A stretch of DNA of 64,000 nt, taken from the NCBI GenBank assembly GCA_963718615.1, contig OY970368.1, positions 5,952,001-6,016,000 of the forward strand, given 5' to 3'. Each line of letters begins with the position of its first letter. The first letter of the stretch is position 1. This document shows, in pieces, positions 1 to 64,000 of this stretch. Position numbers and translations under genes: made by a program. The stretch comes from an uncultured cyanobacterium (GTDB taxonomy: Bacteria; Cyanobacteriota; Cyanobacteriia; PCC-9006; JAAUQQ01). The notes under the pieces are model-generated. The model searched no databases. It had not been told where the DNA came from and saw nothing but the letters and a program-made list of their open reading frames with translations.

Positions 1-54
1 GATTCCCAACGAATACCCTGCTGAAAGTTTTACGACAATACCCACGAAAACACC

Positions 55-330
55 ATGTCACGCTCTCTCAAAAAAGGTCCTTTTGTTGCAGACCATCTGA
101 TGAGCAAAATCGAAAAGATGAATGCTCGCGGCGAGAAGCAGGTGATTAAAACCTGGTCTCGGGCTTCCACGATTTTGCCCAACATGATTGGTCATACCAT
201 CGCGGTCCATAACGGTCGGCAGCATGTGCCCGTCTATGTCACTGAGCAAATGGTCGGCCACAAGCTAGGCGAATTTGCTCCTACCCGCACCTTTCGCGGA
301 CACACCAAGGATAAGAAAGCAGGCCGCTAG
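55..330 (+). CDS. rpsS: 30S ribosomal protein S19
   Basis: [11 protein letters not shown]...[11 protein letters not shown] signature; position in S10 operon. Confidence 0.98.
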
Positions 331-406
331 GGCTTGTCTCTCTCCTGATTAAACCCATCCGCTGAGCAATATCAGCCGAGCAACATCAGCCGAGGAAATC
401 AGTTCA

Positions 407-766
407 ATGGCGATCGATACCACCACAGAAGCACGCTCTGTAGCCCGCTATATCCGGATGTCTCCGTCCAAGGTGCGCCGCGTGCTTGACCAGATCCGAG
501 GCCGTTCCTATCGGGAGGCCCTGATCGTTTTGGAATTTATGCCCTATCGGGCCTGCGAGCCGGTTCTCAAGGTGCTGCGTTCCGCTGTCGCAAATGCTGA
601 ACACAACATGGGTTTGGATCCGTCCACCCTGGTTGTGAGCCAAGCCTTTGCAGACCAAGGACCAGTCCTCAAGCGCTTCCGTCCTCGCGCGCAAGGGCGT
701 GCTTACCAGATTCGTAAGGGAACTTGCCACATTACTGTGGCGGTTGCACCCACTGCGGATGAGTAA
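407..766 (+). CDS. rplV: 50S ribosomal protein L22
   Basis: [10 protein letters not shown]...RPRAQGRA motifs; follows rpsS. Confidence 0.98.
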
Positions 767-853
767 AGCATTTGAAGTTGCAAGCTGTGCCGGCGTGAAT
801 CATTAAACGCCCGTCATTTGTAGGAAAGCCAAGAGTTTTAGAGGAACGCGCTT

Positions 854-1591
854 GTGGGACAGAAAATACATCCAATTGGATTTCGATTAGGGATTACGCA
901 GGAGCACCGCTCCCGCTGGTTTGCGGATGCCAAACGCTATCCAGCACTGCTTCAGGAAGACCACCTGATTCGGCAATACATCAATAAGAATTTGGCCAAC
1001 GCCGGTTTAGCCGATATTCGCATTGAGCGCAAAGCAGACCAAATCGAGCTGGAAATTCGCACGGCTCGTCCGGGTGTGGTCGTCGGTCGTGGGGGCGCGG
1101 GCATTGAGAATCTGCGCCAGGGTCTGCAAAAGGAGCTTTCGAGCTATGGCGATCGCCAAATTCGCATCAACGTCGTTGAAGTAGAGCGGGTCGATGCCGA
1201 AGCGGCGCTAATCGCCGAATATATTGGCCAACAGCTAGAGCGTCGGGTTTCCTTCCGTCGCGTTGTCCGTCAGGCCATGCAGCGGGCTCAACGGGCTGGA
1301 GTCAAGGGGATCAAGGTTCAAGTCAGTGGTCGTCTCAACGGCGCTGAAATTGCTCGGACCGAATGGACCCGCGAAGGTCGCGTGCCGCTCCATACCCTGC
1401 GGGCAGATATTGATTACTGCTATCGCACGGCTCAGACCACCTACGGAATTCTCGGGATTAAAGTTTGGGTCTTTAAGGGCGAGGTCATTCCGGGCCAAGA
1501 CGATAAGCCATCGGCGACTCCCGCCCAACCCCGTCGTCGTGCGTCTCGCCGTCGCACCCAACAGTTTGAAGATCGTTCTAACGAAGGTTAA
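854..1591 (+). CDS. rpsC: 30S ribosomal protein S3
   Basis: [26 protein letters not shown]; GTG start. Confidence 0.98.
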
Positions 1592-1597
1592 GACGCC

Positions 1598-2023
1598 ATG
1601 CTCAGTCCAAGACGTACAAAATTCCGTAAGCAGCACCGAGGACGGATGCGAGGGGAGGCCAGTCGGGGCAATACCCTGGCCTTTGGAGATTATGCTCTTC
1701 AGGCCCTAGAACCCTCCTGGATTACCTCTCGCCAAATTGAAGCGGCTCGTCGAGCTATGACCCGCTACATCCGTCGGGGTGGAAAAATCTGGATCCGGAT
1801 CTTCCCCGATAAGCCTGTGACCATGCGTCCGGCTGAAACCCGGATGGGTTCTGGTAAAGGTAACCCGGAGTACTGGGTGGCTGTGGTCAAGCCCGGTCGG
1901 ATTATGTTTGAGCTGAATGGTGTGACTGAAGAAATCGCCCGCGAAGCGATGCGTTTGGCCGCCTTTAAGCTTCCCATCAAAACCAAGTTCGTTATGCGGG
2001 AGCAACAGGAGGAGCAACCCTAA
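1598..2023 (+). CDS. rplP: 50S ribosomal protein L16
   Basis: [23 protein letters not shown]. Confidence 0.98.
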
Positions 2024-2241
2024 TGGCACTTCCCAAAATTGCTGAGGTTCGTGAACTCAACGACGAAGAATTGGCAGACCAGATTGTTGCGGTCAAACGT
2101 GAGTTGTTTGAATTGCGGTTTCAGTTGGCAACGCGCCAGCTTGCAGCCCCGCATTACTTCAAACATAAAAAGCACCGCCTGGCTCAGCTTCTGACCGTAG
2201 AACGCGAGCGTCAAAACAAGGCCGTGGCCCAAAATTCGTAG
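2023..2241 (+). CDS. rpmC: 50S ribosomal protein L29
   Basis: ELFELRFQLAT...RLAQLLTV; TAATG coupling to rplP. Confidence 0.97.
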   Translation: MALPKIAEVRELNDEELADQIVAVKRELFELRFQLATRQLAAPHYFKHKKHRLAQLLTVERERQNKAVAQNS

Positions 2242-2296
2242 TTCAACCCCCGTGGTTTGATCATCCAGGTTTTCAAGACGCTCGGAGAAAGTTTCG

Positions 2297-2542
2297 ATGG
2301 CAGTAAAAGAGAGAGTTGGACTTGTCGTTAGCGACAAGATGCAAAAAACTGTGGTGGTGGCGGTTGAAAACCGTGCTCCCCACCCTAAGTACGCAAAGAT
2401 TATGGTTCGTACCAAGCGCTATAAAGTGCATGACGAAGAGAACCAGTGCAAGGTGGGCGATCGCGTCCGCATCCGTGAAACGCGTCCCCTCAGCAAAACC
2501 AAGCGCTGGACCGTTGCCGAAGTTCTGACCAGTGCCACCTAG
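2297..2542 (+). CDS. rpsQ: 30S ribosomal protein S17
   Basis: [22 protein letters not shown]. Confidence 0.98.
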
Positions 2543-2563
2543 GGTATCCGGAGGAAAATCCCC

Positions 2564-2929
2564 ATGATTCAGCAGGAAACCTATCTCAATGTGGCGGATA
2601 ACAGCGGTGCCCGCAAACTGATGTGTATCCGTGTCCTCGGCAGCAACCGTCGCTATGCCGGGATCGGTGATGTCATTGTCGCTGTGGTAAAAGATGCGCT
2701 TCCAAACATGCCGGTGAAAAAATCCGACGTGGTCAAGGCAGTCGTGGTCCGCACGAAGAAAAGTCTGCGTCGCGAAAGCGGGATGAGCATTCGCTTTGAT
2801 GACAATGCCGCCGTCATTATCAATGATGCAGGCAATCCACGGGGAACCCGTGTGTTTGGCCCTGTCGCGCGGGAATTGCGCGATCGCAACTACATGAAAA
2901 TCGTCTCTCTGGCTCCGGAGGTGCTCTAA
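2564..2929 (+). CDS. rplN: 50S ribosomal protein L14
   Basis: [28 protein letters not shown]. Confidence 0.98.
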
Positions 2930-3280
2930 ATGGCCAAGCCATCCAAGAAATCCACCCATGCCCAGCACATGCATGTCAAAAAGGGTGATACGGTCCAAGT
3001 CATCACCGGAAAAGACAAAGGCAAAGTGGGGGAAGTCCTCCGCGTCCTCCCGAAGGAAAGCCGTGTGTTGGTAGCGGGTGTCAATATGCGGACCAAGCAC
3101 CTTAAGGCGAAAGCCGAAGGTGAGTCCGGGCAAATCGTCACCGAAGAAGCATCGATTCACAGCTCGAACGTCATGCTCTATTCCACCAAAGAAAAGGTGG
3201 CGAGTCGCGTTTGCTATACCTTCACTGAAGACGGTCGCAAGGTTCGCAAACTCAAAAAAACCGGTGAAGTCATCGACTAA
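2930..3280 (+). CDS. rplX: 50S ribosomal protein L24
   Basis: KOW motif [17 protein letters not shown]. Confidence 0.98.
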
Positions 3281-3399
3281 TCATCGGCCCAAGCCCAACG
3301 ACCGCAGGAAGGACTGAATAAATTTCGCCTTCATCCCGGTCATCCGTTTACCCTTTCCGCTGACCTGACACAGACCAGGACAGCCCTACAGACAAGACC

Positions 3400-3948
3400 A
3401 TGGCACACAAACCGCTTAAAGAACGTTACTCATCAGAGATTGTTCCCAAGCTCATGGAGCAGTTTGGGTACACCAACATTCACCAAGTCCCCAAATTGGT
3501 CAAGGTGACCATTAACCGGGGTTTGGGGGATGCTGCGCAAAATGCAAAGGCACTGGAATCTTCCCAAACCGAAATTGCGACGATCACCGGCCAAAAACCG
3601 GTAGTCACTCGGGCCAAGAAGGCGATCGCCGGTTTCAAAATTCGCCAAGGCATGCCCATCGGCATCATGGTGACCCTGCGGCGCGATCGCATGTACGGCT
3701 TCCTCGATCGTCTTCTCAATCTCTCGCTTCCCCGGATTCGGGACTTTCGAGGAGTCAGCCCCCGCAGCTTCGATGGGCGCGGTAACTACACCCTCGGGGT
3801 ACGTGAGCAACTCATTTTCCCCGAAGTCAGCTACGACCAAATCGACCAGATTCGGGGTCTAGATATTTCCATCGTGACAACAGCACACACCGACGAAGAG
3901 GGACGCGCCCTGCTCAAAGAAATGGGCATGCCCTTCCGGGATAACTGA
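3400..3948 (+). CDS. rplE: 50S ribosomal protein L5
   Basis: [19 protein letters not shown]. Confidence 0.98.
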
Positions 3949-3972
3949 GGCAGTTCCAAGTAAGGAAAAACT

Positions 3973-4374
3973 ATGGCGGTTAACGATCCAATTGCAGATA
4001 TGCTGACGCGCATCCGGAACGCCAACCTGGCGCGCCACGATACGACGTCGATCCCCGCAAGCCGGATGATCCACAGCATCGCCCAGGTGCTGCAACAAGA
4101 AGGCTTCATTGGCGAGATTAAAGAAGAAGGTGAAGGCATCAAGCGCAGCATTGTGCTGTCGTTGAAATACAACGAAGCCACGCGTCAGCCAGTCATCAAG
4201 AAACTCAAGCGGATTAGCAAACCCGGTCTTCGCGTGTATGCCAACCGTCGGGAGTTGCCTCGGGTTCTGGGCGGTATTGGCGTTGCCATCATCTCCACCT
4301 CGCAAGGCATTATGACCGATCGCGAAGCGCGTCGTCAGGGTCTCGGTGGCGAAGTTCTTTGCTACGTCTGGTAA
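3973..4374 (+). CDS. rpsH: 30S ribosomal protein S8
   Basis: [22 protein letters not shown]. Confidence 0.98.
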
Positions 4375-4461
4375 TCCATCTGGACCCACCCGTTGGAAGA
4401 GGTTCCGCCCGGACTTCCTCTGCCGACTCAGTTATTTAGCTGTTTTCTAGGAGCGATTGTC

Positions 4462-5001
4462 GTGTCTCGTATTGGTAAGCGTCCCATTCCAATTCCGGAT
4501 AAGGTGGCCATCACCATTCAAGGCAATCATGTGAGTGTTAAAGGGCCTAAGGGCGAGCTCGCTCGAGAGCTGCCTAACGGTGTAACCGTAGCCCAGGAAG
4601 ATAACACGATTGTCGTGAATCGGGTCGATGAATCCCGCCTTGCCCGTGAGCGCCATGGCCTATGCCGCACCCTTGTGGCCAACATGGTTGAAGGCGTCTC
4701 CCAAGGGTTTAGCCGTGACCTTGAAATCATCGGCGTTGGTTATCGGGCCCAAGTCCAGGGAAAAGACTTAATTCTCAACCTGGGCTACAGCAATCCCGTA
4801 ACCATCCAGCCCCCTGATGGCATTCAATTTGCGGTCGATAAAAACGTGCGCGTCACGGTTTCTGGCATTAGCAAAGAGCTCGTAGGAGACATTGCTGCCA
4901 AAGTTCGCTCCACGCGTCCGCCGGAGCCCTACAAAGGTAAAGGCGTTCGCTATGTGGGTGAAGTCGTGCGCCGTAAGGCTGGTAAGACAGGGAAGAAATA
5001 A
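4462..5001 (+). CDS. rplF: 50S ribosomal protein L6
   Basis: SRIGKRPI...PEPYKGKG; start moved to GTG 4462 behind AGGAG RBS. Confidence 0.97.
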
Positions 5002-5004
5002 GCC

Positions 5005-5364
5005 ATGAAGTACACCCGTAAAGAATCAACCCAGCGTCGCCATCAGCGCATTCGTCGTCGGGTTTCTGGAACCTCTGAACGCCCCCGTTTGGCTGTGTTC
5101 CGCTCCAACAATCACATCTATGCTCAGGTGATTGATGACACAGCGCATCACACCTTGGTCTCCGCTTCAACTTTGGATCCTGATCTCAAAGCCGACGTAA
5201 CAGGCGGTAATTGCGATGCGTCGGTTAAGGTTGGAGAGTTGGTGGCCAAGCGCGCCCTGGATAAAGGCATCAAGCAGGTGGTGTTTGACCGAGGTGGCAA
5301 GCTCTATCACGGTCGAATCAAAGCCCTAGCAGATGCCGCCCGTGAAGCCGGTCTGGAGTTCTAA
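5005..5364 (+). CDS. rplR: 50S ribosomal protein L18
   Basis: [27 protein letters not shown]. Confidence 0.98.
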
Positions 5365-5380
5365 GGAGACAAGGAATCAG

Positions 5381-5932
5381 ATGACTAACAGTGGGAACAG
5401 CGGTGGCGGCAACAACAGCCGCCGCAAAGGCAATCGCAATCGCGAGAAAGAAACCGAGTGGGAAGAGCGGGTCGTTCAGATTCGCCGGGTCACCAAGGTG
5501 GTCAAAGGCGGTAAAAAACTGAGCTTCCGGGCGATCGTGGTCGTTGGCAATGGCAAAGGCCAAGTCGGCGTTGGCGTTGGCAAAGCTGCTGATGTGGTTG
5601 GTGCGGTCCGTAAGGGCGTCGCTGATGGCAAAAAGCACTTGGTCACTGTACCGCTCACCAAGAACAACTCGATCCCTCAGCCTTCGACCGGCATTAGTGG
5701 TGCAGCGAAGGTGATGACTCGCCCTGCTGCCCCTGGTACCGGTGTAATTGCAGGGGGGGCGGTGCGAACCGTACTAGAGCTATCGGGCGTTAAGAATATC
5801 TTGGCCAAGCAGTTGGGTTCTGACAACCAGCTCAACAATGCTCGGGCAACCATTGATGCCTTAGCCGGTCTACGGACCTTTAGCTCGGTTGCCAAAGAGC
5901 GGGGCGTTCCTCTGGAACAGCTCTACGGCTAA
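5381..5932 (+). CDS. rpsE: 30S ribosomal protein S5
   Basis: [21 protein letters not shown]; ATG 5381 after AAGGA. Confidence 0.97.
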
Positions 5933-5962
5933 AGCAGTTTCATTGCAAACAGGTGAAGCGAT

Positions 5963-6427
5963 ATGAGAATTGGAGACGTCGGACCCAAAGCGGGTTCCCA
6001 AAAACGTCGGACCCGCAAAGGTCGTGGTATTTCGGCGGGACAAGGCGCAAGCTGCGGCTTCGGGATGCGGGGTCAAAAGTCCCGTTCTGGTCGCCCCACT
6101 CGCCCTGGATTTGAAGGGGGGCAATTGCCTCTCTATCGTCGTCTGCCCAAGTTAAAGCACTTTACGGTCATTAACCGGAAGCAATACACTACGGTCAATG
6201 TCAGCAAATTAGCTAATTTGTCTGCCAACACCCAGGTGACCCTTGACTCCCTTATGGCCGTCGGCATTGTGACCACCAATGACGGACCACTCAAAGTTTT
6301 GGGCGATGGTGAGCTGAATGTGGCGCTAGAAGTCCATGCTGCGGCTTTTACGGCTTCTGCCAAGCAGAAGATCGAGGCAGCAGGGGGAAGCTATGTTCTG
6401 ACCACAGCGGCCCAACCTGAAGCCTAA
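5963..6427 (+). CDS. rplO: 50S ribosomal protein L15
   Basis: [15 protein letters not shown]. Confidence 0.98.
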
Positions 6428-6534
6428 AGGACTAAATCCTAGGTTACCAACCTAAGTTTGAAGGTCTTAAATCAAACGTCTAAGCCGGAAATCTCAATTC
6501 AACTGTCAGCAAGTCAACCTACACTCAACCGCCT

Positions 6535-7851
6535 ATGGTTATCAGTCGAGGAAAAACGCCTTCCGCGCAAGAAACATTTATGCAAATGGCCCAGGCATCG
6601 GGTCTGCGCGGGCGTGTGTTAGTGACGATTGGCTTGCTGTTGCTAGCCCGTGTTGGCATTGCGATTCCGTTGCCTGGGATTAATCGCCCTGCCTTTTCTT
6701 CCGCTTTGCAAGATAACACTGGGTTAGGAGGCGTTCTAGGTTTTCTAGATATCTTCTCCGGCGGTGGCTTATCTGCTCTAGGGGTTTTTGCCCTAGGGAT
6801 TTTGCCCTTCATCAATGCTTCCATCATCATTCAACTGCTGACGGCGGCGTTGCCTTCTCTGGAAGATTTGCAGAAAAATGAAGGGGAAGCGGGTCGCCGG
6901 AAAATTTCGCAAATTACTCGCTATGTGGCGTTGGGCTGGGCGCTATTGCAAGGAACAGCAATTGGATTATGGGTCAATACGTTTGCCTATGATCCAGGTA
7001 CGTTTTTCATCTTTAAAACCGTTGTGGCGCTGGCAGCGGGCTCTATGTTTGTCATGTGGCTGGGCGAGTTGATTACTGAGCGCGGGATTGGCAATGGAGC
7101 GTCGCTGCTGATTTTTATCAACATCGTGGCGACGTTGCCTCGCTCCCTTGCTAATACGTTTCAACTTGCCCAATCGGATCAGAACGCGGTAGGCGGTATT
7201 GTGATTTTAGGACTTGTGTTCCTTATCACGATTGTCGGCATTGTGTTCGTCCAAGAGGGAACTCGACGCATTCCGATTGTCTCTGCTCGCCGTCAGGTGG
7301 GTAAGCGAATGTTTGCGGAGAAGAGCAGCTATCTACCCTTACGCCTCAATCAGGGTGGGGTCATGCCCATCATTTTTGCGTCAACGGTGTTGATTTTGCC
7401 CTCTTTCATTGCGAATGCTGCGCAGAATGAAACGGTTGCTAAAATCGTGAGCTATCTGCAGCCCAATGGACCTGCTCCCTGGATTTACGCGCTGTTCTAT
7501 CTGGTTTTAATTCTGTTCTTCAGCTACTTTTATGCCTCTCTCATCGTCAATCCGGTGGATATGGCCCAAAACTTGAAGAAGATGGGATCCAGTATTCCGG
7601 GTATTCGTCCTGGGCGAGCGACGAGTGAGTACATTAGCCGTGTGCTCAATCGCCTAACGTTGCTAGGAGCGATTTTTCTGGGTCTGGTTGCAATTGTACC
7701 GACGGCGGTAGAAGGAGCAACCCAGGTCAAAACCTTTCAAGGCTTTGGGGCAACGTCACTGCTGATTTTGGTGGGGGTTGCGATCGACACCTCTCGTCAG
7801 GTTCAGACCTATGTGATTTCCCAACGATACGAAGGGATGGTGAAGCAGTAG
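6535..7851 (+). CDS. secY: Preprotein translocase subunit SecY
   Basis: Multi-TM; [30 protein letters not shown]. Confidence 0.98.
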
Positions 7852-8402
7852 TGAAACGTCTAATTTTCCTAGGACCCCCTGGAGCGGGTAAAGGGACCCA
7901 GGCTGCGGTTGTGGCTCAGGAAGCAAACATTGCCCATATCTCGACGGGGGATATTCTCCGCGCCGCCGTGGCGAACCAGACGGATTTGGGCAAGAAAGCC
8001 GAGACCTATATGTCTCGGGGTGACCTGGTTCCAGATGACTTGGTGCTGGGTTTGGTGAAAGAGCGTCTAGAGCAGGCGGATGCTCAGGCTGGTTGGATTT
8101 TGGACGGTTTTCCCCGCAATGCGGTTCAGGCGGAAGCTTTGGATGTGTTGCTGGCTGGAATTCATCAAAGTCCGGATTCGGCGGTCAATTTTGACGTTCC
8201 GGATGAGGCGTTAGTCCAGCGCCTTCTCCAACGCGGTCGAAAGGATGACGAAGAGGCGGTGATTCGTCATCGACTTGTGGTCTACCGGGAACAAACAGCT
8301 CCGCTGATTGCTTTTTATCAGCAACGGGGCAAGTTGGTTTCTGTGAATGGGGATGCTTCAGTTGAAGAGGTCACGACTCATCTGCGATCGCTCCTGTCCT
8401 AA
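7851..8402 (+). CDS. adk: Adenylate kinase (short-LID type)
   Basis: [17 protein letters not shown]; GTG start overlaps secY stop. Confidence 0.97.
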
Positions 8403-8479
8403 GCTGGCTCCCGATTTCATCATCTTCGGACTACCCTGGAAGAGAATCTGTTGAGTTACTTGGAAGGAGTTCAAGCAGT

Positions 8480-8704
8480 TTGTCTAAACAAGATCTCATT
8501 GAAATGGAGGGGACCGTCACGGAATCATTGCCAAATGCAATGTTTCGGGTCGATCTCGACAATGGCTTTAACGTGTTGGCCCATATCTCAGGCAAGATCC
8601 GCCGCAATTACATCAAGATTTTGCCGGGCGATCGCGTCAAGGTCGAACTCACACCCTACGACCTCAGTAAAGGTCGGATTACTTACCGCTTGCGTAAGAA
8701 ATAA
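8480..8704 (+). CDS. infA: Translation initiation factor IF-1
   Basis: LPNAMFRV...AHISGKIR...GRITYR; TTG start after AAGGAG. Confidence 0.97.
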
Positions 8705-8818
8705 TCCAACCGCTCTTCTGGCGCTTAAGGATGTGGTTTTGAGTGTTCGCACTCATTACAGATCTGCGCGCCCATTCTGTTGTAAACTACTAGTTTTGTA
8801 AGGATTGCCAAGGCAGTC

Positions 8819-8935
8819 ATGAAAGTTAGACCTTCAGTACGGAAAATGTGTGATAAGTGCCGCGTCATTCGTCGACGGGGCCGCGTCATGGTGATTTGTG
8901 CGGTGAACCCCAAGCACAAGCAGCGGCAAGGTTAG
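8819..8935 (+). CDS. rpmJ: 50S ribosomal protein L36 (38 aa, below ORF-track cutoff)
   Basis: Manual translation [38 protein letters not shown]. Confidence 0.97.
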
Positions 8936-8995
8936 ACCTTGCAAGCGCCACGATGTTAGATTAGGGGATTTTTCAAGCCAGAGGGAGAAAAGAAG

Positions 8996-9376
8996 GTGGC
9001 TCGGATTGCAGGAGTAGATTTGCCGCGAGATAAGCGGATTGAAATTGGGTTGACCTATATCTATGGGGTTGGCCTGAGTCGCTCTCACGAAATATTAGCT
9101 AAGACAGGCGTCAACCCCGATACGCGGGTTCGCGATCTGTCCGACGCAGATGTCGCGGCACTGCGTGAAGCCGTTGAAAATGGTTACCAGATCGAAGGTG
9201 ACCTGCGGCGCTGGGAAGCGATGAACATCAAGCGCTTGATGGATATCGGAACCTATCGGGGTCGTCGCCATCGTGCGGGCTTGCCCTTGCGAGGCCAGCG
9301 GACACGGACCAATGCTCGGACTCGTCGAGGTTCGAAGCGGACTGTGGCCGGTAAGAAAAAGGCTCCGAAGAAGTAA
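8996..9376 (+). CDS. rpsM: 30S ribosomal protein S13
   Basis: [21 protein letters not shown]. Confidence 0.98.
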
Positions 9377-9518
9377 AAATTTTTTGTGCTTGTCTTTTGT
9401 GCGGGTCTGAGGGTGACGGTTGTAGTTCTTCCAATGGCCCAAAATCTAGCTCCGATATCGATCTGGCGGCAAGTGCAGAGCAACTGTTTAACTCGACACC
9501 TTTAGCTTGGGAAGTTCT

Positions 9519-9911
9519 ATGGCGCGACCAACTCGAAAAACTGGAAGTAAAAAGCAAAAACGCAACGTTCCCAATGGCGTTGCTCACATTCGTTCAACCT
9601 TTAATAACACCATTATTTCAATCACAGATCCTGTGGGTGAAGTTGTGTCCTGGGCATCCGCTGGCTCCAGTGGATTTAAAGGTGCAAAGAAGGGGACTCC
9701 CTTTGCCGCGCAAACCGCAGCGGAAAGCGCTGGACGCAAAGCCATGGACCAAGGCATGCGCCAAATTGAAGTGATGGTTAGCGGTCCGGGTTCGGGTCGG
9801 GAAACAGCAATTCGGGCGTTACAGGGCTCTGGCTTGGAGATTACACTCATTCGAGATGTGACCCCAATTCCTCACAATGGCTGTCGTCCTCCCAAGCGTC
9901 GTCGCGTTTAA
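9519..9911 (+). CDS. rpsK: 30S ribosomal protein S11
   Basis: [25 protein letters not shown]. Confidence 0.98.
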
Positions 9912-9960
9912 ACCATGGGACGCTGTTGACTAAGCCGAGAAGCAAGAGGGAGGGAAGCCT

Positions 9961-10893
9961 GTGGCATTTCAAGTTGAATGCATTGAGACCACGATTGAAA
10001 AAGACCAGAGCCAATACAGTAAGTTTGTCATTGAGCCGCTAGGTCGGGGGCAAGGAACAACGGTCGGTAATGCGCTGCGCCGAGTGCTGCTGTCCAATTT
10101 GGGTGGAGCGGCGATGACGGCAGTGCGAATTTCTGGCGTTAGCCATGAGTTTGCCACGATTCCGGGCGTTCGAGAGGACGTTTTGGATATTTTGCTGAAC
10201 GTCAAACAGATTGTTCTGCGCTCCCATTCTGCCCAGCCCCAGATTGGTCGTCTGCATGTCCAGGGGCCTGCGATGGTCACCGCAGGACATATTGACTTCA
10301 ATCCGGATGTTGAGGTGATTAACCCGAACCAATACATCGCGACGATCGCGGCAGGATCGACGCTAGAAATGGAGTTTCGGGTTGAGCAGGGTGAAGGCTA
10401 TCGCACGTTTGAGCGGAGTCAAGAGGATGCCACTGCGGTGGACTTTCTGCAAATTGATGCCGTGTTTATGCCGGTGCGGAAGGTGAACTATACCGTTGAG
10501 GCAACGCGATCGCCCGAGAATCTAGAGCAGGATCGTCTGCAAATCGAAATTTGGTCGAATGGCAGCATCACTCCTCAGGAGGCGTTGAGCCAAGCGGCCA
10601 GCATGCTGGTGGATCTCTTTAACCCGCTACGGGAAATCAACTTTGATTCTCCTGGAGAAGAAGAGACTATCGAGCGCCCCGAGAATCAGGTTCCCATCGA
10701 AGAGCTACAGCTCTCGGTACGGGCCTACAACTGTCTCAAGCGAGCCCAGATCAACTCCGTTGCCGATCTCCTGGACTATTCCCAGGAAGATTTGCTGGAG
10801 ATCAAAAACTTTGGGCAAAAGTCAGCGGAAGAAGTGGTCGAGGCGCTCCAGCAGCACCTTGGCATTACGCTGCCCCAGTCCAAGCACGGTTAA
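9961..10893 (+). CDS. rpoA: RNA polymerase alpha subunit
   Basis: GTTVGNALRRVLL; alpha-CTD LSVRAYNCLKRA, KNFGQKS. Confidence 0.98.
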   Translation: MAFQVECIETTIEKDQSQYSKFVIEPLGRGQGTTVGNALRRVLLSNLGGAAMTAVRISGVSHEFATIPGVREDVLDILLNVKQIVLRSHSAQPQIGRLHVQGPAMVTAGHIDFNPDVEVINPNQYIATIAAGSTLEMEFRVEQGEGYRTFERSQEDATAVDFLQIDAVFMPVRKVNYTVEATRSPENLEQDRLQIEIWSNGSITPQEALSQAASMLVDLFNPLREINFDSPGEEETIERPENQVPIEELQLSVRAYNCLKRAQINSVADLLDYSQEDLLEIKNFGQKSAEEVVEALQQHLGITLPQSKHG

Positions 10894-10914
10894 TTCCAGA
10901 AACAGTAGAACATC

Positions 10915-11265
10915 ATGCGTCATCGTTGTCGTGTCCCTCAGCTCGGTCGGCCTGCTGACCAGCGTAAGGCTCTTCTGCGTTCGCTCACCACTGAGCTGCT
11001 GCGCAACGGCCAAATCAAAACCACCAAGGCTCGTGCCAAAGCGGTGCGTTCCGAAGTGGAAGGCATTATTACGCTTGCCAAGGATGGTAGCCTGGCGGCT
11101 CGCCGTCGTGCCTTGGGCTATATCTATGACAAGAGCCTAGTCCATGCCATTTTTGAGCAGGCTCAGACACGCTATGGTGAGCGCAACGGCGGTTATACCC
11201 GCATTTTGCGCACCATTCGTCGTCGGGGTGACAACTCAGACATGGCCATCATTGAGTTGGTTTAG
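10915..11265 (+). CDS. rplQ: 50S ribosomal protein L17
   Basis: MRHR..., GGYTRI, RRGDN. Confidence 0.98.
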
Positions 11266-11294
11266 ACGGCTGTAGGGCCAGTCCTGGTTTTTCC

Positions 11295-12188
11295 ATGGTG
11301 ATGTCTTCTGCATCCAGTCTTCGCTTTCCGATTCCTGCGGTTGACCCAACGGTTCGGCGCATTGCCCTTGTGCTTCAGTATCAAGGCGATCGCTTCTACG
11401 GTTGGCAACGGCAACCCCAGGGTCGAACAGTACAGGCTGAACTGGAGGAGGCGATCGCAACCCTGGTCGATCATCCTGTTCGGATCCATGCTGCCGGACG
11501 AACCGATAGCGGCGTTCACGCCGCTGCCCAGGTGGTTCACTTTGACACCACCAGTCCGATTCCGGCCCATCGCTGGATGGCGGCCCTCAATAGTCGTCTT
11601 CCAAGCGATATGATTGTGAGGGCTTCTGCAGCGGTACCCCAAGATTGGCACGCCCGATTTTCCGCCCTTTGGCGACGGTATCGCTACACGCTCTACACTG
11701 ACCACCGACCCAACCTTTTTCTTCGCCCGTTTGTTTGGCACTACTACCGAGCCCCCCTCGACGAACGCAAGATGTTGGCTGCACTGACCCCGCTGTTGGG
11801 CAGACATCATCTTTCCGCCTTCGAGCGATCGCGCTCCGGTCGGCCCCATTCCTGGGTAGATGTCCAAGATATCCTGTGCCAGCGGCGGGGTCCGTTCATC
11901 GAGATTGAGGTTCAAGCCAGCGGTTTTCTCTACGGCATGATTCGTTTGCTCGTAGGAATGCTGGTCCAGGTGGGTGAGGGTTCTCGGACCGTCGAACGCT
12001 TTACAGAAATCTGGCAAACCGAACGCCGGGATCTTGTAAAGCACTCAGCGCCAGCCCAAGGACTCTGTCTATTGCGGGTTGGCTATCCCGAGCCACCGTT
12101 TCCGCTGGAGGCATGGTACGACAATCAGCCCCGGTTTTGGTTAACCGAATTGCCTGATTTAAGTGCCGCCCCATGTCCCCCCAGCTAA
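11295..12188 (+). CDS. truA: tRNA pseudouridine(38-40) synthase
   Basis: [10 protein letters not shown] catalytic motif, GFLYGMIR. Confidence 0.96.
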
Positions 12189-12240
12189 ACCTTGGCCGTT
12201 TTGTAACCGTTTTTCGATCGCATGCTTGAGTAAAGACGTC

Positions 12241-12693
12241 ATGAACAAAACCTATCTCCCTCCCCAATCTGCAATTGAACGGAAATGGTACGTCGTTGAT
12301 GCGGCGGACCAGCGCCTAGGCCGTCTCTCCACGGAGATTGCGGCGACCCTGCGCGGCAAGAAAAAGCCCATTTTTACGCCCCACTTGGATACCGGTGACT
12401 TCGTGGTGGTGATTAATGCCGAAAAAGTGACGGTAACCGGCAATAAGGGTCAGCAAAAACTCTATCGTCGTCACTCCGGTCGTCCCGGCGGCATGAAAAC
12501 CGAAACTTTTGACAAGCTCCAAGCTCGCATTCCCGAGCGCATTATTGAGCAAGCCGTCAAAGGGATGCTGCCCAAGAATACCCTAGGGCGTCAGCTCTTT
12601 CGGAAGCTCAAAGTCTATGCTGGACCTGAGCATCCCCACGCCGCTCAGAATCCCGAACCCTTAGTCATCAATACGATTCCAGGAGAACGCTAA
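12241..12693 (+). CDS. rplM: 50S ribosomal protein L13
   Basis: WYVVDA...[15 protein letters not shown]; start at MNKT. Confidence 0.97.
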
Positions 12694-12696
12694 ATC

Positions 12697-13110
12697 ATGC
12701 AGGCAACGGATCAATCCAACACCGCCGTTTATTGGGGTACCGGTCGTCGCAAGACCTCAGTGGCGCGGGTGCGTTTGGTTCCCGGTACGGGGGCCATGAA
12801 GATCAATGGTCGTGAGGGCCAAGAATACCTTCAGTTCAATCCTTCCTACCTCAACTCGGCCAAGGCTCCCTTGGAAACCCTGGGACTTGAAGGGGAATAT
12901 GACATTTTGGTGAATGTTTTCGGGGGCGGTCTGACCGGCCAATCCGATGCCATCAAACTAGGAGTGGCCCGTGCCCTTTGCGAACTGGATCCCGATAACC
13001 GTAAGCCCCTAAAGGTGGAAGGCTATCTCACCCGTGATCCCCGAGCTAAGGAACGGAAGAAGTACGGTTTGCGCAAAGCCCGGAAAGCACCGCAGTACTC
13101 GAAGCGTTAA
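12697..13110 (+). CDS. rpsI: 30S ribosomal protein S9
   Basis: [31 protein letters not shown]. Confidence 0.98.
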
Positions 13111-13164
13111 GGAATTGCCGGGTTGCGTAAGGGAAGTGAGGCAATTTGATTTTTGGAGGCAATT

Positions 13165-13398
13165 ATGGCAAAGGCAGAGATTCATCCCCAGTGGTATCCC
13201 GACGCGAAAGTCTACTGTAATGGCGAATTGGTCATGACCGTTGGGTCGACCAAGCCGGAACTGCATGTAGATGTATGGTCGGGGAACCATCCCTTTTATA
13301 CAGGAACGCAAAAAATTATTGATACGGAAGGTCGTGTGGAACGCTTTATGCGGAAATACGGCATGTTTGAGGCTCCGGCTCAAGCAGAAAACGGCTAG
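13165..13398 (+). CDS. rpmE: 50S ribosomal protein L31
   Basis: IHPQWY, HPFYTG, GRVERF; GGAGG RBS before ATG 13165. Confidence 0.97.
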   Translation: MAKAEIHPQWYPDAKVYCNGELVMTVGSTKPELHVDVWSGNHPFYTGTQKIIDTEGRVERFMRKYGMFEAPAQAENG

Positions 13399-13450
13399 AC
13401 ATGACGGGGCGAGGGGGCGATCGCCATCACCCCTTCGTCAATCGTTTAAA

Positions 13451-13482
13451 GTGGGCTAAGCTCTGTCGAAGCCCACATTTTT
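13451..13482 (+). terminator. Possible intrinsic terminator after rpmE
   Basis: GTGGGCT...AGCCCAC stem followed by ATTTTT. Confidence 0.5.
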
Positions 13483-13564
13483 CATAGCTATTGATTGCAT
13501 CGTTAGATTGCATGGCTATGAATGCTCCCTAGCTTGAGCGACTCGTTTTTTAGGTCTAATCGTC

Positions 13565-14662
13565 ATGGCTGAAGCGTATTTACTCGACAAACTGAAGTCC
13601 GTCGAAGAAACCTTTCACGAACTCACTCGCAAAATGGCGGATCCAGATATCGCCAGCCAGCCGGGCGAGTTTCAGCGCGTGGCGAAGGCCCGTGCGGATC
13701 TAGAAGAAGTTGTGACGACCTATGAAACCTGGAAACAGACGGTTTCAGATCTAGAGGGTGCCAAGCAGGTCCTGAAAGAGGCAGCCAATGATCTGGAAAT
13801 GCGAGAAATGGCCAAGCTCGAAGTGGAAGAACTCCAGGAAAAGCTGCCTGGGTTGGAAGACCGCCTTAAAATTTTGCTGCTGCCTCGGGACCCTAACGAC
13901 GATAAAAATATCATGTTGGAAATCCGGGCCGGCGCTGGCGGGGACGAAGCCGGAATTTGGGCCGGGGATTTGCTCAATCTCTACATGCGCTATGCGGCGA
14001 GCCAAGGGTGGCGTGTCAGTTTGGTGAGTGAATCTATTGGAGATATGGGGGGCTATAGCGAAGTCATTGTTGAAGTCACGGGAGAACAAGTTTTTAGCAA
14101 ACTGAAATATGAAGCGGGGGTGCACCGAGTTCAGCGAGTGCCAAAGACCGAATCGGGAGGGCGCGTCCATACTTCAACAGCAACGGTGGCGATTATGCCG
14201 GAAGTTGATGAGGTAGAAGTTGAAATTGATCCCAAGGATATCGAGATGAAAACGGCTCGCTCCGGCGGTGCAGGCGGGCAGAATGTTAACAAAGTGGAAA
14301 CGGCGGTGGATTTGATCCACAAGCCAACGGGGATTCGGGTATTTTGTACGGAGGAGCGATCGCAGCTCCAAAACCGCGAGCGGGCCATGCAGATTTTGCG
14401 GGCCAAGCTTTACGAAATCAAACTCCAAGAACAACAGGCCGCCGAGCGATCGAAGCGACTCTCGCAAGTGGGAACCGGGTCACGGGCAGAAAAAATTCGC
14501 ACCTATAATTACAAAGACAACCGCGTCACCGACCATCGCCTTAATCAAAACTTCCCGCTCAACAGTGTCCTGGAAGGCGAACTTGAGTCCGTGTTGCAGT
14601 CTTGCATTGGGAAAGATCAGCAGGCAATGTTGGTGGAACTGGCTGAACAGATGAATAATTAA
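13565..14662 (+). CDS. prfA: Peptide chain release factor 1
   Basis: PxT motif (VPKTE), GAGGQ; usual position after rpmE. Confidence 0.97.
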
Positions 14663-14685
14663 CAGTGAATCACGACTGTGAATCA

Positions 14686-15858
14686 TTAAGGCCGAGCGGC
14701 GACGGTGGGGAAGAGGGCTTGGAAATCGCGATCGCGCCGTCCCAAAGTTTCATAGAAAAAGAAGGCCACCCCACCCAGCTTGGCCTTTCTTACGCTCTCA
14801 ACTTGGGTTTCGATCTGCTTGATCGGAATCTCTCGACCTTTGAGACCCACCAGAATACCAATGCCTGTAGGAATATGGCCTTGAGCTTTTTGGACCGTGG
14901 GGTGATTCAGCTCCGCAAGAAATCGAGGTAAGTCACTGCGATAAACTTGTACGATCAACTCCTCGATATAGCCTTCGCGCTCCCAACGCTGCCAGTCTTG
15001 CAAATAGGTTGTGTAGGCAAATTCGTGGGGGTTGGGGGCAAGGGAAACAATGGCATTGGGTTTGAGCGCTTTGACCGTATGGAAGAGTTGTGTCACAAAT
15101 ACACTGATCTTGTCGGCTCGCCAGCGAATCCATTCCGGATCATTAGGATCCTGAGGCGGGCGCTGACCCTTGTGCTCTCGTTGATAGAGTCTCGTTGTGT
15201 AGGCATCATAGCCAAAGTCGACGGGGAGGCCAAGATGGTCATCAAACTGAATCCCATCTACGTCGTAATGGGTGAGAATTTCTGCAACTAGAGCAATTAA
15301 AAATTGCTGAACTTGGGGATGAAAAGGACTGAGCCAACGGCGAGGAATGCGTTGCCCCTCTAGCCAAATATCGCTGCCATCGGCACGACGGGCAATCCAG
15401 TCGGGATGGCTTTGCGCCAGCGGTGTTACCTCCGGCAGCATAAAGCCAAACTCTAGCCAGGGAATGACCGCGAGTCCTAACCGATGCCCTTCCGTAACTG
15501 CCTCTGCCAGCATGTCTCGGCCTTGTAGGCCCGGTTCTGGATCTAGAGATGCTCCCACAACAGCTTGGGCAACTTTGCTGGGATAGAGCGTATAGCCATT
15601 GTTCAGCACGGTGGGGTAGATGGTGTTGAAACGCATCCGCTGTAGCCGTTCGAGCCCTTGTTTCAACCTAAGCTTGGAAAACAGCACATCGCTGTCAATA
15701 TTGGTGAGCCAGACTCCCCGCAGCTCCGGTTGGGTCGGCGAAGCGACTGACCGAGGTGCGGACTGAGCCCATAGGGATGCTGGGGATAGGATGCTCAACA
15801 GGCCCAAGATGAGGAGGGTGATGAGGGCAAACCGGGAGAGGCGGTGACGAAAACGCAT
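14686..15858 (-). CDS. Secreted glycoside hydrolase-like protein (DUF187/GHL10)
   Basis: Signal peptide; ELRGVWLT, YDVDGIQFDD motifs. Confidence 0.85.
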   Translation of the reverse strand: MRFRHRLSRFALITLLILGLLSILSPASLWAQSAPRSVASPTQPELRGVWLTNIDSDVLFSKLRLKQGLERLQRMRFNTIYPTVLNNGYTLYPSKVAQAVVGASLDPEPGLQGRDMLAEAVTEGHRLGLAVIPWLEFGFMLPEVTPLAQSHPDWIARRADGSDIWLEGQRIPRRWLSPFHPQVQQFLIALVAEILTHYDVDGIQFDDHLGLPVDFGYDAYTTRLYQREHKGQRPPQDPNDPEWIRWRADKISVFVTQLFHTVKALKPNAIVSLAPNPHEFAYTTYLQDWQRWEREGYIEELIVQVYRSDLPRFLAELNHPTVQKAQGHIPTGIGILVGLKGREIPIKQIETQVESVRKAKLGGVAFFFYETLGRRDRDFQALFPTVAARP

Positions 15859-16085
15859 AAACTCGGCGGCGTAGAAGCTGCGGTGTAGAGGCTGCTAATT
15901 CTGACAGTAGTAGGGAAGGACGAGTTCCTGATAGCGCTTCTTAAAATCAACCACGCCCATCAAAATCCATAAAATCAAAACCCGCAAAATCAAAACCCGC
16001 AAAAAAGAGACCCACCTCAATAGAATTTGAAGCGGGCCTAATCTAGGCGTTAGGCTCCCCAGAGATTGGCTGGGATTCCCCCAAT

Positions 16086-16697
16086 TTAGTTGCGACGATT
16101 TTCCTGTTCAGTGAGCATCCACCGGGCGATCGCCATCGCCAGTCGTCCCTGCTCCACTTCCGAGAGTTCTTCCCAGTCGAGATCTTCGGGCAGTTCGGGT
16201 TCCTTGCCCCGCATCGCGTAGGCATAGGGACGGGCCAATACCTGTAAATCTTCGGCATCCCATTGGGGAAGACAATCCTGCACACAAGCCACAAGGCGAT
16301 CGACCGCTGACAGTTGGCTATCCATCAGATGGTCAACCTGCTCAAGCATCTTTGCGATCGCCCCTTGGGGAACCCGCAACGTCCGCCCCGCCAATTGCTG
16401 AATCACATCGCTAAGGCTGAGCTGTTCAGATTGAGCGGCTTCCATGGGGACATCGGGAGCAGCCCAAAGACCCTCCAAACTCGAAAAAAAAGCATCTGCC
16501 TCCGGTTCCGGAAACTCCATCTCGGGGACATGGGCCTCAAGGCTCTGGAGATAATTCTCAGCGGCTTCAGGATTCCAGGGATAGGGCGAATCGGCATGGA
16601 GCTCAGATTCGAGAATACGTTGGAGAAGTTCTGCTTTCGCGATCATGCGCGTCTGGGAAAGGGATAGTGGGGAATTATGCAAGGGGTTACGGTTCAT
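16086..16697 (-). CDS. Conserved hypothetical protein resembling the PatU3 helical core
   Basis: Acidic 203-aa ORF; PYPW, LVACVQDCLP, DWEELSEVEQGRLAMAIA pattern similar to PatU3 as recalled from memory. Confidence 0.6.
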   Translation of the reverse strand: MNRNPLHNSPLSLSQTRMIAKAELLQRILESELHADSPYPWNPEAAENYLQSLEAHVPEMEFPEPEADAFFSSLEGLWAAPDVPMEAAQSEQLSLSDVIQQLAGRTLRVPQGAIAKMLEQVDHLMDSQLSAVDRLVACVQDCLPQWDAEDLQVLARPYAYAMRGKEPELPEDLDWEELSEVEQGRLAMAIARWMLTEQENRRN

Positions 16698-16917
16698 AGC
16701 CCAACTCCGGGGAACACAGTCTTGAGGATGGCCTTTGGTGGCATTTTAGCGAGGAGATCGAGGGATGGAAAACAGTGGCTAAACTGCTTCTGGATGGGGG
16801 GTAAAGCCTCAGGGTTATCCCCCCAACTTCGATAACAAGGACTACAGAGAAGACTCAGGGAATTTCGCACGAATCAAGGTCCAAACGGGAAATAGATTAG
16901 GCCGAGTAAGTGGAAGA

Positions 16918-16976
16918 GGGTCATAGGGTGAAGGGGTCAGGGGTGAAGGGGTCAGGGGTAACGGGGTTAGGGGTTG
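16918..16976. repeat. G-rich short tandem repeats (~15-bp unit GGGGTCAGGGGTGAA), STRR-like
   Basis: About 4 imperfect copies directly after the CHAT gene stop. Confidence 0.8.
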
Positions 16977-18599
16977 TTAATAGTGAGTATCTCCATCTTG
17001 AAAGGTTTGAATAATGAATTCCAGGGTTTGCCCCTGGGTACTGCCCAGCCGCAATTGGGTGCCTGGCTGAAGTGCAATTTCTTGGTGATGCACCCGCTGC
17101 CAACCTTCCCGGCCTGCAATCAGCGTGCCGTACCGGGAAAAATCCCGGAGAAAATAGGTTGGCGCTTCGTCACCCATGCCGACTCGGCAAATAATTTCGG
17201 CATGTTTTTGGGACACCCAAGGCTCCTGAACGACTACATCATTTTCAGGACGACGGCCTACCCGCATCAACCCGCCTCGAATACTCCAAACCTTGAGCGG
17301 ATCGTTGAGCATACGCACCTGAGCTAAGGGCCAGCGGGATTCATGCCATTGGGTGGTTGAGTTGGTGGTCGGCAGCTCGGTTTTGCCTTCTAGGGGCTGC
17401 ATCACTTCCCCGTTAAATTCAGGGTGCATATACAGCACCGGTAGGGTCCAGCCCGGTTGGTTGAATTTGTAGAGAGTGAGTAGTTGCTGGCGGGCCATGG
17501 CGATTGCTTGATCGACGGGGGCGCGATCGCTCAACGCCTGGGAAAAAGCTTCCACAAAACAAAGGGCTTCTTCATCGGCGATCGAATCTCGCATCCCCAC
17601 AACGGCAGGAACCCCATGGTGAATCAAAACCTCTGCCAAACTACTGCGGGGAACCGTTTGGGCTATCCCCGTGGCCTCATCTACCATTGTGTAGGGCTGG
17701 GCACCCCAACAGGCATTGAAAATCGCCACGGCCACCTGGCAGCGCGTCAGCACCTGGGCCAATTCCGTACCGCTGAGGGTGATTTGGGGAGCCAGCAAGA
17801 CCCGACCGCCATCGGGGGCCGGAACCCCATGACCGGCATAAAAGAAAATGGTGTAGCCCCCTTGCTCCAGTTGGGTTACGAGTTCCGCTGGGCTCGGTTG
17901 GATGAGCATATCCACCTGACAAGAGGTGGAAAATCCCGTTCCACCGGGTTTGAGCTGGCTCGGATGTTGCAGATGCTCGGCAATAATGCGGGCTTCCTGT
18001 TCGAGTTGCAGAGCTGGAATCTCTGCCTCCCCCGCTTGACCCAGGACCAAAAGCACCTTCAGGACTTGGGTCAGGCGGGGGGGCATGAGCGGATCGACAT
18101 CGCTCGTGGTGCGGCTAAAGAGAATCTGCTGACTCAGTGACAGGGCCTGTTTCCCCACTTGGGGCTGCATAATTTCCCAGGGCAAGCGGGCCAATTCAGG
18201 GTCCCGTAGTTCTAGCCGCAGCCGTAAGGGCTTGCCCTGGCCCATGGCAATGCCTAAGCTTTGGCTATAGGCCGTGTGAATCGAACCATGGAAGAGCCAC
18301 TGCCAGAGCTGCAGGCCAAAATGCTGCATCAAACGGCTGCTGTAGCTGCCTTCCATCTCCGTCAAGGAAAGATCAAGACGGTCTAGGTCTTCCGGCAAAC
18401 CCTGGGTAATTTCTGGGGAGGCAAACAACGCGGCCCAAGCATGCCAAGCCTGACTGAGGGGCTCGGGCCACAGCCGATCGTGGTGAACATAGCCACCGGG
18501 ATAGGGCGCTTGCACAACCCATGTGGCCCAGTGCCCCGGACTCGAAGCCTGGAGCGGGGCGATCGCAACATTCAAACAGGGATTCTCAAACCCAATCAT
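16977..18599 (-). CDS. CHAT (caspase/HetF-like) protease with C-terminal FHA domain
   Basis: LARLPWEIM, YAGHG and FNAC dyad motifs; FHA VGR...VSQKHA...SRYGT. Confidence 0.88.
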   Translation of the reverse strand: MIGFENPCLNVAIAPLQASSPGHWATWVVQAPYPGGYVHHDRLWPEPLSQAWHAWAALFASPEITQGLPEDLDRLDLSLTEMEGSYSSRLMQHFGLQLWQWLFHGSIHTAYSQSLGIAMGQGKPLRLRLELRDPELARLPWEIMQPQVGKQALSLSQQILFSRTTSDVDPLMPPRLTQVLKVLLVLGQAGEAEIPALQLEQEARIIAEHLQHPSQLKPGGTGFSTSCQVDMLIQPSPAELVTQLEQGGYTIFFYAGHGVPAPDGGRVLLAPQITLSGTELAQVLTRCQVAVAIFNACWGAQPYTMVDEATGIAQTVPRSSLAEVLIHHGVPAVVGMRDSIADEEALCFVEAFSQALSDRAPVDQAIAMARQQLLTLYKFNQPGWTLPVLYMHPEFNGEVMQPLEGKTELPTTNSTTQWHESRWPLAQVRMLNDPLKVWSIRGGLMRVGRRPENDVVVQEPWVSQKHAEIICRVGMGDEAPTYFLRDFSRYGTLIAGREGWQRVHHQEIALQPGTQLRLGSTQGQTLEFIIQTFQDGDTHY

Positions 18600-20529
18600 G
18601 GAGGGGTCGGCTGGGGATAGGCTTCAAGGGATGGATCGACAGCAGCGGGGGACGGGGGGAAAGCTGAGCCGGTGTGGGTTCGGGTTCGGCCATGAGGGTT
18701 CTATGCAGGCCGTAACCGAGGGCGGAACAGAGGGCCAGTCCCCCCAGCAGCAGCACCAGTTTGGAGAGGAGAGAAAGACGCTGCGGTTGAGCGGAGCGGG
18801 GAACTTTGCTGCGAGGCGACCGCCGCCGGGGTTTTTGGCCGATCGTGGCATCTGACCCAGCCGGGAGCGAGATGGCTTCCAAAATTCGGACGAGAGCCGA
18901 GGCATCGGGAGGTTGGCGATCGCTCACCCGGTAATGCATCAAGGCAATGGTGGAATTGTCATGGCCATTGCGCTGATTCGCAACCTCCAACAGTTGGGAA
19001 GCTGCGAGGGCCACATTGACCGGTTGGGTAAAGATGGGGAGAAGGATGTGAGGCCAAACTTCGCTCACCCGTTCGTGGTCACTGAGGCCATCCGAGCATA
19101 GCAGCAGAACGGTCTCTTCCTCAAAAAAGAAGCGTTGCACCGTCGGACGCAGCACATTAGATGGCGTAATCCCAAGCGCCTGGGTCAGTGCCCCGGCACT
19201 GGAGGGACGGATGGCCTGACGATAAATGTTTTGGCCTTGGAGAACGGACTGGGATCCCACGTCGTCATCAACGGTGAGTTGCTGACAGCCCTGGGGGGTG
19301 ATGCGATAGATCCGGCTATCCCCCACGTGGCCGAGATAAAACAAATGGTTCATCAACCAAGTGGCAACTACGGTGGTGCCCATGCGCTGACGCTGGAGCC
19401 GTTTTTCTTGGTTGTTGCGATCCGTGAGCTGGTCGTTGGCCAAGTAAAAGGCCTTTTGCATGGCAAGGCCGGGGGGCGTGTTCTCCAGATTTTCCGGGGT
19501 TTGTAGGTAGCGATGGATCGTATCGGCTGCCATGCGGGCCGCCACTTCACCCCCATCGTGCCCCCCTAGCCCATCGCAGACGATCGTGATCGATTGCGGA
19601 CCCGAACGGGTCATGCGGAAGGTGCCGCCAGCGGGCAAACAGGCGTCTTCATTGTGGGAGCGATGGGGGCCTGAATCCGTACAGGTAGCCACTTGCAGGT
19701 CGGTGGTCAGGGTCTCTGCGGCGATCGCCAAGGCCCGATCCAAGCAAGCCACCAAAGACTCAGGGGTTTCAAAGCAACCGGCAATCAGGCGATCGCACAA
19801 CCCCCGCAAAAAGGGCCGCAAACTGCGATCCGCTGAATCAATCCAGTTTTGCCACAGCAGCCCCAATTGGGACAAATCCAAGTCCTCCCCCTGGGGATAC
19901 AACTCTAGGATGCGGACTAAACTACCATCAACCCGTAGATAATCCGGTTCTAGGAGCGTTTGGGCCACCCCTTCTTGATGGAGCGGACCCCACAGCCGAG
20001 CCAGTTGCCACAGCCAGCCCAACTGGCGATGGGGCGTGCTGGTAGACCATTGTTCTAGGAGCCCTGGCATGGGGAGGCCACCGGGGCTAGAGACCCCCTC
20101 AACGACGGCATGATCTCCATACAGGGGCGCGTCTTCTAGCAAAAAAACATTTGTTTGGTCCAAGCTCAGGAGCCCATAAACCTGAGGAATCGCGTGCCGA
20201 TAGTTGAGCAACCGCAGATAGGGCAAAAACACCTTAGGCAACTCTTGGCCCACATCGGGCACCTCCGGCAACATGCCAGGCTGGGTATCCAGAAGAACCC
20301 GGAGCTGGGGCGATCGCCCAGCACCATCCTCTACCACCCAATAGCGCTCACCGAGCAACTGTCCAGGTTCGAGTTTAGGCAGCGGTCCCACCGCCCAGAG
20401 ATAGCGACGAATTAAGGGAGTGCCGCACTGCTGACAGACCGAAGCATGCCCCTCATGGGGGGCCTGACAGCGGGGATTGGCGCAGTGAAGGGTAGATGGG
20501 GCTGTAGCCATAGGACAGGTTAATCGCAT
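18586..20529 (-). CDS. PP2C Ser/Thr phosphatase with N-terminal Zn-ribbon and degenerate kinase-like region, C-terminal TM
   Basis: CANPRC...CQQC; RSHNEDA, VCDGLGGH, CSDGL, GHDN motifs; hydrophobic C-terminal helix. Confidence 0.88.
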   Translation of the reverse strand: MRLTCPMATAPSTLHCANPRCQAPHEGHASVCQQCGTPLIRRYLWAVGPLPKLEPGQLLGERYWVVEDGAGRSPQLRVLLDTQPGMLPEVPDVGQELPKVFLPYLRLLNYRHAIPQVYGLLSLDQTNVFLLEDAPLYGDHAVVEGVSSPGGLPMPGLLEQWSTSTPHRQLGWLWQLARLWGPLHQEGVAQTLLEPDYLRVDGSLVRILELYPQGEDLDLSQLGLLWQNWIDSADRSLRPFLRGLCDRLIAGCFETPESLVACLDRALAIAAETLTTDLQVATCTDSGPHRSHNEDACLPAGGTFRMTRSGPQSITIVCDGLGGHDGGEVAARMAADTIHRYLQTPENLENTPPGLAMQKAFYLANDQLTDRNNQEKRLQRQRMGTTVVATWLMNHLFYLGHVGDSRIYRITPQGCQQLTVDDDVGSQSVLQGQNIYRQAIRPSSAGALTQALGITPSNVLRPTVQRFFFEEETVLLLCSDGLSDHERVSEVWPHILLPIFTQPVNVALAASQLLEVANQRNGHDNSTIALMHYRVSDRQPPDASALVRILEAISLPAGSDATIGQKPRRRSPRSKVPRSAQPQRLSLLSKLVLLLGGLALCSALGYGLHRTLMAEPEPTPAQLSPRPPLLSIHPLKPIPSRPLHDWV

Positions 20530-20592
20530 CAGCGGAAATCACCGGGCAGCAGCGAAACAAGGGCTGGTCAACGTAACCTGCTGAATTTCCTT

Positions 20593-20934
20593 TTAGGATT
20601 CCCCAGAGACGACCTGAGGCAACCCCATGCTGTAGTTCAAAACCCGGCTATTCAGGTTATAGGCCACCTGTCCTTTTTGCAGCAGGTCGCGGATAAAGAG
20701 CTCCAGATCTGAACCAATCCGACGCAGGTTGTACTCGGTGAGATCGGCCCCAGCATTGGCTTCGACCAGTTCGTCAAACTTGCGGTATACCTGCTGCAAC
20801 GTTTCTTCGGGCCAGGTCAGCTCATTATCCGGATCCACATCAAGGGTCAGTACGTGATCGCTAGGGACAAACTCGCCATCTTGAACCTCAGCGGAAAAGA
20901 TGCGAACGTGGCGGGTGGTTGATTTTAGCAGCAT
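20593..20934 (-). CDS. ndhM: NAD(P)H-quinone oxidoreductase subunit M
   Basis: [13 protein letters not shown]...LDVDPDNE...[10 protein letters not shown]; start reassigned to ATG 20934. Confidence 0.93.
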
Positions 20935-20992
20935 GGCCTTAGAAACGCACGACGGTTCTTCATTCTCCATTATGCAGGGGATTATAGACTGG

Positions 20993-22723
20993 CTAGTCCA
21001 TTTCCTCAGAATCAACTTCGCCTTGGTAGACCGGCAGCAACACCGAGAAGGTTGACCCTTGGCCGAGGCGGCTATTAACGGTGATCGAACCGCCGCAGCG
21101 CAGGAGCAGTTGTTGGACAATCGTGAGGCCTAGCCCCGCCCCGCCACAGTCTTCGCCATGGGTAGACCGGACGCGGTAGAACCGATTAAAAATTTTGGGA
21201 ATTTCGCCGGAGGCAATGCCGATGCCGGTGTCTTGGACATCAATTTGCACATAGTCGCCCTGGGGTTTGGCCCGCACCCAGACTCGACCTCCCTTATCGG
21301 TAAATTTGATACTGTTGTGGAGCAAGTTGACGATAATTTGCCGCAGCCAGGGCACGAGCGAAGACACCGCCGGTAGCGTATCGGGAATGGTGTAGGCCAA
21401 CATGATTTCTTTTTCTTGGGCCAAGGGCTGATAGGTGCTGACGACACCGGGCACAATTTCTGCCAAGGGCAGGGGCTGCATTGTGGTTTCACCCACCTGT
21501 TCGATTTGGGCGAGGTTGAGCAGGCCGCTAATGAGGGAGTTTTGGCGATCGCACTCCGTATTCAGCAACTGAATATACCGCTGCCGCTGATTGGTCTTCA
21601 AACTGGGAGAATTCAGCAGTGACAGCGCCGTTTTCATATTGGTGAGGGGCGTCCGCAGCTCCTGAACCACCATATTGAGAAATTCGTCCTTCAGCCGGAT
21701 CGCATTGATCAGCTCTTCGTGCTGAAGTTGGAGCGTTTCCGCCATTTCTGCCTGTTTGCGATAGGCGCTGACCCGTCGCCACAGCTCCTCCTGACGCTGG
21801 AGCTGCTTCATAATCAACTGATTGAGTAGATCCGTTTCGCGGGAGCTCTGGTCTGACAGCGTAAATAGCTGATCCCAATGCTGCAACAGGGCTTCAATAC
21901 TGATGCTGGCCTCACTGGTTTCTTGATAGGCCGCTGGTCCTCCCAACTTCACCCGCAAACTATTGGTGGGAACTCGCATCAGCGCTTGCTGGATTCCCTG
22001 GAGAATTTGGTGAACGACAGTTGCCCGACAGGAATAAAGCAACCGCAGTTGAGATTTGTTGTCGCCGCCCTCCTCTGGATTACCCACGACGGTTAAGAGT
22101 TCCGTCGTATCTTTGAGGCCCGTGGCCATGGGGGTGGCGGAGGCGGAGCTGTTCGTGCGTACTCGGCGGGCCAGAACCAACCCCTGAAACTTGGGAGAAA
22201 CCGCCATCAGAAAATATTCACCCCGCATCAGACTGCCGGGTTCCAACGGAATTGAAACCAGCGGCGTCATATTATTGCCCGACAGCCAGTCCACCCCTTC
22301 ATCGGAGAGGAGCTCTAGTCGACCGGGGGACGGGCTGCTCAGATTCAGCGGCAAAACCATTCCTTCGGTCTCGTCCTGACTGGCTTCGTAGTCCTGAGGC
22401 GAATAAAACGCAAAGGCAATTTGAGCGGCTTCGGACTGCTTGCAGTAGCGTTCTAGCTCTAGCTGCCAATTGCCCCCTCGGGGCAGTCGCGCCCAAAGCA
22501 CCGTCGGCATCCCCTGCTCGACCAGCAGATCGATAAAGCTAGTGATGGCCGACTTAAAGGTGGTGGCTCCGACTGGCAACGGCTGAAGGCTCGGATCTTC
22601 ATCCAGAACCATCTCATAGAGAGAAGTCCCCTCGAGACTTCCGCCTGTGAGGGTTGTCATGGGCAGTTCAGTGGAGAACGGAGACTGAAACAGTTGAGAT
22701 CTGGAGTGACTGGAGCTGACCAC
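20993..22723 (-). CDS. DICT-like sensor fused to HisKA/HATPase, phosphoacceptor His replaced by Gln
   Basis: H-box reads QELRTPL; N, G1, F and G2 boxes intact. Confidence 0.82.
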
Positions 22724-23099
22724 GTCGGTAACCTGTTGGGGGATTGTTCTAAACGTAATACGCTGGTGCTAAGGGATAAATTTTATACTTTATTCCCAGA
22801 AGGTGCACGGATTTGCTTGAGATACGGATTTGCTTGAGATGATGGATGAACCCTAGCGGAAGAGCAGGGGTGTCTAGTGCCCCTGTTTTAGAGGGAACCC
22901 AGAACAGGAGGGGGAATAACCCCTTGCGACAAAATTTTGTGTGGGGACGTTAGGGAATTGGGCAGGGCGTGTATATTAGACGGCGATCGAGTACGCTATG
23001 GCGAATTCTGATTGACGGTCCACGTTCCTGTTTCTCCAGTCTGTATTCTCAATCCGTCTGTTTTTCAATCCTGTCTGGTCACTCTGTCTGCTCCAACCT

Positions 23100-23900
23100 A
23101 TGGCATTTACTACGGTTTCTCCTGCTCAGGCTGCTGCTCAGGCATTGCGTCAGCCCTCAACCCTGGTGTCCACATCCGGGCTGCCGTTGGGCAGTCCCCC
23201 AGAGGCTGAGCCGCCCTTGGCGACCTCCGTCGGGTCCTGGATTGCGTTGAAAAATGTCACGAAATGCTACCAGCCGGAGGGTTGTGGTCTGCATCAAGTC
23301 AGTTTGGAAATTCCTCGGGGCGGATTTTTGTGGGTGACTGGACCTTCGGGGTCCGGAAAAACGACGCTGTTGAGATTGCTTTACGGGGCTGAAACACCCA
23401 GTCAGGGAACGGTGTGGGTCAATCAGCAGGAAGTGTCTAAATTGCGGGGCGATCGCCTCTCTCGCTTCCGTCGTCAGCTGGGCATTGTTTTTCAAGATTA
23501 CAAGCTGATTCCCAATCGGACGGTGGTTGAAAATATTGCCTTTGCCCTCTGGGCTCAGGGCTGTAATCAGGAGCAGGTGGCACGACGTTTGGCTCCAACG
23601 CTCAAGCTTGTGGGGTTGACCCATAAGGCCCAGGCGTTTCCCGAACAGTTATCGGGAGGAGAACAGCAGCGGGTGAGTTTGGCGCGGGCGATTGTCGGTA
23701 CGCCCCCCTTACTGTTGGCCGATGAACCAACTGGTAACTTGGATGCGGAAAATTCCCGTCAGGTGATTCGCATTCTCAACCAGCTCAACCGCATGGGGAT
23801 CACCGTGATTGTTACGACCCATGATGAGGCGATCGTCCAGCAATCCCCCCATCCCTGCATCGAGATTCGCAACGGGCGGATGGCTTGGGTGCGCCACTAG
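23100..23900 (+). CDS. ftsE: Cell division ATP-binding protein FtsE-like ABC ATPase
   Basis: GPSGSGKT, FQDYKLI, LSGGEQQR, ADEPTGNLD; start uncertain. Confidence 0.8.
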   Translation: MAFTTVSPAQAAAQALRQPSTLVSTSGLPLGSPPEAEPPLATSVGSWIALKNVTKCYQPEGCGLHQVSLEIPRGGFLWVTGPSGSGKTTLLRLLYGAETPSQGTVWVNQQEVSKLRGDRLSRFRRQLGIVFQDYKLIPNRTVVENIAFALWAQGCNQEQVARRLAPTLKLVGLTHKAQAFPEQLSGGEQQRVSLARAIVGTPPLLLADEPTGNLDAENSRQVIRILNQLNRMGITVIVTTHDEAIVQQSPHPCIEIRNGRMAWVRH

Positions 23901-24035
23901 ATGTGCCACTAGATGCGCCACCCGAAATGTTATGAAGTTATAAAGAAATTTACTCTCACCGTGCGAATGGGGATCACCTAGGGAATCCATAAGATCATCC
24001 ACTTGATCCCAATGCCCAATCGGAGGAAATTCGTC

Positions 24036-24704
24036 ATGGTTCAGCTATCCTCTACCACCTCCCAAATCGCCACTATTCAAGAGCAATGCTTAACCCAGCC
24101 GCTGTGGACAGGGACTTCGTCAGAGCGAGCCCGTAACGCGGCTCTGAGCCCGATCTTGACGGCCCTCCAAGACAAATTGGGCCAGGAAGCGTTGTGTCTG
24201 CGAGGGGCAGATTTGGCAGGGGCAGACCTGCGAGGGATCAATCTCCAAGGCGCGGATCTGAGTGAAGCTAACTTGACCGGAGCAAAGCTGGGGGGGGCTA
24301 ATTTGCGTAATGCTGACCTCACAGGGACAAAGCTAGTGCGGGTGGATCTCACCCGAGCCTTTCTGGATGGAGCCAGTTTGTGTGAGGCGGATCTTCAAGA
24401 TGCCAACTGCATTGGGGCGAGTTTCCTCGGAGTCATGATGTATCGTGCCAATTGTCAGGGCGTCAATTTTCAATGGGCACACCTCACCCAGGCCTATGCC
24501 ATGGAAGCCAATTTCCAAGGTGCCGTTTTGGACGAGACGGATTTGCGCTGGGCCAATCTCACCCGCGCCAACTTTACTGCTGCCTATCTCAAGCGCACCC
24601 AGGTCAGTCGTTCCATTCTCTGGGGTGCAAATTTACAAACGGCAGAACTGCGAGAGGTTAATTGGACCCAGGCTCGCCTACAGACGGCATTGCTTCCCCA
24701 CTAA
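24036..24704 (+). CDS. Pentapeptide repeat protein
   Basis: Runs of A(D/N)Lxx repeats; 3' end overlaps the convergent proB. Confidence 0.9.
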
Positions 24705-25806
24705 GCACCAAGTTATCCCGGTGGATCACCGTTTCGGCACCGGGATAACCCAAAATGGATTCGATGCGATCGCTCCGTTGCCCCCGAATCCGCTCTAATT
24801 CCAAACTGCTGTAGTTCACCAAACCCCGCGCAATTTCCTGACCCATGGCGTCGCACAGCACCACCGCATCTTCACTCTGGAATTCGCCGCTCAAAGCGGT
24901 AATCCCGGCAGGGAGCAGCGAAGTACCCCGTTCCCGAATGGCCTGAACGGCCCCCGTATCCAGCATTAATCTGCCGGTTGGTACTAAACCATTGGCGATC
25001 CAGCGTTTTCGAGCATTGGTGGTGCGTGGCTGGGGGTCAAAACAGGTGCCGATCGCTTCTCCCTCTAGAATTTTGATCAGATTTTGGGGCGATCGCCCCT
25101 GGGTAATCACCGTGCGAACCCCCGCCTGGGTCGCCAAGCTCGCAGCTTTAATCTTCGTCGCCATACCGCCTGTGCCCCAGCGGGTTCCCTGACCCCCAAT
25201 CTGTACCTGAAGCTGCTCTAGTTCTGACAAATTTTTAACCTGAACAATCGGCTGGGCATCGGGATTGGAACGGGGGTCAGCGGAATAAAGCCGGTCAACA
25301 TCGGTCAAAATAAACAGCCAGTCCGCTTCCACCAGATCCGCTACCTGGGCCGAGAGCGTGTCGTTGTCGCCAAATTTGAGCTCGTCGTAGGAAACCGTGT
25401 CATTTTCGTTCACCACCGGAATCACGCCCAGCTCCAGCAGCTTGCGGAAGGTTCGCCGTACATTCACATAGCTGGTCCGTCGTTCAAAGTCTCCACGGGT
25501 GAGGAGGACCTGGGCGATCGCCTGCCCCAGGGTGCCAAACAGATCATCATAAATGCGCATCAGCCGCCCTTGTCCCACAGCAGCCACCGCCTGTTTCAGG
25601 TCAATGGTTTGAGGTCGTTCCGTCAGGCCCAGTCGCGCACAGCCCACCCCAACCGCCCCCGATGAAACCAGCACGATGGAATAATCTTGCTGGCGTAGCT
25701 GGCTCAGGGTTTCAACGAGGGCCGCAATATTAGAAAGCGCTAGGAGTCCCGTATCGGGCTGCGTCAGGCTAGAGGTTCCAATTTTGATTACAAGCGTTTG
25801 GGGCAT
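24658..25806 (-). CDS. proB: Glutamate 5-kinase with PUA domain
   Basis: [38 protein letters not shown]. Confidence 0.96.
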
Positions 25807-26440
25807 ACCCGTCAATCCAGGCAATATAAAGTCGAGCAAAAAGACCCCAAATAGTGTAAGGCACCGGTTCCCTATCGTGGGGCCGATGCCTTACTGGTTT
25901 TATAGTTCCACTGTGGGATTTATAGGTCCACTATGGGTTTTTATGTTCAGGGTCTTTATGGGCTGACCCCGTTTAATCACAAAACCTAGAATGTCAGAAA
26001 GTGATCCCGAAAAGCGATTTCGTAATATTTGCTTTAGATTTGTCTCGAATGTTTTTTATAAATGTTGAAAAATAGACTGATGTTAAGTTTTGAAAAGTTA
26101 TTTGTGAGTGGCGACTCTAGTCTGTGACTGAGTTTTAGCCTTTCCAAATTAAAAGTTGAGTCATTCGATAGGAGATTTAGGCAAACTGGGAAGACCTAAA
26201 TTCAAAGTCTCTTAAAAAATCGTAACACTGCGAATTAATCCGACATCAGCAAATTCTAATATCGGCTTACTGTGAGGCTAATGTCGAGCGCTTGAAAAAT
26301 TTTTCTACAAAAGATTTTCTGAAAAAACTCTCTACAAAGAATTTTCTGCAAAGGGTTAAGAATAAAAAATAAGCCTCGAAAGATTCGCTGACGAGAGATA
26401 TGGTTTAACCCGTTGTTGAGCCTGGTGCTGAGCTTGGTGC

Positions 26441-26956
26441 TTACCCTGCAAAGGCCCCGATGAGACGCGAGAACCAAACCTCTAGGGAGCGTAGCCAATG
26501 CTTGCGGGGCAAATCCCCTGGGGAAACCATCGGATCGACTAAAACAGTAAACATCCCCAGCCGATTTCCGGCTAAGACATCGGTGAACAGGCGATCGCCC
26601 ACCATCCCCAGCTCACTAAAGGGTAAATTCATCTCCCTCGCCGCCTGACGCAACTTCCGCCGGGAGGGCTTGCCGGCCCCCCAGAGATAGGGCAGCGCTA
26701 GCTCTTTGCCAATGTGGGCAATCCGAGGCTGATTAATATTGTTACTCACCAACCAGATCTGCGTATGGGGGCGGAGGGCATCGACCCACTGACGAACTTC
26801 GTCGGACAGCTGGCGACTATAGGGAGAAATTAAGGTGTCATCCACATCCAAAATTAATCCTCGAAGACCGTTCTGTCGGACCAGATCAGGCGTGAGAGCG
26901 AGGATAGTGCCCTGAAGGACTAAATTGGGTTGTAAGAGCTGGCGGCACTGAATCAT
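26441..26956 (-). CDS. YqeG-family HAD IIIA phosphatase
   Basis: DVDDTL, VSNN, KP, MVGDRLFTDV. Confidence 0.92.
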   Translation of the reverse strand: MIQCRQLLQPNLVLQGTILALTPDLVRQNGLRGLILDVDDTLISPYSRQLSDEVRQWVDALRPHTQIWLVSNNINQPRIAHIGKELALPYLWGAGKPSRRKLRQAAREMNLPFSELGMVGDRLFTDVLAGNRLGMFTVLVDPMVSPGDLPRKHWLRSLEVWFSRLIGAFAG

Positions 26957-28143
26957 GATTCGGGTTTAGGAGCACCGGCTTCGCTGGCTTCACGCTTTTG
27001 AGCATCCCGAGCGTCGTGGATACTGTCCTGGGCCGCGAGATGCTCTGCAAAGGTACGACTAAAGACGTGAGTACCATCGTACCGTGCTACGTAAAAGAGA
27101 TAATCGGTGTTTTCAGGGGCCAGGGTGGCTTTCAGACTGGCAAGGCCGGGGCTGGAAATGGCCGTGGGAGGGAGTCCGGGGTTGAGATAGGTGTTGTAGG
27201 GAGAGGGGGTTCCCACTTCCGCAAAGGTCAATGGGCGATCGGGCGTCTGCGTAATCCCCAGCCCATATTCAACGGTGGGGTCGACCTCTAGCTTTTGACC
27301 AATCCGCAGCCGGTGGGCCAACACTCCAGCGATTAAGGGACGCTCCGTGGGAATCACCGCTTCTTTTTCGACAATGCTGGAGAACGTCACCCAATCTTCT
27401 AGGCTTAGATCCGTATTGGACTGCTGATAGAGCGGCAAGGCTTGGGTTTCAAACTGATTGAGCATGGCCTGGATCACCACCTGGGGAGAGACCTGACCTT
27501 GATCGATTTGATAGGTGTCGGGAAAGAGAAAGCCTTCGAGGTGGGGGAGGTTGGGGGGTAACCAAGGGTAGCGATCGCGCGGAATCTGCTGCACTGCGGT
27601 GAAAAACTCCTGGGCAGAGAACAGTCCCTGCTGCTCGAAATAGGCTCCCATTTGGCGAATATTCCAGCCCTCAGGAATCGTGAACTGGGCCTGAATCACG
27701 TCCCCTTGGCGAATCTGGGTGGCGATCGCCGGGAGCGAATCCGTGGGAGACAGCTCATAGACCCCCGCCTGAAACTCGCTGGACGCTCGACCCAATTTTT
27801 GCTGCAGTGACAGCCACTTGACCCAAAGATCCCAAGCGTGGGAAGAGCGAATCAGCCCCGCTTCTTCAAGCTGGCGGCCAATGCGATAGGCCGAGGTCCC
27901 AGGCTCAATTTCGAGCTGGCGAATGGCGCGATTCGCGTCATTCTGAGGGGCTGGGGCCGCTTGAACCGGTGCGCTAGCCCAGCTCCACCAACTCCAGCCC
28001 TGCCAGCCCGCCCCCGCCAACACCAAGAGCAAAATAGCCCAGAAGAGCGATCGCTGGGGAGAACGACGACGAGGCTTGGAATGGGCCTTAGGCATGGTTG
28101 CGGGATTCGGTTTGACAGTAGAGCGAGGCGGACTAGGTCTCAT
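26953..28143 (-). CDS. mltG: Endolytic transglycosylase MltG
   Basis: N-terminal TM; LEGFLFPDTY, SIVEKE, SPYNTY..GLPP. Confidence 0.93.
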   Translation of the reverse strand: MRPSPPRSTVKPNPATMPKAHSKPRRRSPQRSLFWAILLLVLAGAGWQGWSWWSWASAPVQAAPAPQNDANRAIRQLEIEPGTSAYRIGRQLEEAGLIRSSHAWDLWVKWLSLQQKLGRASSEFQAGVYELSPTDSLPAIATQIRQGDVIQAQFTIPEGWNIRQMGAYFEQQGLFSAQEFFTAVQQIPRDRYPWLPPNLPHLEGFLFPDTYQIDQGQVSPQVVIQAMLNQFETQALPLYQQSNTDLSLEDWVTFSSIVEKEAVIPTERPLIAGVLAHRLRIGQKLEVDPTVEYGLGITQTPDRPLTFAEVGTPSPYNTYLNPGLPPTAISSPGLASLKATLAPENTDYLFYVARYDGTHVFSRTFAEHLAAQDSIHDARDAQKREASEAGAPKPES

Positions 28144-28294
28144 GGGGAAGTCTCCATCAACGGACGGAGAGCAGACAACTCCAAAAAGTTAAGCACAGGG
28201 TTTCACAATCGGCTACCGTTTTCGTCTCATGCAAACAATACCGAGCCAGTCCGAAAAAACCGCAGATTTGGAACCTCAGGCTTATCCCAAGCCT

Positions 28295-28858
28295 TTAATT
28301 ATCCGCTTCGCTATCGAGGTCTTCGCCCATTTCCTGGGCCAAAATTTCCTCAAGCAGCGGCTCAATTTCTGCAAACTCCTCAGGGGAAATCAGCTTCGGG
28401 GTTTCGTCTTCCATGCGCGTTACGATTAAAAACGGCTCTAGGGGCGTGTAAATCCCGTACTCCCGCTCTTCGTGATAGAAAATCGCGAGCAGCTGAAACT
28501 CCTCAGATTCCTCCGCCTCAAAGCCATTCATATCGCCGTTGAGATCGGATTCGTCTTCCTCTTCCACTTCTGGCAGATCGCCCTCAACCGTTAGGGTAAT
28601 GGCCGTTTCGAGGAGCGTCAGATTTTGTTCGCTGAGCACGGCTTTTGCCGTGGGGAAGAGATGTTTGAGTTCCTTCTCGTCGTCCACGAGAACGGGTTCT
28701 TCGTCCTCTTCATCGTCCTGCCAGCTAAAAATTACAATCGGGGCATCCACCGGCTGGAGTAGACCATAGGTCTGGGTGTTGAGGGTCAGGGAGCGCTCCA
28801 GATAGCAGAGCAGCGATCGCCCAGTTTCATCGTGAAGCAGAACCGTCGGAGCGTCCAT
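28295..28858 (-). CDS. DUF3727 family acidic protein
   Basis: GRSLLCYLE, LLQPVD; position between ruvX and mltG. Confidence 0.8.
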   Translation of the reverse strand: MDAPTVLLHDETGRSLLCYLERSLTLNTQTYGLLQPVDAPIVIFSWQDDEEDEEPVLVDDEKELKHLFPTAKAVLSEQNLTLLETAITLTVEGDLPEVEEEDESDLNGDMNGFEAEESEEFQLLAIFYHEEREYGIYTPLEPFLIVTRMEDETPKLISPEEFAEIEPLLEEILAQEMGEDLDSEADN

Positions 28859-28984
28859 GTCAACATCAAATCATCGAGAGTGAATTCCCATCTTACGTGC
28901 AGACGGGGGCAGGAATAACCCGCGCTCAAATTTTGCGTAGCTGAGCCGGTAGCAGATGTTGCAAAAAGATCAAAGGCAAACCGG

Positions 28985-29413
28985 TTAAATCTGGGCACGA
29001 CGCTGATCTAACCAGCGCTGCAAAATAATCGCGGCGGCTTTGCGGTCAATGTCGGCTTTATTGCGGGAGGGGGCATAGCCTGCGGCCTGGATGAGCTCTT
29101 CCGCCTGCACCGAAGACAGCCGCTCATCCATGTATTCCAGGGGCAAATCGAGGGCCTTCGCCAGCCCCGAAGCATAGCGCTGGGTCTGGCGGGCCTGGGT
29201 CCCCAGCTCCCCATCTAGGGTATAGGGCAGTCCCGCCACCAAGATTTGAACCTCTCGCTCTTCAACCAGCTGACGAATCTGGGCAACATCCCGCGCAAAC
29301 CCCGTACGGCGTAGCGTCATTAGCCCCGTGGCAATCAGCCCGGTGCCGTCACATCCCGCAATGCCAACCCGCTTGCGGCCTATGTCCAAGCCTAACGCTG
29401 AGATTCGGGCCAT
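28985..29413 (-). CDS. ruvX: YqgF/RuvX family nuclease
   Basis: LGLDIGRKRVGIA, DERLSS, DRKAAAIILQ. Confidence 0.93.
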   Translation of the reverse strand: MARISALGLDIGRKRVGIAGCDGTGLIATGLMTLRRTGFARDVAQIRQLVEEREVQILVAGLPYTLDGELGTQARQTQRYASGLAKALDLPLEYMDERLSSVQAEELIQAAGYAPSRNKADIDRKAAAIILQRWLDQRRAQI

Positions 29414-30675
29414 GGGGGACGGGAGTTAGAGCGGAAGCGGTCTGAGGGGGAACGCCACCAGTCCAGCATTTGCGGATCCTGAAGACTGGCATAGTCCCAG
29501 CGGTCCCAAAACAGTTCGGAGGAGGAGCAAGCATCGAGGGAGATGCGGCCTGGGATGGGCTGGCGGTTGGGCTGGAACCCCTGGAGCATTTCAGCAATTT
29601 GTAGCCGTTCGATGGAAACGCCCCGAGACTCTCGCAGTTTGTGCCAAACCGAGCGGGAGAGCAGCAGCCGATGTTGAATCGGTTCAGCTTTGAGCTGCTG
29701 GAAGCATTCTTCCCGTTCGGGCTGATAGTCCGCCGAGGTGAGCTGGAGGGGAACGGGGGGATAGGCCTGGAGAACCTGAGCCATGTGGACCATTAGTTCT
29801 GGGTAGAGCCAGGTGTAGGCGGGGTGAACGGTGAGCTCGGCTTGGTGGGGGCGATCGCCATGACGAGACAGATTCAACCGCACATGGCCAATGGCAGCTT
29901 TGCGTTGGGGCTCAAATACATAGCCACTCACCCGATCGGTGCCCTCAACCATGCGATGGGCGCTACTCACCAGGGTCCGAGACAGGCTGGTGCGAAAGTC
30001 CTGAACGTGACGATCAAAGACCTGACGTAGGAGCGGTGGCATGGCCACGGTGTCAAGCTGATAGAGCAAGTGGGCATCGGCATTGCTCACGGGCAGCAAA
30101 TTGGGCAAATCCGGTGTGCGTTCGGCCAGGGCTTGCAGCGTCTCTGGAGCCATTTGCCATTGGGTAATTTGGGCCAAGGGCTGAAAGCCGTTTTGGCGAT
30201 AGAGCGCCACGCTGCTTTCATCGGTCACGTCTACTTCGCTGATCCAGGTGCGGGCTTCCCAAATCATCTCCAAACAGTGGCGCAGGAGCTGAGAACCAAC
30301 ATCGCTAGCCAGTTCCAAATCGCCACGCTCCGTAGTGCCGCCCTCCGCGACCACCCGGCTAATTTGCCAGGTACTGCGGCTGCGGTTGGTGGGGGTGACC
30401 TGGATCAGACCCAGAATCTTGCGATGGGCCCTACCAAACTCTGCCGGATCGCGCTCCGCCACCCGAAAATCTGCCAGATGCCGCCAGGGATTAGGTACCC
30501 AACTCAAGACCTTGAGAGGACCATACCAGCGGCGTAACCACTGGGCGATCGCCTGACTGGCCTCCTCATCTTGCCCAACGGTCGCCTGGGTCATGAGACG
30601 CTCAATCCCGTCCAGATCGCGGTACTGAAAGGGGCGAATCTGCAAACTGTTGGGGTCCTTAGAAGCATTCGGCAT
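29392..30675 (-). CDS. GNAT family N-acetyltransferase (cyanobacterial)
   Basis: VGSQLL, ALYRQNGF motifs. Confidence 0.8.
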   Translation of the reverse strand: MPNASKDPNSLQIRPFQYRDLDGIERLMTQATVGQDEEASQAIAQWLRRWYGPLKVLSWVPNPWRHLADFRVAERDPAEFGRAHRKILGLIQVTPTNRSRSTWQISRVVAEGGTTERGDLELASDVGSQLLRHCLEMIWEARTWISEVDVTDESSVALYRQNGFQPLAQITQWQMAPETLQALAERTPDLPNLLPVSNADAHLLYQLDTVAMPPLLRQVFDRHVQDFRTSLSRTLVSSAHRMVEGTDRVSGYVFEPQRKAAIGHVRLNLSRHGDRPHQAELTVHPAYTWLYPELMVHMAQVLQAYPPVPLQLTSADYQPEREECFQQLKAEPIQHRLLLSRSVWHKLRESRGVSIERLQIAEMLQGFQPNRQPIPGRISLDACSSSELFWDRWDYASLQDPQMLDWWRSPSDRFRSNSRPPWPESQR

Positions 30676-30721
30676 GGCAGAAGGGCGCGATGGGAATAGC
30701 AGATTTCCCCATCATAACCCG

Positions 30722-31894
30722 TCAACCTTGGGGCCGCAGCAGCACCACGGGCGTTTGCTCATCTGCGTTGCCAGCGGGATTGCTGCGCAGGGCTCGATTC
30801 AGGAAGTCCTCGGAGACCCTAGCAGTCGCGGCCAAGACCTTCACCGCCCCTAGGTCGTTGACATCGACGATGGCGCATTCCAGCCCGGTTTCCCGCTGAA
30901 TTTCATCCACCACGCCCTGGGGATTGTCGGGACCCAAAACAATGAACTGGTCATAGGGGGGCAGCGTACCGGTGACATCGTCCACCAGCCGAGCCTGTTC
31001 GCCGGCCAGTTGGTAAAAACCACCGCGATGGCCAAAGACACGGGCGATCGCCCCCCCCACAAACGCCGCAAACACCCGCCAAGGCCCCACCACATCCACT
31101 AGGGTTTGCAAACCGCAGGCCGTCGCCAAACTGGAGGTGGGTAGAAAGAAATAGCAAACCCGCTTGGCGACCCAGCCCGGTTTAACCTCCGTCGGGTGAC
31201 GCATGCGGCCCTGCATGATTGCGATCGGCGTTTCGCCAATGGTGACGATATCACCGGGTTTGGCATAGGGCACCACGTAGCGTTTGACGATTTCCACCGG
31301 GTTGTCTAGGGGCGTCAGCAGGTGGGTGCGGACAGGGAGGAGTGTTGCACCATCGCGATCGCGCCAAACGGGATTTTCCTCAATCGCGGGAAACTGCAAA
31401 GGAATCACCACATGACGCACCTTGGGAATACGCCCCTGGGGACCGTAGGTGACGTAATTCAGCTTGACCCAGGCCGATTGTAAATCGCTCAGATCAGGAC
31501 CCGTAATCTCAAGGGTGACCCGTAGTCGCGTGCGTTTGCCGGTTTTAACGATGTAAGCAAACCAATAGCCATCGGCACGGGCGGAGGCGTCGTCATGCTC
31601 CGGCGTAATCGTTGTTGACCATTGGAGATTGGCCAAGCTCCCCTTAGAAAGAAGTTTCGCCTCGCCATAGAGCTCGGGGACCATGATCTCTAGCGATCGC
31701 GTCTGATTCATCAGCTCCAGCTCACCAACCAATTTGTAATGCTGGGGGTCAAAGGTTTCCAGCCGCCAATTGCCGTGGGTCAACTCCAGCTCATTGCCAG
31801 GGCGTTGCCGATACTGCGCTTCAAAGGCCAAAGCGGCGGCTCCCGCTAATCCTGCGCCGACACCAACCCATAAACCCAGAGTTCCTAAGATCAC
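30722..31894 (-). CDS. F420-0:gamma-glutamyl ligase (CofE)-like protein with N-terminal TM
   Basis: GETPIAIMQGR, IVDVNDLG, NPAGNADEQTP; probable GTG start. Confidence 0.75.
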   Translation of the reverse strand: MILGTLGLWVGVGAGLAGAAALAFEAQYRQRPGNELELTHGNWRLETFDPQHYKLVGELELMNQTRSLEIMVPELYGEAKLLSKGSLANLQWSTTITPEHDDASARADGYWFAYIVKTGKRTRLRVTLEITGPDLSDLQSAWVKLNYVTYGPQGRIPKVRHVVIPLQFPAIEENPVWRDRDGATLLPVRTHLLTPLDNPVEIVKRYVVPYAKPGDIVTIGETPIAIMQGRMRHPTEVKPGWVAKRVCYFFLPTSSLATACGLQTLVDVVGPWRVFAAFVGGAIARVFGHRGGFYQLAGEQARLVDDVTGTLPPYDQFIVLGPDNPQGVVDEIQRETGLECAIVDVNDLGAVKVLAATARVSEDFLNRALRSNPAGNADEQTPVVLLRPQG

Positions 31895-32173
31895 GCTGCT
31901 CGCCTCACGGTGATTTCGCAGCTTATTAAAAGATAATTTGGCCGCAGTGTCACCTAGGGGAAACGACATCTAGGGGATGGGGGTGAAAACCATCTCGACT
32001 CAATCTCACATCAGTCTCACGCCAGCCTCGCATCTATCTCATGTCAGTCGCGCCTTGATTTTGCCTGAATCCCGCTCCATCCTGCTCAGTCCAAGCCCAG
32101 TCAGCTCAAACGGACTGCCAATTTGGACGTTAAATTTGGGCATTACTGAGAAAGGAATTGCAGGTTAACCGGC

Positions 32174-32986
32174 GTGAAACTGATCGACTATGCCCCAACG
32201 ATTTTTATCATCGCCCATCGCGAAGATACAACGTTGCTCGTAGAAACGCTGGCGCGACAGGGCTTTAATTGCCAGGTTCTCCGACAAACACTTCAGCCCG
32301 GTCAGGAAAATTTTTCTCGGAGCTATCGCTGCTTGCTCAACCACTGCAATGCTTGGCGGTGGGTCCAAGGGCAGCAGCAACCGGCCCTGGTGATCGAAGC
32401 GGACTTCGTGCCTGTCCGGCAGTTTGGGCAACGGCCCGTTCCCTTCAATCCGGCAGACCCCGACGTGGGCTTGGCTTGGCTCTATACCTGCGCTGCGCAA
32501 ATTTATCATGTCACCCCGGAAGGCCATGCCCAGGGATTTTCGACCTCGATGGTGGCCTACCTGCTCCATCCCCGCTGCGTGGACCATTTGCTCAGATTTG
32601 CTGAACAAATCGCCCAGGATCCAGGCCCAACGGCCTATACCAGCTGGGACTCGGAGCTCGATTCGCTGTTGCTCGCCCAAGGACTCTGCAACTACGTGCC
32701 TTTCCGCAACTATGGCGAACATGGCAGCCATGACCCCAATCCCGAACACAAAGCCCATGGCCTCAGCCGCACCCATCGAGCAGATGTGCTTTACGGTAGC
32801 CTAGCGTTTCCACCGCTCTATGCCATGGAGCCCCTGGCCTGGAAAATCCGTCTCCATGCTCGGGCCAAAGGCATCGGGCGATTGCTTGCTGGTCGGTATG
32901 TGCGGCCTGCGGTGCTGCGTAAAGCGAGTGTCCCGTGGCAAATGGTGAGTTTTGCCCTGCGACGGCAGTTGTCTTGGCCGCTTTAG
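32174..32986 (+). CDS. GT25-like glycosyltransferase
   Basis: CLLNH..AW, LVIEADF, VAYLL motifs. Confidence 0.72.
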   Translation: MKLIDYAPTIFIIAHREDTTLLVETLARQGFNCQVLRQTLQPGQENFSRSYRCLLNHCNAWRWVQGQQQPALVIEADFVPVRQFGQRPVPFNPADPDVGLAWLYTCAAQIYHVTPEGHAQGFSTSMVAYLLHPRCVDHLLRFAEQIAQDPGPTAYTSWDSELDSLLLAQGLCNYVPFRNYGEHGSHDPNPEHKAHGLSRTHRADVLYGSLAFPPLYAMEPLAWKIRLHARAKGIGRLLAGRYVRPAVLRKASVPWQMVSFALRRQLSWPL

Positions 32987-33071
32987 CAGCAATTGAATCA
33001 ACTCACGGCAAAATAGGGGAGCAAGGCCAACGGGCCTGTTGTTTTTGCTGTGGATCTTGATTCCAAATCCC

Positions 33072-34157
33072 GTGAACCCAATTTTTTCTTTCCCCCAACG
33101 CCTCTTCCGACCCTGGATCACCCTGCTGCTCCTGAGCAGTGTTTTGGGGGGATGCGGTTCATTCAATTGGGACCAAGCCTTTTCCCCTGACCCCGCATTG
33201 GGCGATCGCCCCACGCCCCAACCCTCCGCCACCGCCCCAACCCCACCCATGGGCGTTGCCTCGCCATCCTCCCCCAAGCCCTCATCCAGCCCCGACAATT
33301 CCCCTGCCTCAACGTCCAGCTCAAATGCCAATACAAGCGCCAATACAAGCGCCAATTCAACCGCCAACACCTCTCAAGACTTCTCAGACCTAGACCAAGC
33401 CCCCGCCCCCCTGCAAGACGCCCTGCGGGCCGTGGCCCAACTGGGCATCCTCACGCCCCTCCCCGATCCCATTGCCCCAACCCCATCTTCCGCTACCCCA
33501 TCACTCACCACTCCATCCCCCACCTCAACAGTTGCCTTTGCACCCAACCAGCCTGTGACCCGACGGCAATATGCCCGCTGGCTGTTGGCGGCTAATAATG
33601 AGATTTATCGCGATCGCCCCCCCGCTCAAATTCGCCCTGCCACGGCTGGCACGCCGTCAACCTTTAAGGATGTGACTGCAACAGATCCTGATTTTGCGGC
33701 GATTCAGGGCCTAGCGGAAGCGGGCATTATTCCGAGTGCCCTTTCCGGTGCCCAGGAGCAGATTAATTTCAATCCCAATGAGCCTCTCTTGCGGGAGGAT
33801 CTGTTGCTGTGGAAAGTGCCTTTGGATGTGCGCGGGGCTTTGCCTGCTAGCAATTTAGAGGCGGTGAAAGAAGCTTGGGGGTTTCAGGATACGAGCAAGA
33901 TCAGTGCTCCGGCACTTCGGGCGGTTTTGGCTGACTATCAAAATGGTGACCAAGCGGTGATTCGTCGAGTATTTGGCTATACAACACTGTTTCAGCCTAA
34001 AAAGTCTGTGACCCGTGCGGAGGCGGCTGCGTCGTTGGCCTATTTTGGCAGTCAGGGGCAGGGACAATTGGCTGCGGATGTGGGAACGGCCCAGCTTGGT
34101 GTGTCGGCAACGGAAACCAAATCGCCTACACCAGGACCGGGGAGGGCTGGAGGATAA
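33072..34157 (+). CDS. S-layer homology (SLH) domain lipoprotein
   Basis: Lipobox LGGC; FAPNQPVTRRQYA, FQPKKSVTRAEAA; Pro/Ser linker; start uncertain. Confidence 0.82.
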   Translation: MNPIFSFPQRLFRPWITLLLLSSVLGGCGSFNWDQAFSPDPALGDRPTPQPSATAPTPPMGVASPSSPKPSSSPDNSPASTSSSNANTSANTSANSTANTSQDFSDLDQAPAPLQDALRAVAQLGILTPLPDPIAPTPSSATPSLTTPSPTSTVAFAPNQPVTRRQYARWLLAANNEIYRDRPPAQIRPATAGTPSTFKDVTATDPDFAAIQGLAEAGIIPSALSGAQEQINFNPNEPLLREDLLLWKVPLDVRGALPASNLEAVKEAWGFQDTSKISAPALRAVLADYQNGDQAVIRRVFGYTTLFQPKKSVTRAEAAASLAYFGSQGQGQLAADVGTAQLGVSATETKSPTPGPGRAGG

Positions 34158-34206
34158 AAGATGAAAGTAGATGCTTTAAACTAAAATCAGCGACTGTCTT
34201 CCCACT

Positions 34207-34530
34207 ATGCCAGAAACCACTGTTCAACCGACGGATCACAAATACATCACGCTTAGGGAAAATGGTGTTCCCTATATCACCGGAACAACCATGAAGGTGG
34301 TTGAGTTGGTGACTTCCCATCTGACCTATGGTTGGAGTCCCGCAGAATTGCATTTTCAGTATCCTCATGTCACCATGAGCCAGATTCATTCCGCTTTATC
34401 CTACTATTGGGATCACAAAGCTGAAATTGATGCGGATATCGATCGGCGGCTTGCATTAGCCCAGCAACAAAAAGCTGCTGCTCCTGATTCTCCTATCCTG
34501 GCAAAACTTCAGGCTAAAGGATTGCGTTGA
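34207..34530 (+). CDS. DUF433 family antitoxin
   Basis: GVPYITGT, QIHSALSYY. Confidence 0.88.
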   Translation: MPETTVQPTDHKYITLRENGVPYITGTTMKVVELVTSHLTYGWSPAELHFQYPHVTMSQIHSALSYYWDHKAEIDADIDRRLALAQQQKAAAPDSPILAKLQAKGLR

Positions 34531-34877
34531 TGACGATTCGGTATTACATGGATGAGCAGGTACCGCGTCAAATTACGATCGGTTTACTGCTAAGAAATGT
34601 GGATGTGTTGACGGTACAGGAAGATGGTCGAGCTGGTTTAGATGATCCTGATGTGTTGGTTAGGGCGATTGAATTGCAGCGAGTTCTATTTACAAGGGAT
34701 GATGATTTTCTTGCGATCGCCAATGATTATTTTCAGGCAGGAAAGGACTTTACAGGAATCATTTATGCTCATCAGCAACTTGCCAGTATCGGTGACTGTG
34801 TTCGTGATTTGGGGGTAATTGCAGAGGCTTGTGAAATGTCGGATTTTGTCAATCATATTGAGTATTTACCATTATAG
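34530..34877 (+). CDS. DUF5615 PIN-like toxin
   Basis: YMDEQV, DPDVL, LFTRDDDF; TGATG coupling to DUF433 gene. Confidence 0.88.
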   Translation: MTIRYYMDEQVPRQITIGLLLRNVDVLTVQEDGRAGLDDPDVLVRAIELQRVLFTRDDDFLAIANDYFQAGKDFTGIIYAHQQLASIGDCVRDLGVIAEACEMSDFVNHIEYLPL

Positions 34878-35015
34878 TTGCAGTTGCCGTCTATCCCTCC
34901 CTAGGGCGATGAGCGTGGCAGAGCGGTCAGTTACATGTACGGATTGGGATCAAAACCTTAAACTCTTCTTTAAGTGTTTTTGCCCAGATGTGTTGTCTCT
35001 GGGGATATTAGCGGT

Positions 35016-35204
35016 ATGACGTTGGATTGTTTGGCTGATATTCAAGGGATATTGACTGGTCTCTATGAGCAACTGAAGTGTCGGAATGTGCCGGAACGTG
35101 AGGCAGAGACTGTCGTGGCGGATCTGGTGGAGGAGCTGGAGATTTTCCAGCCTAGAGTGGAGCCTGAAGAGGAGAAGGCACTGCTTGATCTTCCCCCGAA
35201 GTAG
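35016..35204 (+). CDS. Small acidic hypothetical ORF or fragment
   Basis: 62-aa ORF with helical character, no recognised family. Confidence 0.3.
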   Translation: MTLDCLADIQGILTGLYEQLKCRNVPEREAETVVADLVEELEIFQPRVEPEEEKALLDLPPK

Positions 35205-35448
35205 CGAGATTTTGCAATGCCGATGGTGGGTTTATCGAGCAGCAGCCCGATTGGAGATGATGTTTGTGCGGTGAGCTGAACAACCTTCCAAAGCAAGCCT
35301 CTCCTGTTTTCGTTGAATTGCTGGTACGAGTGAGGTTAATGAATCTCAAGCTGTGGGAAGTATAATAAGAGACCTGCTAAATTTCTCTATTTGGTGTCGT
35401 TCTCAATGGTTACATTAAGTTGCCTTACATTGCTGCGAGGGAACAAGA

Positions 35449-35841
35449 TTGAAACAAATGAAGCTTTTAGGGTGGCTTATCTTAAGCCTAGGTTTGGGTA
35501 AGGGGCTTGACGTTCTGTTCACCCCTTCCGAACTTTCTGTTGCGATGGTCATCTATATAATACCACTGATATTGCTGGGCATTCAGCGGGAAAAGGTGAT
35601 GACGAGAAAGACGTTAGAACTGTGTGGCCATCGAATTAAAGTTGAATGGATGACCCATGAATGGATGACTTTTTGGGGGATTCGCTTAGGAGAGAGCCGA
35701 GAAGTTGAACGGAAGGTGGAGTGGCTCCCTGACACAGAGCTACAGAAGTTGACAACCGAAACAGTATGGCTTCTTGTTCAGACATTGCCAGTGATTTGGC
35801 CTAATGTACTTCCACGGGCCTTGAGAAGGCTGATCTCATGA
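35449..35841 (+). CDS. Hypothetical membrane protein (cassette gene 1)
   Basis: Two N-terminal hydrophobic segments; ATGA overlap with next gene. Confidence 0.7.
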   Translation: MKQMKLLGWLILSLGLGKGLDVLFTPSELSVAMVIYIIPLILLGIQREKVMTRKTLELCGHRIKVEWMTHEWMTFWGIRLGESREVERKVEWLPDTELQKLTTETVWLLVQTLPVIWPNVLPRALRRLIS

Positions 35842-36383
35842 AGAACAGTAATTTTTCTCTTAAGAAAATTGAACTCAGTAATATTTCGTTTTCTAAGATT
35901 TTTGCTTTAAGTAAGATTCAGTACAAAAACATAAATATTCGGCGAGAACGCCTATTCCCTTTCATTCTTAGTTTTTTGCTGGTGTCAGGGATTGTTGTGA
36001 GTGGCTGGACTCTGAAAATTTACACTGACCGCTCAGGCCCAATCATAGACCCCCCTGATAGATCGATAATAGATAAAAATAAACCTGGGGATGTAGATCG
36101 GGATGGATCAGAGAAGGGTAACACTGGAACGCGGGGAGATTATGGTGACTATCATCGTCCATGTCAAAAGCCTTCAAAAATTCAATTTGATCATGATCCA
36201 ACGATTAAGGAGCGTGCTCGGAGAGGTCTCAATCAATTGGAACAGTATCCAGATATTGTAGGTGTGGCCGGAGGTGCGATCGCGGGTTCGCTCTTAGCTC
36301 TCACAGCTGCACCTGGCATCGCACTGGCAGCACTTGGCGTTGTAACTTGGCTCTTTATAAGAGGCGCTTTAGGCGCTTGCTAA
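35838..36383 (+). CDS. Hypothetical membrane protein with C-terminal Gly/Ala hydrophobic hairpin (gene 2)
   Basis: One TM plus GVAGGAIAGSLLALTAAPGIALAALGVVTW. Confidence 0.72.
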   Translation: MKNSNFSLKKIELSNISFSKIFALSKIQYKNINIRRERLFPFILSFLLVSGIVVSGWTLKIYTDRSGPIIDPPDRSIIDKNKPGDVDRDGSEKGNTGTRGDYGDYHRPCQKPSKIQFDHDPTIKERARRGLNQLEQYPDIVGVAGGAIAGSLLALTAAPGIALAALGVVTWLFIRGALGAC

Positions 36384-36445
36384 CAGCATGTCTCAACAAA
36401 ATTATCTTGGTTTATCAACTCAATCTAATTGCGAGTAACCACATA

Positions 36446-36874
36446 ATGAAATTGTTTAAACCTAAGACCAGTAAAGACCCCGAAGAATCGCTAATAAAAA
36501 CAGAATCTTCGGCCATGGGAAATGTAGTCACTGACATAAACCCCCGTGAACTTTTAAGGTCAGAGGAGCCTGAAAACCCAGCTTCATTCAGCTTGGTTGC
36601 AGGCGGTAGGAACTTGATTATTTTAGTTGTCGGTGGATGTGTTGCTATTGCTGTCATGATGGCGCTTTCTGGTGATACCTGTTTATTCAGTATCGGATGT
36701 GGTCATGGGACCGGCGGACTTCCAAGTTCCCATGGGATTGCAGCTGATTTCTGGGGAGTCATTCTTGCACTAGGATTTTTTGCCATTAGCGGAACCCTCG
36801 GCTTACCGGCGATACCTGCATTAGCAATTAGTATGGGGCTGTGGGCTCTCATAAAAGCAACTTTTGCACTCTAG
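36446..36874 (+). CDS. Hypothetical three-TM membrane protein (gene 3)
   Basis: Hydrophobic helices, CLFSIGC loop; ATG 36446. Confidence 0.72.
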   Translation: MKLFKPKTSKDPEESLIKTESSAMGNVVTDINPRELLRSEEPENPASFSLVAGGRNLIILVVGGCVAIAVMMALSGDTCLFSIGCGHGTGGLPSSHGIAADFWGVILALGFFAISGTLGLPAIPALAISMGLWALIKATFAL

Positions 36875-36889
36875 TTTTACCTTTATTTT

Positions 36890-38416
36890 ATGCAAGCTCT
36901 AGCCATGCCTATCATTGAAATTCAACAAGTTTCCAAGTCTTTGGGGGCTTTTTTGAACCCGCAAGAAATTCTTCGTGATATCAGTCTCACGCTTAACGCT
37001 GGCGAATTCGTCGTTCTCTCGGGTGAGAATGGCGCTGGTAAAAGTACGCTGATCAATCTTATTCTCGGCCTTTCAATCCCTCAAGAAGGAACTATTAAGT
37101 TGATGGGTCACTCTCCACAGAACCCTCAGGCTAAAACTGAATTAGGTGTTTTCTTTCAAGATTCTACATTCCCAAGAAACTTGAAGGTTCGAGAAGTCAT
37201 TGAACTGATTTCTAGTTATCACGCGACCCCTATGACAATGCCTCAGGTGGTCAAGAAATTCTCGATTCAAGATCTACTAGATCGCCCCGCCACTGAGCTT
37301 TCTGGAGGGCAGAAGAAATGGCTCCGCCTAGTCTTAGCTTTCGTGGGACAGCCTCAGCTTTTGATTCTGGATGAGCCTACCAGTGATATTGATGCGACTC
37401 GATACCAAGAATTCTGGCAGCATCTAACTGAATTTCATCAGCAAGGTGGCACTATTTTGATCGTGACCCATCGTCCAGAAGATTGGGTACAGCTTGAAAA
37501 GATCGCGACCCGCTCGATTCAACTCCAACGATTGACACCTGCTCTAATTGGGTCGCAGCTTAATGACGATGGGCGAATCCAGCGAGAATCCAGCATCGTC
37601 GAGCAAATCGATTCTGCTTCGCTTTTTACTAAACGCTCAGATTCTACTGTACAGAAACAGGCATTACTGAAAGAGCAGCCTCGCAGAGTTGACACTTTTG
37701 ATTCGATCGTAACTCAGTGCCGTATGGAGGTACTTCAGCTTCTGCGTACTCCAGTTTCTCTGGTCAGCACGCTGATTCTAATTGGCAGCGCTAGTAAACT
37801 GCCCCATACGGATAGCCAAGCCTATAGTCAATTTTTCATCGCTATCAGCACAATGCTTCTATTGATGCTTTGCTTAGATATTCTAGGGAAAAATGTCTCA
37901 CTTGAGCGACTAGAGCAGTGGTTCAAATTTGTTCGTACCACGCCACTCCCTTTAATGTCTTATCTTGCGGCTAAAGTCATCACTGCTTTTGGGATTGCGT
38001 CATTGAGTCTTGCAAGCATGTTTGCAGTTGCTAGATTCTTTGGGTACTTGCCAAAGGACTTCTCGGTATTACCGGTAGTGCTGAATCAGTTGATTTTTCT
38101 CTTTCCTTTCGCTGTATTGACATTGTGCCTGAGTTATTTGATCAATCCGAAAGGATATGACTCAGTCTCCAAGCTTCTGTTCCTGGGGGTGGCTGTTCCC
38201 TCAGCCTTGCCAGCAATGGGAATATCGCTGCCCAGTAAGCTGGAAACGGCTATTCATTTTTCGCCGTTTTATCACTATTTTCAATTAATCCGGGAATCAG
38301 CAAGCTTGTCTTTTGATCATCATCATTTTCTTCATGCTGCTTGGATGGTTTGGTGTGCGATCGCGTTCAGCTTGCTCGCTGTCTGGTCTTGTCAGCGCGA
38401 ACAGAAGACTGCGTAA
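36890..38416 (+). CDS. Fused ABC transporter (ATPase plus ABC-2-like permease)
   Basis: GENGAGKS, LSGGQ, LDEP, VTH; about 6 C-terminal TM helices. Confidence 0.88.
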   Translation: MQALAMPIIEIQQVSKSLGAFLNPQEILRDISLTLNAGEFVVLSGENGAGKSTLINLILGLSIPQEGTIKLMGHSPQNPQAKTELGVFFQDSTFPRNLKVREVIELISSYHATPMTMPQVVKKFSIQDLLDRPATELSGGQKKWLRLVLAFVGQPQLLILDEPTSDIDATRYQEFWQHLTEFHQQGGTILIVTHRPEDWVQLEKIATRSIQLQRLTPALIGSQLNDDGRIQRESSIVEQIDSASLFTKRSDSTVQKQALLKEQPRRVDTFDSIVTQCRMEVLQLLRTPVSLVSTLILIGSASKLPHTDSQAYSQFFIAISTMLLLMLCLDILGKNVSLERLEQWFKFVRTTPLPLMSYLAAKVITAFGIASLSLASMFAVARFFGYLPKDFSVLPVVLNQLIFLFPFAVLTLCLSYLINPKGYDSVSKLLFLGVAVPSALPAMGISLPSKLETAIHFSPFYHYFQLIRESASLSFDHHHFLHAAWMVWCAIAFSLLAVWSCQREQKTA

Positions 38417-38454
38417 TGAATTTCTAGCCTGGGGTTTGAACCTTAGGCGGTTGT

Positions 38455-38627
38455 CGCAATCGCTCAAGCGTGCCGATGGCACCACCGCCGCTCAGCGATT
38501 GTTCGGACAGCCTTTCCCTGACCTCTTTGAATGGATACTTGAACAATCCTCTGAGCTTCCACTCCCTCGACAGTCTCATAAATCACAACAGCCTCAACCT
38601 TCGCTGGCTCTAACTTTCCCGGCTTAA
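38455..38627 (+). mobile_element. 3' remnant of a DUF6399-type putative transposase
   Basis: LKRADGTTAAQRLFGQPFPDLFEWIL...LPLPR C-terminal motif; no N-terminus. Confidence 0.65.
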
Positions 38628-38641
38628 GTTACTACCCAATA

Positions 38642-39030
38642 GATCTAGCGAATCTGGATAAGGCTGACTTTTCTCAACTATTTAGATGCTGTCCGAAATA
38701 TTCAGGATGATGACTCTAAAGCCGAAGTATTAATGGAGCTAGCGAAGCTGGATAAGGCTGATTTTTCAGACATCCTGCAATTTATGGCCAAAAGCTCCCA
38801 ACAATCCGCAGTCGCATCCGCCCTCAGCCAAGCCCTTTCTGATTTCCCCTTTCAACCCCTCCCCCCTCCAAGACTGGCAAACCAGCCTCCACATCCTCGC
38901 CCACAACCAACGCGCCGATCTCATGCAAACCCTCCTCGTCCTCCTTCCCACCCTCACCCAACTCGGTGGCCCCACCGCAGGCCGAGCCATGACCCAAGCC
39001 CTCCAAACCATCTGCCAGCAGTGGCCCTAG
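38642..39030 (+). pseudogene. Frameshifted 3' fragment of a helical-repeat (NTPase-associated type) protein
   Basis: LA(N/K)LDKADFS repeat at 94-bp spacing; after a frameshift reads LHILAHNQRADLMQ...LGG...QQWP*. Confidence 0.6.
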
Positions 39031-39224
39031 GGGAAAATCGGACGTGTGAACGCGGAACACTGAAAAGAAGAACCATCGTCCCTCAACTAGAGAAGAAAGA
39101 AAAATATAGTACAAAAAGACTGCTGCATGGGATGGCGATCGAGTAGAAAAGGATATATTAAACTGGAGCTACCCAGACGAGGCACCGGATCATAAGCATT
39201 CAAGAACTCGAAGCCCAACTGCTC

Positions 39225-39383
39225 AATGAATTGATCGCCAAACAACCCAAACCAGCAGTACTCGATTGGCTCAATACTCAACCCAATCAGGATTTGTATC
39301 TATAGGGGGCTTTTACGCGGGTTACCCGGAATGAGAAAGATTTTGCTGGAACAGGTTTGACCATCCTCAATCCATGGACTTAA
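39225..39383 (+). pseudogene. Internally deleted VapC/PIN toxin
   Basis: ELIAKQPKPAVLDWL...LYL* joined to VTRNEKDFAGTGLTILNPW*. Confidence 0.7.
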
Positions 39384-39610
39384 ATCCAGCAGTCTCTCGC
39401 CAACCTTTCCTACACCAACTGGCAATCTCCCTGCACCTACTCGCCCACTGCAAACGCGCCGACCTCATGCAAGAGGTTTCATGGATAAATCGTCACCCGC
39501 AACCCAACCCCCAACGCCGCCATCCGCCCCAACAACGCCGCCGCCAGCTCCCGCAAATCCACCGCCGACACCAGATCCAAATAGATAGACGTGTCTGCCT
39601 GGATGTCTGG

Positions 39611-39790
39611 TCAATGGTGGGGGAGGATCAGTATTGCTGCCTTGAGGGAGTACTCAGCCCGCTTGGCCTTAATGGTCACGACCCAAATTCGATCCTCAAA
39701 TACCAAGAGGTCAATCAACTCCCTCACCAGAAATCCTTCATCTTCGGTGATGAGTTCTACCAAAACTCTCCGCAGTGCTCCGCCTATACC
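39611..39790 (-). pseudogene. Fragment of a PD-(D/E)xK, HsdR-N-like nuclease gene
   Basis: EDEGFLVRELIDLLVFEDRIWVVTIKAKRAEYSLK; degraded motif, truncated. Confidence 0.5.
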
Positions 39791-39999
39791 CGAAGAGTTA
39801 GGGGGTGGTGAAGGGTCACTTTGAACGATTTTGAACTGATAAAATAGAGTCATGCTAAAAGGAAGTGTCCTATCAATGCATGCTCAATTCGGGGAGAGTA
39901 CATCATGGCGGCAGATGCTCCCTATCCACTTTTTGTTCACAATTTAGATCAAATACTATATCTACAATCGTGTTTAGCAGATAGCCTGGGAGGCCGTAA

Positions 40000-41337
40000 A
40001 TGAGAAGCTTGTTAATGCGTAGTCCAATTGCGATCGCTCTCTTTTGGATCGGCACCTACTTACTGGTTACCCTTCTCCCTCTCTTTATTTTGTTGATCTA
40101 TCCACCGCCAAACGCGCGAGGATTTTGGATAGAGTTTTCAGTTGCGCTGGGGTTTATCGGGTTGGCTATGATGGCCTTACAGTTTGTCTTAACGGCCCGC
40201 ATCAATCGAATCGAAGCGTCGTATGGCATCGACATTCTGCTGCAATTCCACCGTTTTACATCCCTAGTGGCGTTTTTTATGGTGTTGCTGCATCCGGTCA
40301 TGCTGTTTATCGTTCAGCCAGAAACCAGGCAGCTTTTGAATTTTCCCGCAGCCCCCTGGCGAGCAAGGCTGGCCATTTTAGGAACATTGGCCTTCATCAC
40401 CTTAGTGGTCACCACCATTTGGCGCAAGCCCTTGCGCATTCCCTACGAGCCTTGGCGTACATCTCATACGATCTTGTCAGTCTTGGCCGTGGGGCTAGGA
40501 CTGGGACATGCCCTGGGGGTTAGCTACTATCTAGCATTGTTTTGGAAAAAAATGATATGGGCAGGCATAGCCCTCATCGCCCTGTGGCTGGTGGTTTACG
40601 TGCGGATTATCAAACCCTGGATGATGACCCGCAAGCCCTATCTGGTAGAAGCCGTCACGCCACAGCGAGGCAACGTTTGGACGCTGGCCTTGCGCCCCTG
40701 GGGCCACAATGGGTTTTGCTTCCAGCCCGGTCAATTCTCTTGGCTCACGTTGGATATCACGCCCTTGAGTATGCGAGAGCATCCCTTTTCGATGTCCTCT
40801 AATGCGGATCATGCGGGTCGCGTTGAGTTTGGCATTAAGGCATTAGGAGACTTTACCGGCACTATCAAAGACATCAAACCCGGAACGAAAGCCTATTTAG
40901 ATGGCCCCTATGGTGTATTTACGATCGATCGCTATGAAGATTCAGCTGGATTTGTGCTAATTGCAGGTGGCGTTGGCATCACACCGATGATGAGTATGAT
41001 AGCAACCGCAGCCGAGCGAAAAGACGACCGTCCTTACTTGTTGATTTACGCTAGCAAAACCTGGGATGAAATTACCTTTCGTGAAGAGCTAGATGTCCTT
41101 AAGGCACAGCTAGATTTGGAGATTGTGTATGTTTTGAGAGAGCCGCCAGAGCATTGGTCGGGTGAAGAGGGATACGTTGATCAGCAGCTTTTGGCTCGCC
41201 ACATTCCAAAGCATCAGGCAACCCGGCATTATTTTATTTGTGCCGCCCCGGCGATGATGACGCAAGCGGAACGCGCTCTGCACGACTTAGGTGTACCCGT
41301 CACGCAAGTTCATATGGAACACTTTAATCTAGCCTAA
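40000..41337 (+). CDS. Ferric-reductase-like TM heme domain plus FAD/NAD(P)H oxidoreductase
   Basis: About 6 TMs with paired His; REHPFS, DGPYG, AGGVGITP. Confidence 0.88.
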   Translation: MRSLLMRSPIAIALFWIGTYLLVTLLPLFILLIYPPPNARGFWIEFSVALGFIGLAMMALQFVLTARINRIEASYGIDILLQFHRFTSLVAFFMVLLHPVMLFIVQPETRQLLNFPAAPWRARLAILGTLAFITLVVTTIWRKPLRIPYEPWRTSHTILSVLAVGLGLGHALGVSYYLALFWKKMIWAGIALIALWLVVYVRIIKPWMMTRKPYLVEAVTPQRGNVWTLALRPWGHNGFCFQPGQFSWLTLDITPLSMREHPFSMSSNADHAGRVEFGIKALGDFTGTIKDIKPGTKAYLDGPYGVFTIDRYEDSAGFVLIAGGVGITPMMSMIATAAERKDDRPYLLIYASKTWDEITFREELDVLKAQLDLEIVYVLREPPEHWSGEEGYVDQQLLARHIPKHQATRHYFICAAPAMMTQAERALHDLGVPVTQVHMEHFNLA

Positions 41338-41466
41338 ATCAACCGTTAGCTTCTGACTCACTTGTTCTTGTTGTCTGGTTGTCAAAGTCTTGCTGTTAGA
41401 ATTCAATCTTAAAATCCCAATCTTAAAATCTCGACCTTAAAATCTCAATCATAAAGGTTTCTGATT

Positions 41467-41646
41467 ATGCGATACAGCATCATGCTCCAACTCGTCGGGC
41501 TGATGACGCTAGTGCTACTGACTACTGCGGCACTTTTTGCCTGGTTACAAAATCGCTCTGTACCAAGTCCAAATGTGGATTCACACAGACGTAGCTCATT
41601 ACGAAGTGACGCTTTTCGGGCGATCGATCTCCTTAAAGACGTCTAG
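41467..41646 (+). CDS. Small single-TM protein (59 aa)
   Basis: Manual translation MRYSIMLQLVGLMTLVLLTTAALFAWLQNR...; AAAGGT RBS. Confidence 0.5.
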   Translation: MRYSIMLQLVGLMTLVLLTTAALFAWLQNRSVPSPNVDSHRRSSLRSDAFRAIDLLKDV

Positions 41647-41700
41647 GATTGTTGCGCCTGTCACTAGCGACAGACGTTGAGCGGCTAGCGCTCCTCTACT

Positions 41701-42078
41701 CTAGGCAACGCCATAATTGGTGTAGGGACGTTTGGCGGGGGGCTGGAGGCCCAAGATAATATCTTCTTTGGGGACACCCATATTCACCAACACTGCTGCT
41801 GGGTCCTGTTCGGTTTTGTTTTCTTGGAGCCAGATTTTGCTGTCTTTCACTTGCAGATGAATGATACAGCGGTAAATACGATCGAATCCGCGCCAGCCGA
41901 TGTGCCACCATTGGTAGTGGCCTTGAATGGGATCGATGACTAGGTGGGTTTCTACGTCTGCTTGAGGGCGATCGTTGGCTGCGTAGTTCCGGATGACTTG
42001 CTCGGCTAGTTTTCGGTATTGGTTGCTTTTGTGGATGCTAGTCTCTTGGGCTAGTTTGTTCTGGGTTAGGCTATCCAT
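41701..42078 (-). CDS. XisI family protein
   Basis: GW....RIY.CIIH, KIWLQEN.TE, GVPKEDIILG. Confidence 0.9.
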   Translation of the reverse strand: MDSLTQNKLAQETSIHKSNQYRKLAEQVIRNYAANDRPQADVETHLVIDPIQGHYQWWHIGWRGFDRIYRCIIHLQVKDSKIWLQENKTEQDPAAVLVNMGVPKEDIILGLQPPAKRPYTNYGVA

Positions 42079-42082
42079 TTCT

Positions 42083-44224
42083 TTAACACCTCTCTTGTTC
42101 GATTTTTTCGAGGTCTTTGGCGGCTCCGAGTTGGGTGTAGAGTTGGTGGGCGGTTTGGTAGTGATGTTGGGCGAGGGTGGGGTTGTTTTTGGCGCGGTGG
42201 AGTTGGGCGAAATGCCAGTGAATTTCGGCGAGAAGTTGAGTCATTCCGAGCTGTTGGGTTTGAGTGAATGCGTCTTGAAGGAGTGTTTCAGCTAGCTCAA
42301 GATTGCCACGACCTAATTCGTTGGCTCCTCGATCGCTCGTAACCCAAGCAATACCCTGCCGATCGTCCAATTCTTCACTCAGTTGCAGGGATTGCCAATA
42401 GAGCCGTTCCGCCTCGTCCCAGTTGCCGCGATTGCGCTCGATGTCGCCGAGGACGCCCCAAACTGCTGCTATGCCGGAGCGATCGCCCAATTCTTCACTC
42501 AGTTGCAGGGATTGCCGAAAGAGCCGTTCGGCCTCGTCCCAGTTGCCGCGTTTGCGCTCGATGTCGCCCAGCACGCCCCAGGAAGATGCCATGCCGGAGC
42601 GATCGCCCAATTCTTCCTCAATTTGTAGGCATTGCCGATAGAGCCGTTCCGCCTCGTCCCAGTTGCCGCGCTTGCGTTCGATGTCGCCGAGGACACCCCA
42701 GGAGGTTGCCATGCCGGAGCGATCGCCCAATTCTTCCATCATTTGTAGAGCTTGCCGAAAGAGCCGTTCGGCCTCGTCCCAGTTGCCGCGTTTGCGCTCG
42801 ATGTCGCCCAGCACGCCCCAGGAAGATGCCATGCCGGAGCGATCGCCCAATTCTTCCTCAATTTGTAGGCATTGCCGATAGAGCCGTTCCGCCGCGTCCC
42901 AGTTGCCGCGATTGCGCTCGATGTCGCCGAGGGAGCCCCAGGAGGTTGCCATACCGGAGCGATCGCCCAATTCTTCCCTCAGTTGCAGGGATTGCCGATA
43001 GAGCCGTTCCGCCTCGTCCCAGTTGCCGCGATTGCGCTCGATGTCGCCGAGGGAGCCCCAGGAGGTTGCCATACCGGAGCGATCGCCCAATTCTTCGCTC
43101 AGTTGCAGGGATTGCCGATAGAGCCGTTCCGCCTCGTCCCAGTTGCCGCGATTGCGCTCGATGTCGCCGAGGACGCCCCAGGAGGTTGCCATGCCGGAGC
43201 GATCGCCCAATTCTTCCATCAGTTGCAGGGATTGCCGAAAGAGCCGTTCCGCCGCGTCCCAGTTGCCGCGCTTGCGCTCGATGTCGCCGAGGACACCCCA
43301 GGAAGATGCCATGCCGGAGCGATCGCCCAATTCTTCCCTCAGTTGCAGGGATTGCCGAAAGAGCCGTTCCGCCGCGTCCCAGTTGCCGCGTTTGCGTTCC
43401 ACATCACCCAGGCAGCCGAGACAACGGCTTTCCCCGGCGCGATCGCCTGCTTGCCGATGAAGCTGAATCGCTTTCTTCAAGACACTTTTAGCACTCTCCC
43501 AATGGCCTCGGTCCCGCTCGGTAAACCCCAGGTTTTGGTATAGGCTTGCCAGTAACGGCGAATCCGGTTCCGTTGCCAACAGATCATCCAAAGCCTGCCA
43601 TTCTTCCCGAGCGGTTTTTCCCAATTCCGATTGCTCATCGTCCAGAGGCGGGCGGATAATCACCACCTCCGGTTCAATTTCATAAACCTCCGTCGATCCC
43701 TGCCAATTCACCACTACCGGCGGCGTTTGAAACTCAAATAACGCATTCCCCCGCCAACTCCAAAAATCCGGAGAAGCAGTTGCCAAGGCATCGGCCACAG
43801 CATTCGACACCCACAGCACAATCGGACAAGCAAACGCCCGCAACGCCTCCCTCGTCCACTGCAACGAAAACAGCAACCGCTCTCGATCAGACTTCTCCTC
43901 CCCCAAGCGCAAATCCAGCAAATCCGCAGCCCCCAAGGCCGTCACCATCGAGCCACGTCCAAGAACCACGCCCTGGGTTTGTAGATCCACTAATCCCTGG
44001 CGCAAACTGGGATTTTTTCCACTGAACCGAACCCGATAACAATGAATTCCTTTCGCCGTTAGTTCTGCTTCGTATTGTTGCGTCCAGCGCTCTTGATCGA
44101 CTGGGCGATCGCACACCGCCACCAGCAAATTCAACTTACCATCACTCGCCGTAATCGATAAGATCAACCGCCGTAAGGCCCGTAAATTCGCCTGTTCTTC
44201 CTCAATGGATAGGGCTGAAAGCAT
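42083..44224 (-). CDS. TPR protein with N-terminal 'PDFWSWR' domain and 40-aa repeats
   Basis: Nine near-identical 40-aa TPR-like repeats; N-terminal domain has no Walker A. Confidence 0.9.
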   Translation of the reverse strand: MLSALSIEEEQANLRALRRLILSITASDGKLNLLVAVCDRPVDQERWTQQYEAELTAKGIHCYRVRFSGKNPSLRQGLVDLQTQGVVLGRGSMVTALGAADLLDLRLGEEKSDRERLLFSLQWTREALRAFACPIVLWVSNAVADALATASPDFWSWRGNALFEFQTPPVVVNWQGSTEVYEIEPEVVIIRPPLDDEQSELGKTAREEWQALDDLLATEPDSPLLASLYQNLGFTERDRGHWESAKSVLKKAIQLHRQAGDRAGESRCLGCLGDVERKRGNWDAAERLFRQSLQLREELGDRSGMASSWGVLGDIERKRGNWDAAERLFRQSLQLMEELGDRSGMATSWGVLGDIERNRGNWDEAERLYRQSLQLSEELGDRSGMATSWGSLGDIERNRGNWDEAERLYRQSLQLREELGDRSGMATSWGSLGDIERNRGNWDAAERLYRQCLQIEEELGDRSGMASSWGVLGDIERKRGNWDEAERLFRQALQMMEELGDRSGMATSWGVLGDIERKRGNWDEAERLYRQCLQIEEELGDRSGMASSWGVLGDIERKRGNWDEAERLFRQSLQLSEELGDRSGIAAVWGVLGDIERNRGNWDEAERLYWQSLQLSEELDDRQGIAWVTSDRGANELGRGNLELAETLLQDAFTQTQQLGMTQLLAEIHWHFAQLHRAKNNPTLAQHHYQTAHQLYTQLGAAKDLEKIEQERC
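42365..43444. repeat. Tandem array, 9 x 120 bp, inside the TPR gene
   Basis: Sequence recurs every two 60-nt lines; one HIP1 per unit. Confidence 0.95.
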
Positions 44225-44236
44225 TGCAGGCTCCCC

Positions 44237-45529
44237 CTAAATTAACTTGCGTCGTCTGAGCAAATCCTTCACAATCGGATGCAAGTCGTACCATAGATCG
44301 CCATTTTCATACTCCAAAACCATCAACCCATGGAGCATCTCCACAAAAGCATCTCCCTCGGCCCGTTCTAGGGTTTGATAAACCTGGGCTAGCAAGTCAT
44401 AATGGGTGCGAATTTGTCGGGCAAAATCATTGCGGAGATTGGCCACCGCTGCGGTCAAAATGCCATCATCCACTTGAATAGCAGTCCGCTCCGGCTCAAT
44501 CTCCAACTGCACCATACATTCCGTACAGCACTCCCGCCCAATCCGCACCAACTCCCGCATCACCCCACCACTTAGCAGGGCAATCTTACGCGATATTTCC
44601 GGTGCCAAAAGTCCCTCGGGAAACCGTTTTTCCAAAATTGTTTCAAACAGTTTCAGACTTTTTTCAATGGGCTCAGCCTCAGGATTGTGACAGTCCTCCT
44701 GACCAAAAAACTTCGCGACAGGAAAGAGTTGAGGACGTACGACCCCCTCAGAAGTTAAAGCCCCCATGATCCGAGGTTCCTGGAGCGCCGAAACCGGAAT
44801 CGTAAACACGATTTTGAATCCCGGTGAAAACAACGATTTGAGATTATTGCGATAGATCGGCTCAACTACACTCGGATCCAACTTGTCCAAGTCATCAATA
44901 ATGACCAATACGGGTTTTTGCGTCTTCCCCTGAATTGAAGCGGCGAGGCGATCGAGATTCCCCACCAGCTCTGAAATTCTGCGCTCATAGGTGCGCTCTA
45001 GCTCTTGCCGAAAGGCTTGCTCCCGTTGCAATTTCAGCGTGACAAATTTGAAGAGATCATCACCCCCCAAACCCATTTCAGACTTGGTTTCCGCTTCTTG
45101 GGTTTCTTTCCGCTGGGTAAACATCCACCCCAACAGCGATTTGCGAATGTCCTCAGCCACTGGGATATTCACCTTTGTGGCTTGGCTGAGGAGCATGATG
45201 GCGATCGCATACAAGATATTCACATGACTAACATCCGACATTTCGATCAAATCTGAGATCGAAAAGCGCACCACGAAATATTTTTTTTGCATTTCCGTGG
45301 CAAACTGCTTTAGCAACGTAGACTTCCCACAGCCCCGATGCCCCGCAAACACCAGTTTCCCGTCCTTTTCAGACGCCTCCACCTCTCGCCGTAGCCGCAC
45401 CAAAACTTCGCGGCCATATTCCACTCGGAACCGTTCAATATCTCTGGGTTCTAACAGCGGGAATAAATCTAAGTCACGGTAAGTCGCTTGCAAGCGCTCC
45501 AATAGCTCTTGGTTCATAGCGATGGGCAA
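44237..45529 (-). CDS. P-loop ATPase (AAA+/STAND-like)
   Basis: Walker A GHRGCGKS, Walker B VIIDDLDK, SGGVMRE motif. Confidence 0.88.
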   Translation of the reverse strand: MPIAMNQELLERLQATYRDLDLFPLLEPRDIERFRVEYGREVLVRLRREVEASEKDGKLVFAGHRGCGKSTLLKQFATEMQKKYFVVRFSISDLIEMSDVSHVNILYAIAIMLLSQATKVNIPVAEDIRKSLLGWMFTQRKETQEAETKSEMGLGGDDLFKFVTLKLQREQAFRQELERTYERRISELVGNLDRLAASIQGKTQKPVLVIIDDLDKLDPSVVEPIYRNNLKSLFSPGFKIVFTIPVSALQEPRIMGALTSEGVVRPQLFPVAKFFGQEDCHNPEAEPIEKSLKLFETILEKRFPEGLLAPEISRKIALLSGGVMRELVRIGRECCTECMVQLEIEPERTAIQVDDGILTAAVANLRNDFARQIRTHYDLLAQVYQTLERAEGDAFVEMLHGLMVLEYENGDLWYDLHPIVKDLLRRRKLI

Positions 45530-45643
45530 GGGGGAGATTGAAAAATCTGTTTCATCTTACTCTAGTCTGTTGGCTCCGCCGTAGTGTTGGTAATACCCTC
45601 TGGATCCCGAGTCTTCACCCCTTGAGCCCTAGCATTCCCTTGC

Positions 45644-47164
45644 TCAAGCCCCCCGGATCCCAAACGTCTCCGCCACAAAACTGCCGTGTAATCCATAGGG
45701 CAAATGATGCGTGAGCCGAATCCGCGCCTGCTCGCTCAGATCCTGGGCCTGAAGAATCACCAAGTCCGAAGCATGGCGAGCAGCGTTGTAAATCAGCACC
45801 AACACCCAGCCATCATCCTCTGCGATACCACCGGGCCGGGGAACAAAGAGAGGTTCATTGATAAACCCACGGGGGGCAAAACTGTGGACTGGGCGATCGC
45901 GATATTGGCCCTCGCTGTGGCCCTCGCTTTGCGTATCCACCTTCATAATCGCCTGAAGCGGAGCATTCCCCGTCGAAGCATCGGTAACCCCCATGTAGTA
46001 ATAGCGGGCCGATTCTCCCACCGTATCGGGGTGTTGACTCGGGAACTCACAGGTGCGAGGTTCCAGGCAGTGGCGAGTCACTTGGCCCGTGGCAAGGTTT
46101 GCAGTGAAGCGGAAGAGCTGACCGGGGGTGACCTGGTCAAAATCAACGTTGAGGAAATCGATCGCCGAGTCCAGACTGGGGTAGGTTTCGTAGCAGATGG
46201 AATCGATCATGAGCTGATTAACCCCATCTACGGTCTGTTCGCAGGCATTGGCGTGGTGGAAGACGAAGCAGGGATCGGTGGTGAGCGATCGCACCGGCTC
46301 CTCCGGATCGCGAGGAATCAAAAGAATTTGCGTCGATTTCTGGGCATCCAAGCTAATACACTGACCCGCTCCCTTCAAGCCCAAAACAAAGGGAATCGGA
46401 TTGAGGCTAACGGGGTTTTGGAAAAAGACGTAGTAGTTCTCGGTGATCACAAAGTCGTGGAGAAAGGCAAAGCCAGGGACCGTGCGGCTTTGCTGTTGGG
46501 CGAGGCTACCGTCTTCTTCAAATTCATAGACTGAAATCGTACTGGAGAGTCCGGCCTTAACGCCAAAATTCACCAGCCGTCGCTTGCCGCCGGTCCGCTT
46601 GGACCCCGGATCAACGCGGGGATGGGCAGCAAAGGATTGACCCGGCTGGAGCAGTCCGTTCAGGTATTCTGGCCCTAGGGTATCGAGCGTGACCGGATCA
46701 AGGCGGAAAGGCTCGGCAGCTTCCCACAGGGCTAGCAACTGGTCGCCCCAGTAGCGCACGTTGGTATTGGCAATATTTTTGATTTTGACATCGAACAAAT
46801 TGGCCAACCACCCCCCCGGTTTTTGGGTGCCGAAAACGCCCCGGTAGAGGATCTTGCCCGCCTCCTGCTCGGCGATGAAGCCGGGGGTTCGCACGTAGCG
46901 ATTGCGAAAATACACCCGCCCTTCGGTGAAGGTAAACGCGCTGATCATGCCATCGCCATCGAAGGGATGGTGAAACCGTTGGCCGTTGATTTCCAGGCAA
47001 CCGGGACCATTGCGAAATAGCGTGCCGGTGAGTTCAGGGGGCAGTTCTCCGTCGATGTCCTCCACCCAGTAGGCCTGCTCTTCGGCCTGGGACTGATAGC
47101 CCCGTTGCCAATCGTCACGGCTAAAGGGGGCAGGAATGGCAGGGGGGTGGAGGATGCTGGTCAT
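45644..47164 (-). CDS. Carotenoid/apocarotenoid cleavage oxygenase
   Basis: GTLFRNGPG, HPFDGDG, four Fe-binding His, YGLHG. Confidence 0.93.
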   Translation of the reverse strand: MTSILHPPAIPAPFSRDDWQRGYQSQAEEQAYWVEDIDGELPPELTGTLFRNGPGCLEINGQRFHHPFDGDGMISAFTFTEGRVYFRNRYVRTPGFIAEQEAGKILYRGVFGTQKPGGWLANLFDVKIKNIANTNVRYWGDQLLALWEAAEPFRLDPVTLDTLGPEYLNGLLQPGQSFAAHPRVDPGSKRTGGKRRLVNFGVKAGLSSTISVYEFEEDGSLAQQQSRTVPGFAFLHDFVITENYYVFFQNPVSLNPIPFVLGLKGAGQCISLDAQKSTQILLIPRDPEEPVRSLTTDPCFVFHHANACEQTVDGVNQLMIDSICYETYPSLDSAIDFLNVDFDQVTPGQLFRFTANLATGQVTRHCLEPRTCEFPSQHPDTVGESARYYYMGVTDASTGNAPLQAIMKVDTQSEGHSEGQYRDRPVHSFAPRGFINEPLFVPRPGGIAEDDGWVLVLIYNAARHASDLVILQAQDLSEQARIRLTHHLPYGLHGSFVAETFGIRGA

Positions 47165-47609
47165 GGAGGGGGAGTCATCGACAAAGGGTATTCATCTTCC
47201 ATGAAAGCGAAAATATTACGAAATGTAAAATAAACAAACCCCGAGCAGTCCTCTAAGCTGCTCAAGACTTGCAGGGAACCCCAGCTACGCGAGAAAAGCG
47301 AGAAGGATTGAGGAAGTCGATCTATCGGCATCCCGGAACTTTATGGAGCGACTTGACACCGGCTGAATGTATAGAAAAGTGGATGTATGAGCAACGAGAC
47401 CCAGGAGAATGATAGAAGATTTAAGACGACTCTCTCTTTAGCCTGATAGAACTGCCCCAACTTCTCCCCGCAGCGGGTAGACCCTGGATCCAAAATCACC
47501 GAAGATAGACCAAAGGTTCAAGCTGAACAATCGTTGCGGTCCCTACTGCAGGCGTGAGCGGCGTCCATTGAACCACCAGACGACATCTATCTAGGAGATA
47601 TCAAACGGT

Positions 47610-49523
47610 ATGGGTATTGACCTCGGCAAATTCCCGATTGATTTGAACCAATACAAATCTGTCTCGCTCGATCCTTCCGTCACCACGCTGACCGATGAGC
47701 AGCGGGAGGCGCTGAAGGCCAATATTCAGTTGTGTCGGGATGCGATCGTTTTCTTCACTGCTACCGGCGCAGCACGAGGCGTGGGCGGTCATACCGGCGG
47801 TCCCTACGACACCGTTCCCGAGGTGATGATCCTCGATGCCCTGTTCAAAAGCCAGCCGGACAAATTTGTGCCGACGTTCTTTGACGAAGCCGGACACCGG
47901 GTTGGAACCCAGTACTTAATGGCTACCCTGGCGGGGGATCTGCCCGCTGAGCAGTTGATGCAGTACCGTGCCGCCAATTCCAAGCTGCCCGGTCACCCCG
48001 AATTGGGTTTAACCCCCGGTGTCAAGTTCAGCTCCGGTCGTCTTGGCCATATGTGGCCCTATGTCAACGGTGTGGCCCTGGCGAATCCTGGTAAAACCTT
48101 GTTCTGTCTGGGTTCCGATGGGTCTCAGCAGGAGGGTAACGACGCAGAGGCCGCCCGTTTGGCTGTGGCGCAGCATATCAATGTCAAGCTGATTATTGAC
48201 GACAATGATGTGACGATCGCCGGTAACCCCTCCCAATACCTGGGTGGCTACAGCGTCAAGAAAACCCTGGAAGGTCATGGCCTTAAGGTTGTGGAATGTG
48301 ACGGTGAAGACATTGACGCCCTCTATGCCTGTATTTGCGAAGCGGTGAATACCCCTGGGCCGATCGCCGTCATTGCCAAGCGCCCCATGTGTCCCGGTAT
48401 CGAAGGACTGGAAGGCTCGAACCATGGCCACGACGTGATTTCCGTCAAAGCTGCCATCACCTATTTAGAATCCAAGGGCTACCAGTCCGCCGCCGACATC
48501 CTCAAAAACACCGTCGCTCCCAAAAACGAGTACCAGTTCCTTGGGGCCTCCAGCAAAATGGGTTCGAACCGCAACGTCTTTGGCGAAGCCATGGTGGAAG
48601 TCCTGGGCGGCATGAGCGAAGAAGAGCGTAAGAACAGCGTTCTCGTCGTCGATAGCGACCTAGAAGGCTCCTGCGGTCTTTCCCAAATCCGCAACGCTCA
48701 CCCAGAAATCTTCATCAGCGGCGGTATTCAGGAGCGGGGTAACCTCTCCGCTGCCGCTGGTTTTGGCATGGCCGAGGGTAAGCAAGGTGTATTTGCAACC
48801 TTTAGCGCCTTCTTGGAAATGTGTATTTCCGAGATTACCATGGCGCGCCTGAACAAGTCGAATTTGCTCTGCCATTTCTCTCACGCAGGCATCGACGACA
48901 TGGCAGACAACACCTGCCACTTCGGCATCAATAATATGTTTGCCGATAACGGGTTGGATGACGGTTACCCCACCCACCTGTTCTTCCCCGCCGACGCCAA
49001 CCAAATGACTGCCTGCGTCAAGGCTGTATTCAGCAACCCCGGTCTGCGCTTTATCTTCTCCACCCGCTCGAAGGTGCCGATGTTGCTAGATAGCGACGGC
49101 AATGAGCTGTTTGGTGGCGATTACGTTTTCACCCCTGGTAAGGACGACGTGGTACGCGAAGGTACTGCCGGTTACATCGTCGCCTTTGGGGATGCGGTTT
49201 ACCGGGCACTGGATGCGGTGGAACGGCTGAAGCAGGAGGGCATTAATGTGGGTTTGATCAACAAGGGCACATTGAATGTGGTGGATGAAGAGGTCATGGC
49301 TAAGATTGGCGCTTCGCCGTTTGTGATCACCGTCGAGCCCTTTAACAAGCGCACGGGTCTGGGCAGCCGCTTTGGTACTTGGTTACTGGAGCGTGGCCTG
49401 ACTCCGAAGTTTGCTTCCTTGGCGACCCATGAGGAAGGTTGCGGTGGCCTCTGGGAACAGTATGCCCACCAGGGCATTGATCCAGTGGGCATCATGAAGA
49501 AGGTCAAGGAATTGGTTGGCTAA
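47610..49523 (+). CDS. Transketolase-family TPP enzyme (atypical subgroup)
   Basis: GGHTGG, PGHPE, TPP motif SDGSQQEG...DDN, GIQE. Confidence 0.85.
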   Translation: MGIDLGKFPIDLNQYKSVSLDPSVTTLTDEQREALKANIQLCRDAIVFFTATGAARGVGGHTGGPYDTVPEVMILDALFKSQPDKFVPTFFDEAGHRVGTQYLMATLAGDLPAEQLMQYRAANSKLPGHPELGLTPGVKFSSGRLGHMWPYVNGVALANPGKTLFCLGSDGSQQEGNDAEAARLAVAQHINVKLIIDDNDVTIAGNPSQYLGGYSVKKTLEGHGLKVVECDGEDIDALYACICEAVNTPGPIAVIAKRPMCPGIEGLEGSNHGHDVISVKAAITYLESKGYQSAADILKNTVAPKNEYQFLGASSKMGSNRNVFGEAMVEVLGGMSEEERKNSVLVVDSDLEGSCGLSQIRNAHPEIFISGGIQERGNLSAAAGFGMAEGKQGVFATFSAFLEMCISEITMARLNKSNLLCHFSHAGIDDMADNTCHFGINNMFADNGLDDGYPTHLFFPADANQMTACVKAVFSNPGLRFIFSTRSKVPMLLDSDGNELFGGDYVFTPGKDDVVREGTAGYIVAFGDAVYRALDAVERLKQEGINVGLINKGTLNVVDEEVMAKIGASPFVITVEPFNKRTGLGSRFGTWLLERGLTPKFASLATHEEGCGGLWEQYAHQGIDPVGIMKKVKELVG

Positions 49524-49554
49524 TCAACTGCTGAATTCTGATTGTTCTTGACTA

Positions 49555-49592
49555 AAGAGGGCGTGTTGTCTTTGGGGCAATGCGTCCTTTTT
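49555..49592 (+). terminator. Intrinsic terminator after the transketolase gene
   Basis: AGGGCGTGTTGTC...GGCAATGCGTCCT stem followed by T-run. Confidence 0.6.
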
Positions 49593-49894
49593 ATCGAAGC
49601 TCTCAAAATGCGTTACCTATTTGCTTTCTTAGGACAATCTTGGGCCTATCGCTCGTAGCTCACTGAAATCACAAAATACAGTTTCTTTAAGTTTAGTAAG
49701 TCCATCTATATAGATGCTTAAATGCAGAATAAATTCGGTATATGTGACACGCTCTTGAACTGGGTAACTGAATTCAGTATCTACAGACTAGTGTTCTAGC
49801 AGCAACGCCGGGCTATGGTTGCAACCATCCGAGAGATTCGAAACTTTGGCCACTCAGGCTATGATGAAGATTACGACTCTGTGAGGGCAATGCG

Positions 49895-50479
49895 ATGGCG
49901 GTTGCGGTTCAGCGCTTGACGTTAGCGGAATACCTCCAATACGACGACGGTGAGGATGGTCGCTATGAGCTACTTAATGGAGAACTGATACCAATGAGCT
50001 TGGGGACAGGTAAGCATGGTGAGATCATTCATAGCTTGGAGCGACAGTTCGAGCGAGAGATTGAAAATGCCGGACTGCCCTGGATTGCACGGAAAGGACT
50101 AATCGGAGTACAGTCTCCCAGGGCTGGACGTTGGGAAACCTCACGAATTCCGGACGTAACGGTTATGGTTGCGGAGCAATGGTACGGAATGGCCAATCGA
50201 GAAGCGGTCATATTGGCCCATGAAACTCCTCCGATTTTGGTGGTTGAAGTTGTGAGTGAATCGACAAAAACCGTAGATTACCGGGGAAAGGTATCTGAGT
50301 ATGCGGTGTTGAATATTAGTGAATATTGGATTGTTGATCCTTTAGATAATCGAGTAACTGTTTGTACGCTGGCAGATGGATTGTATGACCAACTTTTCTT
50401 CCAGGGAGATGAAGTGATTACTTCAAGTATCTTCCCAAACCTAACCTGCACCGCAGCACAGATTTTGGTAGGGTCTTGA
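49895..50479 (+). CDS. Uma2 family endonuclease
   Basis: RYELLNGEL, RIPDV, LVVEVVS, EYWIVDP. Confidence 0.92.
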   Translation: MAVAVQRLTLAEYLQYDDGEDGRYELLNGELIPMSLGTGKHGEIIHSLERQFEREIENAGLPWIARKGLIGVQSPRAGRWETSRIPDVTVMVAEQWYGMANREAVILAHETPPILVVEVVSESTKTVDYRGKVSEYAVLNISEYWIVDPLDNRVTVCTLADGLYDQLFFQGDEVITSSIFPNLTCTAAQILVGS

Positions 50480-50511
50480 ACAGATCGAACTTCCATTAAT
50501 AGAACATCTTG

Positions 50512-50970
50512 CTACACAGGCTCCCCCGACGACGATGCCCTATCGGACAGATCTGTATTGTGCCGATCCTGCTGTAGCTTTTCTTCGAGTTCTTGGATTT
50601 GCCCCATGCGTGCTTCTAGTTCTAGGGTGCGGCGACCGAGTTCCTGGCTTTGCAACGTTAGCGCCTGTCGCCACTGCTCAGCTCGCTCTGCCTCTTGCTG
50701 GAGAAAATCAGCCGTCACCCCGCTACAGAGAAAATTTCGTACCACATCCAAGAGCCAAGTGGTTGCATCCTTGACCTCAGCGGTTTGGCGGTCTTCTGAC
50801 AACTCCACCAGCGTCAGCCCGACGCGCATCGGGGCGATGGGCGTGTTCAGTTCCACCGGCTCAGGTTCTGGAAAAACACGCCAGGCAAATTCAGAACGCT
50901 GCTGAGCCAAAAGCTTGAGCGTCAAAACCTGAACATCGGGATCGTGGCTAACATCAGCCAGGTAAAGCAT
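50512..50970 (-). CDS. Conserved hypothetical coiled-coil protein
   Basis: MLYLA...; EAERAEQWRQALTLQSQEL; downstream of valS. Confidence 0.75.
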   Translation of the reverse strand: MLYLADVSHDPDVQVLTLKLLAQQRSEFAWRVFPEPEPVELNTPIAPMRVGLTLVELSEDRQTAEVKDATTWLLDVVRNFLCSGVTADFLQQEAERAEQWRQALTLQSQELGRRTLELEARMGQIQELEEKLQQDRHNTDLSDRASSSGEPV

Positions 50971-51188
50971 GGGTAGCAGGTATAGGTGAGCAACGAATGC
51001 TTTGGGTCGTTAGTGGGGCTACGGAACCGAGATAGGTTTAAGATGCCCGGATTCCGCAAAAATGACTACCGGATTAGCGCGGAACCTTATTGTTAAATAA
51101 CGTAGGCGAGAGCACAATCACGGAGATTGGCTCCCGCCTTTGGATCGTATTTATTCGGACATTCCCAGCGAAACGGCAAAAGTCAAGG

Positions 51189-53948
51189 TTAGAGACGGGC
51201 GAGGCGATCGCGCAAAATCCCCCCCTGGGCCTCCGCTTCCGCTAGGGCGGCCTTAGCTCCATCAATCACCTCCGCCGGAGCCTTGTTGACAAACCCCGGA
51301 TTGTTAAGCCGCCCGGACAGAGACTTGATCTCTTTTTCGACTTTCTCCAAGTTTTTGTTGAGCTTAGCTTTGAGTTCCTCGACATCGATTAGCCCAGCCA
51401 GGGGAATTGAAACCTGGACGGTGCCGGTCACCCCGGCGATGCTCTGTTGAGGAGAGTCAGCCTTGGCGTCGGCAATGGTGACGTCTTCTGCTTTGGCTAG
51501 ATTTTGGATATAGATTTTGCCCTCGGTGAGGATCTTGGCTTCGCGATCGCTCTCCGTCTGCAACAACACCGGCACCTTGGCCCCTGGTTTGATCCCCGCC
51601 TCAGCCCGCAGATTGCGCACGGTCCGAATCGTGTCGATTAGCAACTGAAAATCCACTTCCAAATCGCTATCAATCCAGTCTGCCTGAAGCTCTGGGTAGG
51701 GCTGAACCGCCAAGTAGCTCTCGGTTTCGCCGGTCTGTGTCAGCGTATGCCACAGCTCCTCGGTAATGTGGGGAATAAACGGATGTAGGAGTTTGTGGAT
51801 GCCTTCCAAAACATAGGCTAGAACCTGCTGGGCCTGGGTTTTCTCCGGGCTGTCGTCGCCAAACATCCGCACCTTGCTCAGCTCGATGTACCAATCGCAG
51901 AAGTCGTTCCAGGTAAATTCGTAGAGCGACTTGGCCGCTTCACCTAAACCGTATTTTTCAATTTGCTCGCTGGTCTCCTTCACCGTTTTGTGGAACCGCG
52001 ACAAAATCCACCGATCTGCCAATTCCAAATCCTGCACGCTTTGTACGGACGAACCGCTGTTTGTCCCTACGGGGGTCCCCAACTGGACCGGGGTTTGGCC
52101 GCCCAGATTCATCATCACGAATCGCGAGGCGTTCCAGAGTTTATTGGTAAAGTTGCGGCTGGCTTCGACAGTTTGGGATTCGTCGGTGGTGCGATCGTAG
52201 GCCAAGCGAATATCCTGCCCCGCCCCGGCCACCTCGCGGATCATGGCGTAGCGCGTCGCATCAGTACCGTATTTATCCACCAACACCAGGGGGTCAATGC
52301 CGTTGCCCTTGGACTTGGACATTTTCTTGCCGTTTTCGTCCAGAACCAGACCATGGATAAACACATCCTGGAAGGGCATTTGACCCGTGAAATGCTCCGC
52401 CATCATCGTCATTCGGGCCACCCAGAAAAAGATAATGTCAAAGCCGGTGACCAGGGTGCTGGTGGGATAGTACCGCGCCAAGTCCTCGGTTTCAGCGGGC
52501 CAGCCCAGGGTGGAGAAGGGCCACAGACCCGAGGAAAACCAGGTATCGAGCACGTCTGGATCCCGCTCTAGCTGAACATCCGCGCCAAATTTTGCCTGGG
52601 CTTTGGCGATCGCCTCCGCCTCATCCCGCGCCACCACAAAGGGGGTCCCGTCGGTAATTTCGCCACCGGTTTCGCTGACGGCGTACCAGGCCGGAATCTG
52701 ATGGCCCCACCAGAGCTGGCGAGAAATACACCAGTCCCGCAGGTTGGCCAGCCAGTTGCGATAGACCTTTTTCCAGCGCTCCGGCACAAAATAGGGATCG
52801 TCGTTTTCGTCCAGCTTTTTCAGGGCTTTTTCGGCCAAGGGCGTCATTTTGACAAACCACTGGGTGGAGAGTAGTGGTTCGACCGGGACTTTGCCGCGAT
52901 CGCTAAACGGCACGCTGTGGGTATACTCCTCAATCTTGACCAAGTTCCCCGCTTCCTCCAGCGCCTTAACCACTGCCTTGCGCGCCTCAAACCGATCCAG
53001 CCCCTCAAAGGCACCGGCATTTTCATTCATCGTGCCGTCCTTATTCATCACATTGATGAATTCCAAGCCGTGGCGCTTGCCCATATCAAAGTCATTGGGA
53101 TCGTGAGCCGGGGTTACCTTGACGCAGCCCGTGCCAAACGCCGGATCCACATGGTCATCGGCCACAATCGGGATCTCCCGACCGACCAAGGGCAAGGTCA
53201 GCGTCTTACCGACTAGAGCTTTGTAGCGATCGTCGCTGGGGTTCACCGCCACGCCGGAGTCGCCCAGCATGGTTTCAGGCCGCGTCGTCGCCACCTCTAA
53301 AGAGCCCGAGCCATCGCTCAGGGGATAGCGGAAATGCCACAGGTGCCCGTTCACCTCCTGATTTTCCACTTCCACATCAGACACCGCCGACTGGGACGCC
53401 GGACACCAGTTGACCAAATAATTGCCGCGATAAATTAAGCCCTCATCGTAGAGCCGCGTAAACGCCTCCAGCACCGCCGCGCTCAGCCCCTCGTCCAGGG
53501 TGAAGCGCTCGCGGGTCCAATCTACCGAAACCCCTAGCCGCCGCTGCTGATGAACGATCTGCCCCCCCGACTCCTCCTTCCACTGCCAAGCCCGCTCTAG
53601 AAACTTTTCCCGACCAACGTCGTAGCGAGTTTTACCTTCGGCTTTCAGTTCCCGTTCTAAAATCGTTTGCACTGCGATACTGGCATGGTCCGTTCCCGGC
53701 AACCAGAGCGTGTTGTAACCCTTCATGCGGTGGTAGCGAATCAACACATCGATCAGCGACGCCTCGAAGGCATGGCCCATGTGCAAACTGCCCGTCACAT
53801 TCGGCGGGGGAATGACCACGCAGTAGGCCGGAGCCTCGGCCTTGGCATCTGCCTTAAACACCTGATGCTCCTCCCAGAGCCGTTGCCATTTCGACTCGGT
53901 ATCACAGGGGTCGTATTGGGGGGGAAGCGCAACGGAGGTACCAGTCAT
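51189..53948 (-). CDS. valS: Valine--tRNA ligase
   Basis: [31 protein letters not shown]-terminal coiled coil. Confidence 0.98.
52043..52070. repeat. 28-bp REP-like palindrome inside valS
   Basis: GTACGGACGAAC-CGCT-GTTTGTCCCTAC; 23/28 identical to the copy at 60556. Confidence 0.7.
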
Positions 53949-54638
53949 AGCCAAGGATGGGGGGAAGAAACGCTAAACATAACAAAACAACAGCCTTGCC
54001 TGCTGCAAGACCGTCTATCGATTGTGCCATAGGTTTTTCCAGAACCGGGCGGACCGGACCGAAACTCCGGTGAACCTTAACCTCAGCCTTCGACTGTTGC
54101 TCAGATTGGCTCAGATCTTGCTCAGATTCAGAGAAAAATAAAAATTTTCAAGCCGCGACGTATAGCGAACTCTACGGGGAGGGAATAGTAGCTAGTAGCA
54201 CTCGCTCTCAATAAATATTCTGAGAGTCCGTCCTGATTTTCGAGCCGATTTCATGAATCTAGGAGAAACCCCCTATGGAATTTCTCTTGGAATATCATGA
54301 ACAGCCGCGTATTTTTGCAGGACGCTTGCTTTGCGATCGCCCCTGCACTGGCCCCTCTGGCCTATCCGCTTTTGGCCCACCCGCTTCTGGCTCACCCGTT
54401 ACAGACCGCTTTGCATCGGGGCAGCGGACGGAAGTAAACCTCCGAACCAAACTCTCCGGTTGGCGGTTGGCGTTAATTCGTAATCTTTCCTGAACATTCA
54501 AGGAGTAGAGAAAGCGTTTAGACTAAAAACGTCGATATCCTAGTCAACTCAGGGTTTCGTTGACTGTAAAGTAGACTTTAAAAATGAACGCCCCTAGCCT
54601 CTTACTTGTTTCTAGCTTCTCTAATCCCTATTTTTTAG

Positions 54639-55598
<960 letters not shown>

Positions 55599-55636
55599 GG
55601 CGAGTCTTTTCGTCTGTTTTGCCGCTCTGACCTGCC

Positions 55637-56098
55637 ATGATTCTCAACCAGCATCTGAGGTTCACCACGGAACCGGGCATCAGCATCCGCAATATTACGC
55701 CGGAGGTCAAACAAGCTTTGGCTGCGAGCGGATTGCGCAATGGTCAGGTATTGCTGTTTTCGCGGCATACGACGACGGCGTTGGCGATTAACGAAGACGA
55801 ACCGTTGCTGTTTGAGGATATTCAGGTTTATCTTCAGACCCTGGCTCCGCCAGAGGGCATTGGCTTTCCCAATAAACCTAGAGATTACCGCCATAATCGC
55901 TTGGACCTACGGCCCCATGTGCCTGCGGATGAGCCCATTAATGCCCACTCCCATCTGATGGCGATGACGCTGAGTACGAGCGAGGTAATTCCGGTGATTG
56001 AGGGAGAGTTGGGTTTGGGGCAGTATCAGTCGATTTTGTTGTTTGATTTGGATGGACCGCGCGATCGCACCCTTCTTCTTCAACTCGCAGGCCAATAG
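55637..56098 (+). CDS. YjbQ/UPF0047 family protein
   Basis: HTTTALAINE, NAHSH, LGQYQSI..DLDGPR. Confidence 0.9.
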   Translation: MILNQHLRFTTEPGISIRNITPEVKQALAASGLRNGQVLLFSRHTTTALAINEDEPLLFEDIQVYLQTLAPPEGIGFPNKPRDYRHNRLDLRPHVPADEPINAHSHLMAMTLSTSEVIPVIEGELGLGQYQSILLFDLDGPRDRTLLLQLAGQ

Positions 56099-56130
56099 AC
56101 CTTGCAGGCCAATAGACCTTGCAGGCCAAT
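56087..56130. repeat. 17-bp tandem repeat GCAGGCCAATAGACCTT, about 2.6 copies
   Basis: Duplicates the yjbQ-family stop region. Confidence 0.9.
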
Positions 56131-56172
56131 CGACTGTGCAGACCAGCAGACTCTTTCCCTTCCCTTCCAGCC

Positions 56173-56745
56173 ATGACCGACGATCGCGCCGCTGCTAATT
56201 CCGTAAATCCTGATGATGCTGCGAATCCCGATGATGCTGTGACCCGAGCCTTTCAGATCGGTCAGCAAGCCTTTGAGCGGGGTCAGTATCGAACGGCGAT
56301 TTATGCTTTGGAGGGGGCGATCGCCCAAACTTCACCCCAAACGATTTTGGGCGGCGATATTCAAATGCTGCTGGTCAGTGCCTATGAGGGAGCGGGCGAT
56401 CGCACCTCAGCCCTCAATCTCTGCCGCACGCTCACAAAACACGTAGACCTCAGCACGCGTCAGCAGGCCAAACAACTGCTCTATATTCTCGAAGCACCTA
56501 AGCTCAATACTCGCCCTGATTGGTTTGTAGAAATTCCAGATTTGTCGAAAACGGACGAAAGCAAGGCCGCGTTTCACCGAGGCAGTGGCATTGCCCCCCG
56601 CAAGCCCTCGGAACCGCAACCTTGGATCCCAGAGCCTGTGGATCCCCAAACGGTTAACCTACGAGATGAACGGTTTATTTGGGTGGCCTTGGGGGCGATC
56701 GCGCTCGTTTTCATGGCGCTGGCTATTTGGGCTGGATGGGCCTAG
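56173..56745 (+). CDS. TPR-like protein with C-terminal TM anchor
   Basis: GQQAFERGQYR, LLYILEAP, C-terminal hydrophobic helix. Confidence 0.78.
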   Translation: MTDDRAAANSVNPDDAANPDDAVTRAFQIGQQAFERGQYRTAIYALEGAIAQTSPQTILGGDIQMLLVSAYEGAGDRTSALNLCRTLTKHVDLSTRQQAKQLLYILEAPKLNTRPDWFVEIPDLSKTDESKAAFHRGSGIAPRKPSEPQPWIPEPVDPQTVNLRDERFIWVALGAIALVFMALAIWAGWA

Positions 56746-56752
56746 GCCCTGG

Positions 56753-56791
56753 GTCTGGAAATTTAGTCTGGAAATTTAGTCTGGAAATTTA
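56753..56791. repeat. 13-bp tandem repeat GTCTGGAAATTTA x3
   Basis: Three perfect copies. Confidence 0.92.
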
Positions 56792-57038
56792 GCCTAGAAC
56801 TAGAAATAGGGAGATTGAGCCTAACTGGGGGCGCATACTCCATTTCAGCGATTTTTGAAGCACAACCGGAAAATTTATCAACATCATAAAATTCTGGGAA
56901 AACTCTTAAAGGAAACTTCCATATCTTTGCCGACATAAAAATATAAATTGATACATGGCGCTATCCTGTTTTGAGTAGGATGAGTTGCCGCGTGTAATCA
57001 GAGCTGCCAGCGTAACTAAAACTTCTAGGAAAACTTTC

Positions 57039-60000
57039 ATGTCTCATAAGCTTTATTCAATGGGTATTTCTTCTTCGATGATGGTTCCTCAGGCTCCAGC
57101 CTCAGAGAGATCTCTGGTCGTTTTTGATGCTCAGGTACAAGGCTACGAATACCTGGTGGCTGGCGTAGTCTCTGACACTGAGGTTGTTGTGCTGGACCCC
57201 CAGCGGGAGGGGGCCGCGCAGATTGCGGAGATTCTGGCGCAGCATCGGGATGTGACTCAGGTTCACTTGGTTTCCCATGGTGCTCCTGGGTGCCTCTATC
57301 TGGGGGCTGGGGAGCTGAGCCTGGGGAATTTGGCAACGCAGGCCGCAACAATCCAGACTTGGTTCGCAGGGTTTGCCCAGGTGCCCTCGCTGCTGATCTA
57401 TGGCTGTAATGTGGCGGCAGGCGATGCTGGAAGCGAATTTTTAGAAAAACTTCATGCACTGACCCAGGCCCCGATCGCTGCTTCCAAGACCCGAACCGGT
57501 AATGGGGATCTGGGGGGTGACTGGAATCTGGAAGTAACCCTGGGCAATCCTGTTGTGACGGCAGCCCTGCGGCCTGAGGTGCAAGCGGCCTATGCAGGGG
57601 TCCTGGCTCCTCTCAACGCGGATGACTATACGGCGCTCAAGGCATTGTATTTGTCTACGGGGGGAGCAGAGTGGACCAATAACGATGGTTGGAAAGATTG
57701 GGACTTTAACAACACAACGCCGCCGGATACGAGTGTTGTTGCGACTTGGTTTGGGGTGGGGTTAACGGGCGATCGCGTCACCAGCCTAGAATTAGGAACC
57801 TCGACTAACGAGAATAATCCTCGAGATACGTTTGAAGGGAATAATCTGGTTGGGGTACTACCTACTGAGCTAGGTTTACTCACAGCTGTCAGTAACTTAA
57901 AGTTGGCGAGAAACGGTCCGAGCGATGAAAATGATCAAACTTATCTCACTGGCCCAATTCCTGATTTGGGGAACCTCAATGGTTTGGTTACGCTTTGGCT
58001 ATTTGATAACCAGCTTACAGGCTCTATTCCGAGTTCTTTAGAAAACAGCGAGTTTTTGTTCTGGCTTGATCTCGCTAACAACGATTTAACAGGAACTATC
58101 CCGAGTTCTCTCGGCAATCTCGGCAATCTAGAGAACCTAAATTTATTTGGGAACGAGCTTGAAGGACCTATTCCGAGTTCTTTTGCAAATCTGTCAAAGC
58201 TAAAGGTACTAGATCTTAGCAACAATAATTTGACGGGAACAATCCCAACTGGCTTGGGAAGCATCTTGACTCTCGATACAATTATTCTGAATGATAATGC
58301 CCTCAGAGGACCAGTTCCAGCTGATTTAGCGACCAAAATTGCCTTTGGTACCTTTTTTGATATTGTCAGCAGTAATCTAGATAACCCTCTCTCCCTTGGA
58401 GAAGAAATTTCAGACAAAACAACGGCTATTGATCAAGTCATCAACTTTACGATAACGACCAGTGACCTCGATAAACTAGCCGCGTCTAATCCTGCAGCTC
58501 TTTCTGTAACCGCAACGTCGAGCGATCAATCCCTCATTCCTGACGGTTCTATTGTGCTTGGTAGCCCAGACTCATCTGGGAACCGGAGTGTTTCAATTAC
58601 TCCAGCATCGGGAGCGAGCGGCATTGCAACAATCACGTTGACGGTGGACGATGGAGAAGGAGGAGAATTTGCCCAGTCTCAAACCTTTGAGGTTGTGGTC
58701 GGTAATGTAAATACAGCGCCAAGCATTACAACGAATGCCCTGACCGTCACTGAAGGGCAAAAAGTCACACTTACTGCAAGTGACTTGCAAGCAACTGACC
58801 CTACCGATCTAGACCCTCAAGACCTAAAATTTACGGTTTCTAACGTAACAGGGGGTAAGTTCGTTCTCAAGCAGCAATTTATTTCTGATGAAAATAATCC
58901 TGCAATTACAGAATTTACTCAGAAGGATGTCAATGACGGGAAAGTTGAATTTGTCACTGATGGTGGCGAAAATGCTCCCACCTACAATGTTATCGTCACG
59001 GATTCGGAACAGCAATCGACGGCTCCTGCTGCTGCGACCGTTACCTTCAACAGCGTTAATGATGCACCCACATTGACCCTTGCAAATCTCATTGGAGATA
59101 TTCCCCTCAATGCCGATCGCTCTGATGGCCTGAGAGTAGCCGACATTGTGATTACCGATCCAGATGCGGCGACCAGTATCAATACCCTGAAACTCAGTGG
59201 CACCGATGCGGATCTTTTTGAAATTGGAGAAGGCGACGAAGGTCGGAAGGAACTACGGCTGAAAGCAACAGCAAATATTGAGGCTTTACAAAGCTATGAT
59301 GTTACGGTTGAAGTAGATGACACAACGATTGGCAACGACTCTGAAGATAGCCAAGCCTTTACCCTCAATGTTGACGAGGCTCTAAATCTTCCAACCGTTG
59401 AGCTCACAAACGTTCGTAAGGCAATAAGGGAAACTATAGATACAAACAATCCCGTCAAGGTTGCCGACATTGTCATTACAGATACAGATGGTGGAACCAA
59501 TACCCTAAGCCTGACAGGAGCTGATGCCGATTTATTCGAAATCTTTGATACATCGGCTGGCGAGACCGGTGGGGAGATTGTGCGGTTGAAGGCAGGGGTA
59601 TCTCTCGATCGCCTCCAAAACCCGATTCTAGATGTTACTGTTCAAATTGATGATCCGTCCATTGGTCTTACGCCAGATAGCAGTGATAGTCTATCTGTCA
59701 AAGTTGTGGCTACTGACAATGACTTCAACGGCAATGGTTTCAGCGATATCGTTTGGCGTGACAAAGTGACTGGCCAAAATGCAATTAGCTTGATCAATCT
59801 TGATGTCAGCGGAATAGCTCCTAGCGTTGATGTTGTGACTAGCTTTGTCAATCCCTTTATCAACGATCCCAACTGGGAAATTCAAGCCGTTGGCAACTTT
59901 AACGGTGATGGCAGTGGCGATTTGGTCTGGCGCAATAAGGCGACTGGCCAAAACCTACTGTGGTTGATGAAAGATGCTGTACCCGGACAAGCACCGCAGG

Positions 60001-60539
60001 TTGCTCAGGCTGTCACACTGCAATCTGTGACGGACCGCAATTGGAGCATTGCTGGAGCGGGTGACTTTAACGGCGATGGTCAGTCGGATCTGCTCTGGTA
60101 CAATCCTAGCGAAACATCAGGGGAACAATTGGTTGCTTGGTATATGGATGGGACAACCAAGACCGGTACAGGCAGTATTACAGAGGCAACCACTGACCTC
60201 GCATTGGAAGCCGTGGGAGACCTCAATAATGATGGCAATGCTGATCTGCTCTGGAGTAAGACTGACGGCAGCTTAGAAGTCTGGTTTATGGATAGCATCA
60301 ATCGAGCTTCCGTGAGCGCAATTCAAGGATCGGAAGCGACAAAACCCAGTGGCTCATCTGTTGCAGGGATTGTGAGTGTTAACGATGCCGTCAAATTGGC
60401 TAGCATTACAGCAGGAATTACGTTCCGTTTGGCCGACGGCACGAACGAAATCTGGGCACTCAATGGCACCACCAAAACCGCTGAAATCCCGTTAGCGGTT
60501 GCTCAATTTGCAGCAACCACTTGGCAGGCTACGATTTAG
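57039..60539 (+). CDS. Large surface protein: DUF4347, LRR, cadherin/Ig-like domains, FG-GAP repeats
   Basis: SHG/GC...GGDW.LE; LxxNxLTGxIP LRRs; VNDAP; GDFNGDG; start uncertain. Confidence 0.85.
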   Translation: MSHKLYSMGISSSMMVPQAPASERSLVVFDAQVQGYEYLVAGVVSDTEVVVLDPQREGAAQIAEILAQHRDVTQVHLVSHGAPGCLYLGAGELSLGNLATQAATIQTWFAGFAQVPSLLIYGCNVAAGDAGSEFLEKLHALTQAPIAASKTRTGNGDLGGDWNLEVTLGNPVVTAALRPEVQAAYAGVLAPLNADDYTALKALYLSTGGAEWTNNDGWKDWDFNNTTPPDTSVVATWFGVGLTGDRVTSLELGTSTNENNPRDTFEGNNLVGVLPTELGLLTAVSNLKLARNGPSDENDQTYLTGPIPDLGNLNGLVTLWLFDNQLTGSIPSSLENSEFLFWLDLANNDLTGTIPSSLGNLGNLENLNLFGNELEGPIPSSFANLSKLKVLDLSNNNLTGTIPTGLGSILTLDTIILNDNALRGPVPADLATKIAFGTFFDIVSSNLDNPLSLGEEISDKTTAIDQVINFTITTSDLDKLAASNPAALSVTATSSDQSLIPDGSIVLGSPDSSGNRSVSITPASGASGIATITLTVDDGEGGEFAQSQTFEVVVGNVNTAPSITTNALTVTEGQKVTLTASDLQATDPTDLDPQDLKFTVSNVTGGKFVLKQQFISDENNPAITEFTQKDVNDGKVEFVTDGGENAPTYNVIVTDSEQQSTAPAAATVTFNSVNDAPTLTLANLIGDIPLNADRSDGLRVADIVITDPDAATSINTLKLSGTDADLFEIGEGDEGRKELRLKATANIEALQSYDVTVEVDDTTIGNDSEDSQAFTLNVDEALNLPTVELTNVRKAIRETIDTNNPVKVADIVITDTDGGTNTLSLTGADADLFEIFDTSAGETGGEIVRLKAGVSLDRLQNPILDVTVQIDDPSIGLTPDSSDSLSVKVVATDNDFNGNGFSDIVWRDKVTGQNAISLINLDVSGIAPSVDVVTSFVNPFINDPNWEIQAVGNFNGDGSGDLVWRNKATGQNLLWLMKDAVPGQAPQVAQAVTLQSVTDRNWSIAGAGDFNGDGQSDLLWYNPSETSGEQLVAWYMDGTTKTGTGSITEATTDLALEAVGDLNNDGNADLLWSKTDGSLEVWFMDSINRASVSAIQGSEATKPSGSSVAGIVSVNDAVKLASITAGITFRLADGTNEIWALNGTTKTAEIPLAVAQFAATTWQATI

Positions 60540-60555
60540 GTGGGTCTAGGTTATG

Positions 60556-60583
60556 GCGGGGACGAACGGCAGTTTGTCCCTAC
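60556..60583. repeat. 28-bp REP-like palindrome between convergent genes
   Basis: GCGGGGACGAAC-GGCA-GTTTGTCCCTAC; includes the decarboxylase stop codon. Confidence 0.7.
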
Positions 60584-62013
60584 AAGTTGTTTTGATGGAA
60601 TTGGTCGATCGCCTGGAAAAGGTTCTGAAGGTGCAACTCCGTGGTGAAGGGGTTGAGCAAGACAGCTTTTAACCAGCGATCGCCCCCATACTGGGGCAGC
60701 GATAAAAACGTCTGCCCCTTTTCCAATAAATAGGCCTGGAGCTTTTCGTTCCAATCATTCCAGCGGTTCGGTGCCATCTGCTCGAGTTCAGCTCGGAAGC
60801 AAATAATATTCAAATCCGGTTGGGTTGCAAGGCGCAGGAAAGGGCGATCGCCCACCGCCTGCACAAACTGCTCCGTCAGCTTCAAATTATGCGCAATAAT
60901 TTCTGCACAGCCTGCTTCGCCCAAATGCTGTAGCGACAACCAAAGTTTCAAAATATCCACATGGCGTGTGCCTTGAATGCTGCTTTCGCCGAGATTGTGC
61001 CACGGCCCCCAGTTACCCATGTAGGGTGCGGCGATCTGGAAATTCTGTCGCCAAGCTTCCGCATTGCGGAACAGCACCATGGCACAGACCTTTGTCACAT
61101 ACAACCATTTTTGTGGATTAAACGTGATCGAATCGGCCTGTTCAATGCCCTCAAGGCGATGGCGATGTTCGGGGGAGAAGGCGATCGCCCCGCCATAGGA
61201 GGCATCCACATGGAACCAAAGGCCAAATTCCTGAGCAATGTCCCCCAGCTTGAGGAGCGGATCCATACTGCCGGTTACCGTCGTTCCCGCTGTTGCCACA
61301 ATACAAAAGGGAGCCTGCCCCGCTTCGATCGCCAACTGAATGAGCTGCCGTAAACTCGCGGGGTCCATGCGGGACTGGGCATCGGTGGGGACGCTAATGA
61401 CACTGTGACTGCCTAGGCCGAGAACCATGGCTGCTTTCTGGATTGATGTGTGAGCAACTTCTGAGGCGAGTAGAACCGGTTGTTGTTCGAGACCGACTAA
61501 TCCTTTTTCGAGGACGGGGAAATGGGTGTTACGGGCGACGGCGATCGCCTGCAAATTCCCCAGGCTTCCGCCGCTAACCAAGCTGCCCCCTGCCGATTCG
61601 CCGAAGCCAAACTTCGCTGCAATTTGCTGAAGAACTAGGGGCTCTAAACGCGAAAAGATCGGTGACATTTCGACGCTGAGCATGTTGTTGTTTAACGCCC
61701 CAGCGACCCAATCCCCGATGATGGACATGACGCTAGGAATCGAGTCCATATGACCGATGTAACCGGGATGGGCAGCGTTCATCGATTGCTGAAGGATGGC
61801 ACGAAGCTGTGTGAGCAACTCAGTCTCTGAATAGCCGGTTTTGGGAATTTCGGGGTTGGGGAGTTGATGGAGAGCCGGGAGGGGCGATCGCCCAGACGCT
61901 TGACCCATTGCATCCAGGAGAAGCGCCAGCACTTGGCCCATGAGTTGCTCGACGGCCTCGCGGTTCTCACCCGCCGGGTGAATGAAAGCGGTAGGGGGAA
62001 GATGGCTAGGCAT
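60580..62013 (-). CDS. Group II PLP-dependent decarboxylase
   Basis: YIGHM, SGGS.GN, AGTTVTG, HVDASYGG, NPQKW. Confidence 0.9.
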   Translation of the reverse strand: MPSHLPPTAFIHPAGENREAVEQLMGQVLALLLDAMGQASGRSPLPALHQLPNPEIPKTGYSETELLTQLRAILQQSMNAAHPGYIGHMDSIPSVMSIIGDWVAGALNNNMLSVEMSPIFSRLEPLVLQQIAAKFGFGESAGGSLVSGGSLGNLQAIAVARNTHFPVLEKGLVGLEQQPVLLASEVAHTSIQKAAMVLGLGSHSVISVPTDAQSRMDPASLRQLIQLAIEAGQAPFCIVATAGTTVTGSMDPLLKLGDIAQEFGLWFHVDASYGGAIAFSPEHRHRLEGIEQADSITFNPQKWLYVTKVCAMVLFRNAEAWRQNFQIAAPYMGNWGPWHNLGESSIQGTRHVDILKLWLSLQHLGEAGCAEIIAHNLKLTEQFVQAVGDRPFLRLATQPDLNIICFRAELEQMAPNRWNDWNEKLQAYLLEKGQTFLSLPQYGGDRWLKAVLLNPFTTELHLQNLFQAIDQFHQNNL

Positions 62014-62110
62014 GGGAGACCTCACGGGCAGAATCATGGTTGATCCTAGTGGATTGCGGGCCTTCTGTGTGAGTGGGGGGATGGGGTGGGGGTCAGGGAA
62101 ACGGGAGGGG

Positions 62111-63661
62111 TTAGGTGTCGTGATTGACGTAGTCGAGGTGGGGGCCGCAGTAGCCAATTTGAATTTTGTTGTCGGCGATCGCAAAATAAATTTGTAGGGC
62201 TCCAGCACGGCCCGTTATCGTCATATGCTGGGTCATGATTTTGGCTTGGCCTTGGTGGGAAAACCGTCGCTGCTCGCCGTAGCGGTCCAGGGTGGCCTGG
62301 GATTCGTGGGGACGATATTTGCTGCCGATGTCGGGTTTTTCGGCCATGGCTTCTTCCCAGCTTTTGCCCATGGGGATGCCGTGGGCACGGCATTCTAGGT
62401 CGATGCGGCCAATTTCGGCGATCGCCCGCAGACTCCAATAAACCTTCTTAAATTTGCCTTTTTTCTGGTCACAGACCGCCGCCGCTGCCCGTTTTGCGCT
62501 ATCCCAAATTTCTAAGACATCGCCAAATTCGGTTTCGATTTGCGTTAAGACCTCACTCAGGTTGTTAAAGGAATAGGATTGCTCTATAGCGACTTGTGAA
62601 GCTTTGAGCTGGCGTAATTCTTCTTCGGTTTTTAAGCGCTCGGCGATCGCTTCCTGAATCCGCCATTCGAGAAAATGAATTCGGGAGTTTTGTTGTTGAG
62701 TCTGAAGTTCTTGACGCAGTGTTTCGATTTCGTGCTCTAATTCTGCATTCAGAGTTACGCTTAGTTCAACGTCTTCTTCCAAAGCTTTGATTTTCCGTTG
62801 CAGATCAGCTTCAAGCCGGTTAAGCTGGTAAATATGCTGCTGAAGATCATGTTTTTCTTGGGCAAGGTACTGACGCTGTTGGCGCAGACTCTCGGTTTCA
62901 TCTTGGGCAACTTTGAGCTCAGCTTCGATGGCAGCGCGTTTTTGGGAGAATTGCGATCGCTCAATGTCTAACTGCTCATAAGCCTCTTGCTTTGCTTCTT
63001 GCTTCTCCTGGAGCTGAGCTTCAAGAATCGCAATTTGGGGAGAAACTTGATCAAGGGATTGAGATTCTAATCGCGCTTCTAGTTGTTCAACCTGCTGCTG
63101 ATGTTGGGTAATCTGCTGCTGAAGTTGCTGGATTTCTTGATTGAGTTCGGCTTGTTTTTTACCAACTTGACGTTGTAGCTGCTTGGCGTCTTGGTAGAGT
63201 TTGTCTTTTTCTTGATCAATTTGTCGTTGAAACTGTTTGACTTGGAGATAAAGATCACTCTTATCATGCTCGACCAGCTTGAGCATGGCTTGTTTCTTAG
63301 CAAGTTCGGCTTTGAGGGCGATCGCATATTCCAAAACCACCCAACCACTGGAGCTCAGGAGCACCAGCAAAAACAGCGTTCGCAAATAATGGGAGGTTGT
63401 AAAAAATGCCTGGGGGGTTTGTACCCCTTCGACCAAGGGCGAGGCGTCGCGTGGGGAAAGTGTGGCTAATCCTTCTGACTGTCGTTCCTGTTCCGTTAGC
63501 CAGCTATGGCCCGAGGCTAACCCTACCGTCACCATCATCAGCAGCAACCAGCGACTTAAAGCCATGGGTCTCCAATGGATACTGGTGTTCATGCTCGAAC
63601 GCTCTGACCTAGCTCGATGCTGTCCTTTGAGTGTGCCGTGACATGGCATGGGTTGCGTCAT
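62111..63661 (-). CDS. Two-TM, long coiled-coil protein with RelE-like C-terminal domain
   Basis: Two hydrophobic helices; Q/E-rich heptads; M..H...QIYF...IGYCGPHL; start uncertain. Confidence 0.7.
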   Translation of the reverse strand: MTQPMPCHGTLKGQHRARSERSSMNTSIHWRPMALSRWLLLMMVTVGLASGHSWLTEQERQSEGLATLSPRDASPLVEGVQTPQAFFTTSHYLRTLFLLVLLSSSGWVVLEYAIALKAELAKKQAMLKLVEHDKSDLYLQVKQFQRQIDQEKDKLYQDAKQLQRQVGKKQAELNQEIQQLQQQITQHQQQVEQLEARLESQSLDQVSPQIAILEAQLQEKQEAKQEAYEQLDIERSQFSQKRAAIEAELKVAQDETESLRQQRQYLAQEKHDLQQHIYQLNRLEADLQRKIKALEEDVELSVTLNAELEHEIETLRQELQTQQQNSRIHFLEWRIQEAIAERLKTEEELRQLKASQVAIEQSYSFNNLSEVLTQIETEFGDVLEIWDSAKRAAAAVCDQKKGKFKKVYWSLRAIAEIGRIDLECRAHGIPMGKSWEEAMAEKPDIGSKYRPHESQATLDRYGEQRRFSHQGQAKIMTQHMTITGRAGALQIYFAIADNKIQIGYCGPHLDYVNHDT

Positions 63662-63831
63662 GCGTGGCTCTCCTGACTAACGAGTGGGAATTAGAACATC
63701 ACTACAGCGGTAGTTTCTGTAATTCCGCCAAAAATGGACAAATTGTTAGACTCGTTTACAGTTGGGCGATCGCGCACCCCATTCAACCCCATTCAACTGT
63801 TAGGATCGGGGCGACAACGCTTCTCGTAACC

Positions 63832-64000
63832 ATGGCCGATCGCATCCTTTTTTGGCACCGCAAAGACCTGCGCCTCTCTGACAATGCCGGACTGGCTGCG
63901 GCGCGACAGCAGAGTCCCCAGGTCACGGGGGTGTTTTGTTTAGATCCAGGCATTCTCGACGGGGACGATGTGGCTCCGGCACGGGTGAAATACATGCTGG
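63832..64000 (+). CDS. DNA photolyase/cryptochrome, 5' part (runs off window)
   Basis: MADRILFWHRKDLRLSDNAGL... Confidence 0.9.
   Translation, partial: MADRILFWHRKDLRLSDNAGLAAARQQSPQVTGVFCLDPGILDGDDVAPARVKYML

Follow-up and report, generated by a model that had tools for sequence, protein, structure and literature searches.

Results

The locus lies in a 64,000-nucleotide stretch of DNA from an uncultured cyanobacterium (the whole stretch is called the window here) and consists of two minus-strand genes arranged as a two-gene operon, in which an ATPase gene lies 5' of a gene for a protein that joins an N-terminal domain (N-dom) to a TPR array (Table 1). An earlier note on this DNA had described an intact P-loop ATPase 12 bp upstream of a TPR protein, and both ORFs and all of the motifs it quoted are present. 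Residue numbers of the ATPase follow the 430-aa ORF; judged from sequence comparison, translation probably begins at the ATG at 45517 and yields a 426-aa product, because the database copy (P0001) has 426 aa and M5 is nearly invariant in the alignment. The pair is flanked in the window by genes for a carotenoid oxygenase, a transketolase-like protein and valS. At many orthologous loci the two genes abut or overlap (for example the overlapping ORFs of L087-L090), and the median spacing between tblastn matches to ATPase and N-dom is about 33 bp.

Table 1. Features of the ATPase and TPR-protein genes, in window coordinates
Feature	Position	Strand	Details and basis
ATPase gene	44237..45529	-	430 aa ORF, TTG start (ORF list)
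Walker A GHRGCGKST, residues 63-71	45317..45343	-	read from sequence; GHRGCGKS = residues 63-70
Walker B VLVIIDDLDK, residues 207-216	44882..44911	-	read from sequence; IIDDLDK = residues 210-216
Lid helix SGGVMRELVRIGRECCTECMVQLE, residues 320-343	44501..44572	-	invariant columns and predicted contacts
Spacer between ATPase and TPR-protein genes	44225..44236	-	12 bp; GGGGAG ribosome-binding site directly before ATG
N-dom + TPR protein gene	42083..44224	-	713 aa ORF, ATG start (ORF list, Pfam)
N-dom, residues 1-170 of TPR protein	43715..44224	-	structure model, Foldseek, VIA
LQWTRE motif, residues 121-126, helix alpha3	43847..43864	-	alignments: invariant or nearly so
PDFWSWR motif, residues 152-158, alpha4-beta5	43751..43771	-	alignments, model secondary structure
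Linker, residues 171-225	43550..43714	-	pLDDT < 50 from residue 178
Nine near-identical 40-aa TPR-pair repeats, residues 260-619	42360..43447	-	repeat search

The ATPase is predicted to be catalytically intact and to resemble ORC/Cdc6, STAND and KAP proteins in its core, lid and winged helix. Its architecture comprises an N-terminal helix, a P-loop core, a helical insert (about residues 120-205), a helical lid and a winged-helix-like C-terminus. The Walker A pattern is kept in 21/21 sequences, with G63, H64, G66, C67, G68, K69, S70 and T71 all invariant, as is IDDLD of Walker B; in the lid helix, which opens with SGGVMRE (residues 320-326), nearly every column is invariant. Fourteen Pfam families matched, NB-ARC not among them: AAA_16 scored 34.5 bits (cut-off 32.6), while NACHT, at 25.4, fell below its cut-off of 26.7. 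The structure model is of moderate quality (pLDDT 66.8, pTM 0.48), and in VIA it aligned at Z 12.7 to Cdc6/Orc1 (287 residues aligned) and to RdrA, at 11.4 to BrxC (9zll_A), at 11.2 to NRC2, and at 9.5-11.2 to a group comprising NRC2, ZAR1, Dark, Apaf-1, Avs3 and the STAND-TPR protein 6mfv. A likeness to the KAP family (PF07693) is found in the KAP_NTPase match above cut-off (25.7 bits, cut-off 20), the IDDLD-type Walker B and the insert between Walker A and B, and some sources label relatives of the ATPase 'KAP family P-loop domain protein'. The hallmark of KAP proteins, transmembrane helices inserted in the P-loop domain, is absent from the ATPase, in which such helices are not indicated by hydropathy (highest 19-residue Kyte-Doolittle mean 1.41 overall and 0.83 in the insert).

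N-dom is best described, from sequence and model, as a putative degenerate AAA+ core that lacks Walker A and B. The model (pLDDT 81.5) has a helix, four beta-alpha units and beta5, with only three residues between beta1 and alpha1 and so no P-loop. The Walker A pattern occurs in 0/28 N-dom sequences and is missing from the first 200 residues of 148/150 top representatives. A Foldseek search with residues 1-170 returned, among the matches listed, AAA+/P-loop proteins except for one de novo design (E 1.3e-3 to 2.4e-2). The fold matches from Foldseek and VIA include chains C/D of the E. coli clamp loader (1jqj and 1jr3), Sir3 and ORC subunits. VIA gave Z 11.1-11.3 to TnsC, 10.6 to ORC, 10.2 to Cdc6/Orc1, 10.1 to RdrA and 9.9 to the Avs5 STAND; 367 of 976 re-aligned chains reached Z >= 8, and the best 50 chains listed per run were AAA+/P-loop throughout. 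The earlier suggestion of an NTPase-like fold devoid of Walker A is thus borne out by model, Foldseek and VIA as an AAA+/STAND/ORC-Cdc6 fold. At the sequence level, profile comparisons and Pfam gave no link to any NTPase: hhalign of N-dom against the ATPase core returned a probability of 0.1%, no Pfam family covers residues 1-175 and PHROGs gave no match.

Besides LQWTRE and PDFWSWR, N-dom contains PIVLW at residues 134-138. The last residue of PDFWSWR, R158, is invariant in the alignments and sits seven residues from the domain end. AAA+ proteins carry an arginine finger between alpha4 and beta5, and from its position in this stretch we infer that R158 is such a finger. In the rest of the protein Pfam finds only TPR families, starting at about residue 195-225. 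The repeat DNA has a period of 120 bp (8.6 copies, 91% matches), and the length of the array differs from locus to locus.

The ATPase and the N-dom protein are an obligate gene pair, adjacent far more consistently than chance would allow. At 36/36 orthologous loci retrieved (some of them from closely related or identical genomes) the ATPase gene is immediately followed by N-dom. Across 401 cyanobacterial genomes the ATPase was found in 53 and N-dom in 51, and 58 of the 63 N-dom matches are immediately preceded by an ATPase in the same orientation; the other five comprise three at contig ends and two without an adjacent ATPase (G306:C118 and G077:C27). Where ATPase matches lack N-dom, they are fragments (two), sit at contig ends (two) or, in one case, belong to a distant relative of 29% identity. 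The pairing of an active ATPase with an inactive NTPase-like TPR protein, as proposed from the sequence, is seen at 36/36 loci and 58/63 matches and is accompanied by a confident predicted interface (see below). We found no ATPase-N-dom fusion, the only two longer relatives both being without N-dom. Partner proteins range from 340 to 980 aa. The window's genome also encodes two diverged paralogous ATPases (25-28% identity). The gene after each encodes a protein that matches the N-dom profile at its N-terminus (96.7% and 95.4% probability in hhalign). Since paralogous pairs keep pairing at 25% identity, the coupling of ATPase and N-dom appears from these sequences to be ancient. One of the paralogous partners (L099) consists of N-dom, an NB-ARC/NACHT-type module (NACHT) and TPR, and that of the orthologous locus L086 of N-dom, its own NB-ARC or NACHT module and TPR; in both cases a separate ATPase is still upstream.

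Complex prediction, which the earlier note had suggested as a check, was passed by the ATPase and N-dom, with scores of 0.83, 0.82 and 0.83 in three runs against 0.00 for the best of three controls; the score is the model's own confidence, and a pass mark at the 0.83 level is reached by 116/157 solved complexes and 2/215 mismatched pairs. The runs share at least 93% of contacts, with partner pLDDT of at least 83. On the ATPase, predicted contacts involve P-loop residues 65-66, K216 just past Walker B, and lid residues 325, 329, 332-333, 335-337, 339-340 and 343, whose expected errors are lowest and which form the interface core. On N-dom they fall in LQWTRE (122, 123, 126) and around PDFWSWR (152-153, 155-157, 159-162); R158 is missing from the contacts listed for this complex model, which contains no nucleotide. 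Conservation of at least 90% is found for 29/36 ATPase interface residues versus 44% elsewhere (one-sided Fisher p 1.6e-5) and for 11/28 N-dom interface residues versus 17% elsewhere (p 0.011), an overlap that is not fully independent because the complex model was built on in-house alignments containing co-occurring pairs; alignment A1 holds only relatives of at least 60% identity. The pass could partly reflect learned AAA+ packing because a similar complex, 9zll, has been solved, to which the pair has an identity of only about 10%. According to the model, N-dom probably docks on the ATP site of the ATPase.

The earlier note had also placed the pair in an accessory hotspot and linked it to defence. 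Flanking genes instead differ by locus and lineage and are mostly housekeeping genes (ndhCKJ, rbcLX, the yidC region, PBP-like and Ser/Thr kinase genes, glycosyltransferases), with TA and XisI/XisH genes nearby at some loci. Conflict or mobile Pfam families, in categories assigned from recall and with small n, occur within three genes on either side at 9/18 pair loci versus 11/18 control positions in the same genomes (12 with one borderline case). PADLOC gave no specific match. Its results were confined to weak P-loop-level similarity, at best to VakA (42 residues, E 2.6e-6), and to a generic TPR model, and the proposed link to defence loci was not recovered by either approach. No conserved third gene was seen among the pair loci examined. 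As the note had stated, Pfam finds no effector domain in either protein.

Discussion

We favour, with moderate confidence, a heteromeric AAA+/STAND-type nucleotide switch in which N-dom is the dead AAA+ partner subunit. N-dom would take the place of an adjacent AAA+ subunit on the ATPase, in contact with its ATP-site face at the P-loop, at the position following Walker B and along the lid helix, and could thereby cap this face against further ATPase self-association. It would probably also tune ATP turnover by placing the invariant R158 at the bound nucleotide. The TPR array may form the ligand- or client-binding part, and as it is carried on N-dom, the pair would therefore couple TPR binding to the nucleotide state of the ATPase. 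The data show the fold, the absence of the Walker motifs, the strict pairing of the genes, the existence of paralogous pairs and a predicted interface that coincides with conserved motifs; from these we infer that the two proteins bind each other, that R158 serves as an arginine finger, that N-dom caps the ATPase and that the pair has a biological output.

This mode of action is modelled on that of BrxB on BrxC in type I BREX, the closest solved analogue of the pair. As described in the parts of the BREX study drawn on here (NAR 2026, PMC13326643; crystal complex 9zll), BrxB is an inactivated AAA+ domain that attaches to BrxC at the surface used for BrxC-BrxC contact, ATP lying in between, its R182 stands in for the BrxC arginine finger, and it stops the addition of a further BrxC subunit while raising ATPase activity about 4-fold. 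N-dom aligns to chain G of 9zll (189 residues), which must be BrxB by elimination, with Z 8.6 and an rmsd of 3.2 A over 132 residues. Both are compact AAA+ cores of about 170-190 aa that no longer have Walker A/B or a C-terminal helical bundle, and where BrxB is described as binding the ATP-site face of an ORC/Cdc6-like ATPase, the predicted interface of N-dom comprises the P-loop, the Walker B neighbour and the lid helix. R182 is near the C-terminal end in that account, and R158 is alike in its position along the domain. There are also differences: PglZ, PglX, BrxA and BrxL genes are absent near the pair (Pfam of neighbours), BrxC, at about 1200-1300 aa, is larger than the 430-aa ATPase, N-dom continues into a TPR array (at some loci NB-ARC/NACHT plus TPR) whereas BrxB binds PglZ, and N-dom is strongly conserved whereas BrxB is called fast-evolving in the BREX literature (PMC13326643; domain survey PMC12839542). 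The two have no detectable sequence similarity, with about 10% identity in the structural alignment.

Other systems share some of these properties. Section 15 of Kaur, Iyer, Burroughs and Aravind (2021, eLife, PMC8195603) describes nSTAND2 as a mobile two-gene operon whose two STAND modules, one active and the other eroded, retain a conserved arginine, and predicts a hetero-multimer. The inactive module as given there is a complete STAND (about 320 aa), helical part included, and carries GT4 or HEPN effectors as fusions, whereas N-dom is the core of about 170 aa only and is fused to TPR without an effector; on inspection, the supplementary alignment has no evident likeness to N-dom. In the sections concerned (section 20 of Kaur et al. 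2020, PMC7159879; PMC8195603), iSTAND and iSTAND2 are inactive STAND modules that act as non-catalytic parts of NTPase-regulated vWA-MoxR ternary systems, the iSTAND modules being concentrated in cyanobacteria and other multicellular bacteria (PMC7159879). As outlined there, these systems require a MoxR ATPase together with a vWA protein that bears effector domains, whereas our ATPase is of the ORC/Cdc6-STAND-KAP type, and among 148 neighbouring proteins searched with Pfam (30 + 118) no MoxR or vWA family appears.

Degenerate subunits also pack on active ones in the AAA+ heteromers of replication and silencing (clamp-loader delta and delta-prime with gamma, ORC, Sir3), and clamp-loader delta-prime provides an arginine in trans; the clamp-loader chains matched by N-dom we take to be the delta subunit. 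These machines are essential, of fixed stoichiometry and without repeat sensors, and the likeness to N-dom is at the fold level only. Single-chain STAND/NLR-TPR sensors (Avs, bNACHT, NB-ARC-TPR and MalT-type proteins) have a parts list in common with the pair, a NOD-like module plus TPR. The pair differs from them in that ATPase and TPR array are on separate chains without an effector domain, that the TPR chain bears its own dead AAA+ core, and that some loci add a complete NB-ARC or NACHT module to the separate ATPase. The earlier picture of a split NLR can consequently be kept in part: the partner does have an NTPase-like fold, but because the L086 and L099 partners carry their own NB-ARC/NACHT and yet keep the ATPase, the latter is not simply a NOD split from its sensor. 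For the same reason N-dom looks like an adaptor or cap and not like half of a split NOD, and BrxB:BrxC is the better analogy.

The nucleotide switch could be given a biological role, without its mechanism being replaced, if the pair were an NLR-like anti-phage or abortive-infection system in which a phage protein is sensed by the TPR array and the ATPase, then recruited or switched by N-dom, acts as executor, for example as a nucleic-acid-bound or ATP-consuming oligomer. We see this as possible, with the balance somewhat against it. It fits a patchy distribution (ATPase in 53/401 genomes and 30/155 genera, pair members in 1-4 copies per genome), decay (in-frame stops in 3/64 ATPase matches, split genes at L091 and L093) and hosts that, where sources name them, are mostly filamentous cyanobacteria. 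N-dom occupies the effector or adaptor position of NB-ARC/NACHT-TPR STAND proteins, BrxB:BrxC belongs to a defence system, and the sections cited above (PMC7159879, PMC8195603) find inactive STAND modules repeatedly in conflict systems predicted for multicellular bacteria. The repeats point both ways, being near-identical in arrays of variable length, while nine near-identical copies are unlike a specific, differentiated binding surface. PADLOC matches that are weak or generic, the blank PHROGs result for N-dom, the missing third gene and effector domain, and conflict/mobile neighbours at 9/18 versus 11/18 controls argue against it. The same lack of excess over controls, together with the missing effector domain, housekeeping flanks that differ between lineages and strong conservation of both proteins, unlike fast-evolving BrxB, would suit a cellular regulator or assembly factor, in which a host client, such as a protein complex or a signalling partner, is brought to a small AAA+ switch by a TPR scaffold, as modelled on MalT-/AfsR-type STANDs and TPR assembly factors in ordinary physiology. 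This we consider rather doubtful: the pair did not turn up in about 87% of the cyanobacterial genomes searched, whole families included (0/29 in f17), which speaks against a core function, several diverged paralogous pairs occur per genome with some copies pseudogenised, and neither a DNA-binding output domain nor a client is identifiable.

A toxin-antitoxin-like arrangement, in which one product (e.g., the ATPase) would do harm on its own and is restrained by its partner, could be read from the tight operon with abutting or overlapping genes, the extensive predicted interface over the ATP site and the nearby TA and XisI/XisH genes. It is nevertheless very improbable given protein sizes (430 and 340-980 aa) and a long repeat array unlike known TA pairs, the lack of TA-family matches in Pfam and PADLOC, the existence of orphan N-dom genes, and ATPases that lack N-dom only as two fragments, the 29%-identity relative and two contig-end cases. 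Least credible of all, to the point that we give it hardly any weight, is that the genes are mere neighbours and N-dom a generic Rossmann-like alpha/beta domain whose likeness to NTPases is functionally meaningless. Foldseek E-values are marginal (none 1e-3 or better), VIA Z of 8-11 is common for frequent folds and N-dom has no sequence-level NTPase link; set against this are the 58/63 pairing, kept in paralogues at 25% identity, the AAA+/P-loop identity of all 50 chains listed per VIA run, and the complex score of 0.83 versus 0.00 for the controls, with an interface on invariant motifs.

The heteromeric switch that the ATPase and N-dom would form may plausibly serve in surveillance or conflict.

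The gene pair and its ATPase

The window lies at G000:C1:5952001-6016000 of a complete 6.1-Mb genome, and the named relatives of its genes are all cyanobacterial. An earlier note had described here a P-loop ATPase gene followed by the gene of a TPR protein, and this observation is confirmed by the two open reading frames, by the 12 bp that separate them (with GGGGAG just before the second ATG), and by the quoted motifs, every one of which is present in the two proteins. As the database copy of the ATPase, P0001, has 426 amino acids and M5 is nearly invariant among relatives, the ATG at 45517 is probably the real start; residue numbers follow the 430-amino-acid ORF. Scans for promoters (4 versus 3.2 expected) and terminators (3 versus 5.0 expected) gave hits at chance level.

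Features of the window and of related loci (G, genome, with G000 the window's own; C, contig; L, fetched locus)
Feature	Location	Strand	Description
ATPase gene	window 44237-45529	-	ORF, 430 aa
TPR-protein gene	window 42083-44224	-	ORF, 713 aa
XisI-family gene	window 41701-42078	-	Pfam E 4.6e-36; starts 4 bp after TPR-protein stop
Carotenoid oxygenase (RPE65 family)			upstream of pair
Ferric-reductase-like, transketolase-like, Uma2, and valS genes			further out from pair
Dispersed short repeat	window 47343-47447		about 105 bp between carotenoid-oxygenase and transketolase-like genes; at least 6 further genome copies, 72-73% identity
Repeated 41-bp sequence	window 39900-39940		just upstream of ferric-reductase-like gene; at least 7 genome occurrences, 84-89% identity
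Low-G+C stretch	window about 34000-41000		G+C down to 0.45-0.50 versus about 0.55 elsewhere; two small hydrophobic-looking ORFs without Pfam match
Fused ABC ATPase-permease	window 36890-38416
Pro/Arg-rich ORFs	window 38733-39811		no Pfam match; may not be genes
Paralogous operon	G000:C1:3190459-3193807 (L098:5459-8807)		ATPase + N-dom-like/TPR_1-type repeats, 665 aa
Paralogous operon	G000:C1:3119536-3124640 (L099:3536-8640)		ATPase + N-dom-like/NACHT (299-475)/TPR, 1270 aa
XisH-XisI pair	L007:11140-11879		directly downstream of orthologous pair
Classical AAA genes	L080:7110-8648, L083:8092-9606, L085:7421-8935		SH3_3 genes adjacent
Caspase-domain proteins	L006:3656-5653, L084:12990-15134		within a few genes of pair; one fused to an FGE-sulfatase domain

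The ATPase has an intact Walker A motif (GxxxxGK[ST]; GHRGCGKST, residues 63 to 71) and an intact Walker B motif (hhhhDD/DE; VLVIIDDLD, residues 207 to 215, or 207 to 216 with the next residue), both invariant in 21 of 21 relatives. Two Pfam models pass their cut-offs, AAA_16 (34.5 bits versus 32.6) and KAP_NTPase (25.7 bits versus 20, residues 66 to 222). NACHT (25.4 versus 26.7 bits), nSTAND_NTPase5 (20.2 versus 34), and nSTAND3 (17.3 versus 27.2) fall below theirs, and NB-ARC is absent from the 14 families matched; with no Pfam model of the classical STAND clade (NACHT, NB-ARC/AP-ATPase) at gathering score, we do not place the protein in that clade. NCBIfam returned a single, subthreshold match to the "Sll1717 family" (33 bits versus a cut-off of 75).

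At the level of fold, the structural model, which is of moderate confidence only (pLDDT 66.8), has a helical lid and a winged helix after the core. In VIA searches it aligns with the Cdc6/Orc1 protein 2qby_B over 287 residues (14 to 421), lid and winged helix included, at Z 12.7, and with the archaeal ATPase_2 proteins 2qen and 2fna over 271 to 283 residues. RdrA (Z 12.7), TnsC (Z 12.4), and BrxC (Z 11.4) also match, as do NLRs and Apaf-1-type proteins at Z 10.2 to 11.2. A charged helical insert (about residues 120 to 205) separates Walker A from Walker B. A hallmark of the KAP family is the insertion of transmembrane helices within the P-loop domain; no membrane segment was detected in the ATPase, the highest 19-residue hydropathy mean being 1.41 (0.83 in the insert).

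The ATPase ends at residue 430 without repeats and the TPRs lie on the product of the next gene, so that the pair differs from the classical STAND/NLR architecture, in which NOD and repeat sensor share one polypeptide, usually headed by an effector or adaptor domain. As for fused forms, just two ATPase relatives were found at E ≤1e-10 among proteins of 754 to 2150 amino acids, neither with TPR or the N-terminal domain of the partner, although such a negative is weak evidence. In one of the two, the metagenomic protein P0361 (998 amino acids), which aligns with 98% of the query at 36% identity, the ATPase module is C-terminal and is preceded by some 570 residues without Pfam match. The first gene thus encodes an AAA+ ATPase with intact active-site motifs, from the ORC/Cdc6-STAND-KAP neighborhood, without a sensor or effector domain.

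The N-terminal domain of the TPR protein

The first 170 residues of the TPR protein (N-dom) are followed by a linker and by a TPR array that begins at about residue 225, matches TPR_12 (278 bits) and TPR_10 (199 bits) above the Pfam cut-offs, and includes nine near-identical 40-amino-acid repeats (120-bp period, 8.6 copies, 91% matches), with a G+C content of 0.58 over the repeats versus about 0.55 elsewhere in the window. No Pfam family matches N-dom in the window protein and none does so consistently over 28 N-doms (the best, DUF359, in 3 of 28); a PDB-wide profile search gave no match below E 3.8, PHROGs gave no match, and the ESM Atlas returned unnamed cyanobacterial clusters alone, likely the N-dom family itself. 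As hhalign aligns N-dom with the ATPase core at a probability of 0.1%, there is no sequence evidence that it is a decayed duplicate of the ATPase. The family is sizeable: against 1.84 billion representatives, the N-dom profile matches 186 clusters at E ≤1e-30 and 439 at E ≤1e-10, and the domain is N-terminal in nearly all of the best 150 listed.

The AlphaFold model, built from 40 sequences (pLDDT 81.5), shows an N-terminal helix and then a five-stranded beta-alpha core of AAA+ type, with strands at 32-37, 61-66, 92-97, 134-139, and 162-164 and helices between them, the last strand leading through a low-confidence linker into the TPRs. Foldseek matches range from E 1.3e-3 to 2.4e-2, none reaching 1e-3, and nearly all of those listed are AAA+ proteins (clamp-loader subunits, ORC/Cdc6, DnaA, IstB, and the Sir3 AAA-like domain); on realignment, 367 of these 976 chains score Z ≥8. 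A search independent of Foldseek places TnsC (Z 11.1), Cdc6/Orc1 (10.2), RdrA (10.1), and the Avs5 STAND (9.9) close to N-dom, and in each VIA run all 50 of the 50 chains listed are AAA+/P-loop proteins, with Z up to 11.3. At the position expected for a P-loop, only three residues, among them the invariant C38-D39, separate beta1 from alpha1. A Walker A pattern occurs in 0 of 28 aligned sequences and is missing from the first 200 residues in 148 of the 150 best representatives. As far as the fold goes, the earlier note was therefore correct in calling N-dom NTPase-like but devoid of Walker A, and both the fold and the loss of Walker A are those of an inactive AAA+/STAND core (iSTAND-like, BrxB-like).

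Conservation within N-dom peaks at CD (38-39), YExE (51-54), PS (72-73), LQWTRE (121-126), W138, and PDFWSWR (152-158), the last of which sits between alpha4 and beta5. AAA+ proteins have their arginine finger at this location (Box VII; in clamp loaders, the SRC motif), and we infer from the modeled topology that the PDFWSWR region may occupy the arginine-finger position.

A predicted complex and its precedent

That the two proteins bind each other, as the earlier note had proposed, is supported by complex prediction. An alignment of close ATPase relatives (at least 60% identity) was paired with one of N-dom, both built in this analysis, and the three runs scored 0.83, 0.82, and 0.83 versus 0.00 for the best of three controls, the score being the model's own confidence. 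In calibration, 116 of 157 solved complexes attained this mark, as did 2 of 215 mismatched pairs. Agreement between runs was at least 93% of contacts, and partner pLDDT was at least 83.

On the ATPase, the predicted interface comprises the N-terminal helix (13-23), P-loop residues 65-66, residues 90-97, K216 beside Walker B, the invariant lid helix (325-343), and residues 361-374 and 397-402. On N-dom it comprises the N-terminal helix (15-31), the LQWTRE region (122-129), and residues 144-164 with PDFWSWR; R158 falls outside the contacts listed, and the model contains no nucleotide. Conserved positions are overrepresented on both surfaces, with 29 of 36 interface residues on the ATPase versus 44% elsewhere (p 1.6e-5) and 11 of 28 on N-dom versus 17% (p 0.011).

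Among solved structures, a BREX complex is the closest analogue of this arrangement. In fold searches, BrxC chains match the ATPase (9zll_A, Z 11.4; 9zdx_A, Z 10.8) and chain G of the same entry matches N-dom (Z 8.6, rmsd 3.2 Å, 132 residues). According to PMC13326643, the crystal contains dimeric BrxC(1-551), full-length BrxB, and PglZ(1-98), so that chain G (189 residues) is BrxB by elimination. The same source reports that the inactivated AAA+ domain of BrxB uses the BrxC-BrxC interface to bind BrxC with ATP in between, that BrxB R182 replaces the BrxC arginine finger R330, that bound BrxB precludes another BrxC subunit, that BrxC(1-551) hydrolyzes ATP about 4-fold more actively with BrxB than without it, and that an interface mutant loses restriction and keeps methylation. 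The predicted contacts of N-dom with the P-loop, the Walker B neighbor, and the lid fit this precedent, as does its invariant arginine, 7 residues before the domain end. The likeness to BrxB is known from structure (Z 8.6 to 9zll_G) and not from sequence profiles; as a similar complex has already been solved, learned AAA+ packing could contribute to the complex score.

Pairing, distribution, and paralogues

In 36 of 36 orthologous loci, several of them from close or identical genomes, the N-dom gene immediately follows the ATPase gene in the same orientation, and the two genes often overlap. In a sample of 401 genomes spread evenly over the phylum (155 genera), the ATPase was found in 53 genomes and 30 genera, N-dom in 51 genomes, and both proteins in 50. 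The three genomes with the ATPase alone hold two fragments and one relative of 29% identity, and in the single genome with N-dom alone the match lies 733 bp from a contig end. Counted by matches, 58 of 63 N-doms have the ATPase upstream; three of the remaining five are at contig ends and two are true orphans (G306:C118, 734 amino acids; G077:C27, 1364 amino acids).

An in-frame stop interrupts 3 of 64 ATPase matches (TAG in L091, G154:C1; TGA in L093, G226:C1, and in G282:C219). The ATPase of L093 is broken into two ORFs (125 and 288 amino acids), and the partner in L091 into a 343-amino-acid ORF and a separate TPR ORF of 268 amino acids. Some genomes can therefore dispense with the pair.

The window's own genome encodes two further ATPases of 25 to 28% identity, and next to each, downstream and in the same orientation, lies the gene of a protein with an N terminus that matches the N-dom profile in hhalign (probability 96.7%, E 4.4e-10, and 95.4%, E 1.8e-8), DFWxWR motif included. 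A DDE transposase adjoins the L098 operon, and a further TPR protein (761 amino acids) follows the L099 operon. Within the orthologous family, too, N-dom occurs on NB-ARC-TPR proteins of 1113 to 1247 amino acids; the partner in L086, 976 amino acids long and 79% identical to one of these, has a Walker A motif at residue 422 and also sits just after an ATPase orthologue. It follows from the L086 and L099 arrangements that the separate ATPase is kept even beside a sensor with a complete STAND module. N-dom in these proteins holds the slot of effector or adaptor domains in STAND proteins. Thus, of the earlier proposal of a split NLR-like system, the combination of an active ATPase with an inactive NTPase-like TPR partner stands, whereas the persistence of the ATPase beside complete NB-ARC or NACHT modules speaks against the split; "sensor - pseudo-AAA+ adaptor - ATPase" is a better description than one NLR cut in two.

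Genomic surroundings

No XisH partner of the XisI-family gene was found in the window (best tblastn E 0.65). Neighbors vary among 26 other loci and are mostly housekeeping genes, without a conserved third gene or a MoxR, vWA, PglZ, or nuclease partner. The same-family genomes are fragmented MAGs (62 to 93% complete), in which the carotenoid-oxygenase gene and the transketolase-like gene that flank the pair are on separate contigs. Classical AAA (PF00004 + AAA_lid_3) and SH3_3 genes occur just upstream of the pair at three loci from two families; as the other 15 loci lack them, they probably reflect shared synteny rather than a system component.

To assess the claimed link to accessory hotspots or defense islands, three genes per side were scanned in the same way at pair loci and at control loci 50 to 300 kb off on the same contigs and genomes, counting families which we take to be conflict- or mobility-related (Uma2, caspase, toxin-antitoxin, transposase, CRISPR, restriction-modification, and similar). 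At least one was present at 9 of 18 pair loci versus 11 of 18 control loci (12 with one borderline), and this comparison, small as it is, does not bear out the link. A caspase gene was seen at one of the controls (L105) as well. Among the models of PADLOC-DB 2.0, a library dating from 2023, the ATPase best matches VakA (E 2.6e-6, residues 58 to 99) and mad8 (E 9.2e-6), both at P-loop level, and the TPR protein matches generic "TPR" models alone.

Discussion

The strands of evidence assembled here lead us to favor, as a reading that we hold to be rather probable, a two-subunit AAA+ switch in which a TPR-linked pseudo-AAA+ domain would dock on an active ORC/Cdc6-STAND-like ATPase, cap it, and probably tune it, much as BrxB does on BrxC. 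The interpretation in the earlier note is in this respect partly supported, by the dead NTPase-like fold and the predicted binding, and not in its hotspot and defense link; its remark that no effector domain is evident agrees with the Pfam scan of the pair. Within the limited literature searched, no description of the N-dom-TPR protein with its ATPase was found.

Several known systems resemble the pair in part. BREX loci contain PglZ and a BrxC of about 1200 amino acids together with PglX or other BREX genes; no BREX family is present among the window neighbors or the 148 neighboring proteins of 26 other loci (Pfam), and we do not assign the pair to BREX. In PMC12839542, BrxB is described as a compact iSTAND without Walker motifs or helical bundle, which elsewhere among BREX types forms fusions with effector proteins. 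iSTAND domains also occur in vWA-MoxR systems (PMC7159879, section 20); that ternary system has an adjacent MoxR ATPase and vWA protein, and the pair loci have neither, no MoxR or vWA Pfam family being found among the scanned neighbors. nSTAND2, described in PMC8195603 (section 15) as an operon whose two genes encode one active and one eroded STAND, shares this combination with the pair. In nSTAND2 the eroded module carries GT4, HEPN, or some other effector, and here it carries TPR only, with no effector domain in Pfam; it is by domain make-up and not by sequence profiles that the pair is set apart from nSTAND2.

Whether the switch serves conflict or surveillance is a separate matter, and such a role seems to us possible yet doubtful. 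It would accord with the patchy distribution, the several diverged copies per genome, the occasional decay of copies, the position of N-dom on NB-ARC/NACHT-TPR proteins, the recent amplification of the repeat array, and analogues drawn from a defense context. Conflict or mobile neighbors are, however, no commoner around the pair than at control loci, and the PADLOC matches are at P-loop level or to generic TPR. A bolder version, which we regard as unlikely, could be speculated: N-dom might be a previously undescribed BrxB-like pseudo-AAA+ adaptor with which TPR sensors of cyanobacteria, and complete NB-ARC/NACHT-TPR receptors as well, would engage a standalone ORC/Cdc6-like ATPase, cap it, and set it off as the output arm. 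This would be NLR-type surveillance in which an AAA+ switch, and not an enzyme or pore domain, acts as effector and is engaged through mimicry of a subunit, with an arginine finger in trans; if true, it would define a new family of defense or cell-fate systems in filamentous cyanobacteria.

The two-subunit switch that we favor can be placed in a wider context. An active ATPase with an inactivated AAA+/STAND domain is emerging as a recurrent regulatory device in bacterial immunity (BrxB:BrxC, iSTAND, nSTAND2), and the pair would extend it to a minimal two-gene form with the dead domain wired to a TPR sensor or, at some loci, to a complete NB-ARC or NACHT receptor. Should neither the binding and arginine-finger role nor a phage phenotype hold, the pair would be a conserved accessory operon. 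A phage phenotype would make it a defense system without a classical effector, and if binding and the arginine-finger role hold, it would offer a small, tractable model of how pseudo-ATPases cap and tune AAA+ switches. Pfam has no model for the domain family on which the pair is built, and the two invariant motifs of this family are otherwise unexplained; the reading would supply the family, sizeable as it is, with a name and a testable role.
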